The notes under the pieces: model-generated
What the model was told of the DNA's origin: nothing
Seen by the model: only the letters and a program-made list of their open reading frames with translations
The model's database searches: none
Position numbers and translations under genes: made by a program
Assembly: GCA_028711165.1 (NCBI GenBank)
Contig: JAQTST010000001.1
Location: 454,558-478,557, forward strand
Source of the DNA: Candidatus Nanoarchaeia archaeon
GTDB taxonomy: Archaea > Nanobdellota > Nanobdellia > Pacearchaeales > GW2011-AR1
DNA length: 24,000 nucleotides
Direction of reading: 5' to 3'
Shown: piece after piece, positions 1 to 24,000 of the stretch
Position numbering within the stretch: position 1 is the stretch's first letter
Layout: each line of letters opens with the position of its first letter

Positions 1-207
1 AAACCAAATCATGCTTGCCATACCAGCAGCGAATACAGTACCATCGGGAAGTCCGCCTTCAATAAAAATAGCCAGAATTGGAGTAATTAATCCAAATCCT
101 CCAAGGATAAAAATATCAGACAGGATTAATATTCTTAATGTCTTATTCATTTTCAAATCTGCACTAAACAGTTTCCACTTTTTATGCAAATTAAATTTCT
201 TTTTCAT
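1..207 (-). CDS. Partial CDS running off the left edge: N-terminus of a polytopic membrane protein, possibly an MFS-type transporter
   Basis: Minus-strand ATG at 207-205 preceded by GAGGGA. My translation is MKKKFNLHKKWKLFSADLKMNKTLRILILSDIFILGGFGLITPILAIFIEGGLPDGTVFAAGMASMIWF, open to base 1 and forming a plausible TM helix. It is missing from the ORF track because it is open-ended. The listed + ORF 11..238 looks like its antisense shadow. Confidence 0.5.
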   Translation of the reverse strand, partial: MKKKFNLHKKWKLFSADLKMNKTLRILILSDIFILGGFGLITPILAIFIEGGLPDGTVFAAGMASMIWF

Positions 208-297
208 CTTCCCTCTTTTAAATTATAATCAAAATTAGTATTTAAATTTTTAGAATAACAAACTTTAAATTCTCTTAGAAATAAGAATAATTATCTA

Positions 298-352
298 GCC
301 CACATGCATAGTTCGGGAGTAACCCTCTCGCTTCGCGAATACAATGTGGGTG
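298..352 (+). other. tRNA-like minihelix or tRNA-Ser fragment just upstream of tRNA-Ser
   Basis: GCCCACAT-GCATAGT (298-312) copies the 5' acceptor and D-arm start of the tRNA at 362. TGTGGGTG (345-352) copies its 3' acceptor plus discriminator with one change. The two ends can form a 7-bp acceptor-like helix around a GC-rich core containing a TCGC-TTC-GCGA hairpin. Confidence 0.45.
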
Positions 353-361
353 TAAAACTGT

Positions 362-581
362 GCCCACATCGCATAGTGGTATTGCAGCGGATTGCTATCA
401 AGCGACTTTCCCTTCGGGTTGAGAGTCCACCTCGAGATTCCATTTATGGAAGCTCAATTAAGGTTTTGTCTTTCCCCTTCGGGGTTGAGAGATTTGCTTC
501 TCCCTTCGGGTTGAGAAGCCTTGCTTTCGAGCAAATATCCGCGCCCTTCGGGGCTCGCAGGTTCGATTCCTGCTGTGGGCG
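362..581 (+). tRNA. tRNA-Ser(GCU) with a ~139-nt intron (about 398-536) at the canonical 37/38 position
   Basis: Manual cloverleaf. Acceptor GCCCACA (362-368) pairs with TGTGGGC (574-580), discriminator G581, no encoded CCA. D arm GCA/TGC with a GG-containing loop. Anticodon stem GCGGA (387-391) pairs with TCCGC (538-542); loop TT-GCT-A. Long variable arm GCCC-TTCG-GGGC (543-554), typical of a class II tRNA. T arm GCAGG-TTCGATT-CCTGC (557-573). TTGCT (392-396), which includes the GCT anticodon, pairs with intron AGCAA (530-534), as expected for a BHB-type splice substrate. Confidence 0.8.
404..519 (+). repeat. Three copies of one hairpin module inside the tRNA-Ser intron (404-427, 468-493, 496-519), plus a separate hairpin at 434-455
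   Basis: Each module has a 6-bp lower stem, a 3-4 bp C:G upper stem capped by TTCG, and a 3-nt TTG bulge on the 3' strand before AGAnnn. Sequences: GACTTT-CCC-TTCG-GGG-TTG-AGAGTC; GTCTTT-CCCC-TTCG-GGGG-TTG-AGAGAT; GCTTCT-CCC-TTCG-GGG-TTG-AGAAGC. The lower stems differ by compensatory changes. Confidence 0.7.
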
Positions 582-586
582 TTATT

Positions 587-609
587 ATCGAACCTGGAAC
601 AGGTACGAT
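587..609 (+). other. Stable hairpin immediately 3' of tRNA-Ser
   Basis: ATCG-A-ACCTG-GAA-CAGGT-A-CGAT: 9 bp with one A.A mismatch, following the T-rich GTTATT trailer. It could be a processing or termination structure. Confidence 0.35.
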
Positions 610-647
610 TCCCGAGCGACTTTGCGAAAGTAGGGTCAGTGTTGAAT

Positions 648-720
648 GAGCGGGGTCGCGAGTTGTCTGTGGGCGTGCGAGGACACCTAATCGGTTTCCT
701 TAACTCGAACCCCCACTCGA
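648..720 (+). repeat. GC-rich hairpin region containing a decayed copy of the tRNA-Ser 3' end
   Basis: GGGGTCGCGAGTTGTCTGTGGGCG (652-675) aligns to tRNA 550-581 (GGGGCTCGCAGGTTCGATTCCTGCTGTGGGCG) with the T-loop deleted. GAGCGGGG (648-655) can pair with CCCCACTC (711-718). Confidence 0.45.
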
Positions 721-847
721 ATTTTTCAAATTTGACTTCGTGATTCCATCTCGTGAAAATTCTCGGCTTAATCTTCCCTTTAAATTTGTGGTCACGCTTG
801 ATTTTTATCACAATAATATTTAAAAATAAATTTTTCTAAGGGAGATT

Positions 848-1105
848 ATGGAAAATATTTTGAGGACAGAAATAGATAATAAAAAAGTATATTTTCGAGA
901 TGCAAAAGGAAGCAGGTTTATATTGGGAGATTTGGGAAGAACTCTTGAAAAAGAATTAATTGGGAAAGCTAAAGGAGACGGTGAAAAAGGATTTCTATTT
1001 TATGTAAGTGAAGAAGAAAATGAAAATAATATAACAATTTCCCGAGAAGAATACAGCAGACTTGTAGGATACGCCAACGAAAAACTTTCTTTAGAAATAG
1101 ATTAG
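848..1105 (+). CDS. Hypothetical small acidic protein (85 aa)
   Basis: ORF with a GGGAG Shine-Dalgarno-like motif 5-9 nt upstream. No recognisable domain. Its stop codon directly abuts the stop codon of the convergent GGDEF gene. Confidence 0.55.
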   Translation: MENILRTEIDNKKVYFRDAKGSRFILGDLGRTLEKELIGKAKGDGEKGFLFYVSEEENENNITISREEYSRLVGYANEKLSLEID

Positions 1106-1702
1106 TTATTTAACCGCGACGAATTTGTCTCTGCCAATACTTTTTGCGTTGTATAATGCTTTATCGACTCTCTCCTTGAATTTCTTTTTGCTATCTTCTT
1201 TTGTCCTGAATTGAGTAACTCCGCCGCTGACAGTCAGTTTATGTTTTTTTAAAGTTTTATCTGCGTGGACTAATCTTCTTAATTTCAGAGAAAAAGATTT
1301 TGCTTTTTCCAAATCTGTTTCCGGAAGCAGGATGATAAATTCTTCTCCGCCGAACCTCGCTGCGATGTCTGATTTTCTTACATTTTTTCTTATTACGTCT
1401 GCAAGTTTTTTCAGCAGCTCGTCGGCTTTCATATGCCCGTATTTATCATTTACCTTTTTGAAAAAATCTATGTCAATTATTATCATAGAAAGTTTTTGCT
1501 GTCCTCGTTTTGCTTTCTCGATTTCCATATCAAGAAGCGTTTCGAAAAATTTGTTGTTGTACAATCCTGTTTTCTCGTCGTGGGTTGCAACTTCGTAAAG
1601 CATCGAGACAGATTCGCTCATAGATTCAAATAATTCTTCTATTTTTTTCCTGAACCTCGGGTCGAGTGCCGAAAGTTTCTTTTTAATTTTTCTATCCATC
1701 AA
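1106..1702 (-). CDS. Stand-alone GGDEF-domain diguanylate cyclase (198 aa)
   Basis: Hallmarks of the GGDEF domain family: DEKTGLYN, IDIDFFKKVNDKYGH, and the active-site motif RFGGEEFIILL. An intact I-site RKSD lies five residues upstream of GGEEF. No sensor or transmembrane domain. Confidence 0.9.
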   Translation of the reverse strand: MMDRKIKKKLSALDPRFRKKIEELFESMSESVSMLYEVATHDEKTGLYNNKFFETLLDMEIEKAKRGQQKLSMIIIDIDFFKKVNDKYGHMKADELLKKLADVIRKNVRKSDIAARFGGEEFIILLPETDLEKAKSFSLKLRRLVHADKTLKKHKLTVSGGVTQFRTKEDSKKKFKERVDKALYNAKSIGRDKFVAVK

Positions 1703-1754
1703 TTATACAAGCAGGAAATATATATAAAATTAGCTATTTAGAAATCTCACTCTG

Positions 1755-1771
1755 CTCGCGACCCCACTCGG
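1755..1771 (+). repeat. GC-rich repeat copy related to 648-662 (inverted) and 706-720 (direct)
   Basis: The reverse complement of CTCGCGACCCCACTC (1755-1769) is GAGTGGGGTCGCGAG, which matches 648-662 (GAGCGGGGTCGCGAG) at 14/15 positions. The 9-mer CCCCACTCG is identical at 711-719 and 1762-1770. Confidence 0.5.
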
Positions 1772-1788
1772 TTTAAATCGAATCAAAA

Positions 1789-2583
1789 TTACTTGCTCGT
1801 GAAATCGCTCGTTTTTCTCTTCTGAATGTAAAACTTATTTAGAACTTCCATTGCCTGCTGTCTTTGTTCAGAATTTCCAAGTCCTTTCCAGTCGAGGAGA
1901 ATCATGTCGATATCTTCTTCTGTTCCTGCAATTGCTTCCTGAACCATTTCTTCTGTAAGGGGGAGGGCATATTGGGGAATTATGTGAGAGATTGCGATGT
2001 TTGAATTCAGCTGGATTTTGTTAAAGTTTGGACAATAATGCGGACCGCCGATTCCGATTGCAATTTCATTGTAAGGGTTCTCTTTGAATTCTTCCATAGT
2101 TTCCAGGATAGATTTAGCGACGACAAAACCTGCGCGCCGGTCTTTCCATTCTTCTTCTGTTGCTCCGATTTCGACAAAAATGCACGGCTTGTTTATCAGC
2201 GGGCCGTGGTGAGTGCATTCTAAAGTCAAGTCATATTTTCTTAAATCAAATTTTTCTATATTCTTTTTTAATTTTTCAAATAATTGTTTTTGAAACAGCG
2301 CAGAAGTTTTGCATATTCTTCCCGCCTGCCCGCCGAATTTAGCTTCAGCCCAGTTTCCCGGAGCGTGAATTGAGATTGTTTTTTCTGCTTTTTCAGACAC
2401 GTGGCGCGAAGCGAAAATGATAAAGTCATAATGGCTGAATTTTTCTGTGTTGAGATTTTCTGTAAAGATGACTTCATTCTCGACGAGATAAAAATTCATA
2501 TTTCCAAACTGACTCAGCTGAGTTGTGATGTTTATCCCTGCTTTGTCAATCTTGCTGGCGACGATGAGATAATTTTTGTACAT
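1789..2583 (-). CDS. dtdA: D-aminoacyl-tRNA deacylase, archaeal DTD2 type
   Basis: Translation matches the archaeal tRNA_deacylase family over its length (IHAPGNW, TLECTHHGP, IGIGGPHYCPNF). The ORF extends to 2676, but I place the start at M32 (ATG 2583-2581, MYKNYLIVASK). That leaves an AT-rich divergent promoter gap before the + gene at 2662. Confidence 0.8.
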   Translation of the reverse strand: MYKNYLIVASKIDKAGINITTQLSQFGNMNFYLVENEVIFTENLNTEKFSHYDFIIFASRHVSEKAEKTISIHAPGNWAEAKFGGQAGRICKTSALFQKQLFEKLKKNIEKFDLRKYDLTLECTHHGPLINKPCIFVEIGATEEEWKDRRAGFVVAKSILETMEEFKENPYNEIAIGIGGPHYCPNFNKIQLNSNIAISHIIPQYALPLTEEMVQEAIAGTEEDIDMILLDWKGLGNSEQRQQAMEVLNKFYIQKRKTSDFTSK

Positions 2584-2661
2584 AAAAAGAAAGAGGGATA
2601 TCAGTTTAAATTTTTTTATATAATAATATTTATAAATTAAACTACTAAATAGATTTGTAAA

Positions 2662-3024
2662 ATGAGAAATATTCAAAATTTAATTGAAGAAGACAGAATG
2701 AAAATTCCCTTTGATAATGCAGATTTTATGGATTCTACTGAAAGAGAAATAATAGAAAGTAAGATTGGAAAAATAAGTTGGGAAGAAATAAAGAAAAAAT
2801 CTGGCTTCTCGAATATAAAAATAAAAAAAGTTATAGAGCCGTCAGAAAAAAATCCGTATGAGTTTACACGAATGATGACGATGGAATTAACTTGCATTGC
2901 CGGGGGTTATCTCATCGGCGACGGAATTAATAAAGAATATGGCGGATTGATTGGTGCAGTTGTCTTTGGAGCAGTTAATGGTTTTTGTGAATATCAGCTT
3001 CATAAAAAGAGACAAGGATTATAA
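2662..3024 (+). CDS. Hypothetical protein with a C-terminal Gly-rich hydrophobic segment (120 aa)
   Basis: ORF only. The C-terminal segment CIAGGYLIGDG...GLIGAVVFGAVNGF looks membrane-associated. No domain recognised. Confidence 0.5.
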   Translation: MRNIQNLIEEDRMKIPFDNADFMDSTEREIIESKIGKISWEEIKKKSGFSNIKIKKVIEPSEKNPYEFTRMMTMELTCIAGGYLIGDGINKEYGGLIGAVVFGAVNGFCEYQLHKKRQGL

Positions 3025-3045
3025 ATAAGATTTCTTAATAATTAT

Positions 3046-3285
3046 ATGGAAGAATTATATCAAATAATCATCGGGATTATGATTTTAGCAATAGGAATTC
3101 CTCTCGGAGATTTGCTTGCGAGGGCTACAAAAGAAGAGCTGAAAAAAAGGAAAAATCTGTTCAAGACTCTGATAATATTGAGTTCCATCGGCGCAGTTAT
3201 TTTTTTATTTTTGGAAAATGATGCGCTGCTTTTTGGATTGCTTTTTATCGCGATTGTAACCAGCAGGAGTCTGAGAAAGAAATGA
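3046..3285 (+). CDS. Small two-TM membrane protein (79 aa)
   Basis: Two hydrophobic helices separated by a KKRK loop. Its stop overlaps the dph5 start (ATGA), which suggests translational coupling. Confidence 0.5.
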   Translation: MEELYQIIIGIMILAIGIPLGDLLARATKEELKKRKNLFKTLIILSSIGAVIFLFLENDALLFGLLFIAIVTSRSLRKK

Positions 3286-3998
3286 TATATTTAATCGGAC
3301 TTGGTTTGAATGAAAAAGGAATTTCTGTCGAGGGCATTGGGGCGCTGAAGAAATGCAAAAAAATTTATCTTGAAAATTATACAGTTGATTTCCCTTATTC
3401 TTTTGAAACGCTTGAAAAAATCATTGGTAAAAAAATAATTTCTGCTGACAGGGATTTTGTCGAGGATATGAAAGTTTTGCTTAATGAAGCGAAAGAAAAA
3501 AATGTTGCTCTGCTGATTTACGGAAGTCCGCTGACAGCGACGACGCACATTTCATTAATTGAAGAAGCCCGACGGAGAAATATAAAATATGAAATAATTT
3601 ACGGGGCTTCTGTATTCGACGCGATTGCTGAAACCGGTTTGCAGATTTACAAGTTTGGAAAAATCACGAGCATGCCAAAATGGCAGGAAAGTTTCAAGCC
3701 GACGAGTTTCGTGAAAATTGTAAAAGAAAATCAGAAAGTTGGTGCGCATAGTTTAATCCTCGTCGACATTAATCTTGATTTGAAAAACGCAATCAGAGAA
3801 CTCGAAGAATCTGCAAAAAAAGAAAGACTAAAATTAGGAGATATTATAATTTGTTCAAGACTTGGAACTAAAGACAAAAAAATATTTTATGGGGGATTTA
3901 ACAAAATGAGAAGTATCGAGATGAAAAAACCTTACTGCATAATTATTCCGGGGAAGTTGCATTTTATAGAAGAGGCAGTTCTAAAGAACCTTTCTTGA
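3282..3998 (+). CDS. dph5: Diphthine synthase (Dph5/DphB methyltransferase)
   Basis: The N-terminus MIYLIGLGLNEKGISVEGIGALKKCKKIYLENYT and the motif LIYGSPLTATTH are typical of archaeal and eukaryotic diphthine synthase (tetrapyrrole-methylase fold). Confidence 0.85.
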   Translation: MIYLIGLGLNEKGISVEGIGALKKCKKIYLENYTVDFPYSFETLEKIIGKKIISADRDFVEDMKVLLNEAKEKNVALLIYGSPLTATTHISLIEEARRRNIKYEIIYGASVFDAIAETGLQIYKFGKITSMPKWQESFKPTSFVKIVKENQKVGAHSLILVDINLDLKNAIRELEESAKKERLKLGDIIICSRLGTKDKKIFYGGFNKMRSIEMKKPYCIIIPGKLHFIEEAVLKNLS

Positions 3999-4064
3999 CT
4001 CCATTTCCAATGTCGTAAGAGGCAGTTCTAAAGAACCTTTCTTAACTTCATCTTCAATGTCGTA
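3971..4064 (+). repeat. 47-bp tandem duplication (2 copies, 43/47 identical) spanning the dph5 stop codon
   Basis: Copy 1 is 3971-4017 and copy 2 is 4018-4064, both starting AGAGGCAGTTCTAAAGAACCTTTCTT. I compared them base by base and found four mismatches. Confidence 0.9.
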
Positions 4065-4145
4065 GGAAGAAGTTTGAAGAATGGGGAATAGTTTCCTAAA
4101 TCTGCCTATGAGTAATTTTAAAAATATCGGATAATAAGGAATAGT

Positions 4146-6977
4146 ATGTATGAATTTAAGGAGATAGAAGAGAAAGCGAGAGAAGTATGGAAGAAGAATA
4201 AGAAGGAAATTGAAAAAGCGATTCAGGACAATCCGAAAAAGCCATTGTTTTCTTTTTTAGAGGGGCCACCGACGGCAAACGCGCCTCCTGCTTTGCATCA
4301 TCTTGAAGTCAGAACTTTCAAGGATATAATCTGCAAATTCAAATACATGAATGGTTTTTCTGTTCCGAGAAAAGGCGGGTGGGATTGCCACGGCTTGCCT
4401 GTTGAAGTTCAGGTTGAAAAAAAATTAGGACTGGAAGACAAAAAAGCAATTGTAAAATATGGCGTCGATAAATTCATAAAAGAATGCAGAGAAAGTGTCT
4501 GGAGCAATATCAAAGACTGGAACGCGTCGACAGAAGAACTGGCTTACTGGGTTGATTTGAAAAATCCGTATGTGACTTTGGAAAATGATTACATTGAAAG
4601 TGTCTGGTGGAGCCTGAAGGAACTTTACAATCAGAAAATGCTTTACGAAGGGCATAAAGTTGTGCCGTTTTGTCCGAGGTGCGGAACTCCATTGTCCAGC
4701 CACGAAGTTGCTCAGGGCTATCAGGATGTTACAGAAGAATCAGTTTACATTGCATTCAAAGTGAAAGGAAAAAATAATGAGTACATTCTTGCGTGGACAA
4801 CAACGCCGTGGACTCTTCCGGGAAATGTTGCATTGGCAGTAAATCCCGAGATAGATTATGTAAAAGTAAAACTCGAAGACGGCGATAGTTTAATTCTCGG
4901 AAAAGCAAAAACAAATCTTATAAAAGGAAATTATAAAATTGAAAAACAAATCAAGGGGAAAGATTTGGTTGGAATTGAATATGAACCTTTGTATGAAATT
5001 AAAGAATTGAAAAGTGAAAAATCTTACAGAATAATTCCTGCAGATTTTGTAACAACCGAGGACGGAACAGGAGTCGTTCATACTGCAGTGATGTACGGGG
5101 AAGACGATTATAACGTCGGCAAAAGATTTTCACTTCCGCAAGTTCACACTGTCGGACAGGACGGAAAATTTTTGAATATTGCTCCTGAATTTTTACGGGG
5201 GAGATTTGTAAAAGAGGCAGAAAAAGATATCAAAGAAGATTTGAAAAAAAGGCACTTGCTGTTCAAAGTTGAAAAAATAACTCACGCATATCCTTTTTGC
5301 TGGAGATGCAATTCGACATTGCTTTACTACGGCGTTAATTCCTGGTTTATCAAAGTCAGCGAGGTAAGAGACAGACTTATGAAATTGAATAAAGAAATAA
5401 ATTGGGAGCCTGAACACATCAAAGACGGAAGATTTGGAAAATGGCTGGAAGGGGCAAAAGATTGGGCAATTTCAAGATTCAAATTCTGGGGAACACCGTT
5501 GCCGATTTGGAAATGTGAATGCGGGGAGAGAAAAATTATTGGCAGCGTCGCTGAATTGAAAGAAAATGCGACGAAAAAAATCAGCGGAGAAATTGATTTG
5601 CACAAACCGTGGATAGATGGCATAAAACTAAAATGCAAATGCGGTAAAGAAATGTCGAGAATTCCCGACGTGATTGACTGCTGGTATGATTCCGGAAGCG
5701 CGAGTTTTGCTCAGTTCCATTATCCATTTGAAAATAAAAAAGAATTTGAAAAAAGATTTCCTTACGATTTTATTTCTGAAGCAATAGACCAGACGAGAGG
5801 ATGGTTTTACACACTGCACGTCATTGCGACGCTTTTATTCAAAAAACCCGCATACAAAAATGTAATCTGCGCGGGGCACGTTGTCGACGAGAAAGGAGAA
5901 AAAATGTCAAAGTCAAAAGGAAATATAATCAAGCCGAGAGAAATAATTGACAAGACAGGAGTTGATGCAGTGCGACTTCAGTTCTGCACAACAGATATGG
6001 GGAATCAGAAAAGATTTTCATACGATTTAATGAAAGAAGAAGTTCTTCCATTCCTCACTGTTCTTTACAATTGCCATAATTATTACAATCAGCTCGACGA
6101 TGGGAACCTCCAGCGGGTTCTTCACAACTCCAGCAACCGCAAACTAAAAACAGAAGACAAGTGGATTTTGAGCAGATTAAATTCTGTCGTTGTTGAGGTT
6201 ACTGATGAACTGAATAAATTTTCTCTGAACAAACCTTTCGAGATAATTTCAAAATTTGTTGTTAGTGATTTTTCAAGACAGTATATTAAGATGACTAGAG
6301 ACAGAGATGATAACAAGAAAATAATGGGAGAGATTTTAGAAAAGGTTTCGTTATTGATAGCACCTTTTGCTCCTTACATTTCTGAATTTATTTATCAGAA
6401 TTTTTCGAAAGAGTCTGTCCATTTATCATCTTGGCCAAAAGCAGACAAGAAAAAAATTGATAAAAAATTAGAAGAAGCATTTGCAGGTGTTATGAAAATT
6501 ATTGAAACCGGATTAAGAGAAAGGGATAAAGCGCAGATTGGATTAAAATGGCCTTTAGCATCAGCAACAATTTTTTCTCCGAGCAAAACAGAGGACATTG
6601 AAGAGGTAATAAAATCGCAGTTGAATGTAAAAAAAATTGTCTGGAAGAAATCGGATGAATTAAAAATTGAACTTGACACAAAACTCACTCCTGAACTTGA
6701 AGCAGAAGGCTACGCGAGAGAAATGTCGAGAGCTGTTCAGGCTTACAGAAAAGAACTTGGGCTGAAAAAAGAAAATAAAATTGAACTTTCTATTTTTACC
6801 GACGGAGAATTGAAAAAAATTCTTGACGGCTGGAAAAATTTTATTATGGAAAGAACAAATTCTGTGAAATTAGAATTTTTTTCTGAAAATGTTACAACTG
6901 GTAAGGAAAGATTTAAAAACAATATTGAGTTCAAAATTAAAGATAAAAGAGGGCTGATAGTGATTGTAAAAAAATAG
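4146..6977 (+). CDS. ileS: Isoleucyl-tRNA synthetase
   Basis: PPTANAPPALHHL (HIGH region), GWDCHGLPVE, VVPFCPRCGTPLSSHEV, FCWRCNSTLLYY, ISRFKFWGTPLPIW and KMSKSKGN. Together these are the class Ia IleRS signature. Confidence 0.95.
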   Translation: MYEFKEIEEKAREVWKKNKKEIEKAIQDNPKKPLFSFLEGPPTANAPPALHHLEVRTFKDIICKFKYMNGFSVPRKGGWDCHGLPVEVQVEKKLGLEDKKAIVKYGVDKFIKECRESVWSNIKDWNASTEELAYWVDLKNPYVTLENDYIESVWWSLKELYNQKMLYEGHKVVPFCPRCGTPLSSHEVAQGYQDVTEESVYIAFKVKGKNNEYILAWTTTPWTLPGNVALAVNPEIDYVKVKLEDGDSLILGKAKTNLIKGNYKIEKQIKGKDLVGIEYEPLYEIKELKSEKSYRIIPADFVTTEDGTGVVHTAVMYGEDDYNVGKRFSLPQVHTVGQDGKFLNIAPEFLRGRFVKEAEKDIKEDLKKRHLLFKVEKITHAYPFCWRCNSTLLYYGVNSWFIKVSEVRDRLMKLNKEINWEPEHIKDGRFGKWLEGAKDWAISRFKFWGTPLPIWKCECGERKIIGSVAELKENATKKISGEIDLHKPWIDGIKLKCKCGKEMSRIPDVIDCWYDSGSASFAQFHYPFENKKEFEKRFPYDFISEAIDQTRGWFYTLHVIATLLFKKPAYKNVICAGHVVDEKGEKMSKSKGNIIKPREIIDKTGVDAVRLQFCTTDMGNQKRFSYDLMKEEVLPFLTVLYNCHNYYNQLDDGNLQRVLHNSSNRKLKTEDKWILSRLNSVVVEVTDELNKFSLNKPFEIISKFVVSDFSRQYIKMTRDRDDNKKIMGEILEKVSLLIAPFAPYISEFIYQNFSKESVHLSSWPKADKKKIDKKLEEAFAGVMKIIETGLRERDKAQIGLKWPLASATIFSPSKTEDIEEVIKSQLNVKKIVWKKSDELKIELDTKLTPELEAEGYAREMSRAVQAYRKELGLKKENKIELSIFTDGELKKILDGWKNFIMERTNSVKLEFFSENVTTGKERFKNNIEFKIKDKRGLIVIVKK

Positions 6978-7052
6978 CTACCGGCAAGTAAGACTTATCA
7001 TTTACTCTTTTATCATAACAATATTTAAAAAGAAAATCAAACAGAAAATAAA

Positions 7053-7862
7053 ATGATTGTAAAGGACGAATTTTTGAGCAGATTAAGAAAAATTTTTGAC
7101 TTAAATCTTTATGAAGTCAAAGTATGGACCGCACTTCTCTCACGGGGAACATCAACTGCAGGGGAATTGAGCAGTATTTCTGATGTCCCAAGAAGCAGAA
7201 CTTATGATATTCTTGAAAGTCTTGAAAAGAAAGGATTTATTTTAATGAAACTTGGCAAGCCGATAAAATTTGTTGCACTGAAACCTGAGGAAGTTATTGA
7301 AAGAGTAAAAAAGAATTTAGTTAAATATGCAAAAGAAAGAACAGAGAGACTTGAGAAACTTCATGATGACGAAGTTCTTGGTGAATTAAATCAATTGTTT
7401 ACAAAAGGAATCAAATTTGTTGAACCTTCTGATTTGTCAGGAAGCCTGAAAGGAAGACAGAACTTGTACAATCATATGGACATGATGATTAGGGGAGCTG
7501 AAAGATCAATCACAATTGTAACAACCAGAGACGGGCTTAACAGAAAGATGGAAGTTCTTATGCCGACGCTGGATAAATGCAAAAAGAGGGGAGTTAAAAT
7601 AAGAATTGCTGCGCCTGTTGACAGCAGTAACATAAGTGTTGCAAAAGAATTCAAGAAAGTTGCAGAGATAAAAGATATTGAAGGAAAAATGAAAGCAAGG
7701 TTTGTAATCATTGACGGAAATCAATTAATGTTCATGCTTCTTGACGACGAGAAATTCCATCCGAATTACGATGTAGGAATCTGGATTAATACTGAATTTT
7801 TTTCTCAGGCACTCGAGCAGATGTTTGACATAATGTGGAAGGATTTGAAAGCAGTTAGATAG
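7053..7862 (+). CDS. TrmB-family transcriptional regulator
   Basis: N-terminal winged HTH LYEVKVWTALLSRGTSTAGELSSISDVPRSRTYDILESLEKKGF, followed by a C-terminal effector-type domain of TrmB-like length. Confidence 0.8.
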   Translation: MIVKDEFLSRLRKIFDLNLYEVKVWTALLSRGTSTAGELSSISDVPRSRTYDILESLEKKGFILMKLGKPIKFVALKPEEVIERVKKNLVKYAKERTERLEKLHDDEVLGELNQLFTKGIKFVEPSDLSGSLKGRQNLYNHMDMMIRGAERSITIVTTRDGLNRKMEVLMPTLDKCKKRGVKIRIAAPVDSSNISVAKEFKKVAEIKDIEGKMKARFVIIDGNQLMFMLLDDEKFHPNYDVGIWINTEFFSQALEQMFDIMWKDLKAVR

Positions 7863-7973
7863 TAGTCTAATCAAGATTACAGAAAGATTTGAAACACACA
7901 AAATAATTCTAATGTATAATTAAAAAAGAATTCTAGAAATATAATAAAAAAAATAAAAAAATAAAAAGGATTT

Positions 7974-8177
7974 TTATTGTTTGAGGACAGCCATTACAGC
8001 ACTGACTATTGTTGTTATAACAACAACCCAGCCGGCTACCTGAGTCACAACCAAGGGTACGTATGTCACCGTGAGTGTTCCCCCCGTCATTCCAAATCCT
8101 ACTGCTAGAGATACAAGAATACCTGTAGCCCATGCAACCAGATTCAAAACATTCTTAACTTGTTTTCCCATTTTCAC
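7974..8177 (-). CDS. Small two-TM membrane protein (67 aa)
   Basis: A strong GGAGGTG Shine-Dalgarno motif lies 5 nt upstream of the ATG. Two Gly/Ala/Val/Thr-rich helices. Local GC is clearly above the flanking DNA. The overlapping ORF 7933..8133 is rejected. Confidence 0.6.
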   Translation of the reverse strand: MKMGKQVKNVLNLVAWATGILVSLAVGFGMTGGTLTVTYVPLVVTQVAGWVVVITTIVSAVMAVLKQ

Positions 8178-8239
8178 CTCCTTTTTATTCGAGCCCTATG
8201 ATAATATTAATAAAAAATAGTTTAAATAATTTTTGCTAT

Positions 8240-9922
8240 TCACATTTCTTCTGCAACTTCTATTCCCAAGAGATAAAGAGAATTTTTTATTGTTGTTCTG
8301 AATGCGTCGACAAGTAATAACCGAAATGCTTCTGATTTGTCGCCGATGACAGGACAGGTGTGATAGAACTCATTAAAAATTTGTGCAAGTTCAAAAGAAT
8401 AATTTGCAATCAAGCCGGGATTAAGTGATTGTTCGGAGTTGATTACAATTTCCGGGAACATTGAAATTTTTTTTACAAGATTATTTTCTGCTGGAGTCAA
8501 ATTGAGAATTTTTATTTTTGACTTGTTAAATTTTCCTGCTTTTTTTATTATTGATGACGCACGGGCATAACTATACTGGATGTAAGGGCCAGAATCTCCC
8601 TCGAAGTTCAAAGCCTGCTCCCATGAAAACTGGACATCTGCCGACGGAGAAGATTTTAAAACAACATATTTCACTGCACCGACGCCAACTTTCTCAGCAT
8701 CGCCTTTTGTTTTTCTTTTCCTGATTTCTTTTTCTGCTTTTTCGATTGTCTTTTTCAAAACATCTTCCAGTAAAATAATATCTCCTGTTCTCGTCGCAAT
8801 TATTTCTTTTCCAAATCTTATTGTTCCGAAAGGAAGATGAACAAGCTTGTCTGAGAAGTCATAACCAAATAATTTTAAGATTTTGAATAATTTATCGAAG
8901 TGGTCTTTTTGCCTGAAATCTGTTACATAAATCATTTTTTCGAAATTATATTTTTTGTATCGCTCGACTGCTGCGCCGATATCATAAGTTATATACGACG
9001 CTGTCTGATTTGAACGGAGTATGAATTTTTTCTGTCTGTCAATTTCTACGTAAACTGCTCCGTCTTTTTCTGACCTGGCAATATTTTTCAGCAAAGCATT
9101 TGTTACGATTTTTTTCCCGTGCTCTGAAAATTCGCTTTGCCCGACGGTTTCATTAAAATCTACATTCAGCATTTCGTAAACTTTGTTGAAACCTTTTTCT
9201 GAAGATTTTCTTATATCGTGCCAAATTTTTTCTGTGTTCTTGTCTCCGAGTTCCAATAATTTTAATTTTTCTTTTGCTCTGTTTGTCCATTCATTATCCT
9301 GAAATTCTTCTTCAACTCCCTCGGTAAGTTTGGATTTTTCTTTCGCACAGAATTTTACATAAAGCCTCAGCAATTCCTGGACAGGATTTTTTTTCAGCGC
9401 ATCTTTATCCAGCCACAATTCATAAGCGACAATCAATTTTCCGATGTGAAGTCCAATATCACCGAGATAATTCACACCAATTGAATCATAACCTAAAAAG
9501 CTGTAAATTCTCATCAGGGAATCTCCGAGGATTGTCGAACGAATATGTCCGATATGCATTGGCTTCCCAATATTCGGCGCTGAAAAATCAATCACAATTT
9601 TTTTATTTTTTCCTATCGGCGATTTTCCAAAATTAGAATTTATTTTTATAATCTGTTCTGCCAGAATTTTCTTGTTTACAAAAAAGTTCAGATAGGGGCC
9701 TTTGCTTTCCACTTTTTCTATTTCTCCGGGAAGTTTTATTTTTTCTGTTAAATGTTCTGCAATTTTGTCAGGAGATTTTTTTTCTTTTTTTGACAGGATA
9801 AAACAGGGAAAAGAATAATCGCCAAAATCTGAAGAAGGGGGAACTTCAATTAATTTTTCAATTTCACTATCTTTCAAAGTTATCCCTGATTTTTTCAGAA
9901 TTTGAATAATTATCTCTTTCAT
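8240..9922 (-). CDS. argS: Arginyl-tRNA synthetase
   Basis: FSAPNIGKPMHIGHIRSTILGD (HIGH region), the ArgRS-type anticodon-binding C-terminal domain, and the characteristic C-terminal Met. Confidence 0.95.
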   Translation of the reverse strand: MKEIIIQILKKSGITLKDSEIEKLIEVPPSSDFGDYSFPCFILSKKEKKSPDKIAEHLTEKIKLPGEIEKVESKGPYLNFFVNKKILAEQIIKINSNFGKSPIGKNKKIVIDFSAPNIGKPMHIGHIRSTILGDSLMRIYSFLGYDSIGVNYLGDIGLHIGKLIVAYELWLDKDALKKNPVQELLRLYVKFCAKEKSKLTEGVEEEFQDNEWTNRAKEKLKLLELGDKNTEKIWHDIRKSSEKGFNKVYEMLNVDFNETVGQSEFSEHGKKIVTNALLKNIARSEKDGAVYVEIDRQKKFILRSNQTASYITYDIGAAVERYKKYNFEKMIYVTDFRQKDHFDKLFKILKLFGYDFSDKLVHLPFGTIRFGKEIIATRTGDIILLEDVLKKTIEKAEKEIRKRKTKGDAEKVGVGAVKYVVLKSSPSADVQFSWEQALNFEGDSGPYIQYSYARASSIIKKAGKFNKSKIKILNLTPAENNLVKKISMFPEIVINSEQSLNPGLIANYSFELAQIFNEFYHTCPVIGDKSEAFRLLLVDAFRTTIKNSLYLLGIEVAEEM

Positions 9923-9961
9923 AATTTTCTAAAGAAAGATTTATTTTTATATGTATTGAAA

Positions 9962-10369
9962 TTATTTCTTAGAAAATGCTCTTTTCGCTTCTTTGTTGAA
10001 TAATAAATATCCGATGGTAGCGCCATTTATTGCAAGATAGATTATGCCGTTCGCAATATGAGATGCAATTATAGAAACTCCCGCAAGAACTCCTAATGCT
10101 GAAATGATTATTGCAACAATTTTTGCCCAGTTTTTTATCTTCCATAAACCTCTTCCGACGAGGAAAGCCAATCCCCCGACGATTAATACAAATATTCCCA
10201 TAAAAGCAAAAAAACCACTTCCTAATTCACTAAGAATAGGAATTTCAAGAGAGCCAATTATGCCACCGCTAAATAAAAATAACAATCCGAATAAAGCTGC
10301 ACTGCCTGCACCGATGTAGTATAAAATAGAAATTATTTTAACACCGATTGGAATATTTTTCCCAGCCAT
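9962..10369 (-). CDS. Integral membrane protein, about 4 TM helices (135 aa)
   Basis: Four clear hydrophobic helices and a basic C-terminus. No family recognised. Confidence 0.6.
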   Translation of the reverse strand: MAGKNIPIGVKIISILYYIGAGSAALFGLLFLFSGGIIGSLEIPILSELGSGFFAFMGIFVLIVGGLAFLVGRGLWKIKNWAKIVAIIISALGVLAGVSIIASHIANGIIYLAINGATIGYLLFNKEAKRAFSKK

Positions 10370-10397
10370 TTAATTTTTAAGAAAAGATACTATAAAA

Positions 10398-11336
10398 ATG
10401 TTAGCAAAGTATAAAAATGAATATGTATTATCAATATTTATGGAAGAGGAAAAAAATATCTATGACGTTATAATCGTCGGGGCTGGGCCTGCGGGACTGA
10501 CATCTGCATTATTTTCTGTCCGTGACGGACTTAAGACGCTGGTAGTTGCGAGAACTCTCGGGGGGACTGCAAATTCAATTTTGAAATTAGAAAACTGGCC
10601 AGGATACAAGGGAACAGGAATTGAACTAATGAAAAATTTTTATGAACAATTGAAATCGTATCCTATTGAAGTTATCGTCGACGATGTTCAGAGCGTTGAG
10701 AAAAAGGGAGAGGGATTTGTTATAAAAACTTCGAGCAAAGAATTTGGAACAAAAACATTAATTTTAGCGACAGGAACAAAAAGGGAAAACAAAATTCCTG
10801 GTGAGGAAAAATTCGTTGGAAAAGGAGTTAGCTACTGCGCAACGTGTGATGCATTTTTTTTCAAGGATAAGACAATAGCAATCGTTGTCTGGGAAGATTC
10901 CAGTGCTGAAGAAATTATTACCCTCGCAAATCTCGCGCAGAAAGTTTATGTGGTATGCGACAAGAAATTTAAGGCTAAAAGAGAATTGAAGAAAGTTAAG
11001 AAAAAAATTGAGATTATGAACAATTCTGTTCTTACAGAAATAAAGGGAGAAGACAAGGTTCAAGGCCTGATGATAAAAGACAGGAAAGGAGAAAAAGAAA
11101 TAAATGTCGACGGAGTTTTTATCGTAATTGGCGCAACTCCAATTACTGAGTTTGCAAAAAAACTGAAACTGAAGATGAACAAAGAAAATTTTATCGTCGT
11201 TAATGAAGGGATGGAAACTTCTGTCAAGGGAATTTTTGCTGCAGGAGACGTGATAAATTCTACAATAAAAGGAGTTCTGACTTCATCGGCGCAGGGAGCA
11301 ATTGCTGCGAAAAATGCCGAGGAATTTTTGCAATGA
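10398..11336 (+). CDS. trxB: Thioredoxin-reductase-like flavoprotein (CATC redox centre). The true start is probably M15 at 10440
   Basis: FAD motif YDVIIVGAGPAG, redox-active CATC, and C-terminal GIFAAGD. The second dinucleotide-binding motif is degenerate (see findings). Confidence 0.85.
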   Translation: MLAKYKNEYVLSIFMEEEKNIYDVIIVGAGPAGLTSALFSVRDGLKTLVVARTLGGTANSILKLENWPGYKGTGIELMKNFYEQLKSYPIEVIVDDVQSVEKKGEGFVIKTSSKEFGTKTLILATGTKRENKIPGEEKFVGKGVSYCATCDAFFFKDKTIAIVVWEDSSAEEIITLANLAQKVYVVCDKKFKAKRELKKVKKKIEIMNNSVLTEIKGEDKVQGLMIKDRKGEKEINVDGVFIVIGATPITEFAKKLKLKMNKENFIVVNEGMETSVKGIFAAGDVINSTIKGVLTSSAQGAIAAKNAEEFLQ

Positions 11337-11698
11337 GTTTTTTTGGTTGTCTGTTGAAATATTTTGACAGCAGATATGATATGGGAAGAATGATGAGGAT
11401 TTATGATTACATTATGAATAATAACCAAATAAATATCTCGGGATATTCCTCGGGAAAAGCAGGATTCCAGAAAAAAAATGTTTCCCAGAATCTTTATCTT
11501 AACAGAGATTATTTGCTGATGAGAAATCAGGAAAGAAAATGCAACAGCAGATGCACGGCGATTCCAAAAAATAGATTAGAAAATAGGATTATGAAAAATA
11601 TTGTTAAAGAAATAAATGCCGAAAGAAAACAAAAAATTAAAGAAAGTTTTTCCAGAAAGATTAAAAGCAGAAGATGGGCGAAGAGACACCATAAATAA
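11333..11698 (+). CDS. Questionable ORF encoding a very basic protein (121 aa)
   Basis: ATGA overlap with the trxB stop. Lys/Arg-rich C-terminus. No domain recognised. It could be non-coding. Confidence 0.3.
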   Translation: MSFFGCLLKYFDSRYDMGRMMRIYDYIMNNNQINISGYSSGKAGFQKKNVSQNLYLNRDYLLMRNQERKCNSRCTAIPKNRLENRIMKNIVKEINAERKQKIKESFSRKIKSRRWAKRHHK

Positions 11699-11732
11699 AA
11701 ACATTTATAACTGATTCTTTTATGAAATATTT

Positions 11733-11963
11733 ATGACAGAAATAAAAAAAGACAAACTTGAAGATGCGCTGAACAGCGAGAGAACTGAACAGCCAAAAGT
11801 CAGCAAAGACATGGAAATTGGTTTTCACCAAGGAGCTTTGAATACTTTAGTTAACGAGAGAAATGAGATGATAAGAATGATTCAGCAGATTGAACAAGTC
11901 ATGCAGGCGCACATTAAGAGACTTGAAGAACTAGGTGTGAAGATTAAGACAGGGAAAGAATAA
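11733..11963 (+). CDS. Small coiled-coil protein (76 aa)
   Basis: ORF with an AT-rich TATA-like element (CATTTATAAC) about 30 nt upstream. Heptad-like helical sequence. No domain recognised. Confidence 0.5.
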   Translation: MTEIKKDKLEDALNSERTEQPKVSKDMEIGFHQGALNTLVNERNEMIRMIQQIEQVMQAHIKRLEELGVKIKTGKE

Positions 11964-12016
11964 TTCTAAAATTAAATGTAGTCAATCCAAAAATTAATTT
12001 GTTTAACAACAACACA

Positions 12017-12089
12017 AGCCTCAGATGAGGATTGAACTCATGACCTCCAGTTTACGAAACTGGCGCTCTGCCAACTGAGCTACTGAGGC
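12017..12089 (-). tRNA. tRNA-Thr(CGU)
   Basis: Reverse complement folds as GCCTCAG-TA-GCTC-AGTTGGC-AGAGC-G-CCAGT-TTCGTAA-ACTGG-AGGTC-ATGAG-TTCAATC-CTCAT-CTGAGGC-T. This is a perfect cloverleaf with anticodon CGT. Confidence 0.95.
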
Positions 12090-12145
12090 GCGAAGACACC
12101 AAGGTTTCTTTCGCTTAATCTTCCTTTTATTAGAATTCTAAAAGT

Positions 12146-12155
12146 TTTTATATAG
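12146..12155 (+). promoter_or_regulatory. Candidate archaeal TATA box (with an AAAAG BRE-like purine run upstream) for tRNA-Leu
   Basis: TTTTTATATA lies at -32 to -23 relative to the tRNA 5' end at 12178. Confidence 0.4.
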
Positions 12156-12177
12156 TTCGTTTTTGATAAATATATAG

Positions 12178-12261
12178 GCGGGTGTGCCAGAGTGGTCAAA
12201 TGGGTAGGACTTAAGATCCTATGGCTTAGTGCCTTCGAAGGTTCGAATCCTTTCACCCGCA
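12178..12261 (+). tRNA. tRNA-Leu(UAA)
   Basis: Acceptor GCGGGTG pairs with CACCCGC, discriminator A. Anticodon arm TAGGA-CTTAAGA-TCCTA. Long variable arm. T arm GAAGG-TTCGAAT-CCTTT. Confidence 0.95.
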
Positions 12262-12361
12262 TAAATAAGGGTGAATGAAAATTGAAAATTTGACTTCATC
12301 CGCATCAATATTCTAAAATTTTAAAACAAAGTTTTATAAACGATTTTTTCTGGGGAACTTT

Positions 12362-13057
12362 ATGACAAAATTAGAGAAAATATTGAGCAAAAGTTTGAAG
12401 GCAGTTCTGGCTTTTTCGTTAATGTCATTCGCACAAGTGAAATTATCTGTAGATGAAATGCCGAAAAAATATCCTTATATTCCTTATCCTCCGACGACAA
12501 TTGAAGAAAAACTTGCAACACCGCAAGGACTTAAAGAATATATTTGTCCTGATGAAAGAGTTTTGGCGAGAACCAGAAAATTAATAGGCACCAAAGTACC
12601 AAGAGGAGAAGATATATGCTGCTGGACTGCAGTCAAACATGTTTATGACAGTGCAGGAGTTTTGATGAATTGCGTTTATGCAGTCAGCGGGGGGGAAAGC
12701 TATAAATTCAAGAATAAAGAAACTATGAATCAATATGAGCATATAACTGTCGGAGAGACAAGAATAAACGGCAGACTGGTTATTGAACCAATTTCTCCCT
12801 CAAGATGCCTTAGTACAGACGCAAGAAAAAAATTAGATTATATTTCTCCAGGAGACATTTTGTCATATGTTTTCGACGGCAAAACAGGACACAGTGTAAT
12901 TTTTATGGGGTGGAAAGACAAGAAGAATAAAATTGCAGAATTATTTGACTGGAGAGGAACAGATTCGCAGGGAAAAATGCATTATTATCAAACATTTGAA
13001 GAAGATATCGGCGATGGCCACAATCCTGTTTTTCTAATCTGGAAACCGAGATTTTAA
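12362..13057 (+). CDS. Secreted protein, putative papain-fold (NlpC/P60- or CHAP-like) cysteine hydrolase
   Basis: N-terminal signal peptide (LKAVLAFSLMSFAQ). Candidate catalytic Cys in EDICCWTAVKHVY and candidate His in PGDILSYVFDGKTGHSVIFMGW. The spacing and motif style resemble the NlpC/P60 and CHAP superfamilies. Confidence 0.45.
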   Translation: MTKLEKILSKSLKAVLAFSLMSFAQVKLSVDEMPKKYPYIPYPPTTIEEKLATPQGLKEYICPDERVLARTRKLIGTKVPRGEDICCWTAVKHVYDSAGVLMNCVYAVSGGESYKFKNKETMNQYEHITVGETRINGRLVIEPISPSRCLSTDARKKLDYISPGDILSYVFDGKTGHSVIFMGWKDKKNKIAELFDWRGTDSQGKMHYYQTFEEDIGDGHNPVFLIWKPRF

Positions 13058-13449
13058 TAATTTAAAGGAAATCTCAAGTAAATTCCAAATCCTATTGAAT
13101 TATTCTGGCTTTCAAAATAAATGTGATTAAAAGGATTGCATTCGGCTTTCAAAGATAAATCAGGGGTGAGTCTTAACTCAAACCCCGAATCGATATTAAA
13201 AGTTGGTTTATTCAAATAAGGCAAAAATGATTTTATCATACTGTTAACTGAAATTCCAACACCAGCATATCCGACACCTTTGAATGAAACATTTTGTTTT
13301 GGATTAAGAATGCCATTTGAAATAATTTTTTCTGAAAGTGGTTTGTAAACTGGAACGGGATTTGGGATAGATTCATCTGCAGGCAGTTTAGCAGAGCCAA
13401 GAAGAAATCCTGATAATGCAAGAATCTGCAGTCCTTTTTTATTTGTCAT
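13054..13449 (-). CDS. Small secreted beta-rich protein (131 aa)
   Basis: Signal peptide (LQILALSGFLLGSA), alternating beta-strand-like pattern, aromatic C-terminus (...RFPLNY). It overlaps the convergent gene by 4 nt. Confidence 0.5.
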   Translation of the reverse strand: MTNKKGLQILALSGFLLGSAKLPADESIPNPVPVYKPLSEKIISNGILNPKQNVSFKGVGYAGVGISVNSMIKSFLPYLNKPTFNIDSGFELRLTPDLSLKAECNPFNHIYFESQNNSIGFGIYLRFPLNY

Positions 13450-13523
13450 TGAAATTTAGATTAGAATAGATATATAAATTTTATCGTAATAAAGAATATA
13501 ATCTTTCAATATTTCAGAAGAAA

Positions 13524-14303
13524 ATGAAAAGAAAAAGAGAAATTATTTTGCTGGGTATTTTGATATTGCTGATGTTTGTTATAAATTACAGCTTTGTTGA
13601 TAATGCGGTTGTTGAATTTCTTGACGATTATGAAACAACGATTGTGGAAAGAGTTATCGACGGTGACACGATTGTCGTCGGGAATGACACCCATGTGAGA
13701 CTGCTGGGAATTAACACGCCTGAAAAAGGGGAGAAATATTACAATGAAGCGAAAAATTTTTTATCGATGGTAATTCTCAACAAGACAGTTGAATTAAGGT
13801 TTGGAAAAGAGAGATATGACAGATACGGAAGAGAACTTGCTTACGTGTTTTATAATGATGCAAATGTAAATCTGGAATTAGTCGACGAGGGCTATGCGAA
13901 TTTTTATTTTCCGTCGGGAAAAGATGAATATTATGACAGGGCTGTAAAAAATTGGGAGCACTGCATTTCAAATAACAAATATCTCTGCGAAAAATCCGAC
14001 GACAAATGTGCTGACTGCGTTGAGTTGGAAGAATTTGAAAATCAGGAAGTTATCTTCGGAAATAATTGCAATTTTGAATGTGATTTAACCGGCTGGAGCA
14101 TTAAAGATGAAGGGAGGAAGAAATTTATTTTTGGGGATTTTGTTCTTGAAAAAAATAAAGAAGTGAAAATCATCGTCGGCAACAAGACAAACAGCAACGG
14201 CATTTTGTACTGGAAGAATGAAGATTATGTCTGGACAGAAACAGGAGACACTTTATTTTTGCGAGATAAAGGGGGGAAGCTGGTTTTGTGGAAGAAATAT
14301 TAG
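13524..14303 (+). CDS. Membrane-anchored extracellular thermonuclease (SNase fold) fused to a lamin-tail-like domain
   Basis: N-terminal TM anchor. SNase motifs VIDGDTIVV, VRLLGINTPE, YDRYGRELAYVF and NLELVDEGYA. The C-terminal part CDLTGWSIKDEGRKKFIFGDFVLEKNKEVKIIVG resembles the LTD domain. Confidence 0.8.
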   Translation: MKRKREIILLGILILLMFVINYSFVDNAVVEFLDDYETTIVERVIDGDTIVVGNDTHVRLLGINTPEKGEKYYNEAKNFLSMVILNKTVELRFGKERYDRYGRELAYVFYNDANVNLELVDEGYANFYFPSGKDEYYDRAVKNWEHCISNNKYLCEKSDDKCADCVELEEFENQEVIFGNNCNFECDLTGWSIKDEGRKKFIFGDFVLEKNKEVKIIVGNKTNSNGILYWKNEDYVWTETGDTLFLRDKGGKLVLWKKY

Positions 14304-14342
14304 CACAATAAAACTAATAAACTTCAAACGTTTAGAGAGATA

Positions 14343-14633
14343 ATGAGAAAATTAATCTCTCTCGTCGGAGGATTGGTATTTTTAACGAGCCCATTGTTTT
14401 CTCAGGAAATAAAACCTGCAGAAGACCCATATAAATTTATCCCGAAGGGGACAGAATGCTATCATTTAGATATTGATGGGGATGGGAAAATAGAAATTTA
14501 CTGGTGGGACAAAAATGAAAATTTCGAGATGGAAGATGATGAAATTTTTATAGATTTGAACGGTGATGAAATTCCGGACTGCAATTATTCTGATTACAAA
14601 GAGTGGAAAAAATTATCCGAAACTCTTGCTTAG
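14343..14633 (+). CDS. Small secreted protein with two DxDxDG-type Ca2+-binding loops (EF-hand- or dockerin-like)
   Basis: Signal peptide LVFLTSPLFSQ. Loops DIDGDGKIE and DLNGDEIPD lie about 28 residues apart. Confidence 0.55.
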   Translation: MRKLISLVGGLVFLTSPLFSQEIKPAEDPYKFIPKGTECYHLDIDGDGKIEIYWWDKNENFEMEDDEIFIDLNGDEIPDCNYSDYKEWKKLSETLA

Positions 14634-14817
14634 TGATTGTAAATATATTTATCAATCATAATAATGCTTTTAAATAAAAACCTTAATTATATTTTATGGG
14701 TGCTAAAAAGGGTACAATTTTCTATTTACAATTTCATGGTTATACGTGTAACAATATCGATATAACAAATCTGTTTCGCAGAAGATTTGAAATACAGATG
14801 AAAGGAGGTTTAAAAAA

Positions 14818-16209
14818 ATGAGAAAAAATATTTTAGGTATTTTAGCATTCGTAATGGCTTTCGTCATGATTGGTGGAGTTAGTGCTACTATTGCAGATGG
14901 TGTTGTATTTACTTCACCCGCATTAAGTAGTTATGTTCATAGTACAATAAATGTGCAGTGGACAAATGTACATAGTTATCCAACTTTAACTTTGCAATAT
15001 GTTCAAGGAGAATGTAATGCAAGCGAAGGATGGACAAGTATTGGTTCTGAAAATATGCCTTCAACCAAATTAAGTTCCTCTTGGAATACTGCAGGATTAG
15101 ATGATGGAAACTATTGTTTGAGACTTCAAACTGCTAGCCTTCTAACTGAAGATTCTGTGGCAGTAACTGTAGATAATGAAAAACCTATTGCAAAAATTGC
15201 AGTAACTGGAAATAAAATTCAATACGAAAAATTGAACTTTTATGGAAATGGTTCTACAGATAATAATGGAATTGCAAGTTACTTATGGGAATTTGGTGAT
15301 GGAAGTACAAGTACTGAGATGAATCCAACTCACTCTTATTTAGTAGTAGATGATTATACTGTTAAACTAACAGTAACTGATTCAGCAGGAAACAAAGATT
15401 CTGCAACAAAGTCTATTACTATAGCAGATATTCCTTATGAAGAACCAAGCACAGTTTTTGAAGCTGGAATAAGAGAAATGTTAGACTTACACAGTTCAAT
15501 TGATACTGGTTTAACAGGAACAATAGAATGTAGTGTATTGCCTTCTAGTCTTCCTATAGACGGACTCGTCTTAGGTGAATCTGGAAGCAATTGTACTTTT
15601 GACTGGACAAATATTCCTTATTCTTACCGAGGATTGCATGAATTATCTATAAGGGTAAGTAGCACTGAAGCTGCTACACCAAAGTACTTCAAGGTAGACA
15701 TAACAGTTTACACTTGGATGGCTCCTCTTGTTGTAACAAATGAGAACTACGGATGGAATATGTTTTCAATTCCAATGATGCCTGCAGATACTGACAGCGA
15801 TTCTGTATTAGCTAATATAAAAGATAATATGGATAGCGATAATGTATGGCAATATGATGCAACTGCACAGAAATGGAAGAAGACAACAAAGATTGTTCCA
15901 GGATATGCATACAGAGTAAAGATGAAAGCTACTGACACTTTGAAAGGTTTCGGAAACATTGAAGGAAGTCAGGTTCCAGTTGTAAATGGCTGGAATGCTA
16001 TTGGACATTACGGAATTAATTCTGTATCAATAGATGATGCTTTGACAAGTTTAACTTTGGGAGATGTTAAGTTCTATGATAGTATTCTATCAAGCAGCTC
16101 AACATTCGATGCTTATCAAGGTTATTTCTTAACTGCTAAATTCCTGCCAGATACATCTGAACTTTACACTCCATCACAGAGTGTTATAAATTATATCTTG
16201 GCAGATTAA
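14818..16209 (+). CDS. Secreted surface protein with a PKD domain (463 aa)
   Basis: Strong AGGAGG Shine-Dalgarno motif and a signal peptide. Canonical PKD core YLWEFGDGSTSTEMNPTHSYLVVDDYTVKLTVTDSAGNKDSATKSITI. Ig-like N-terminal domain. The C-terminal GWNMFSIP...PGYAYRVK module is of a kind common in surface proteins. Confidence 0.8.
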   Translation: MRKNILGILAFVMAFVMIGGVSATIADGVVFTSPALSSYVHSTINVQWTNVHSYPTLTLQYVQGECNASEGWTSIGSENMPSTKLSSSWNTAGLDDGNYCLRLQTASLLTEDSVAVTVDNEKPIAKIAVTGNKIQYEKLNFYGNGSTDNNGIASYLWEFGDGSTSTEMNPTHSYLVVDDYTVKLTVTDSAGNKDSATKSITIADIPYEEPSTVFEAGIREMLDLHSSIDTGLTGTIECSVLPSSLPIDGLVLGESGSNCTFDWTNIPYSYRGLHELSIRVSSTEAATPKYFKVDITVYTWMAPLVVTNENYGWNMFSIPMMPADTDSDSVLANIKDNMDSDNVWQYDATAQKWKKTTKIVPGYAYRVKMKATDTLKGFGNIEGSQVPVVNGWNAIGHYGINSVSIDDALTSLTLGDVKFYDSILSSSSTFDAYQGYFLTAKFLPDTSELYTPSQSVINYILAD

Positions 16210-16210
16210 G

Positions 16211-16256
16211 TTCAATTTTAATTTTTTATTTTTCTTTTTCTTTCTTTTTTATTTTA
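16211..16256 (+). terminator. Oligo-T-rich putative archaeal terminator
   Basis: Several T5-T8 runs (TTTTTTATTTTTCTTTTTCTTTCTTTTTTATTTT) lie immediately after the stop codon. Confidence 0.45.
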
Positions 16257-16346
16257 CCGTCAGTACTGGATAGTTTTTATTAATATATCACAAAGATATT
16301 TATTGAGAATAATAATGCTTTTAAACAGAAACGAGAATTAAGTGAT

Positions 16347-17225
16347 ATGAAAAAAGTTGGATTGTTTATTTTTACCTTGATATTTCTTAGTTCATTTGTC
16401 CTTGCAGCAAATTGTGCTCCAAATAATCTTCCGAAAATTTATTCTGGAACAGTTTCATATAATGATGAAAGTTTAACAGGAACTTATGAAATAAGAGCTT
16501 CGATGAGTAATGAAGTTATTGGGATTGGAGAAGTAATTGATGGAGAATATTCTATTGAAGTTACTCCTTGTTTTAATGGAGCTTTTTCATTTTACATTGG
16601 GGGAGTAAAAGCAAATGAACAAGGTTCTTATGCGGGAATTTCTGACTGGGATGTAGAAAAGAATTTAGACTTAACAATAAACTCACAACCATTTGCAACT
16701 TGCGGCAATAATATTGTTGAGCCAAGTGAGGAATGTGAGGGAACAAATTTTGATGGCAGAAGTCCAAGTGACTGTGGAACAAACTGGCAGGGAACAATTT
16801 CATGTACTTCTTCTTGTACTATAAGTTATTCAAATTGTGTTTATAACCCGCCATCTAGTGGCGGTTCATCAGGAGGAAGTTCTTCTGGTGGAGGCTCTGG
16901 CGGTGGTGGAGGAGGCGGAGGTGGCGGCGGAAGCATTAGCCATTCAACTTCAACATCGTCGTCGAAGAATACAAATAATACTCCAATAGTTTTGGAAAAT
17001 AAAACAGAAACAGAATCAAAAAGCAATTCACCATTAACAGGATTTGCGATATCTGATTTTATGACATCGGGAAATGTAATTTATGCAATTATCGGGGGAA
17101 TAACACTTCTTGTTTTGGGAGTTACAGTTATAGTTGCAAGAAAGAAAAAGCCTGTTGAAAGTGTTGAAAATAAAACAGAAAATTCTGAGAAAAAAGAAGA
17201 AGATAACGACGACGGCAAGGCTTAA
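16347..17225 (+). CDS. Surface protein with signal peptide, Cys-rich repeat, Gly/Ser linker, and a C-terminal SPLTG + TM + RKKK sorting-signal-like tail
   Basis: CGNNIVEPSEECEGTNFDG resembles the CGDG...EECD cysteine-rich repeat family. There is a run of 11 Gly within an S/G linker. The C-terminus reads SPLTGFAISDF...IIGGITLLVLGVTVIVARKKKP followed by an acidic tail. Confidence 0.75.
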   Translation: MKKVGLFIFTLIFLSSFVLAANCAPNNLPKIYSGTVSYNDESLTGTYEIRASMSNEVIGIGEVIDGEYSIEVTPCFNGAFSFYIGGVKANEQGSYAGISDWDVEKNLDLTINSQPFATCGNNIVEPSEECEGTNFDGRSPSDCGTNWQGTISCTSSCTISYSNCVYNPPSSGGSSGGSSSGGGSGGGGGGGGGGGSISHSTSTSSSKNTNNTPIVLENKTETESKSNSPLTGFAISDFMTSGNVIYAIIGGITLLVLGVTVIVARKKKPVESVENKTENSEKKEEDNDDGKA

Positions 17226-17249
17226 ATATCCTAATTCTTCATATATTTT

Positions 17250-17508
17250 GTAGACTAGGTTGGCGGATTAGCCCTACGCCGTTTGCAAACGGGCTTTATG
17301 GCAGACTGCAAGAAGGTAAGTGAGTGAAGTGTTAAAATGTCTTTATTCCGACGTTGACGCTTTGTCTGTTTTGATCTTGCAGATGCGAAACGGGTCAGGC
17401 CTTGATCGGAGCAGCCCTAAACATTTGACAAGGTGCTTAGCAGAGTGCAAGGCTGAGGAAGAATAAGGGTAGCATTTTAGTTCTTTACAGGCAAACCTTC
17501 GAGTCTAC
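17250..17508 (+). ncRNA. Signal recognition particle RNA (archaeal 7S/SRP RNA), compact at about 259 nt
   Basis: GC-rich island. The conserved helix-8 motif GGTCAGGCC...CGGAGCAGCCC matches the GGUCAGG/AGCAGCC SRP consensus. The termini pair (GTAGACT at 17250-17256 with AGTCTAC at 17502-17508, then AGGTT at 17257-17261 with AACCT at 17494-17498 across a bulge). A TTAAATAT TATA-like box sits at 17222-17229, about -25. Confidence 0.75.
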
Positions 17509-17547
17509 AATATAAATATTTAAAAATAATAATTTTATTGTAAGAAA

Positions 17548-17964
17548 ATGAAGACATTAAGAAATTTAGTGGTTGGAATTGGAATGGCTTTTGCTTTGAG
17601 CGGATGTCCAAATCTCCCAAATCCTGACAAACCCGTCGACGATAAAAGACATTGGGCAGATATTACTTATATTGTAGAAGGAAGAAATGGAACTCCTTCA
17701 GCGAGTAATATTACTTACGGAAGAATAGACGGGCAAGATGGAGATTGGGTTGATGGATTTTACAGCACTACAGGTTCTGTTTCATTACCTTGGGAATCTG
17801 AAACTTACACTGATTGCACAGGACATTGGTTGAGATTGGGAGCATCAACAGGAACTTCACCTCTTCAATTAAGATTAAAGATAAAAGATGACGACAAGAT
17901 AGTTGCAACCAAAGATATTACTCTCTTGGGGAATTTAGAATATTATATAACAACTCAGAAATAA
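17548..17964 (+). CDS. Putative lipoprotein (138 aa)
   Basis: Signal peptide ending in the lipobox-like sequence FALSGC. No other domain recognised. Confidence 0.6.
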   Translation: MKTLRNLVVGIGMAFALSGCPNLPNPDKPVDDKRHWADITYIVEGRNGTPSASNITYGRIDGQDGDWVDGFYSTTGSVSLPWESETYTDCTGHWLRLGASTGTSPLQLRLKIKDDDKIVATKDITLLGNLEYYITTQK

Positions 17965-18010
17965 TTCTATTTTCAACAAAACTTATTAATCACTTTTTCT
18001 TAATATTTTT

Positions 18011-20626
18011 ATGTGGCACAGCCTTGATAAGAAAGAGGTTCTTGAAAAGTTAAAGACGAGCGAGAATGGACTTAGCGATGAGGAAGCTCTGAAGAGACTG
18101 AAAGAATACGGGAAGAACGAACTGAAACAGATTCACAAAATAAATCCTTTTTTTATTTTTCTTTCACAATTTAAATCTGTTTTTATATTAATTTTATTTG
18201 CTGCTGCGATTTTTTCTTTTTTTATCGAGCATTATATTGATTTTGGAGTTATAATGGCTATAATAGTTCTAAATTCCACGATAGGATTTTTCCAGCAATA
18301 CAAGGCAGAGAAAATAATTGCAAAAATGAAAGAGTTCATTGTTCCGAAAGTTAAAGTTTTGCGAAATGGTAAATTATCTGAAGTTTTATCGTCGGAGATT
18401 GTTCCCGGGGACATTATAGTTATTTCAGAAGGAGACAAGATAACTGCTGACTGCAGAATTCTCTATGTAAATGAATTGCAGGCAAATGAGGCTGTTCTTA
18501 CAGGAGAAAGTTTTCCTCAGGACAAATCTTCTGAAAAATTATTATTGAAAGTTCAGCTTGCTGACAGAGAAAATATGCTTTATGCAGGAACAACAATTGT
18601 GAGGGGAAATGCAAAAGCAGTTGTCGTCTCGACGGGAATGAGAACAGAATTTGGAAATATTGCTGAAAAAGTTCAGACAATAAAACAGAAAAAAACTCCG
18701 CTTGAAATAAAACTGGATGCTTTCTCAAAAAGAATTGCTGCAATTGTTTTGATTATAACAATTTTAATTGTAATTGCAGGGATATACAACGGGGAGGAAA
18801 TTTTCCAGATGATTCTCGCGGGAATTGTCCTTGCAGTGAGCGTTATCCCCGAAGGACTGCCGGCAGTAATTTCTATAACACTTGCATTTGCAATCAAGCG
18901 AATGCAAAAGTATAATGCATTAATCAGAAAACTGCCTGCAGGAGAAACCCTCGGAAGAACAACTGTAATCTGCACAGACAAAACAGGAACACTGACAGAA
19001 GAAGAAATGTTTGTGACAACAACATACTGCAATAATAATTTTTTTAAGATTGAAGACCATTCTTTTTATCTTGACGGCAGGAAAACTTCCCCCGAGAAAA
19101 ATAAAGAATTATTAGAATTGTTAAGGGCAGGAATAATGTGCAACAATGCCAGGCTGGAAATGAAAGGAAGAAAAATAGAAATCTTTGGAGATCCGACGGA
19201 AAAAGCTCTTGTAATGTCGGCATATAATTCCGGATTTGTCAAGAAAACAGAACTTGAAAAAGAGAAAAGAGTGAAAGAATATTCTTTTTCTTCCAGCAGA
19301 AAAATGATGTCAATCATAAGAAAAAGAAATGGGGAATTTGTCAGTTATGTGAAAGGCGCTCCTGATATAATTTTAAAAAAATGCTCAAAAGAATTAGTTA
19401 ACGGAAAATTTGTGAATCTAACTTCGGACAGAAAAAAAGAACTTCTGAATGTTTATTCCAAAATGGCTTCTGATGCACTGAGAGTTTTGGGATTTGCATA
19501 CAAAGAAATTACTGCAAGATTTAATCAGGAAACTGCAGAGAGTGATTTGATATTTTTGGGATTTCAGGGAATGCTTGATATTCCGAGAAAAGAAGTCAAG
19601 GATGCAATCAGAGACTGCAGGAATGCGGGAATAAAAGTCAAAATGCTTACAGGAGATTCTGAAATCACAGCGAAGGCAATTTCAAAAATGATTAATCTTC
19701 AGGGAGAATCAATCGAAGGAGTTGAACTCGAGAAACTTTCTGACAAGGACTTTGGCGAAGCAGTTCAGAAGATTACTATTTTTGCAAGGATAACTCCTGA
19801 AATTAAACTCAGAATAATCAGGACACTCAGAGAACAGAGGGAAATAGTTGCTGTTACTGGCGACGGAGTCAATGATATTCTCGCTCTCAAAGAAGCACAC
19901 ATAGGAATTGCGATGGGAATCAGAGGAACAGATATGGCAAGAGATGTCTCAGATATTATTCTTCTCGACGACAATTTCAGCACAATAGTGCACGCAATAC
20001 GCGAGGGCAGGAGAGTTTATGACAACATGAAAAAATCAATCAAGCTTCATTTATCTGCAAATATCGATGAACTATTTGTTGTCATTGCTGCAATTTTATT
20101 TGCGATGCCTTTGCCTTTTCTTCCTCTTGCAATTCTCTGGATGAACTTAATCACAGATTCACTTCCAAGTCTTGCGCTTGCCGTCGAGAAAGAAGAAGAT
20201 AACATTATGAAGAGAGGGCCGATAAATCACAGCAATAATATTCTCAATGGAGTTTTAAAGTTTGTTCTTATCGCAGGATTTATTTCATTCCTTGCAACAA
20301 TAATTTTATTTATAATTTATCAGGCAGATTTGGAGAAAGCAAGGACGATGGCGCTCACTGTCTCTGTGTTCTGTGAATTATTCATTGCACTTGCCTGCCG
20401 TTCTGATACCAAGAACATATGGAAAGTTGGATTGTTCAGCAATAAATTTATGCTGTTTTCTATAATTGCTGCGGGAGCATTGCAAATCATTGCAGTCTAT
20501 ACACCTCTCGCCGGATTCTTTGGATTAAAGGCAATTTCTGCCGGAGAATTATTAATTGCAGTAGCAGCATCTTCGCTGGGATTTATCTTCTTTGAAATAA
20601 TGAAATTCTTCAAGATAAAAATATAA
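18011..20626 (+). CDS. P-type ATPase, P2 (Ca2+-ATPase-like) cation pump
   Basis: Cation_ATPase_N-type start (LSDEEALKRLKEYGKNEL), TGES, PEGLPAV in M4, the phosphorylation site ICTDKTGTLT, KGAPD, MLTGD and VTGDGVNDILALKEAHIGIAMG. About 10 TM helices. Confidence 0.95.
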   Translation: MWHSLDKKEVLEKLKTSENGLSDEEALKRLKEYGKNELKQIHKINPFFIFLSQFKSVFILILFAAAIFSFFIEHYIDFGVIMAIIVLNSTIGFFQQYKAEKIIAKMKEFIVPKVKVLRNGKLSEVLSSEIVPGDIIVISEGDKITADCRILYVNELQANEAVLTGESFPQDKSSEKLLLKVQLADRENMLYAGTTIVRGNAKAVVVSTGMRTEFGNIAEKVQTIKQKKTPLEIKLDAFSKRIAAIVLIITILIVIAGIYNGEEIFQMILAGIVLAVSVIPEGLPAVISITLAFAIKRMQKYNALIRKLPAGETLGRTTVICTDKTGTLTEEEMFVTTTYCNNNFFKIEDHSFYLDGRKTSPEKNKELLELLRAGIMCNNARLEMKGRKIEIFGDPTEKALVMSAYNSGFVKKTELEKEKRVKEYSFSSSRKMMSIIRKRNGEFVSYVKGAPDIILKKCSKELVNGKFVNLTSDRKKELLNVYSKMASDALRVLGFAYKEITARFNQETAESDLIFLGFQGMLDIPRKEVKDAIRDCRNAGIKVKMLTGDSEITAKAISKMINLQGESIEGVELEKLSDKDFGEAVQKITIFARITPEIKLRIIRTLREQREIVAVTGDGVNDILALKEAHIGIAMGIRGTDMARDVSDIILLDDNFSTIVHAIREGRRVYDNMKKSIKLHLSANIDELFVVIAAILFAMPLPFLPLAILWMNLITDSLPSLALAVEKEEDNIMKRGPINHSNNILNGVLKFVLIAGFISFLATIILFIIYQADLEKARTMALTVSVFCELFIALACRSDTKNIWKVGLFSNKFMLFSIIAAGALQIIAVYTPLAGFFGLKAISAGELLIAVAASSLGFIFFEIMKFFKIKI

Positions 20627-20666
20627 TTTTCAAAAAGTTAATAAAGTCTTTTTTATTTTATTAGAT

Positions 20667-21257
20667 ATGAAAAAAAGGGTAGATAAGCATGGACAATTTT
20701 TTCTCATCGCTGCTGTTATTATAATTGCAGTAATTGTAAGCATCGTAACGATAACGAATTATACGCAAAAAAGAGATGTTGTAAGACTTTATGATTTGGG
20801 AGAAGAATTAGGAATTGAAAGCCAACAGGTTTTGGATTACGGAACATACAGCGAATTAAACGAAGAAGAAATGAAAGGTTTGATAGAAAATTTTATTAAT
20901 AATTATGTAAGCTATATCGAGGACGACAAGAATATTTATTTTGTATTCGGAAATAAAGACAAGGTTAATGTTGTAGGATATCAGGATATTCAAAAAGAAG
21001 AAGTTCTTGTCTGCCTTAAGATTGCAGGTGCAGTAGAAGATATTAAGATTACCGGAGAGGACGATTGTGACCCTTATCTTACTATCGGAGAAACACAGCA
21101 GTTCACAGAAAAAAATCTCCAGGAGATAGATAAAGTAGAAGTTAAAATTGGGGGAATAGGATATGAGTTCCCATTAAATTATGGAGAAAATTTCTATTTT
21201 GTAATCTGGCAGGAAATCGGCGGGGAGAAACATGTTGTCACAAGCTCTTCGGGATAA
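20667..21257 (+). CDS. Pilin-like protein 1 (class III signal-peptide-like N-terminus)
   Basis: MKKRVDKHGQ followed by FFLIAAVIIIAVIVSIVTI, i.e. a basic stretch, then Gly, then about 20 hydrophobic residues. First gene of a same-strand cluster with overlapping junctions. Confidence 0.6.
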   Translation: MKKRVDKHGQFFLIAAVIIIAVIVSIVTITNYTQKRDVVRLYDLGEELGIESQQVLDYGTYSELNEEEMKGLIENFINNYVSYIEDDKNIYFVFGNKDKVNVVGYQDIQKEEVLVCLKIAGAVEDIKITGEDDCDPYLTIGETQQFTEKNLQEIDKVEVKIGGIGYEFPLNYGENFYFVIWQEIGGEKHVVTSSSG

Positions 21258-21798
21258 GCGAGGACTTAGTTTAGTCATAGGATATATTTTGCTGATAGCT
21301 ATTTCAGTAGTTATGAGTGTTATCGTCTACCAATGGCTGAGAACTTATGTTCCGACGGAATCTGTCGAATGCGACGAAGGAGTTTCTATTTTTATCAACG
21401 ACGTTTCTTACGATTGCACTGCAGGAAATCTTGAAGTGACGACGAGAAATAATGGAAAGTTCAGCGTGAATGGATATTTCATCCGTGCTTCAAATAACAG
21501 CGAGGGATTAGCGACGATTGATCTTTCTCTAAATATTCTCGGAGGATACGGCGGGAGTATTTATGGAAATACAAATTCAATCTCCTTTTCAAATGAAACC
21601 TGTGTTTCAGACTGCGAGAATTCTCTTACTCCGACGGTTTCAAGCAATGTTAAAAGTTTGACATTTAATGTTTCGAGCTACGGAGGAAATCTTGTCAAAA
21701 TTGAGATAATTCCGACGAGGATTCAGGAAATTGACAATAAAAAAAGGCTCGTGAGCTGCGGCGGTGCAAAGATTGAAGAAACACTGGTGTGCGAATAA
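21232..21798 (+). CDS. Archaeal type IV pilin-like protein 2
   Basis: RDKRGLSLVIGYILLIAISVVMSVIVYQWL matches the archaeal pilin/archaellin N-terminal pattern (K/R-G-[LV]-S then hydrophobic). It overlaps the upstream gene by 26 nt. Confidence 0.7.
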   Translation: MLSQALRDKRGLSLVIGYILLIAISVVMSVIVYQWLRTYVPTESVECDEGVSIFINDVSYDCTAGNLEVTTRNNGKFSVNGYFIRASNNSEGLATIDLSLNILGGYGGSIYGNTNSISFSNETCVSDCENSLTPTVSSNVKSLTFNVSSYGGNLVKIEIIPTRIQEIDNKKRLVSCGGAKIEETLVCE

Positions 21799-21831
21799 TT
21801 TAAAAATAATAAAAATGTATTATAATAAAAG

Positions 21832-22314
21832 ATGGTAAAGAAATTCAGGATAAAAAATAAGAGGGGGCTTTCTCCGGTAATTACAACGGTGTTATTAATT
21901 GCACTTGTAGTTGTAAGCACGTCGATAGTTTTTTTATGGTTCCGTGGAATGGTTGAAGAAGGAGTTACAAAATTCGGGAAAAATATAAAGCTCGTCTGCG
22001 ACGATGTTGATTTCAAAGCAGAATATAATGCAGGAACATTAAGCGTCGTAAATAATGGAAACATTCCGATATATAATTTGAATTTAAGAATATCCAGCGG
22101 AGGAAATTTCGAGACAAGAGAGATATCAGAAATTTCCGGAGTAGATTGGCCTGAAACAGGATTGGCACAGGGAGGTTCTTTTGCGGGAAATATTGCGGGA
22201 GAAGTTGGAAGTGCAAGTGAGATGATAGTATCCCCAATCTTAGTGGGAACATCAAGCAGCGGTCAAAAAACTTATATATGCGGGGGGCAATATGGTAAAG
22301 AGCTTCCTGTATAA
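21832..22314 (+). CDS. Archaeal type IV pilin-like protein 3
   Basis: NKRGLSPVITTVLLIALVVVSTSIVFLWF is a textbook archaeal pilin N-terminal domain. It is followed by a beta-rich globular part. Confidence 0.8.
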   Translation: MVKKFRIKNKRGLSPVITTVLLIALVVVSTSIVFLWFRGMVEEGVTKFGKNIKLVCDDVDFKAEYNAGTLSVVNNGNIPIYNLNLRISSGGNFETREISEISGVDWPETGLAQGGSFAGNIAGEVGSASEMIVSPILVGTSSSGQKTYICGGQYGKELPV

Positions 22315-23608
22315 AAATAAAAAGGGTTTATCGACGATTATTATAACTTTGATTTTAATTCTTGTCTCGTTAGTTGCAATTGGAATTTTTTGGGTTGTTA
22401 TAAACAATTTAATAAAAAGCGGGACAGAAGGTATTGGTCTGGGGAGATTGACACTTAATGCAGAAATTAAAAGTGTCAGCATCGATAACTCATCAAATAA
22501 TGTTACTTTAACTGTAGAAAGAAAAGTTGGAGCAGGAGAGATGACAGGAATCAAATTTATTTTTTACAGCGATACTGATACAGAAATAATTACTGAAGAT
22601 ATTGAACTCGAACAATTAAAAGAAGCACAGTTTACTTTTCATTTGTTAATGAACGTCGGTGATATAACAAAGATTTCAATTGCACCAATTTTCAGTTCCA
22701 GCGAGGGTGAAGAAAGTGTTGGAAATGTTCTTGATACTTATAATGTTGAAGAACAACCTCCTGTTCCACCGTGTGTGCCTGCTATTAATCCTTGCGGAAC
22801 AAGAGTTTGCGGAAGTGTTACAAACGGAACTTGCGGAAGCATCAGCTGCGGAACCTGTACAGGAGGACAGGAATGTAATTCAACAGGGCAATGTTCTACT
22901 CCTTGTGTCCCATCATCATGCGGTTTATTAGGTTATGAATGCGGAGGACCTTACAACAACGGAACTTGTTTTGGAACATTTAGTTGCGGAGGTTGTATGG
23001 GGGAAGATGTATGTATTGCAGGACATTGTCAACTGAATATAACTCCAATCTTGTGGTATAAGTTCGACGGTAATTTATTAGATTCGGGAGTCGCGCCGGC
23101 AATGGATGGTGCCTGGACAAATGGAACAGGAACTTTTGTAACTGGTTTCAGCGGACAAGCAGCAGATTTTGCAGGGGTTAATGGAATAACAGGAAATGTA
23201 GGTTCTAAAATTGGAAATTTATCTCAAATGACAATTTCAGTTTATGCAAAGAAAAATGTGGCTAGTCAGGGAGGAGATTTATTCTACAAACATGTTCAGT
23301 ATAGAATTATAATCTCCCAGAATTATGTAACTGGTCAAATTTATATCGGAGGAAATGTCACAGAGGTTGCTGGAATAGCAAATATAGATAATACTAACTG
23401 GCATCAATATACCTTGAATTATAACGGTACAGCATTAAAAATTTATGTTGATGGAACTGAGATTGATTCAGAAATTGCAACGGGGAATGTTGATGATTCT
23501 CAATGGCAGGAGCTTTTAATTGGAAATCAGCCGATTGCATGGAGCGGAACATATTTCAACGGGCAGGTTGATGAGTTTAAAATTTATAACAGATCCATAA
23601 CGTCATAA
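22292..23608 (+). CDS. Pilin-like N-terminus fused to two Cys-rich repeats and a C-terminal LamG/concanavalin-like lectin domain (438 aa); putative pilus adhesin
   Basis: NKKGLSTIIITLILILVSLVAIGIFWVV is the pilin-type N-terminus. Two Cys-rich repeats of about 45 aa each (PCVPAINPCGTRVCG...GQC and PCVPSSCGLLGYECGG...GHCQ). LamG_3-like pattern: LWYKFDGNLLDSG...MTISVYAK...WHQYTLNYNGTALKIYVDG...FNGQVDEFKIYNRS. It overlaps the upstream gene by 23 nt. Confidence 0.8.
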   Translation: MVKSFLYKNKKGLSTIIITLILILVSLVAIGIFWVVINNLIKSGTEGIGLGRLTLNAEIKSVSIDNSSNNVTLTVERKVGAGEMTGIKFIFYSDTDTEIITEDIELEQLKEAQFTFHLLMNVGDITKISIAPIFSSSEGEESVGNVLDTYNVEEQPPVPPCVPAINPCGTRVCGSVTNGTCGSISCGTCTGGQECNSTGQCSTPCVPSSCGLLGYECGGPYNNGTCFGTFSCGGCMGEDVCIAGHCQLNITPILWYKFDGNLLDSGVAPAMDGAWTNGTGTFVTGFSGQAADFAGVNGITGNVGSKIGNLSQMTISVYAKKNVASQGGDLFYKHVQYRIIISQNYVTGQIYIGGNVTEVAGIANIDNTNWHQYTLNYNGTALKIYVDGTEIDSEIATGNVDDSQWQELLIGNQPIAWSGTYFNGQVDEFKIYNRSITS

Positions 23609-23654
23609 AAAATTATAAGATAAAATATAAAAACTCATTCTTATTATTTTAATA

Positions 23655-24000
23655 ATGAGTAATAAAAGAGGTTTATCGACGATTATCATAACGATGATTT
23701 TGATTCTTATTTCATTAGTCGCAATTGGAGTTTTCTGGGTTGTTGTAAATAATTTAATCAAAGGAGGAACAGAAGATATTAATTTGGGAAGATTAACTTT
23801 TAGTGCAGAGATTAATAGAGTTCTCGTCGATAATTCGTCAAATAATATGAGTATTTTAGTCAAGAGAAATTCTGGGGAAGGAAATGTTACCAAGATGAAA
23901 TTTATTTTTTACAGTGAAAATGATAATGAAATCATCACACAAGATATCAATCTTGAACAGTTCGCGCAAAAGAATTTTGTTTTCCATCTAGAAACAAACG
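23655..24000 (+). CDS. Partial CDS running off the right edge: pilin-like protein 5, a paralog of the N-terminal ~115 aa of the 22292 gene
   Basis: My translation from ATG 23655 is MSNKRGLSTIIITMILILISLVAIGVFWVVVNNLIKGGTEDINLGRLTFSAEINRVLVDNSSNNMSILVKRNSGEGNVTKMKFIFYSENDNEIITQDINLEQFAQKNFVFHLETN, open to the window end. It is missing from the ORF track because it is open-ended. Confidence 0.75.
   Translation, partial: MSNKRGLSTIIITMILILISLVAIGVFWVVVNNLIKGGTEDINLGRLTFSAEINRVLVDNSSNNMSILVKRNSGEGNVTKMKFIFYSENDNEIITQDINLEQFAQKNFVFHLETN

Follow-up and report, generated by a model that had tools for sequence, protein, structure and literature searches.

Very few archaeal tRNA introns are, to our knowledge, under selection for what they carry; the textbook case is that of tRNA-Trp, whose intron holds a box C/D guide. 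The 24,000-nucleotide stretch of DNA analyzed here (the window) offers a further candidate: at positions 362-581, a tRNA-Ser(GCU) gene of a DPANN archaeon, intact and with a promoter-like box upstream, is interrupted by a 139-nt intron in which one bulged hairpin occurs three times. We asked whether this insert is a genuine intron, whether its hairpins are conserved beyond this genome and, if so, what they may be for.

The tRNA-Ser(GCU) gene and its splice motif

With introns allowed, a check proposed in an earlier, sequence-only reading of this DNA, ARAGORN called a tRNA-Ser(GCU) at 361-582 with an intron at 398-536, between tRNA positions 37 and 38. Default ARAGORN and Rfam at gathering thresholds both miss the gene because the intron is long. 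The exons (362-397 and 537-581) are sequence-identical to the uninterrupted tRNA-Ser(GCU) of locus L026, and likewise to those of L008 and L017; the identity with intronless L026 makes the boundaries of 398-536 exact, and removal of the insert restores a canonical class II cloverleaf, as expected of a bulge-helix-bulge (BHB) intron at 37/38. The ARAGORN call and the intronless orthologs thus agree with the earlier claim that a class II tRNA, otherwise intact, carries a true intron at the canonical site. The further remark in that reading that archaeal introns usually measure 15-40 nt also fits this genome, where an intron of ~41 nt interrupts the initiator tRNA-Met, 2.2 kb upstream. No Rfam model of a group I or group II intron matched at gathering thresholds or at E <= 10. 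No homing endonuclease is encoded by an intron ORF, the only ORFs across the intron running through the tRNA exons, and such an intron was rejected as a candidate, 139 nt being too small for an ORF of that kind. Feature coordinates are collected in Table 1.

Table 1. Features of the tRNA-Ser(GCU) locus, in window coordinates
Feature	Position	Strand	Evidence
Promoter-like box AACTTTAAAT	261-270	+	Position and conservation
Upstream ghost: degenerate copy of tRNA 1-15, GCCCACAU-GCAUAG (no C9); 32-nt filler; acceptor-3'-like AUGUGGGUG	298-353	+	
5' exon of tRNA-Ser(GCU), positions 1-37; anticodon GCT at 394-396	362-397	+	ARAGORN; contiguous L026, L008 and L017 genes identical
UUGC, tRNA positions 32-35, 5' strand of the 4-bp central helix	392-395	+	Pairs 4/4 with GCAA 531-534
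Intron, 139 nt, at 37/38	398-536	+	ARAGORN; 17 further distinct full-length homologs
Module M1, bulged hairpin GACUUUCCC-UUCG-GGUUGAGAGUC	404-427	+	MFE fold; model R1, 39.2 bits, E 3.8e-8; covariation, alignment A1
Middle hairpin Hx (inner hairpin 434-455)	429-464	+	Folding; comparison with relatives
Module M2, CCCC/GGG variant, G.U closing pair	468-493	+	Model R1, 27 bits, E 1.4e-4
Module M3, GCUUCUCCC-UUCG-GGUUGAGAAGC	496-519	+	Model R1, 39 bits, E 4.3e-8
Terminal hairpin UUGCU-UUCG-AGCAA	521-534	+	Folding; overlaps splice-motif strand GCAA 531-534
GCAA, 3' strand of the central helix, in the 3' arm of the terminal hairpin	531-534	+	Pairs with UUGC 392-395
3' exon: variable arm 543-554 GCCCUUCGGGGC, T arm, acceptor strand, G73	537-581	+	ARAGORN; exon comparison
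Downstream ghost: palindromic copy of a T-arm half; ~54-nt filler; tRNA 3'-end duplicate CTGTGGGCGT	583-676	+	Repeat families D13 and D20

By analogy with established archaeal tRNA splicing, the UUGC of the anticodon loop and the GCAA of the intron would form a relaxed BHB motif, EndA would cut it once in each 3-nt bulge, 3' of A397 and of U536, and RtcB would join the exons and probably circularise the intron. Excision and circularisation have been described for archaeal tRNA introns, the functional tRNA-Trp intron being stable as a circle (PMC3326292), and DPANN EndAs have an extra loop that has been linked to disrupted tRNA genes (PMC5829648). Among the 22 intron-bearing genes that we compared, none lacks the 4-bp central helix or either of the bulges (in the window U396 A397/U398 on the 5' side and A535 U536/A537 on the 3' side); their intron 3' ends read GCAA, GUGA or GUAA, each of which pairs with UUGC, and all 18 introns of the family described below end in GCAAAU. 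Of the two outer helices, h is the 5-bp anticodon stem, and h' has 1-5 bp in 21 of the 22 genes but is absent from the window copy: the closing pair found in those 21 covaries between U-A, U.G, C-G and G-C, and the window has C399.A530 in its place. The motif of the window copy is therefore relaxed, and it is the weakest of the family. The terminal hairpin and the splice helix are moreover mutually exclusive, competing for the same GCAA, and the minimum free energy (MFE) fold forms the hairpin rather than the helix in 8 of the 18 family members.

The hairpin module and its intron family

Within the intron, the sequence-only reading had placed three modules of one unit exactly where M1, M2 and M3 are listed in Table 1, and the covariance model R1 matches each of them; an 18-mer of the module core has two exact matches, vs. 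0.02 expected from shuffles. In the favored fold, a lower stem of 7 bp is followed, past a UU bulge of 2 nt, by a short C:G upper stem under a UUCG tetraloop, the upper stem being 3 bp in M2 and only 2 bp in M1 and M3 because the tetraloop leaves just two G above the bulge. What stands of the earlier anatomy is the bulged repeat hairpin itself and the compensatory nature of the lower-stem differences among the three copies; its 6-bp stem, UUG bulge and CCC:GGG upper stem amount to a register-shifted alternative with a UUC triloop and give way to the favored fold. The fourth hairpin that it placed at 434-455 is present as well, nested in the longer Hx, whose closing helix ACCU:AGGU is invariant within the window's subfamily and whose inner hairpin is swapped in relatives for CGC-UUCG-GCG or CGCUUUUAGCG. 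A fifth, the terminal hairpin at 521-534, was absent from its list. Overall, the intron is a string of independent hairpins, four to seven per family member, devoid of long-range helices, and its folding energy is not significant against shuffles (z = -1.17 for the sense and -1.77 for the antisense strand): support for its structure is comparative, not thermodynamic.

The comparative set was collected by two independent scans, one with a 3'-exon pattern in genomes, which retrieved 24 orthologous loci, and one with a module 20-mer in metagenomes, where 7 of the 22 matches are unrelated single hairpins. It contains 18 distinct full-length introns including that of the window, 100-153 nt long, plus one truncated copy, all of them at 37/38 of tRNA-Ser(GCU) in Woesearchaeota/Pacearchaeota-type genomes and each bearing two or three bulged-hairpin modules, 41 in total. 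The intron is thus a member of a conserved, previously undescribed family restricted to tRNA-Ser(GCU); literature searches found no published description of a tRNA-Ser(GCU) hairpin-array intron family.

Conservation within the family is concentrated in the module core. The 5' CUUUCCC, the 3' UUCGGGUUGAGAG and the UU bulge are near-invariant, with seven module columns invariant and nine more at least 90% identical, while the outer stem covaries freely, each of its outer three pairs occurring as four to five pair types. In the 22 distinct loop-intact modules 96.7% of cells are paired, vs. 81.7 ± 1.5% in shuffles, and double-sided changes affect six pairs and 35 cells, vs. 10.7 ± 2.7; none of 500 shuffles reached the observed pairing or covariation values, and slid-register controls gave 39-63% pairing. 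A comparison of homologous loci, another check proposed with the sequence-only reading, hence yielded both covariation and strong conservation. Furthermore, a U.G wobble that would be a C.A mismatch on the opposite strand is conserved in 16 of the 22 modules, which argues that selection acts on the plus-strand RNA. The tetraloop is replaced by an inserted hairpin in 8 of the 41 modules (the M2 orthologs of eight relatives), with CUUUCCC and UUCGGGUUGAGAG kept. Model R1 found 50 matches in 317 kb, 49 of them inside family introns and the last a weak chance match (E 0.44). All told, ~17-20 nt per module are near-invariant, and the linkers and other hairpins have diverged beyond alignment.

Presence of the intron is patchy. 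Fifteen of the 24 genome orthologs are intronless, including L026 with its identical exons, so that any function of the intron must be dispensable over evolutionary time; all that L018 retains is a remnant of 21 nt, again ending in CGCAAAU. A second, unrelated family of long introns (L004, L007) occupies the same tRNA-Ser site, which indicates that the body of the intron can be exchanged without loss of the splice pairing. The modules, too, differ in number and order among introns: M3 has orthologs in L035 and L041, in L012, L036 and L039 a plain hairpin is all that is left of the third module, and the second module of L047 has the same sequence as the third of L035. The exclusive occurrence at 37/38 of tRNA-Ser(GCU) fits vertical descent with repeated loss.

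Candidate roles of the modules

None of the known RNA classes that we considered accounts for the array, in line with the earlier suggestion of a new kind of intron cargo: the intron has no Rfam match, no C/D boxes and no ORF of its own. Permissive scans with Rfam 15 gave only chance matches in window positions 1-1200 and two homologous loci, among them a c-di-GMP riboswitch hit in L006 (E 1.2, opposite strand), which was dismissed despite an adjoining GGDEF gene. A box C/D guide RNA would need a C box (RUGAUGA) and a D box (CUGA), but neither TGATGA nor CTGA occurs in 398-536, and no snoRNA family reaches E = 1 in the intron. The module was also rejected as a K-turn, its bulged strand GG-UU-GAGAG facing CUUUCCC in Watson-Crick and wobble pairs with no sheared G.A/A.G; the binding of L7Ae suggested earlier finds no footing in a module that has U and C opposite the bulge where a K-turn needs G.A/A.G. 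An H/ACA-like or BHB-like module was set aside too, the bulge being 2-3 nt on one strand only and accompanied by neither boxes nor a second bulge.

The reading that we favor, at a confidence no better than moderate, is that of a spliced intron whose modules are putative sequence-specific binding sites for a trans-acting partner: the core is unchanged in at least 18 related lineages, and the intron RNA therefore probably binds something. Judged from the conservation pattern, the most likely partner would be a protein occupying at least two of these sites. It would bind either the excised intron or the pre-tRNA, in the latter case to license or chaperone splicing where the intron is unusually long. 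Pfam scans of the neighboring ORFs found no integrase, EndA or RNA-binding candidate tied to the intron, no EndA gene being present in the window or in the 20-kb locus L001, and the adjacent genes, encoding a GGDEF protein and a D-aminoacyl-tRNA deacylase, also flank intronless orthologs. It is important to note that several observations weigh against this reading. The sense-strand energy z-score of -1.17, the intronless state of 15 of 24 orthologs and the decay of the third module in three lineages all do so, as do the window's C399.A530 and a terminal hairpin competing for GCAA, and conservation of the core could stem from a constraint on folding or splicing that acts in cis alone.

That last point is the substance of the first alternative, possible though in our judgment doubtful, in which the intron is a passenger that need only avoid disturbing the fold of the tRNA and expose the splice motif, and its modules are fast-folding insulators that act only in cis, their breakage blocking the maturation of a presumably single-copy essential tRNA. 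The hairpins are indeed independent of one another and free of long-range helices. The intron has also been lost repeatedly, leaving intronless orthologs and the L018 remnant, its modules vary in number and order, with M3 decaying in some lineages, and an unrelated long family occupies the same site. Insulators, however, need structure and not sequence, yet some 17-20 nt per module are near-invariant, and both the UU bulge and the U.G wobble persist at a cost to the strength of the hairpin.

Going beyond binding sites as such, we consider with rather low confidence that the excised intron may be a persistent functional RNA, probably circular, whose hairpin array recruits or titrates a specific DPANN protein, with the switch between terminal hairpin and splice helix possibly coupling binding to tRNA-Ser(GCU) maturation. 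If true, the excised intron would define a new class of ribonucleoprotein scaffolds or sponges borne by introns.

A further possibility is that the repeats act as DNA, as direct repeats or imperfect palindromes bound by a recombinase or DNA-binding protein tied to mobile-element traffic at the locus, and it draws on the surroundings of the gene. From its position and conservation, the box at 261-270 is a putative promoter: related loci lacking an upstream fragment have the same box 34-43 nt ahead of the tRNA 5' end, and those with intervening fragments have it 90-175 nt ahead. Partial copies of the tRNA's own 5' and 3' ends flank the gene. The upstream ghost, which sits where the tRNA 5' end normally lies relative to the box, folds as a hairpin (z = -2.1) and recurs with the same filler type in L035, other filler types being found in L006, L012, L024, L033 and L038 and in L034 and L039; all other flanking elements fold no better than shuffles. 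It was tried as an extra exon upstream of a noncanonical intron at 15/16 and rejected: no BHB can be drawn (GCAU against GCAU), and the copies in the window and L039 are mutated. In the downstream ghost the T-arm-half copy spans 587-609, with 600-612 92% identical to 558-570, and the 3'-end duplicate at 667-676 matches 573-582; homologous sequence lies 3' of the tRNA in L034, L036 and L012. The orientation of the tRNA relative to conserved neighbors flips among relatives, flanking fragments are commoner at module-intron loci (10/18) than at intronless ones (2/15), and a published case links an integrating element with a tRNA fragment and the gain of an intron (PMC3293823). Against this, covarying stems with G.U and U.G pairs, the conserved U.G among them, suit a one-strand RNA and not DNA palindromes; neither the window nor locus L001 contains an integrase or recombinase gene; and the module is absent both from the flanking fragments and from viral contigs, where a scan for its core returned five matches, all in unrelated GC-rich coding sequence. 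The lineages are furthermore not phylogenetically independent, and the association of fragments with the intron is therefore weak. We consider a DNA-level role improbable.

Still less probable is molecular mimicry, with the modules imitating the variable arm of tRNA-Ser and thereby decoying or recruiting seryl-tRNA synthetase (SerRS), an idea that the sequence-only reading had drawn from the shared CCC-UUCG-GGG. The resemblance itself is plain: CCCUUCGGGG occurs both in M2 and as the core of the variable arm, M1 and M3 have CCCUUCGGG in common with it, and the host is always a serine tRNA. C(UUCG)G, however, is a generic cap in these introns, found also on 22 of 54 non-module hairpins, which leaves the mimicry unsupported. 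The tetraloop is dispensable in eight modules in which the bulge core stays constant, so that the conserved part is not the part shared with the variable arm, and the invariant bulge region has no variable-arm counterpart. SerRS, in addition, recognizes the variable arm by its length and by the way it is oriented on the tRNA body, not by its sequence, making an isolated hairpin a poor mimic.

Finally, an unspliced pseudogene backed by a second, functional tRNA-Ser(GCU) elsewhere in the genome could be imagined from the weakest splice motif of the family, with its C.A at the closing pair, and from the ghost that precedes the 5' end and implies a transcript leader of ~64 nt, but it is scarcely credible given exons that are free of defects and identical to intronless orthologs, the persistence of the same arrangement in 18 lineages, and L041, where a C-G to U-A change on both sides of the anticodon stem shows this stem to be still under selection in an intron-bearing gene.

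Relation to known introns and significance

The family shares with canonical archaeal BHB introns, processed by EndA and RtcB, the 37/38 site, the 4-bp helix, the two 3-nt bulges and the restored cloverleaf; it differs from them in its length of 100-153 nt, several times the usual, in a helix of only 0-5 bp beyond the 5' bulge, which makes the motif a relaxed one, and in a content that is conserved modular RNA instead of unconstrained spacer. The best precedent for functional cargo is the tRNA-Trp intron of Haloferax volcanii and other Euryarchaeota, likewise long, conserved and at the canonical position, which carries a box C/D guide RNA, persists as a stable circle and owes its conservation to the role of the intron RNA (PMC3326292). 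The window intron, by contrast, lacks C/D boxes, a K-turn and any Rfam snoRNA match, resides in tRNA-Ser, and has a bulged hairpin as its unit. The transposed intron families of Thermoproteales, as cited in PMC4033280 (Fujishima et al. 2010), resemble ours in cross-genome sequence similarity and patchy presence; in that account they occupy many tRNAs and positions, which argues for transposition, whereas ours was found only in tRNA-Ser(GCU) at 37/38. The tRNA-Thr(GGU) locus of Caldiarchaeum subterraneum (PMC3293823) is the precedent invoked above for the DNA-level reading; fragments in the window, by contrast, are separated from the gene by tens of bases that contain no recombinase gene, and those of the family occur on both sides and with several recurring filler types.

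For the repeated module the closest likeness is functional. Repeated or bulged hairpins with an invariant core are characteristic of the CsrB/RsmZ sequestering sRNAs and of the MS2 coat-protein operator, a stem, a small bulge, 2-3 bp and a tetraloop being typical of protein operator hairpins. What the family has in common with them is a short hairpin in multiple copies whose recognition core is invariant while the stems vary; the analogy extends to neither sequence nor domain of life and serves as a lead rather than a test.

Should the modules only aid folding, the family would be a well-documented curiosity and no more. As observed here, it represents a second kind of conserved intron cargo: a modular RNA with a near-invariant core of 17-20 nt, repeated two to three times and maintained in one tRNA across at least 18 uncultured DPANN lineages. 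It offers a testable handle on the roles of long introns, on the recognition of relaxed splice motifs in DPANN archaea, and on intron gain, remodeling and loss, the tRNA-Ser site holding among close relatives this family, an unrelated long family, short remnants or no intron at all. The ghosts of tRNA ends and the repeated inversions around the gene likewise provide a natural experiment on the proposed link between mobile elements and tRNA disruption.

An intron family of tRNA-Ser(GCU)

The AT-rich window (35% G+C) carries archaeal genes for D-aminoacyl-tRNA deacylase, TrmB, IleRS and ArgRS. By an exact protein match it belongs to contig JAQTLT010000001.1 (assembly GCA_028714745.1). Default ARAGORN and Rfam searches of it report only a tRNA-Thr and a tRNA-Leu, both near 12 kb. 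When introns are allowed, ARAGORN calls a tRNA-Ser(GCU) gene with a 139-nt insert between tRNA positions 37 and 38 (see table), exactly where the sequence-only reading had placed it, and an intronless related locus, L026, has exons identical to those of the window. Together, these results show that the window intron is a real one at the canonical position.

One genome per species was scanned with a 3'-exon pattern, which recovered 24 orthologous tRNA-Ser(GCU) loci; the closest of them are labelled Woesearchaeota, Pacearchaeota or Nanoarchaeia, which makes the window's organism a DPANN archaeon. Of the 24, 15 are intronless (L026 among them), 5 have long introns homologous to the window's and share its modules, 2 have a long intron unrelated to these (118 and 125 nt) and 2 have short introns (21 and 24 nt). 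A metagenome scan with a module 20-mer returned 22 loci, of which 15 are tRNA-Ser(GCU) introns and the other 7 were set aside as unrelated single hairpins; a scan of viral contigs for the module found nothing related. Including the window, these data demonstrate a conserved family of 18 distinct full-length introns (100-153 nt) plus one truncated copy, and ARAGORN places the intron of every full-length member at 37/38. Full-text literature searches did not find the family described, and Rfam holds no family matching the intron.

The unrelated long introns (L004 5312-5436, 125 nt; L007 4584-4701, 118 nt) form a second family at the same 37/38 site, with repeated hairpins of their own (GGACCAAAGUCC and GAACCAAAGGUUC); the L004 intron begins with AUGAUGA, a C-box look-alike that the L007 intron lacks. 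The 21-nt intron of L018 (that of L022 is 24 nt) ends in CGCAAAU as in the long family; it seems to be what a deletion left behind, a hint that introns shrank in steps before being lost. In the window genome the initiator-type tRNA-Met(CAU) also bears an insert at 37/38, of ~41 nt, with a splice helix of CCCA paired with UGGG; its orthologs in L020 and L036 are without it, and the gene stays uncalled by ARAGORN in L001, the 20-kb locus around the window, even with introns allowed.

Features of the tRNA-Ser(GCU) locus and its surroundings, in window coordinates
Feature	Position	Remarks
Intron-bearing initiator-type tRNA-Met(CAU)	L001, ~2.15-2.27 kb upstream of window position 1	minus relative to window
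Promoter-like box AACTTTAAAT	261-270	conserved
Upstream ghost	298-353	copy of tRNA positions 1-15, filler, acceptor-3'-strand remnant; without C9
tRNA-Ser(GCU) gene	361-582	ARAGORN, introns allowed
Intron	398-536	139 nt, tRNA 37/38; ARAGORN, introns allowed
Modules M1, M2, M3	404-427, 468-493, 496-519
Fourth hairpin	434-455	nested in 429-464
Fifth hairpin	521-534
Downstream ghost of tRNA 3' half	583-676	T-arm palindrome, ~54-nt filler, 3'-end duplicate
GCGAGGACACC..GGTTTCCTTCGCTTAA(T/C)CTTCCC element	677-705 and ~768-790	split by ~60-nt insertion
GGDEF diguanylate-cyclase domain protein	1106-1702	minus strand; Pfam E = 2e-41
Staphylococcal-nuclease plus lamin-tail ORF	13524-14303	two domains joined in one ORF
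Large PKD and concanavalin-like lectin proteins	14818-16209, 22292-23608	near the nuclease/lamin-tail ORF; likely surface or secreted

Structure and conservation of the hairpin modules

The three bulged hairpins (modules M1 to M3) lie where the sequence-only reading located them; its fourth hairpin is present but nested in a longer one, and a fifth was absent from its list. With the UUCG tetraloop which that reading described, the preferred fold has a lower stem of 7 bp, a UU bulge and a C:G top of 2-3 bp; its UUG-bulge form is this helix in a slipped register. The core 18-mer has 2 exact occurrences against 0.02 expected. Because its folding energy does not set the intron apart from shuffled sequence (z = -1.17 sense, -1.77 antisense), the case for structure rests on comparison with relatives. 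Directly after M1 (426-433; columns 40-48 of A2, the alignment of the window's intron subfamily) stands an invariant GUCCACCU(C), part of which pairs with AAGGU at 460-464, and which we take to resemble the CACCUCC anti-Shine-Dalgarno end of 16S rRNA.

A family intron consists of 4-7 independent hairpins in a row; two or three of them are modules, which makes 41 modules over the family. Across the 22 distinct modules with an intact loop, 7 alignment columns are invariant and 9 more are at least 90% identical, spelling CUUUCCC-UUCG-GGUUGAGAG, and the outermost three stem pairs show 4 or 5 pair types each. Scored on the stated module structure, 96.7% of cells are paired vs. 81.7 +/- 1.5% in shuffles, double-sided changes at six pairs number 35 cells vs. 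10.7 +/- 2.7, and sliding the partner by 1-3 columns lowers pairing to 39-63%; the covariation test on homologous loci proposed from the single sequence thus places paired changes well above shuffles, none of 500 attaining the observed pairing and double-change values. The U.G wobble halfway along the conserved stem is kept in 16 of the 22 modules; since the minus strand would have a C.A mismatch there, selection acts on RNA transcribed from the plus strand. In 8 modules the tetraloop is exchanged for an inserted hairpin of variable, self-complementary sequence with CUUUCCC and UUCGGGUUGAGAG kept, so that the constraint falls on the bulge-containing helix and not on its cap. The third module is common to the window, L035 and L041, and the second module of L047 is of this type too. 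The third module has lost its bulge in L012, L036 and L039, where it is now a plain hairpin. The non-module hairpins (5', middle and terminal) still pair through sequence change (AGGC/GCCU, AAGC/GCUU, UUGGC/GCCAA; also CCUUUC/GAAAGG, CUCUC/GAGAG, GCUUUC/GAAAGC). When a covariance model of the module was run against 317 kb of sequence, comprising the window and related loci, 49 of its 50 matches fell inside family introns and the other was weak (E = 0.44); within that span the module is confined to the tRNA-Ser(GCU) intron family. Together, these data show selection on the modules as RNA, acting on their structure and on their core sequence alike.

Partial copies and inversion around the gene

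The locus is more disturbed than the intron finding suggests, the gene being flanked by partial copies of tRNA-Ser ends (ghosts). The promoter-like box lies 34-43 nt before the tRNA in simply arranged loci and 90-175 nt before it in the window and about ten relatives, and the upstream ghost occupies the place relative to the box expected of the gene start. Upstream ghosts recur in L006, L012, L015, L022, L024, L033, L034, L035, L038 and L039, as two tandem copies in L015 and L035; their fillers are of at least three recurring sequence types, one of which (L006 vs. L033) keeps a hairpin via compensatory changes. Downstream, a palindrome at 587-609 is built from the T-arm 5' half copied twice, once inverted and once direct (600-612 and 558-570 are 92% identical), and CTGTGGGCGT at 667-676 duplicates the last ten bases of the tRNA (573-582); homologs lie 3' of the tRNA in L012, L034 and L036, and L005/L028 carry two 3'-end copies downstream. 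The recurring GCGAGGACACC..GGTTTCCTTCGCTTAA(T/C)CTTCCC element, for which Rfam gives no match, always adjoins a tRNA-end fragment; the window and L035 have it on the 3' side, whereas in L034 and L039 it lies 5', upstream of the tRNA.

Relative to conserved flanking genes the tRNA is inverted in L012, L024, L026, L031, L036 and L039 and collinear in L005, L020, L033, L035, L042, L047 and L049; the inverted block, found in about a third of related loci, spans the entire unit, from the promoter through the ghost and the tRNA gene to the downstream element (window ~230-676), and inversion hits intron-bearing and intronless loci alike. Many relatives have homologs of the GGDEF protein, whose domain is uncommon in archaea, beside the tRNA. 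Of the module-intron loci, 10/18 carry fragments, against 2/15 of the intronless loci, the lineages not being independent. A similar arrangement of fragment and intron in Caldiarchaeum has been attributed to an integrating element (PMC3293823), but no recombinase gene was found near the tRNA here, in either the window or L001.

Splicing geometry and candidate function

The UUGC at tRNA positions 32-35 pairs 4/4, in each of the 22 intron-bearing genes, with the tetranucleotide just ahead of the intron's final two bases. That tetranucleotide is GCAA in the 21-nt intron and throughout the module family; the remaining introns have GUGA or GUAA. The resulting 3-nt bulges (UA/N and AN/A), with splice sites two bases into each, have the geometry of the archaeal bulge-helix-bulge (BHB) motif. 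Of the 22 genes, only the window's, with C399 opposite A530, lacks the pair closing the 5' bulge; in the other 21 this pair forms, and it covaries (U-A, U.G, C-G, G-C), L033 and L038 differing only there. Helix h' past this pair is short (1-5 bp). The terminal hairpin always pairs the G and C of GCAA, if not more of it, and therefore competes with the splice helix; among the 18 members, the whole-precursor minimum-free-energy fold has a splice-type helix in slipped register in 10 and the terminal hairpin in 8. With h' short or missing and the terminal hairpin competing, the splice motif is thus relaxed rather than strict. In DPANN endonucleases an extra loop (L3) is associated with heavily disrupted tRNA genes (PMC5829648). 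By analogy with general archaeal biology, EndA would excise the intron, the exons would be ligated and the excised RNA probably circularised (PMC3326292).

As to function, we see about an even chance, judging from sequence conservation, that the modules are bound by a trans-acting partner, most likely a protein, whose target would be the precursor or the excised RNA. Such a putative partner is favored because an invariant core sits on freely covarying stems, recurs in 2-3 copies and keeps a destabilising bulge and wobble, a pattern with the look of sequence-specific recognition sites. The main rival, possible but doubtful, has the intron acting only in cis, with no more to do than fold without getting in the way and undergo splicing; it accounts for the repeated intron losses and the decay of modules but leaves the invariance of the core sequence unexplained. 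The intron is absent from many relatives and hence dispensable there. The proposal that the modules mimic the tRNA's variable arm fares poorly, since C(UUCG)G also caps 22 of 54 other hairpins in the family introns and the UUCG cap is the dispensable part of the module. Two further candidates were rejected: the module is not a K-turn, and the intron has neither C nor D boxes of a box C/D cargo. Repeats acting at the DNA level are unlikely given the wobble pairs in the module.

Recognition by a trans-acting partner is thus what we infer as function from comparative evidence that is itself solid, and the system is testable: the element is an archaeal BHB tRNA intron, a known kind, that carries a new kind of conserved cargo.

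Follow-up and report, generated by a model that had tools for sequence, protein, structure and literature searches.

A 197-amino-acid (aa) GGDEF protein encoded in a Pacearchaeota (DPANN) genome is likely a native, minimal diguanylate cyclase, that is, a stalk-dimerised, product-inhibited synthase of c-di-GMP whose receptor would lie outside the known bacterial models. Here, we report the analysis of its gene, which lies in a window of 24,000 nucleotides (the whole stretch of DNA analysed; C3:454558-478557), about 455 kb into contig C3 (623,136 bp of the 637,553-bp assembly G000; estimated 88.6% complete, 0.1% contamination).

The open reading frame (ORF) scan returned a 198-aa frame (window 1106..1702, minus strand) whose first codon is TTG at 1702. 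A start at the following codon, ATG at 1699, yields a product of 197 aa, to which a database protein (P0001) is 100% identical; because the orthologues all begin at the equivalent methionine and the 197-aa database entry is identical, the gene was taken as 1106-1699, and residues were numbered from this methionine. A TTTAWATA-like box stands at the same distance from the ATG (~25 nt) in 16/16 orthologous loci compared, a fixed spacing that implies an archaeal promoter of the gene's own and a leaderless or near-leaderless mRNA. The mechanically called frame of the upstream gene, DTD2, opens at a TTG 31 codons ahead of a methionine shared by all orthologues (MYKNYLIV...), and its true start is probably Met32, at window 2583. 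Coordinates are collected in Table 1.

Table 1. Features of the GGDEF locus (positions in the window; residues counted from the methionine at 1699)
Feature	Position	Strand	Basis or remark
Predicted GGDEF diguanylate cyclase gene, 197 aa	1106..1699	(-)	ORF, Pfam, NCBIfam, database match
GGDEF catalytic domain, residues 38-191	1127..1588	(-)	Profiles, predicted structure, Foldseek
N-terminal amphipathic stalk helix, residues 14-39, putative dimerisation element	1583..1660	(-)	AF2, hydrophobic moment, structural alignment
A-site motif GGEEF, residues 117-121	1337..1351	(-)	Alignments
I-site RKSD, residues 108-111, five residues before GGEEF	1367..1378	(-)	Alignments
Asp93, guanine-specificity residue	1421..1423	(-)	Invariant in alignments
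Archaeal TATA-box-like element TTTTATATATA	1719..1729	(-)	Centre ~25 nt upstream of ATG
D-aminoacyl-tRNA deacylase DTD2	1789..2676	(-)	Directly upstream of GGDEF, same strand; PF04414
Convergent 85-aa ORF	848..1105	(+)	Stop abuts GGDEF stop

A sequence-only reading of this DNA had proposed a profile check against PF00990, which returned a full GGDEF domain (E 1.8e-41; 142 bits, cut-off 23.8; profile positions 1-160 of 161); TIGR00254 also matched (158.4 bits versus a cut-off of 37.4). SiaD was the top NCBIfam model (163 bits), and the NCBIfam equivalog cut-offs were all missed (score/cut-off: SiaD 163/290, PleD 163/474, DgcA 146/370, DgcR 136/500). With a SiaD score below the cut-off of 290, the protein is not a SiaD orthologue. 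Its best solved relatives by sequence were the Marinobacter GGDEF domain 3IGN (1.5e-34), DgcR, GCN4-WspR, and PleD. More than 1,700 metagenomic proteins matched the query, and the best 120 of these are all 188-206 aa long. Pfam and the AF2 model agree with the earlier reading that a sensor domain is absent, with ~38 residues preceding the GGDEF domain.

The AF2 model (40-sequence alignment; pLDDT 93.7, pTM 0.82) predicts a long helix (residues 14-39, pLDDT ~86-90) followed by a canonical GGDEF domain. The 50 Foldseek matches listed were essentially all GGDEF cyclase chains (E 1e-17 to 1e-13), the top ones all active cyclases (3i5c, 3ign, PleD, WspR, SiaD, and DgcB; TM 0.73-0.84), and the highest value was that of 3ign when normalised to the target (TM up to 0.91). 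The whole model aligned (TM 0.73-0.83) to the engineered GCN4-WspR (3i5c), Pseudomonas aeruginosa SiaD (7e6g), and the coiled-coil+GGDEF construct of Caulobacter DgcB (6ttr), in which one N-terminal helix likewise stands directly before the catalytic domain. The stalk helix of the window protein is shorter (~26 residues) than theirs, identity is 29-35%, and, whereas SiaD has the activator SiaC, nothing SiaC-like is known for the window protein. The helix has a strongly amphipathic character, with hydrophobic residues at 3-4 spacing and a hydrophobic moment of 1.5 at 100 degrees. The order's two main clades differ by exactly 7 residues in helix length (alignment columns ~108-114), and such a step of one heptad would be tolerated by a dimeric stalk that is sensitive to register. 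From the predicted fold and its likeness to these structures, we infer that the protein may dimerise via the stalk helix. The response-regulator cyclases PleD (1w25/2v0n/2wb4) and WspR (3bre), which are regulated through an I-site, share with it RxxD at -5 and the residues of the A-site and those for metal, guanine, and transition state; they differ in having REC domains, which the window protein lacks, and it thus has no phosphorylation control.

In the mechanism that we propose, the amphipathic N-terminal helix would pair two subunits into a parallel stalk, two GTP-loaded GGDEF domains would meet and condense 2 GTP into c-di-GMP, and product bound at the RKSD I-site would cap activity. As there is no sensor domain, activity would depend on how strongly the gene is expressed and on the geometry of the stalk, or else on a partner that binds the stalk, as SiaC does in the case of SiaD. 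Output would pass through a receptor that no bacterial receptor model recognises, and the product would be removed by dilution, feedback inhibition, or a non-dedicated phosphoesterase, for example a 345-aa DHH-DHHA1 protein encoded elsewhere in the genome. That the cyclase is active in vivo and signals via a receptor class outside those known is a possibility to which we give a little less than an even chance.

The earlier statement that no EAL, HD-GYP, or PilZ gene lies within the window held, and it extends to the genome: profile searches of G000 (88.6% complete) gave no match to EAL, HD-GYP (HD_5), PilZ, or MshEN, and motif scans of all its ORFs for MshEN and PilZ gave nothing credible. No class II c-di-GMP riboswitch was found in G000; for class I riboswitches, the control genomes themselves gave no signal. 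The GGDEF gene is the only one in the genome. A complete bacterial-type c-di-GMP module was not encountered in G000, with no dedicated phosphodiesterase and no known receptor found.

Three side observations concern the nucleotide enzymes of the same genome. The DHH-DHHA1 protein (C3:196354-197391; L102:1429-2466) adjoins deoxyhypusine synthase and scores weakly against RecJ models, and a GAN/RecJ-like protein is also encoded in G000; if any protein seen in G000 hydrolyses a cyclic dinucleotide or pGpG, our guess would be the DHH-DHHA1 protein, as no other candidate is visible. The HD domain (PF01966) had 0 matches in the 637-kb genome versus 14/14 control genomes, archaea included, an unusual loss for any cell (genome 88.6% complete). 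Two DAC-type c-di-AMP synthase genes are present (C3:407710-408045(-) and C3:289944-290261(+); L103 and L104), in open frames of 364 and 202 aa; together with the GGDEF gene, synthases for two different cyclic dinucleotides would be encoded in G000.

Partner domains are sparse in the wider lineage as well. Among 61 relatives, EAL had 0 matches above cut-off, PilZ 0, and HD_5 15. The strong HD_5 matches carry HDIGK and HHExxDGxGYP and are real HD-GYP proteins, and one of them has a long N-terminal extension (389 aa); as some families of the order thus have true HD-GYP proteins, the lineage does possess c-di-GMP turnover. In 200 genomes of the phylum, PilZ was found in 5, EAL in 3 (all GGDEF-EAL fusions, 725-847 aa; G136:C26, G176:C58, and G107:C4), and HD-GYP in 25 at E<=1e-10. 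GGDEF occurs in 17 of these 25 HD-GYP genomes (odds ratio 2.8, Fisher p 0.03, relatedness uncorrected). None of EAL, HD-GYP, and PilZ was found in 72/93 GGDEF-positive phylum genomes (~77%). At G101:C3:44413-45384, GGDEF and HD-GYP matches share one 632-aa open frame.

The orphan state of the cyclase in ~77% of GGDEF-positive genomes, a genome reduced to 0.64 Mb, and a window rich in pilins and secreted proteins could be taken to mean that c-di-GMP acts between organisms, being released or transferred to a host or partner of an episymbiont-like archaeon. We regard this as unlikely and purely speculative: the protein shows no signal peptide, neither an exporter nor a conserved neighbour ties the gene to export, and the presence of an I-site implies that the pool being controlled lies within the cell. 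The manipulation of a bacterial partner that the sequence-only reading had suggested likewise found no support in the data.

The neighbourhood offers no clue to function. DTD2 is kept beside the gene by synteny but is no partner in function, and the neighbours of GGDEF in other genera are a P-type ATPase, GT2, NrdR, RIO kinase, DUF763, and an integrase; with neighbours differing among genera, no conserved operon partner emerged. The convergent 85-aa ORF was rejected as a conserved partner, its sole positional homologue, in one congener (L010), being 39% identical, and it had no Pfam, NCBIfam, or PADLOC match. PADLOC gave no defence match for the GGDEF protein or its small neighbours, and the neighbours are housekeeping genes; anti-phage (CBASS-like) signalling was rejected on these two grounds. 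Downstream, a GC-rich block (window 291-811; putative intron-bearing tRNA-Ser) gave no ARAGORN or Rfam gathering-threshold call. Relatives retain its exon-like pieces downstream of GGDEF, and a tRNA-Ser lies further downstream of the TrmB-to-GGDEF block in most assemblies sharing that block.

A recent acquisition from bacteria, with the gene carried passively on a small mobile cassette beside this tRNA-Ser, is very unlikely. Its position between DTD2 and tRNA-Ser, the flanking short GC-rich repeats (704-776 and 1755-1822), the variable content between GGDEF and tRNA-Ser among relatives, and an integrase directly beside GGDEF in one relative (L012) would all suit such a cassette, but the repeats are two short imperfect blocks (13/16 and 20/27 matches), and the flanks (640-800 versus 1690-1850) align at a mean column identity of 71%. 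The adjacency of DTD2 and GGDEF is genus-wide (59-88% protein identity, synonymous sites saturated), bacterial sequences reach at best 35-45% identity and belong to many different phyla, among which no donor clade stands out, and composition is native (gene GC 0.36 versus genome 0.35 +/- 0.035; codon score at the 26th percentile). A repeat-bounded cassette was rejected, as, by synteny, the spot next to tRNA-Ser is variable and GGDEF lies on its conserved side, with DTD2. As a separate observation, the gene directly downstream of GGDEF at L012:2064-3341 (G034, same family) belongs to the phage integrase family, a hint that, in some lineages, mobile DNA may carry or adjoin the gene.

The domain phylogeny that had been proposed was a quick maximum likelihood (ML) tree of 93 GGDEF domains. 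It placed the window protein in an all-archaeal clade of 18 rows (SH-aLRT 95) and gave at least three archaeal clades of the order; the backbone was not settled (45/89 forks open), and no bacterial donor could be named. An ancient transfer may lie behind the gene, and the tree of these 93 domains would fit one ancient origin or several.

The active-site residues of the protein are highly conserved. The metal and substrate motifs DIDFFK (76-81), ND (84-85), and Asp93 were found, as were Arg115 and the C-terminal AK..GR (K186, R190); in PleD, the metal Asp, the guanine-binding Asn/Asp, and the transition-state Lys/Arg are D327, N335, D344, K442, and R446. Among the closest homologues (best 120 of >1,700; 69-100% identity), GGEEF and RxxD at -5 are kept in 119/120 and Asp93 in 120/120, and the motif positions are all invariant in 13 order-wide orthologues (33-83% identity). 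In the 40-sequence alignment, which includes bacteria, D76, D78, F80, K81, N84, D85, D93, K186, and the I-site R and D are invariant, and R190 is conserved at >=90%. The gene has a pN of 0.10-0.25 versus a saturated pS of 0.7-0.86, with a dN/dS of ~0.07-0.2 where computable. At the level of these alignments, the catalytic, specificity, and I-site residues are shown to be kept under strong purifying selection across the order. The GGEEF, metal and substrate residues, and RxxD at -5 noted earlier were thus all found, and the complete GGDEF domain with its RKSD I-site fits the intact, product-inhibited diguanylate cyclase that had been predicted from them.

We see very little probability in a non-catalytic scaffold or a receptor that binds c-di-GMP or another nucleotide, a role that would suit the lack of partner genes found and the catalysis-independent phenotypes of some archaeal GGDEF proteins in Salmonella (PMC13725321). 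The catalytic residues are all invariant at 33-88% identity, unlike those of degenerate receptor-type GGDEFs, and as the sole GGDEF gene in the genome it would leave a receptor with no source of ligand. Hypr GGDEFs (GSU1658/GacA and MXAN_2643), which make cGAMP and have the same fold and family as the window protein, carry Ser in place of the guanine-specificity Asp. At position 93, none of the 120 close homologues or the aligned orthologues has the Hypr-type Ser, and all have Asp; the window protein is therefore not a Hypr enzyme, and a product other than c-di-GMP is unlikely. The different cyclic dinucleotide suggested earlier (3'3'-cGAMP or c-di-AMP, made in Hypr-like fashion) would fit a genome in which no c-di-GMP partner genes were found, but it deserves hardly any credence, with the specificity position Asp in all distant orthologues too, no Hypr Ser in 20 archaeal proteins either (PMC13725321), and two DAC-type c-di-AMP synthase genes already in the genome.

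The archaeal flanking genes read from the sequence were borne out by profile matches to DTD2 (PF04414) and diphthine synthase (TIGR00522, 195 bits) and by TrmB; IleRS and ArgRS are further neighbours. About 70 kb away on the same contig lies a complete archaeal SSU rRNA (1287 bits), accompanied by a tRNA and by the first part of an archaeal LSU rRNA, and archaeal rRNA models win the clan competition on C3. Independent assemblies that bear the labels Candidatus Pacearchaeota, Nanoarchaeota, or uncultured archaeon share the gene order TrmB-IleRS-Dph5-orf79-DTD2-GGDEF. The gene is native to a Pacearchaeota genome. An assembly chimera or mis-binned bacterial (CPR) DNA, as the sequence-only reading had considered, is untenable and its probability negligible: GGDEF is overwhelmingly bacterial, and a 71%-identical, 196-aa homologue (P0090) is labelled 'Patescibacteria group bacterium' at NCBI, but the DTD2|GGDEF junction occurs in at least 10 independent assemblies, the archaeal SSU and LSU rRNA operon sits on the same 623-kb contig, composition is native, the promoter has an archaeal TATA box, and contamination is 0.1%. 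P0090 is probably from a mis-binned or mislabelled Pacearchaeal contig.

GGDEF was found in 13/16 congeners, 20/36 other genomes of the same family, and 37/61 relatives overall (up to four matches per genome). An even sample of 200 genomes of the phylum (each >=90% complete) had it in 92 (46%) and in 84/158 genera; one family had it in 20/20, and one genome had six matches. For this phylum, these counts overturn the earlier view that GGDEF domains are very rare in archaea, which is also undercut by published DPANN GGDEF-only proteins (PMC8646023, PMC13725321). Three congeners (G002, G005, and G013) are without GGDEF at an intact syntenic site, with uninterrupted sequence after DTD2; the gene was truly lost there and is hence dispensable. 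The gene is common in Pacearchaeales and the wider Nanoarchaeota-type phylum, vertically kept, and dispensable.

A 2018 census by Galperin was still doubtful of archaeal GGDEFs (PMC5847659), Braun et al. (2021) reported >300 archaeal BLAST hits, many in Asgard and DPANN (PMC8646023), and Sidorov et al. (Mol Microbiol, September 2026) chose 20 GGDEF proteins, most of them encoded on DPANN and 'class II' contigs, several GGDEF-only and none with the Hypr Ser (PMC13725321). In that study, riboswitch reporters gave evidence of cyclase activity for 3/7 proteins tested, with inconsistent phenotypes, and no DPANN protein was consistent across all three assays; according to its abstract, c-di-GMP had yet to be detected in the cells of any archaeon (PMC13725321). 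The reporter results on other DPANN proteins lend indirect support to the predicted conversion of 2 GTP to c-di-GMP by the window protein. Phosphodiesterases, receptors, and origin (ancestral versus borrowed) are posed there as questions, and the present gene therefore does not open the question of origin.

The window protein is an ordinary member of the published kind, the archaeal short GGDEF-only proteins. By description, it resembles the DPANN proteins KHO53289.1 and KHO53915.1 (short N-terminal extension, GGEEF, signature residues, no Hypr Ser), a type whose DPANN origin was checked by flanking genes, and 3IGN, its best PDB match by sequence, is the best structural match in the same study (PMC13725321). 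Archaeal GGDEFs were described there as 'occasional', not multi-copy, whereas here they occur in 46% of sampled phylum genomes with up to six matches per genome. What is added here is their prevalence in Pacearchaeales and the phylum, where they are no occasional oddity, and the finding that most carriers are without EAL, HD-GYP, and PilZ. A 197-aa, sensor-less enzyme in a ~700-gene organism is about the simplest system for finding an archaeal c-di-GMP receptor; if the enzyme is active and its receptor of a new class, this would be the first archaeal c-di-GMP effector, sought in a ~700-protein proteome that can be screened exhaustively.

Some further loci are of note for their gene order. At the sites where GGDEF was lost, DTD2 is followed by a small secreted-looking ORF in G013 (L111) and by an ORF that is dUTPase-like by eye in G005 (L112) and G002 (L113). 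In L004, the gene immediately upstream of GGDEF encodes a P-type ATPase, and in L012 one lies nearby. In genome G056 (L002:747-3478), a P-type cation ATPase, GGDEF, and a GT2 glycosyltransferase follow one another in an operon-like arrangement, with GGDEF and GT2 overlapping by 8 nt.

Follow-up and report, generated by a model that had tools for sequence, protein, structure and literature searches.

Does the run of pilin-like genes at the right-hand end of the window (the whole stretch of 24,000 nucleotides analysed here) encode the subunits of a type IV filament, and if so, where is the machinery that assembles it? Five consecutive genes on the + strand, g1 to g5, had been described in the initial annotation as sharing an N-terminus composed of a basic segment, a glycine and about 20 hydrophobic residues. 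Both the genes, as seen in the list of open reading frames and in the sequence, and their N-termini are as described, and so are the overlaps at two junctions, of 26 nt between g1 and g2 and of 23 nt between g3 and g4. The first gene, g1 (20667-21257, +), encodes 196 residues (MKKRVDKHGQFFLIAAVIII). It is followed by g2 (21232-21798, +; 188 residues, with DKRGLSLVIGYILLIA near the start), g3 (21832-22314, +; 160 residues, with NKRGLSPVITTVLLIA), g4 (22292-23608, +; 438 residues, with NKKGLSTIIITLILIL) and g5 (23655-24000, +, cut by the edge; MSNKRGLSTIIITMILIL), which starts at 23655 and not at 23656. Homologs are numerous for all five.

When 33.6 kb, comprising the window and the 9.6 kb downstream of it, were scanned in all six frames, [KRH][GA] followed directly by a 20-residue stretch with a mean hydropathy above 2.0 was confined to the cluster, with a single exception outside the pilin-like genes, a membrane segment inside a platform protein; the pattern is therefore not due to chance. 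Beside the five window genes, four further genes of the same operon have this basic-G/A-helix N-terminus.

These four lie beyond the window, and so does the assembly machinery, for which the initial annotation had found no genes in the window. The window itself indeed has no assembly ATPase, platform protein or A24 peptidase. The machinery only seemed to be missing, however, because the window was cut ahead of the motor genes: an ATPase of the FlaI/GspE family (515 aa) begins 1,222 nt past its end, in the same operon, which illustrates that machinery called absent at a window edge needs the flanking contig before the absence counts. We read the downstream context on a contig of 447 kb (GCA_028714745.1, “Candidatus Nanoarchaeia archaeon”), where the cluster, as had been expected, runs on past the right edge. 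Downstream of g5 come two pilin-like genes (g6, g7), the ATPase, a 56-aa cytoplasmic coiled-coil-like protein (s56), two platform genes (F1, F2) and two more pilin-like genes (g8, g9). The complete operon thus comprises 13 same-strand genes over 9.7 kb, in the order g1-g2-g3-g4-g5-g6-g7-ATPase-s56-F1-F2-g8-g9 and with gaps of -26 to 77 nt, and g1 to g5 are the pilin-encoding front part of it. That these 13 genes make up a single operon for a type IV pilus in a DPANN archaeon we consider very probable, based on gene content and homology, on synteny that is conserved and on the predicted folds. The earlier reading, that the proteins have class III (prepilin-type) signals and belong to an archaeal type IV pilus system, here in a DPANN-type genome, is supported, and the locus is an ordinary one of a kind already known.

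The best curated family match of the ATPase is to the FlaI model (382 bits, E 4.5e-114; equivalog cut-off 550), and its best solved relative is afGspE (2OAP, 373 bits). It also matches T2SSE (2.2e-31), CpaF (149 bits) and, with 25.5 bits and thus near the cut-off of 27, PilB3_C. F1 (431 aa) and F2 (280 aa) are two half-size FlaJ/TadC-like platform genes of the T2SSF type, the former matching positions 44-249 of ArlJ and the latter positions 197-454, which correspond to the N-terminal and C-terminal halves of ArlJ/FlaJ, respectively.

Among the pilin-like proteins of the window, g3 (NKRG|LSPVITTVLLIA) is a canonical archaeal type IV pilin. With TIGR02537 (arch_flag_Nterm), for which the cut-off is 20, it reaches 33.5 bits, and with PF07790 (Pilin_N) 20 bits, under the cut-off of 25.2. 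The profile of its family finds a solved pilin, the archaeal type IV pilin 8fk7_A from Pyrobaculum calidifontis, with an E-value of 1.1e-7. The AF2 model (pLDDT 84.8) has a helix at residues 15-44 and a beta-sandwich, i.e. the lollipop fold of a long N-terminal helix with a beta-sandwich head, and a Foldseek search with it yielded Ig V-type domains, with 8fk7_A in third place. g3 is one candidate for the major subunit. g1, g2, g4 and g5 are below cut-off on both curated pilin models, and g2, g4 and g5 are tied to g3 by pairwise similarity only. Such similarity, over 100-150 aa, links g2, g3, g4, g5 and g6; g2 and g3, for example, have 30% identity over 125 aa (BLASTP, E 3e-11, the pairwise E-values referring to a nine-sequence database with composition correction off). 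The N-terminus of the archaeal pilin-like g2 (DKRG|LSLVIGYILL) also weakly matches the UpsA model.

In g1, with which the operon begins, a class III-type N-terminus with Q at +1 (KHG|QFFLIAAV) precedes a lineage-specific alpha/beta domain. In its AF2 model (pLDDT 75.6), a helix at residues 9-32 is followed by this alpha/beta domain; the model has no fold match in the PDB and the sequence no match in Pfam or NCBIfam. All of its 259 homologs are unnamed save one, which has the JGI label ‘UPF0333 family’. Beyond the N-terminus, g7, g8 and g9 likewise have no Pfam, NCBIfam or PDB match, and family profiles of g7 and g9 found nothing significant in PDB or Pfam. Weak N-terminal matches of the operon's pilin families were to the haloarchaeal DUF7266 and DUF7289.

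What the seven otherwise unrelated pilin-like families have in common is the leader, with K at position -3, K or R at -2 and G or A at -1, in 51-78 loci per family. The g1 family motif K-[RK]-G-Q-F-[YF]-L, for instance, is kept in 54 related loci, and the motif K-[KR]-[GA]-[VIL]-S is conserved in g2. In the present genome, two genes depart from the consensus, g1 with H at -2 and g8 with S at -1; both g1 and g7 have Q at +1, and g7 also has E at +5. A FlaFind-like pattern accepts g2, g4, g5 (RGLSTI) and g6, and rejects g1, g3, g7, g8 and g9. Since g3 is rejected and yet passes a curated model, we judge this pattern too strict and do not count it as evidence against the pilin assignment.

The initial annotation had staked the pilus reading on the presence of an assembly ATPase and a prepilin peptidase in the genome. 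The ATPase is present and speaks for a pilus; for the peptidase the readable contig gave no support, as no A24 enzyme was found in the window, in 10 kb on each side or in a second stretch of 28 kb, a search that covered about 70 kb of contig. Nor was a prepilin peptidase found in 80 related loci among the polytopic ORFs that lie up to 10 kb from the ATPase.

The operon is not peculiar to this genome. Relatives of the ATPase with 67-87% identity occur in 80 species-representative genomes, and across these genomes pilin-like genes, ATPase and platform are located together. Species with the label Pacearchaeota, Woesearchaeota or Nanoarchaeota, about 80 in all, share the core order g1-g2-g3-g6-g7-ATPase-s56-F1-F2-g8-g9, which is seen in nearly every locus that is not ended by a contig edge; g2 is present in 65 and g3 in 67 of the 80 related loci. 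The pilus operon is widely conserved, and strictly so in its core of 11 genes.

This core does not include g4 and g5, and most relatives have the core operon without g4. In the g4 protein, which NCBI names ‘LamG domain-containing protein’, the pilin module occupies aa 1-152 (nt 22292-22747, +) and is followed by a Cys-rich stalk at about aa 160-258 (nt 22769-23065, +); the C-terminal module, a LamG/ConA-like lectin, spans aa 310-437 (nt 23219-23602, +). The protein matches Laminin_G_3 with an E-value of 2.6e-16. It contains 16 cysteines and 11 N-X-S/T sequons. Its pilin module has 2,468 relatives, in which it is N-terminal in every case, in proteins ranging from 94 to 2,538 aa, and at least six proteins of the present genome contain it. 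In a sample of 78 of these relatives, the C-terminal domains included LamG in 13 and beta-helix in 6 cases, with one or two cases each of glycosidase, esterase, peptidase C25 and discoidin; further fusion partners of the module are apiosidase-like and GH130 domains. The neighboring g5 is a short paralog of this module, 65% identical in protein and 75% in DNA to g4 residues 9-152. Its full length is 146 aa (23655-24095 in window-equivalent coordinates), with the pilin module and nothing else, so that of the two large modular pilins originally described, g4 stands and g5 does not. Both g4 and g5 are lineage-specific insertions from a large family of modular pilins with lectin or hydrolase modules at the C-terminus.

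From established type IV filament biology, we infer how such an operon would work. Each prepilin would insert into the membrane via its hydrophobic helix, and an A24 aspartyl prepilin peptidase, encoded elsewhere, would cut after the conserved K-[KR]-[GA]. The ATPase, as a hexamer, would then act through the F1-F2 platform to lift the mature subunits from the membrane, whereupon their N-terminal helices would stack into the filament core. Of the small pilins with an Ig fold, either g3, g6 or g5 would probably build the shaft, and the four families with divergent N-termini (g1, g7, g8, g9) may be minor pilins or components for priming or for the base. Modular pilins like g4 would be rare components of the filament, on which they would expose a lectin, or a hydrolase in the case of paralogs, with which to bind surfaces or a host cell.

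How does this locus relate to known systems? The initial annotation had found no match to the Aap, Ups or Epd loci, which is correct for the first two, as their models are far under cut-off, and is not for the third in terms of layout: the combination of multiple pilins, one ATPase and a platform split into two genes has been published for the Epd-like ‘system 1’, for clade 2 and for some archaeal loci of type 4A, reported also from DPANN (PMC4858521; bioRxiv 10.64898/2026.04.22.720090). Among the Aap/Ups/Bas models, we obtained 31.8 against a cut-off of 130 for UpsA, 43.7 against 400 for UpsF, 215 against 1000 for BasE and 24 against 1300 for BasF, and rejected these systems.

The Epd pilus (TFF ‘system 1’, clade 1 of Makarova; Methanococcus maripaludis) has many class III pilins and minor pilins, one ATPase and two TadC-like platform genes, as here. 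System 1 has been reported in DPANN. Of the QxSxExxxL signal of the Epd type (PF04021), the Q at +1 is present in both g1 and g7, and the E at +5 in g7 alone. However, Epd has a pilin of about 70 aa without globular domain and PF04021, neither of which was found in the present locus, although such a pilin could have its gene elsewhere, and no polytopic ORF resembling EppA, its 9-TM peptidase, was found in the operon, its flanks or the 80 relatives. Also, the ATPases of clade 1 are described as the most divergent, whereas the one here aligns very well with FlaI and afGspE; it thus appears to differ from the clade 1 type as described. Clade 2 or ‘system 2’ (Haloferax PilB3-PilC3 with PilA1-6; Archaeoglobus afGspE, 2OAP) includes the best solved relative of the ATPase and, like our locus, combines several different pilin genes with large pilins that resemble adhesins. 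Makarova describes two tadC-like genes for many loci of clade 2 and places a few nanoarchaea in the clade. System 2 of the 2026 preprint has a single platform gene and extended ATPases, in contrast to the two platform genes here. The flagellar-like pilus of P. calidifontis (8FK7) shows the same helix and beta-sandwich as the g3 model in a full-length alignment, albeit with 18% identity, a low TM-score of 0.22-0.25 due to helix orientation, and an origin in a different phylum. The Tad/Flp pilus (CpaF, TadB, TadC) also has two T2SSF platform proteins and an ATPase akin to the one here, but was rejected, the TadA model reaching 139 against a cut-off of 373 and the present pilins being large and globular, not Flp-type peptides.

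For the modular pilins, the closest parallel is bacterial. PilB and PilC of Streptococcus sanguinis, modular pilins on a type IV pilus, combine a pilin module with a functional C-terminal module for adhesion, a lectin in PilC (PMC8179133, PMC9934059). g4 follows the same logic with its LamG/ConA-like lectin, but there is no sequence relation between them, and the g4 family is far larger and also includes hydrolases.

In support of the pilus reading, type IV pili are common in DPANN genomes, and pili-like appendages have been seen on ultrasmall episymbionts (PMC8561730, PMC7906910). A role of the pilus in host contact is plausible by analogy. The analogy for Pacearchaeota comes from the Saccharibacteria (CPR), ultrasmall episymbionts whose type IV pili bind the host (PMC9894109, PMC11623550), though with bacterial machinery. 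More tentatively, Pacearchaeota-type DPANN archaea could use the single conserved filament machine, with its seven dedicated pilin-like families, to display modular pilins from a very large and exchangeable repertoire, in which a shared 150-aa pilin module and a Cys-rich stalk carry lectins and hydrolases of the cell envelope; g4 and g5 would be two such cassettes that the operon has captured, and the host range and the mode of attack on the host envelope would be set by this repertoire. We regard this as a possibility with the odds somewhat against it. Pacearchaeota and Woesearchaeota are among the commonest uncultured archaea of groundwater and sediments, and their attachment to partners is scarcely known experimentally. 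The locus provides a parts list for it: an 11-gene core operon, a K-[KR]-[GA] leader, g3, g5 and g6 as candidate shaft pilins, and pilin-fused lectins and hydrolases as candidates for host recognition.

Of the other explanations, the one that survives best is a short pseudopilus or bindosome-like apparatus, not a long adhesive pilus, which would anchor lectins and hydrolases to scavenge or attack polymers of the host envelope. It overlaps with the type IV pilus reading because display on a pilus and on a pseudopilus share machinery. The cargo of the g4 module (LamG, beta-helix, apiosidase-like, GH130, esterases, peptidase C25) and its several copies in the present genome fit such an apparatus, and a bindosome of class III-signal proteins and ‘functionalised’ filament machineries have been proposed for other archaea. 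Yet the curated bindosome models are far under cut-off (BasE as given above, BasA and BasC at about 11-14 bits), no substrate-binding protein is found among the cargo domains, and the core operon keeps small Ig-fold pilins, typical of filament shafts, which makes this explanation unlikely.

Markedly less probable still is a pilus for DNA uptake, of the competence type, that would supply a symbiont auxotrophic for nucleotides. In gene count and layout, with an ATPase, a platform, one major and several minor pilins, the locus resembles bacterial Com pili, and a secreted SNase-LTD nuclease is encoded 7 kb upstream (13524-14303). This nuclease, however, lies outside the operon and its synteny is not kept in relatives, genes of the ComEC, ComEA and DprA type are absent from the locus, and the lectin and hydrolase cargo suggests surface binding.

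That the genes encode clustered, ordinary Sec signal-anchored surface proteins that form no filament is hardly credible: although four of the nine proteins lack a match to a pilin family and the FlaFind-like pattern rejects five, an invariant basic-G motif abuts a hydrophobic helix of more than 20 residues in seven families across about 50-78 genomes, in strict co-location with a secretion ATPase and platform, and g3 both passes a pilin model and matches a solved pilin. Least probable of all is an archaellum (swimming motor) locus, since, despite the FlaI model as best curated match of the ATPase and JGI labels of ‘flagellin-like’ or ‘FlaG/FlaF family’ on g3 homologs, the FlaI score is below the equivalog cut-off, the locus lacks FlaH, FlaF/G, FlaC/D/E and FlaX, the platform is split in two and no operon protein matches Arch_flagellin (PF01917) at a meaningful E-value.

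The upstream neighbor of the operon is, as annotated initially, a P-type cation ATPase (18011-20626). It is syntenic in only 5 of the 80 loci and was therefore rejected as a part of the pilus system. A scan for sigma-70 promoters and terminators gave nothing above shuffled expectation, the sigma-70 model being inapplicable to archaea. Rfam searches had no match in the ORF-poor region at 1-1150, and their only matches in the window were two tRNAs.

Five consecutive genes on the + strand close the right edge of the window: g1 (20667-21257, 196 aa), g2 (21232-21798, 188 aa), g3 (21832-22314, 160 aa), g4 (22292-23608, 438 aa) and g5, which starts at 23655 and runs past the edge. The ORF table and the right-edge sequence thus bear out the five pilin-like genes of the initial annotation, including the overlaps of 26 nt between g1 and g2 and of 23 nt between g3 and g4, and the N-termini quoted there agree exactly with the sequence. 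A six-frame scan of 33.6 kb for [KRH][GA] close to a start codon and preceding 20 residues of strong hydrophobicity matched g1 to g6, g9 and a membrane segment inside one platform protein, with no match in the 20 kb upstream of the cluster; the pattern is therefore a local one that composition does not explain. Genes in the remainder of the window specify housekeeping and surface proteins (IleRS, ArgRS, a TrmB regulator, D-aminoacyl-tRNA deacylase, a TP_methylase-family protein, a P-type ATPase, a PKD protein and an SNase-LTD nuclease), and no pilus machinery was found among the proteins encoded in it.

The downstream genes were read on contig JAQTLT010000001.1 (447 kb) of assembly GCA_028714745.1, labelled Candidatus Nanoarchaeia archaeon by NCBI. 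The contig was linked to the window by an exact-sequence look-up with g4, and its locus L001 is identical over the overlap (window coordinate = L001 coordinate + 12291). Identical contigs are present in the SRR223155xx runs of the source samples. In L001, g5 ends at 11804, giving a full length of 146 aa, and is followed by g6 (11839-12339, N-terminus MNKRGISTIVITV), g7 (12378-12929, including CKGQVWIETVIYTL), an ATPase of 515 aa (12931-14478), the 56-aa protein s56 (14556-14726), the platform genes F1 (14728-16023) and F2 (16025-16867), g8 (16868-17608, including KKSSHVGMIVSF) and g9 (17614-18072, including NNRGWIEIVEAF). The cluster does continue past the right edge, as had been proposed, and forms a 13-gene operon of 9,697 nt with intergenic gaps of −26 to 77 nt. 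The earlier statement that no assembly machinery is in view holds for the window itself but fails for the locus, where the machinery begins 1,222 nt after the window stops; its apparent lack is a window-edge effect.

The ATPase matches T2SSE (2.2e-31) and, near threshold, PilB3_C; on the NCBIfam FlaI model it reaches 382 bits, under the cut-off of 550. Among solved structures it scores 373 bits against Archaeoglobus afGspE (2OAP), 265 against FlaI and 149 against CpaF. F1 and F2 have one T2SSF domain apiece and align with the first and second half of ArlJ/FlaJ, respectively, showing that the platform is split, a feature shared with TadB/TadC and EpdJ/EpdK. The s56 product, encoded between the ATPase and platform genes, is highly charged, probably cytoplasmic and without a family match; it may regulate the motor or serve as its adaptor.

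Among the pilin-like proteins, g3 passes the curated model TIGR02537 (33.5 bits, cut-off 20) and narrowly misses Pilin_N, and its homologs carry the JGI label "flagellin-like". A profile of 54 g3 sequences matches the solved archaeal type IV pilin of Pyrobaculum calidifontis (8fk7) with an E-value of 1.1e-7. The AlphaFold model of g3 (pLDDT 84.8) has a 30-residue helix followed by a β-sandwich, for which Foldseek returned Ig V-type domains and, as the third-ranked hit, 8fk7. Pairwise similarity over 100-150 residues ties g2, g4, g5 and g6 to g3 and to one another (g2-g3 3e-11, g3-g4 5e-8, g5-g6 9e-11, g4-g5 65% identity), the E-values being indicative only, as they come from a small database. 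The interpretation as a pilin operon was right.

The other four families, g1, g7, g8 and g9, are divergent, and we call them pilin-like on their N-terminus and context only. The 259 homologs of g1 are all unnamed save one, "UPF0333 family", and its model (pLDDT 75.6) comprises a membrane helix, a conserved low-confidence linker and an α/β domain without a fold match in the PDB. Profiles of the g7 and g9 families matched nothing in the PDB or Pfam. Several g1 orthologs, P0013, P0018 and P0043 among them, are about 100 aa longer and contain a PF13948 Cys-rich repeat insert, so that modules can be inserted even in this core component. Assignments of a shaft pilin and of functions for s56 and the four divergent families are inferences, and the pilus may serve in host contact.

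The mature N-termini are conserved within each family and differ between families: GQF[YF]L in g1, G[VIL]S..[IV]GY in g2, G[LIV]SPV[IV][AT]T in g3, G[LVI]S in g6, GQ[VI]W[VI]ET in g7, GSHVG in g8 and GW[IV]xI[VI]EAF in g9. Common to all seven core families is a leader with mostly N or K at −4, K at −3, K/R at −2 and G, at times A, at −1, from which this genome departs with H at −2 in g1 and S at −1 in g8. One basic-G motif before unrelated mature proteins is what a single class III signal peptidase of broad specificity would select. A FlaFind-like pattern accepts g2, g4, g5 and g6. No A24 peptidase was found in the stretches read (about 70 kb of contig) or beside related loci; this search covered part of the genome, and its result is no evidence of absence from the genome.

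Scanning species-representative genomes with the ATPase yielded 80 loci (67-87% identity), nearly all of which bear the label Pacearchaeota, Woesearchaeota or Nanoarchaeota. In BLASTP comparisons of the operon proteins with all ORFs of these loci, many of which end at contig ends, g7 was present in 78/80, g6 in 72/80, g3 in 67/80 and g2 in 65/80, followed by g1 (57/80), g8 (54/80) and g9 (50/80); F1 was found in 65/80, and F2 and s56 in 61/80 each. Nearly every uncut locus has the order g1-g2-g3-g6-g7-ATPase-s56-F1-F2-g8-g9. Outside this conserved core are g4 and g5, which in our genome are inserted between g3 and g6. Synteny of the P-type ATPase is limited to 5/80 loci, and it is a mere neighbour of the operon. 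Archease and the RNA ligase RtcB, which follow g9 here (L001 18143-20042), directly adjoin the operon on its 3' side in 31 to 42 of the 80 loci, yet a functional link behind this conserved synteny is not obvious.

An archaellum was rejected, as the locus is without FlaH, FlaF/G, FlaCDE, FlaX and archaellin and the FlaI score is under its cut-off; Aap, Ups and Bas were rejected on curated model cut-offs. The locus is a lineage-typical archaeal type IV filament system, which may be of the system 1, clade 2 or 4A subtype. It resembles the Epd-like system 1, reported in DPANN (bioRxiv 10.64898/2026.04.22.720090), in its split platform and many pilins but lacks EppA and a short Flp-like pilin, and its ATPase appears closer to clade 2 (afGspE, PilB3_C). 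Many clade 2 loci have two tadC-like genes, and the clade includes a few nanoarchaea (Makarova et al., PMC4858521), and two platform genes also occur in some DPANN 4A loci (bioRxiv 10.64898/2026.04.22.720090). It is already common knowledge that DPANN carry type IV pili, and imaging has shown pili-like appendages on ultrasmall episymbionts (PMC8561730, PMC7906910).

The most interesting aspect of the locus is a large family of modular, cargo-bearing pilins that includes g4 and g5. In g4, a 152-aa N-terminal pilin module precedes a stalk rich in cysteine (16 Cys) and a lectin domain of the LamG/ConA-like type (2.6e-16). At least five more proteins of the genome contain this module: g5 (module alone), P0242 (459 aa, with LamG), P0243 (689 aa), a 792-aa protein adjoining P0242, and P0257 (461 aa, with LamG). 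An exhaustive search found 2,468 representative proteins at E ≤1e-3 and 1,017 at ≤1e-10, 94 to 2,538 aa long and with the module N-terminal without exception. The C-terminal domains of 78 sampled members included LamG (13), right-handed β-helix (6), NosD-type β-helix, neurotoxin-type lectin and phytase-like esterase (2 each), and single cases of apiosidase-like, GH130, peptidase C25, discoidin, PKD and arylesterase domains. The family has a parallel in PilB and PilC, the modular pilins of Streptococcus sanguinis (PMC8179133, PMC9934059), and in the concept of archaeal filament machineries that have become functionalised.

A second cluster on the same contig (L084 3717-5786, 10001-11380, 11434-13812 and 13882 to the locus end) combines the three modular pilins of 689, 459 and 792 aa with an adjoining surface protein of 3,258 aa that has LamG and Big_13 domains. 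Upstream in the window, at 13524-17225, lie several genes in a row for proteins predicted to be secreted or surface-exposed: a nuclease with SNase and lamin-tail domains, a protein with a PKD domain, and a protein rich in Cys and Gly that carries a membrane anchor at its C-terminus and shares the motif CGNNIVEP..C with the modular pilin stalks.

An ORF-poor region at about 1-1100 of the window, with slightly higher G+C and only overlapping, unconvincing ORFs, gave no hit in Rfam, not even with a relaxed threshold, and may hold an unrecognised RNA gene. Outside the window, the contig encodes a protein of 274 aa that contains the bacterial sigma-70 regions 1.2, 2, 3 and 4 (L084 454-1278 = L085 6738-7562), a few kb from the archaeal ribosomal protein genes L7Ae, S28e and L24e; a bacterial-type sigma factor is unexpected in an archaeal genome. 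Type IV pili in bacteria are often under cyclic-di-GMP control, and to our knowledge such signalling is not established in archaea; at 1106-1702 (−) of the window, this archaeal contig encodes a 197-aa protein with a stand-alone diguanylate cyclase domain of the GGDEF type (Pfam 1.8e-41).

What the first reader, a model, noticed from the sequence alone, without database searches (positions are those of the whole stretch)
22292..23608. Pilin N-domain fused to Cys-rich repeats and a LamG lectin domain, a possible tip adhesin
A single 438-aa ORF carries four parts in order. First is a pilin-type N-terminus. Second is a beta-rich module of about 100 aa. Third are two tandem Cys-rich repeats with the same spacing (PC..x..CG...CG....NGTCG..SCG.C.G...C..G.C). 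Fourth is a C-terminal domain with the LamG/ConA-like jelly-roll signature (YKFDGN...DxSG, W..Y...YNG..LKIYVDG, F.G.VDEFKIYNR). Pilin subunits that carry a lectin-type domain would put a carbohydrate or protein binding head on a filament. I know of no characterised archaeal example.
Basis: partly seen in the sequence, partly recalled or inferred. Interest (0 to 1): 0.7.

Follow-up and report, generated by a model that had tools for sequence, protein, structure and literature searches.

The report
Archaeal pilus subunit carrying a lectin-like head
This gene from a tiny DPANN archaeon encodes a pilus building block extended by a cysteine-rich stalk and a lectin-fold (LamG) head; the design is already known from bacterial pili, but here it belongs to a large, undescribed archaeal family whose heads are swapped on one conserved anchor.

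Summary
ORF 22292..23608 (+, 438 aa) is real and has four parts:
- a class-III-type signal peptide followed by a hydrophobic helix;
- a roughly 100-aa beta-sandwich;
- two 45-aa repeats with 8 Cys each;
- a C-terminal Laminin_G_3 domain (Pfam E=2.6e-16), whose model matches lectin-like jelly rolls.

It is not a fusion artefact. The identical protein is deposited from three MAGs of Candidatus Nanoarchaeia, and at least 29 relatives have the same architecture.

The gene sits inside a type IV pilus operon with about nine pilin-like genes, a FlaI-like ATPase and a split FlaJ-like platform. The next gene is a "bare" 146-aa pilin, 65% identical to the target's N-terminal module.

The N-module defines a family of at least 2,452 clusters at 50% identity. 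Their C-terminal heads vary, and LamG is the commonest recognisable one (20 of 95).

Best reading: a modular type IV pilin that co-assembles with the bare pilin and displays a binding head. Tip location and glycan binding are inferred, not shown.

Closest known:
- bacterial modular pilins (S. sanguinis PilC);
- haloarchaeal TafC, a fimbrial subunit with a LamG domain;
- bindosome proteins.

Verdict: a new variant of a known kind, of moderate interest.

The parts
22292..22327 (+). Leader peptide, residues 1-12 (MVKSFLYKNKKG). The predicted prepilin-peptidase cut is after Gly12.
   Evidence: The KGLSTI motif is present. G12, L13, S14 and T15 are invariant in a 12-sequence family alignment. Cleavage itself is inferred.
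22328..22426 (+). Hydrophobic N-terminal alpha-helix, residues 13-45; the predicted filament-core or membrane segment.
   Evidence: AlphaFold2 predicts a helix at 14-45 with pLDDT 73-93. The Kyte-Doolittle 20-aa maximum is 3.06. This stretch is nearly identical to the helix of the adjacent bare pilin.
22457..22744 (+). Beta-sandwich globular part of the pilin module, residues 56-151.
   Evidence: AlphaFold2 predicts strands at 56-151 with pLDDT about 90-97. Foldseek finds only generic Ig/FN3-like matches at E~1e-3. The module is conserved in 2,452 clusters at 50% identity.
22766..22900 (+). Cys-rich repeat 1, residues 159-203: 8 Cys, subtype with spacing 6,4,7,4,2,5,5.
   Evidence: Supported. 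The repeat HMM scores E=8.8e-24. pLDDT is 73-84.
22901..23035 (+). Cys-rich repeat 2, residues 204-248: 8 Cys, subtype with spacing 4,6,8,5,2,5,4.
   Evidence: Supported. The repeat HMM scores E=1.1e-26. It has no Pfam or PDB sequence relative.
23036..23608 (+). LamG / ConA-like jelly-roll head, residues 249-438, plus the stop codon.
   Evidence: Pfam Laminin_G_3 E=2.6e-16. AlphaFold2 pLDDT 80.4 and pTM 0.80. Foldseek TMq is up to 0.77 against lectin-like jelly rolls.
20667..21257 (+). Upstream pilin-like gene, 196 aa: basic N-terminus, then Gly, then a hydrophobic segment.
   Evidence: Supported. It has no family hit.
21232..21798 (+). Upstream pilin-like gene, 188 aa, with the RGLSLV motif.
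   Evidence: The motif is found. There is a weak UpsA hit at 0.0022. Its N-module is shared with P0038 (Pacearchaeota), which also carries a Cys repeat.
21832..22314 (+). Upstream pilin gene, 160 aa; it overlaps the target's start by 23 nt.
   Evidence: TIGR02537 arch_flag_Nterm scores 33.5 bits against a cut-off of 20, and UpsA scores 1.4e-7. Pilin_N scores 0.0013.
23655..24000 (+). Start of the 'bare' 146-aa pilin paralog. It runs off the window; the full gene is L001 11364-11804.
   Evidence: It is 65% identical to target residues 9-152 with no gaps, E=2e-54, and it ends where the target's linker begins.

Best explanation
The gene encodes a modular archaeal type IV pilin.

Inferred steps:
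- The 12-residue leader is removed by a prepilin (class III) peptidase.
- The hydrophobic helix (residues 13-45) first anchors the protein in the membrane.
- The helix then packs into the core of a pilus polymerised by the FlaI-like ATPase and split FlaJ-like platform encoded 1.6 kb downstream.
- The protein co-assembles with the neighbouring bare 146-aa pilin, whose helix and beta-sandwich it shares.

Shown from sequence and models:
- The C-terminus of the pilin module continues into two 8-Cys repeats and then a LamG jelly-roll domain. The repeats most likely form a rigid disulfide-bonded, possibly N-glycosylated stalk.

Inferred function:
- The LamG head projects from the filament, at its tip or sparsely along it, and binds a glycan or protein ligand. 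For an ultra-small DPANN archaeon this ligand is most plausibly on a host cell surface or a particle.
- Paralogs with the same anchor but different heads would give one pilus machine a repertoire of specificities.
For: Architecture and folds are established.

The operon context comes from L001, which is GCA_028714745.1. It has three pilin-like genes upstream, then the target, then three more small pilin-like genes. These are followed by a T2SSE ATPase (FlaI model 382 bits), two T2SSF genes matching the N- and C-terminal halves of ArlJ/FlaJ, and two further genes with pilin-like N-termini.

The target's N-module is 65% identical to the adjacent bare pilin over 144 ungapped residues.

Pilin homology holds at family level. 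TIGR02537 is hit by 6 of 18 N-modules, and the family profile's best PDB hit is an archaeal pilus subunit.

The N-module is always N-terminal in 150 listed representatives, whose lengths range from 94 to 2,538 aa.
- 29 of the 166 family proteins in hand carry LamG.
- Laminin_G_3 is the top Pfam head, in 20 of 95.
- 61 of the family proteins in hand (P0001-P0169) carry 1-4 Cys repeats.
- 15 of the 166 are bare, at 200 aa or less.

Anchors are conserved while heads diverge. N-modules of the paralogs are 84% and 64% identical to the target, whereas their LamG domains are only 21-26% identical.

The target has 11 N-x-S/T sequons, against 5.2 +/- 2.0 in shuffles, which fits an exported archaeal glycoprotein.

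Precedents exist:
- PilC of S. sanguinis, a modular pilin with a proven ConA-like lectin (PMC9934059).
- PF13385 among the most frequent bacterial modular-pilin modules (PMC8179133).
- TafC of Haloarcula fimbriae (PMC11821415).
Against: - The target itself does not reach Pilin_N or TIGR02537 at E<=1.
- Structural matches of the beta-sandwich are generic, at E~1e-3.
- No prepilin peptidase gene lies in the roughly 31 kb examined. The rest of the genome was not searched.
- Most paralogs are encoded away from any pilus locus.
- There is no evidence on filament incorporation, position or ligand.
- The LamG sequence departs from the consensus N-terminal motif (WYKFDGNLLDSG rather than YYPFNGNANDESG) and lacks the usual C-terminal SEIxALYN tail.
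- LamG folds also occur in non-lectin roles.
Confidence: 0.62

Rival explanations
1. The protein is a pilin-anchored surface protein rather than a filament subunit. The class III N-terminus would serve only for export and for anchoring in the membrane or in a very short pseudopilus at the cell surface, as proposed for Sulfolobus bindosome binding proteins. The LamG head would then sit at the cell envelope, not on a long pilus.
For: [quoted passage not shown] Most paralogs of this family are likewise stand-alone. Two family N-modules give weak BasA hits, at 0.0024. The ATPase also scores 215 bits on the BasE model.
Against: The target is inside the pilus operon and shares 65% identity, over the whole pilin module, with a bare 146-aa pilin next door. 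Such conservation of the beta-sandwich is unnecessary for a mere anchor. No substrate-binding-protein domain or ABC transporter is nearby. The BasE and BasA scores are far below their cut-offs.
Confidence: 0.22
2. The protein is a filament-borne head with a non-adhesive role. The LamG domain would act as a catalytic or accessory module (the ConA-like 'glucanase' side of the superfamily) or as a protein-protein scaffold. The family would then be a pilus-borne display of enzymes for scavenging, rather than of adhesins.
For: Other heads on the same anchor look enzymatic. They include beta-helix/pectate-lyase-like, phytase-like esterase, GH130, arylesterase and a 'predicted esterase'. The LamG model also matches the accessory domain of a GH43 arabinanase.
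Against: No glycoside hydrolase family HMM hits the target. Its best hits are the binding-type Laminin_G_3 family and receptor-binding subdomains of neurotoxins. No catalytic motif was identified.
Confidence: 0.12
3. The ORF is an assembly or frameshift fusion of a pilin gene and a separate LamG gene.
For: A bare pilin of the same family exists as a separate gene immediately downstream.
Against: The identical 438-aa protein is deposited from three MAGs (MDD5012555.1, MDD5357696.1, MDD5588615.1). The same pilin-Cys-LamG order recurs in paralogs P0002 and P0017 and in other metagenomes (P0027, P0041, and others). The ORF is continuous, with a Pro-rich linker between the modules.
Confidence: 0.01

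Closest known systems
Bacterial modular type IV pilins, especially PilC of Streptococcus sanguinis (PMC9934059; survey in PMC8179133)
   Same: Both have a class III signal peptide and a pilin module, followed by an intervening module and then a ConA-like/LamG head encoded in the pilus operon. PF13385 is one of the most frequent modules on bacterial pilins, including those of CPR bacteria. [quoted passage not shown]
   Different: - The anchor is an archaeal-type pilin: it has no IPR012902 N-methylation motif and no Glu5, and it has a beta-sandwich globular domain.
- The anchor is a full copy of a bare pilin, not a shortened pilin moiety.
- The spacer is a pair of undescribed 8-Cys repeats rather than an Ig-like module.
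- No binding data exist.
TafC of Haloarcula hispanica Tat-fimbriae (PMC11821415)
   Same: Both are archaeal filament subunits whose N-terminal part resembles the major subunit and whose C-terminal part is a laminin-G-like domain. TafC was found in purified fimbriae at about 1 per 100 major subunits and is modelled at the tip.
   Different: TafC belongs to a different filament class: it is exported by the Tat pathway and is predicted to assemble by donor-strand exchange. The target has no twin-arginine motif. The NCBIfam TafC model scores only 12.3 bits against a cut-off of 410, and that match lies within the LamG region.
Archaeal class III signal peptide proteins with binding domains (Sulfolobus bindosome binding proteins; the SPIII galactose-binding-domain protein in the M. 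maripaludis Epd locus), preprint 10.64898/2026.04.22.720090
   Same: Both have an archaeal prepilin-type N-terminus fused to a ligand-binding domain, and both depend on a TFF ATPase and platform. The split platform and pilin-rich locus resemble 'system 1', or the 4A variants described in DPANN.
   Different: - The head is a LamG domain, not an ABC-type substrate-binding protein.
- The anchor includes a complete conserved pilin beta-sandwich.
- A Cys-rich stalk is present.
- The family is very large, with many different heads.
PilY1/PilC-type tip adhesins of diderm T4aP and DUF2341 proteins in methanogen loci (Makarova et al. 2016, PMC4858521)
   Same: Both are putative adhesive components encoded in type IV pilus loci.
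   Different: Those are large non-pilin proteins held by minor pilins. In the target, the adhesive domain is covalently part of a pilin.

Membership tests
Archaeal type IV pilins / TFF subunits | Class III signal peptide: a short basic leader ending in Gly/Ala, followed by about 20 hydrophobic residues | tested here: met
   The sequence is MVKSFLYKNKKG|LSTIIITLILILVSLVAIGIFWVV. It matches the FlaFind-type pattern (recalled from memory), and the KD20 maximum is 3.06. G12, L13, S14 and T15 are invariant in the family alignment.
Archaeal type IV pilins / TFF subunits | A long N-terminal alpha-helix followed by a beta-rich globular domain | tested here: met
   AlphaFold2 predicts a helix at 14-45 and a beta-sandwich at 56-151 with pLDDT above 90.
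Archaeal type IV pilins / TFF subunits | Match to curated pilin N-terminal models (Pfam Pilin_N PF07790, TIGR02537) | tested here: inconclusive
   The target has no hit at E<=1. Of 18 family N-modules, 6 hit TIGR02537, best 5e-7. The family profile against the PDB gives 8fk7 archaeal pilus subunit at E=0.007 and 8fjs 'Pilin_N domain-containing protein' at E=3.3.
Archaeal type IV pilins / TFF subunits | Encoded with a TFF assembly ATPase and platform protein | tested here: met
   T2SSE scores E=2.2e-31 and the FlaI model 382 bits. Two T2SSF genes match the two halves of ArlJ. All lie 1.6-5.5 kb downstream on the same strand.
Archaeal type IV pilins / TFF subunits | Leader cleaved by a prepilin peptidase, and subunit found in the filament | not testable with these tools
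   This needs biochemistry or structural work. No peptidase gene lies in the roughly 31 kb examined, and the rest of the genome was not searched.
Bacterial modular pilins (sensu Raynaud et al. 2021) | [quoted passage not shown] | tested here: met
   The pilin module covers residues 1-151 and PF13385 covers residues 310-437.
Bacterial modular pilins (sensu Raynaud et al. 2021) | The IPR012902 prepilin N-methylation motif (G|F/M-T-L-x-E) | tested here: not met
   The mature N-terminus would be LSTIII, with no Phe1 and no Glu5 (sequence). The protein therefore works like a modular pilin but is not a member of the bacterial family.
LamG / ConA-like lectin-glucanase superfamily (Laminin_G_3, PF13385) | HMM score above the gathering threshold | tested here: met
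   The score is 60.5 bits against 27.6, E=2.6e-16.
LamG / ConA-like lectin-glucanase superfamily (Laminin_G_3, PF13385) | Two-sheet jelly-roll fold | tested here: met
   The AlphaFold2 model has pLDDT 80.4 and pTM 0.80 and contains about 14 strands. Foldseek gives 403 PDB hits at E<=1e-3, with TMq 0.6-0.77.
LamG / ConA-like lectin-glucanase superfamily (Laminin_G_3, PF13385) | Carbohydrate or protein ligand binding | not testable with these tools
This needs glycan arrays or binding assays.
TafC family (Tat-fimbriae tip subunit) | NF052521 score above its cut-off, and a twin-arginine signal | tested here: not met
   The score is 12.3 bits against a cut-off of 410. There is no RR motif in the N-terminus.
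Bindosome substrate-binding proteins | A class III signal peptide plus an ABC-type substrate-binding domain | tested here: not met
   No SBP family appears in the Pfam or NCBIfam scans, and no ABC transporter is adjacent.

The most novel reading that the evidence does not exclude
The conserved 150-aa pilin module may be the universal 'plug' of a display system widespread in DPANN archaea. One small type IV pilus machine would polymerise a bare pilin together with a genome-encoded repertoire of paralogs. These paralogs carry interchangeable heads (lectins, beta-helix and esterase-like enzymes, and many unknown folds) on a new 8-Cys, sequon-bearing stalk repeat. The heads would be the determinants of host recognition and attachment, and perhaps of extracellular digestion, in episymbiotic archaea. 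This would be a convergent counterpart of the LamG-bearing pilins of CPR bacteria.
Probability: 0.3. Interest if true: 0.7.

Novelty: new variant of a known kind. Interest (0 to 1): 0.45.

Why it matters
How DPANN archaea recognise and hold on to their hosts is largely unknown. One groundwater study even stated that type IV pilus components are missing from DPANN genomes (bioRxiv 10.1101/2020.05.14.094862).

This locus offers concrete candidates for study. It has a complete pilus operon, a candidate shaft pilin, and a paralog that adds a lectin-fold head. The family has at least 2,452 clusters at 50% identity, in which the anchor is conserved while the heads are swapped or diverge strongly.

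If the heads are adhesins, they are the obvious candidates for host-range determinants, and they can be expressed as soluble domains for binding assays. The 8-Cys repeat, which always contains N-G-S/T-C, has no Pfam or PDB sequence relative and may be a new extracellular stalk module.

The general principle, a lectin grafted on a pilin, is already established in bacteria, so the advance would be one of scope rather than of concept.

Tried and rejected
- A word-index homology search with the LamG domain alone found nothing. A 5-sequence profile then found 493 LamG proteins, mostly bacterial.
- The full-length AlphaFold2 run, using an alignment that mixed non-homologous heads, left residues 252-438 below pLDDT 50. 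This was solved by a domain-only alignment.
- A sequence search of the target against the PDB gave only noise.
- The Cys-repeat profile had no credible Pfam or PDB match. The repeat's fold could not be searched on its own.
- A locus search in GTDB genomes failed with an 18-sequence alignment. With 5 sequences it returned only three loci from one other Nanoarchaeota MAG, so taxonomic breadth rests on source names and on archaeal marker genes in neighbouring loci.
- The promoter and terminator scan was uninformative, with counts close to those in shuffles.
- Archaellum reading: rejected. There is no archaellin, FlaH or FlaF/G family hit in the locus.
- Bindosome membership and TafC membership: considered and rejected (see the membership table).
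- The minus-strand ORFs 22252..22554 and 23603..23893 are mirror images of the pilin N-termini and are not genes.
Full report

Yes. ORF 22292..23608 (+) starts with ATG and encodes 438 aa.

- N-terminus. The sequence is MVKSFLYKNKKG|LSTIIITLILILVSLVAIGIFWVV: a short basic leader ending in Gly, followed by a strongly hydrophobic stretch. AlphaFold2 predicts a helix at residues 14-45.
- Beta-sandwich. Residues 56-151 are predicted as a beta-sandwich with pLDDT mostly above 90.
- Cys repeats. Sixteen cysteines at positions 161-246 form two 45-aa repeats of 8 Cys each. The repeats are 43% identical (pairwise E=2e-9). The last five Cys are in register. The first two gaps are swapped: 6,4 in one repeat and 4,6 in the other.
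- LamG domain. Laminin_G_3 scores 60.5 bits against a gathering score of 27.6, E=2.6e-16, over residues 310-437. A domain-only AlphaFold2 model built from 44 LamG sequences reached pLDDT 80.4 and pTM 0.80. It gave 403 PDB matches at E<=1e-3. The best were the lectin-like jelly-roll subdomain of botulinum and tetanus toxin receptor-binding domains, a GH43 accessory domain and the NEL LamG-type domain, with TMq 0.6-0.77.

Both of the finder's refutation conditions fail. The jelly-roll fold is there, and the ORF is not a fusion artefact. The identical protein is deposited from three MAGs of 'Candidatus Nanoarchaeia archaeon', annotated only as 'LamG domain-containing protein'. The same module order also recurs in paralogs and in other metagenomes.

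**2. What surrounds it?**

The window is an archaeal (DPANN) chromosome segment at about 35% GC. It carries IleRS, ArgRS, TrmB and a P-type ATPase.

Three small genes with pilin-like N-termini lie directly upstream of the target, on the same strand and partly overlapping (20667-21257, 21232-21798, 21832-22314). The third hits TIGR02537 above its cut-off and hits UpsA at 1.4e-7.

The window ends 345 nt into the next gene. Fetching the source contig (L001, GCA_028714745.1) showed the rest of the locus:

- a 146-aa pilin;
- two further small pilin-like genes;
- a 515-aa T2SSE ATPase, whose best model is archaeal FlaI at 382 bits (below the equivalog cut-off);
- a 61-aa ORF;
- two T2SSF proteins that match the N- and C-terminal halves of ArlJ/FlaJ;
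- two more genes with pilin-like N-termini.

No archaellin, FlaH or FlaF/G was found, so this is a pilus-type TFF locus with a split platform. A recent survey describes this layout for 'system 1', and for some 4A loci in DPANN archaea (preprint 10.64898/2026.04.22.720090).

The 146-aa neighbour is the key observation. It is 65% identical to target residues 9-152 without a gap (E=2e-54), and it stops exactly where the target's Pro-rich linker begins. The target is therefore 'that pilin plus a stalk plus a head'.

**3. The family**

An exhaustive HMMER search with residues 1-150 found 2,452 clusters at 50% identity with E<=1e-3, and 1,006 with E<=1e-10. In all 150 listed proteins the module is at the N-terminus, and total lengths run from 94 to 2,538 aa.

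Among the family proteins in hand:

- 15 of 166 are bare, at 200 aa or less;
- 61 carry one to four copies of the Cys repeat;
- 29 of 166 carry LamG.

A Pfam scan of 95 representatives found Laminin_G_3 in 20, making it the commonest recognisable head. Beta-helix/pectate-lyase-like, discoidin, Big_7, phytase-like, GH130 and arylesterase domains each occurred in one or two. Most heads had no annotation.

The source genome has at least six members: the target, the bare pilin, P0002, a 792-aa gene next to P0002, P0003 and P0017. Apart from the target and its neighbour, the paralogs whose genomic context could be read are encoded away from any pilus locus, often in tandem or next to giant LamG-bearing surface proteins. 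P0017's context could not be judged, because only a 2.4-kb contig was retrieved for it.

Anchors are conserved while heads are not. The paralogs' N-modules are 84% and 64% identical to the target, but their LamG domains are only 21-26% identical. Neighbouring genes in these loci are archaeal: L7Ae, S28e, L24e, S6e, aIF2 and diphthamide synthase.

**4. Is the anchor a pilin?**

Evidence for:

- the class III-type motif, with invariant G12-L13-S14-T15 across the family;
- the predicted architecture of a helix followed by a beta-sandwich;
- the operon context;
- TIGR02537 hits for 6 of 18 family N-modules, best 5e-7;
- the family profile's best PDB hit, the subunit of a solved archaeal pilus, 8fk7 (E=0.007 over profile positions 1-80), with 8fjs 'Pilin_N domain-containing protein' also listed at E=3.3.

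Evidence that is weak or missing:

- the target alone does not reach Pilin_N or TIGR02537 at E<=1;
- fold matches of the sandwich are generic Ig/FN3, at E~1e-3;
- no prepilin peptidase gene lies in the 31 kb examined.

I regard pilin identity as well supported but not proven.

**5. The stalk**

I collected 77 distinct repeats. Seventy-five have exactly 8 Cys. They fall into two spacing subtypes, and the target has one of each. Every one contains N-G-S/T-C at the fourth Cys, which is an N-glycosylation sequon. The repeat profile has no credible Pfam or PDB sequence match.

The target carries 11 sequons, against 5.2 +/- 2.0 in shuffles; 9 of 2,000 shuffles reach 11. A disulfide-bonded, possibly glycosylated spacer is the natural reading. 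It is an inference.

**6. Mechanism**

Most likely (confidence about 0.6), the protein is processed like a pilin and co-polymerises with the bare pilin through the shared helix and sandwich. It would then present the LamG head on the stalk, outside the filament, as a binding module.

Tip and shaft positions cannot be told apart here. Bacterial modular pilins are proposed to be at the tip (PMC8179133, PMC9934059). TafC occurs at about 1 per 100 major subunits and is modelled at the tip (PMC11821415). However, a full-length major-pilin-like anchor is also compatible with sparse incorporation along the shaft.

The rivals are:

- a bindosome-like, envelope-level anchoring without a long filament (0.22);
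- a non-adhesive, enzyme or accessory role for the head (0.12);
- an artefactual fusion (0.01).

**7. Comparison with what is known**

The design principle is established. Bacterial modular pilins are widespread, PF13385 is among their commonest modules, and S. sanguinis PilC is a proven glycan-binding lectin pilin.

In archaea there are two relevant cases. TafC of Haloarcula Tat-fimbriae combines a major-subunit-like module with a laminin-G domain. Class III signal peptide proteins with binding domains are also documented.

The target is not a member of the bacterial prepilin family, since it lacks the IPR012902-type motif and Glu5. It is not a member of the TafC family (12.3 bits against a cut-off of 410, and no Tat motif). 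It is not a bindosome binding protein (no SBP domain).

It is a new variant: an archaeal T4-pilin anchor, an undescribed Cys repeat and a LamG head, within a very large head-swapping family that I did not find described in the searched literature.

**8. Verdict**

The novelty class is new variant of a known kind, and I score interest at 0.45. The individual protein is an expected type; the family-level pattern in DPANN archaea is what would be worth following up.

Noticed in passing
window 1106..1702 (-): A 198-aa protein with a full GGDEF diguanylate cyclase domain (Pfam PF00990, E=1.8e-41) on an archaeal DPANN contig. From my own knowledge, c-di-GMP cyclases are rare in archaea. It could be a horizontal acquisition.
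   Followed up: no
L007 10429-11316 (-) and L008, same position: A Sigma70 r2/r3/r4 protein is encoded next to a tandem pair of LamG-pilin genes (L007 8001-9164 and 9243-10403). The contig's synteny (DNA_pol_B_thumb, PhageMetallopep) matches the archaeal locus L005. This looks like a bacterial-type sigma factor in a DPANN genome.
   Followed up: partly
L005 10882-15380 (runs on); unnumbered JGI locus next to P0004: Giant surface proteins of 3,258 aa and 4,973 aa with LamG domains lie directly downstream of family members. The 3,258-aa one has a transmembrane-like N-terminus but not the pilin motif.
   Followed up: partly
window 22766..23035 and 77 repeats in family proteins: Every copy of the 8-Cys repeat contains N-G-S/T-C, an N-glycosylation sequon fixed at the fourth Cys. 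The repeat has no Pfam or PDB sequence relative.
   Followed up: partly
L001 12378-12929 and 17602-18072: Two pilin-like genes of the operon have N-termini resembling bacterial or Tad-type minor pilins. One reads KG|QVWIE, with Glu at +5, and the other RG|WIEIVE. The remaining pilin-like genes have G|LS(T/L/P) N-termini instead.
   Followed up: no
window 21232..21798 and P0038: The 188-aa upstream pilin-like protein shares its N-module with a 417-aa Pacearchaeota protein (P0038) that continues into the same Cys repeat. The stalk repeat is therefore combined with at least two different pilin anchors.
   Followed up: partly
window 13524..14303 and 14818..16209: These encode a likely secreted nuclease (SNase plus lamin-tail domain) and a PKD-domain protein, a few kb upstream of the pilus locus. 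They would fit a DNA-scavenging, surface-active lifestyle.
   Followed up: no
window 22252..22554 (-) and 23603..23893 (-): These antisense ORFs of 100 and 96 aa are mirror images of the two pilin N-terminal coding regions, and their translations resemble each other. They are shadow ORFs, not genes.
   Followed up: yes
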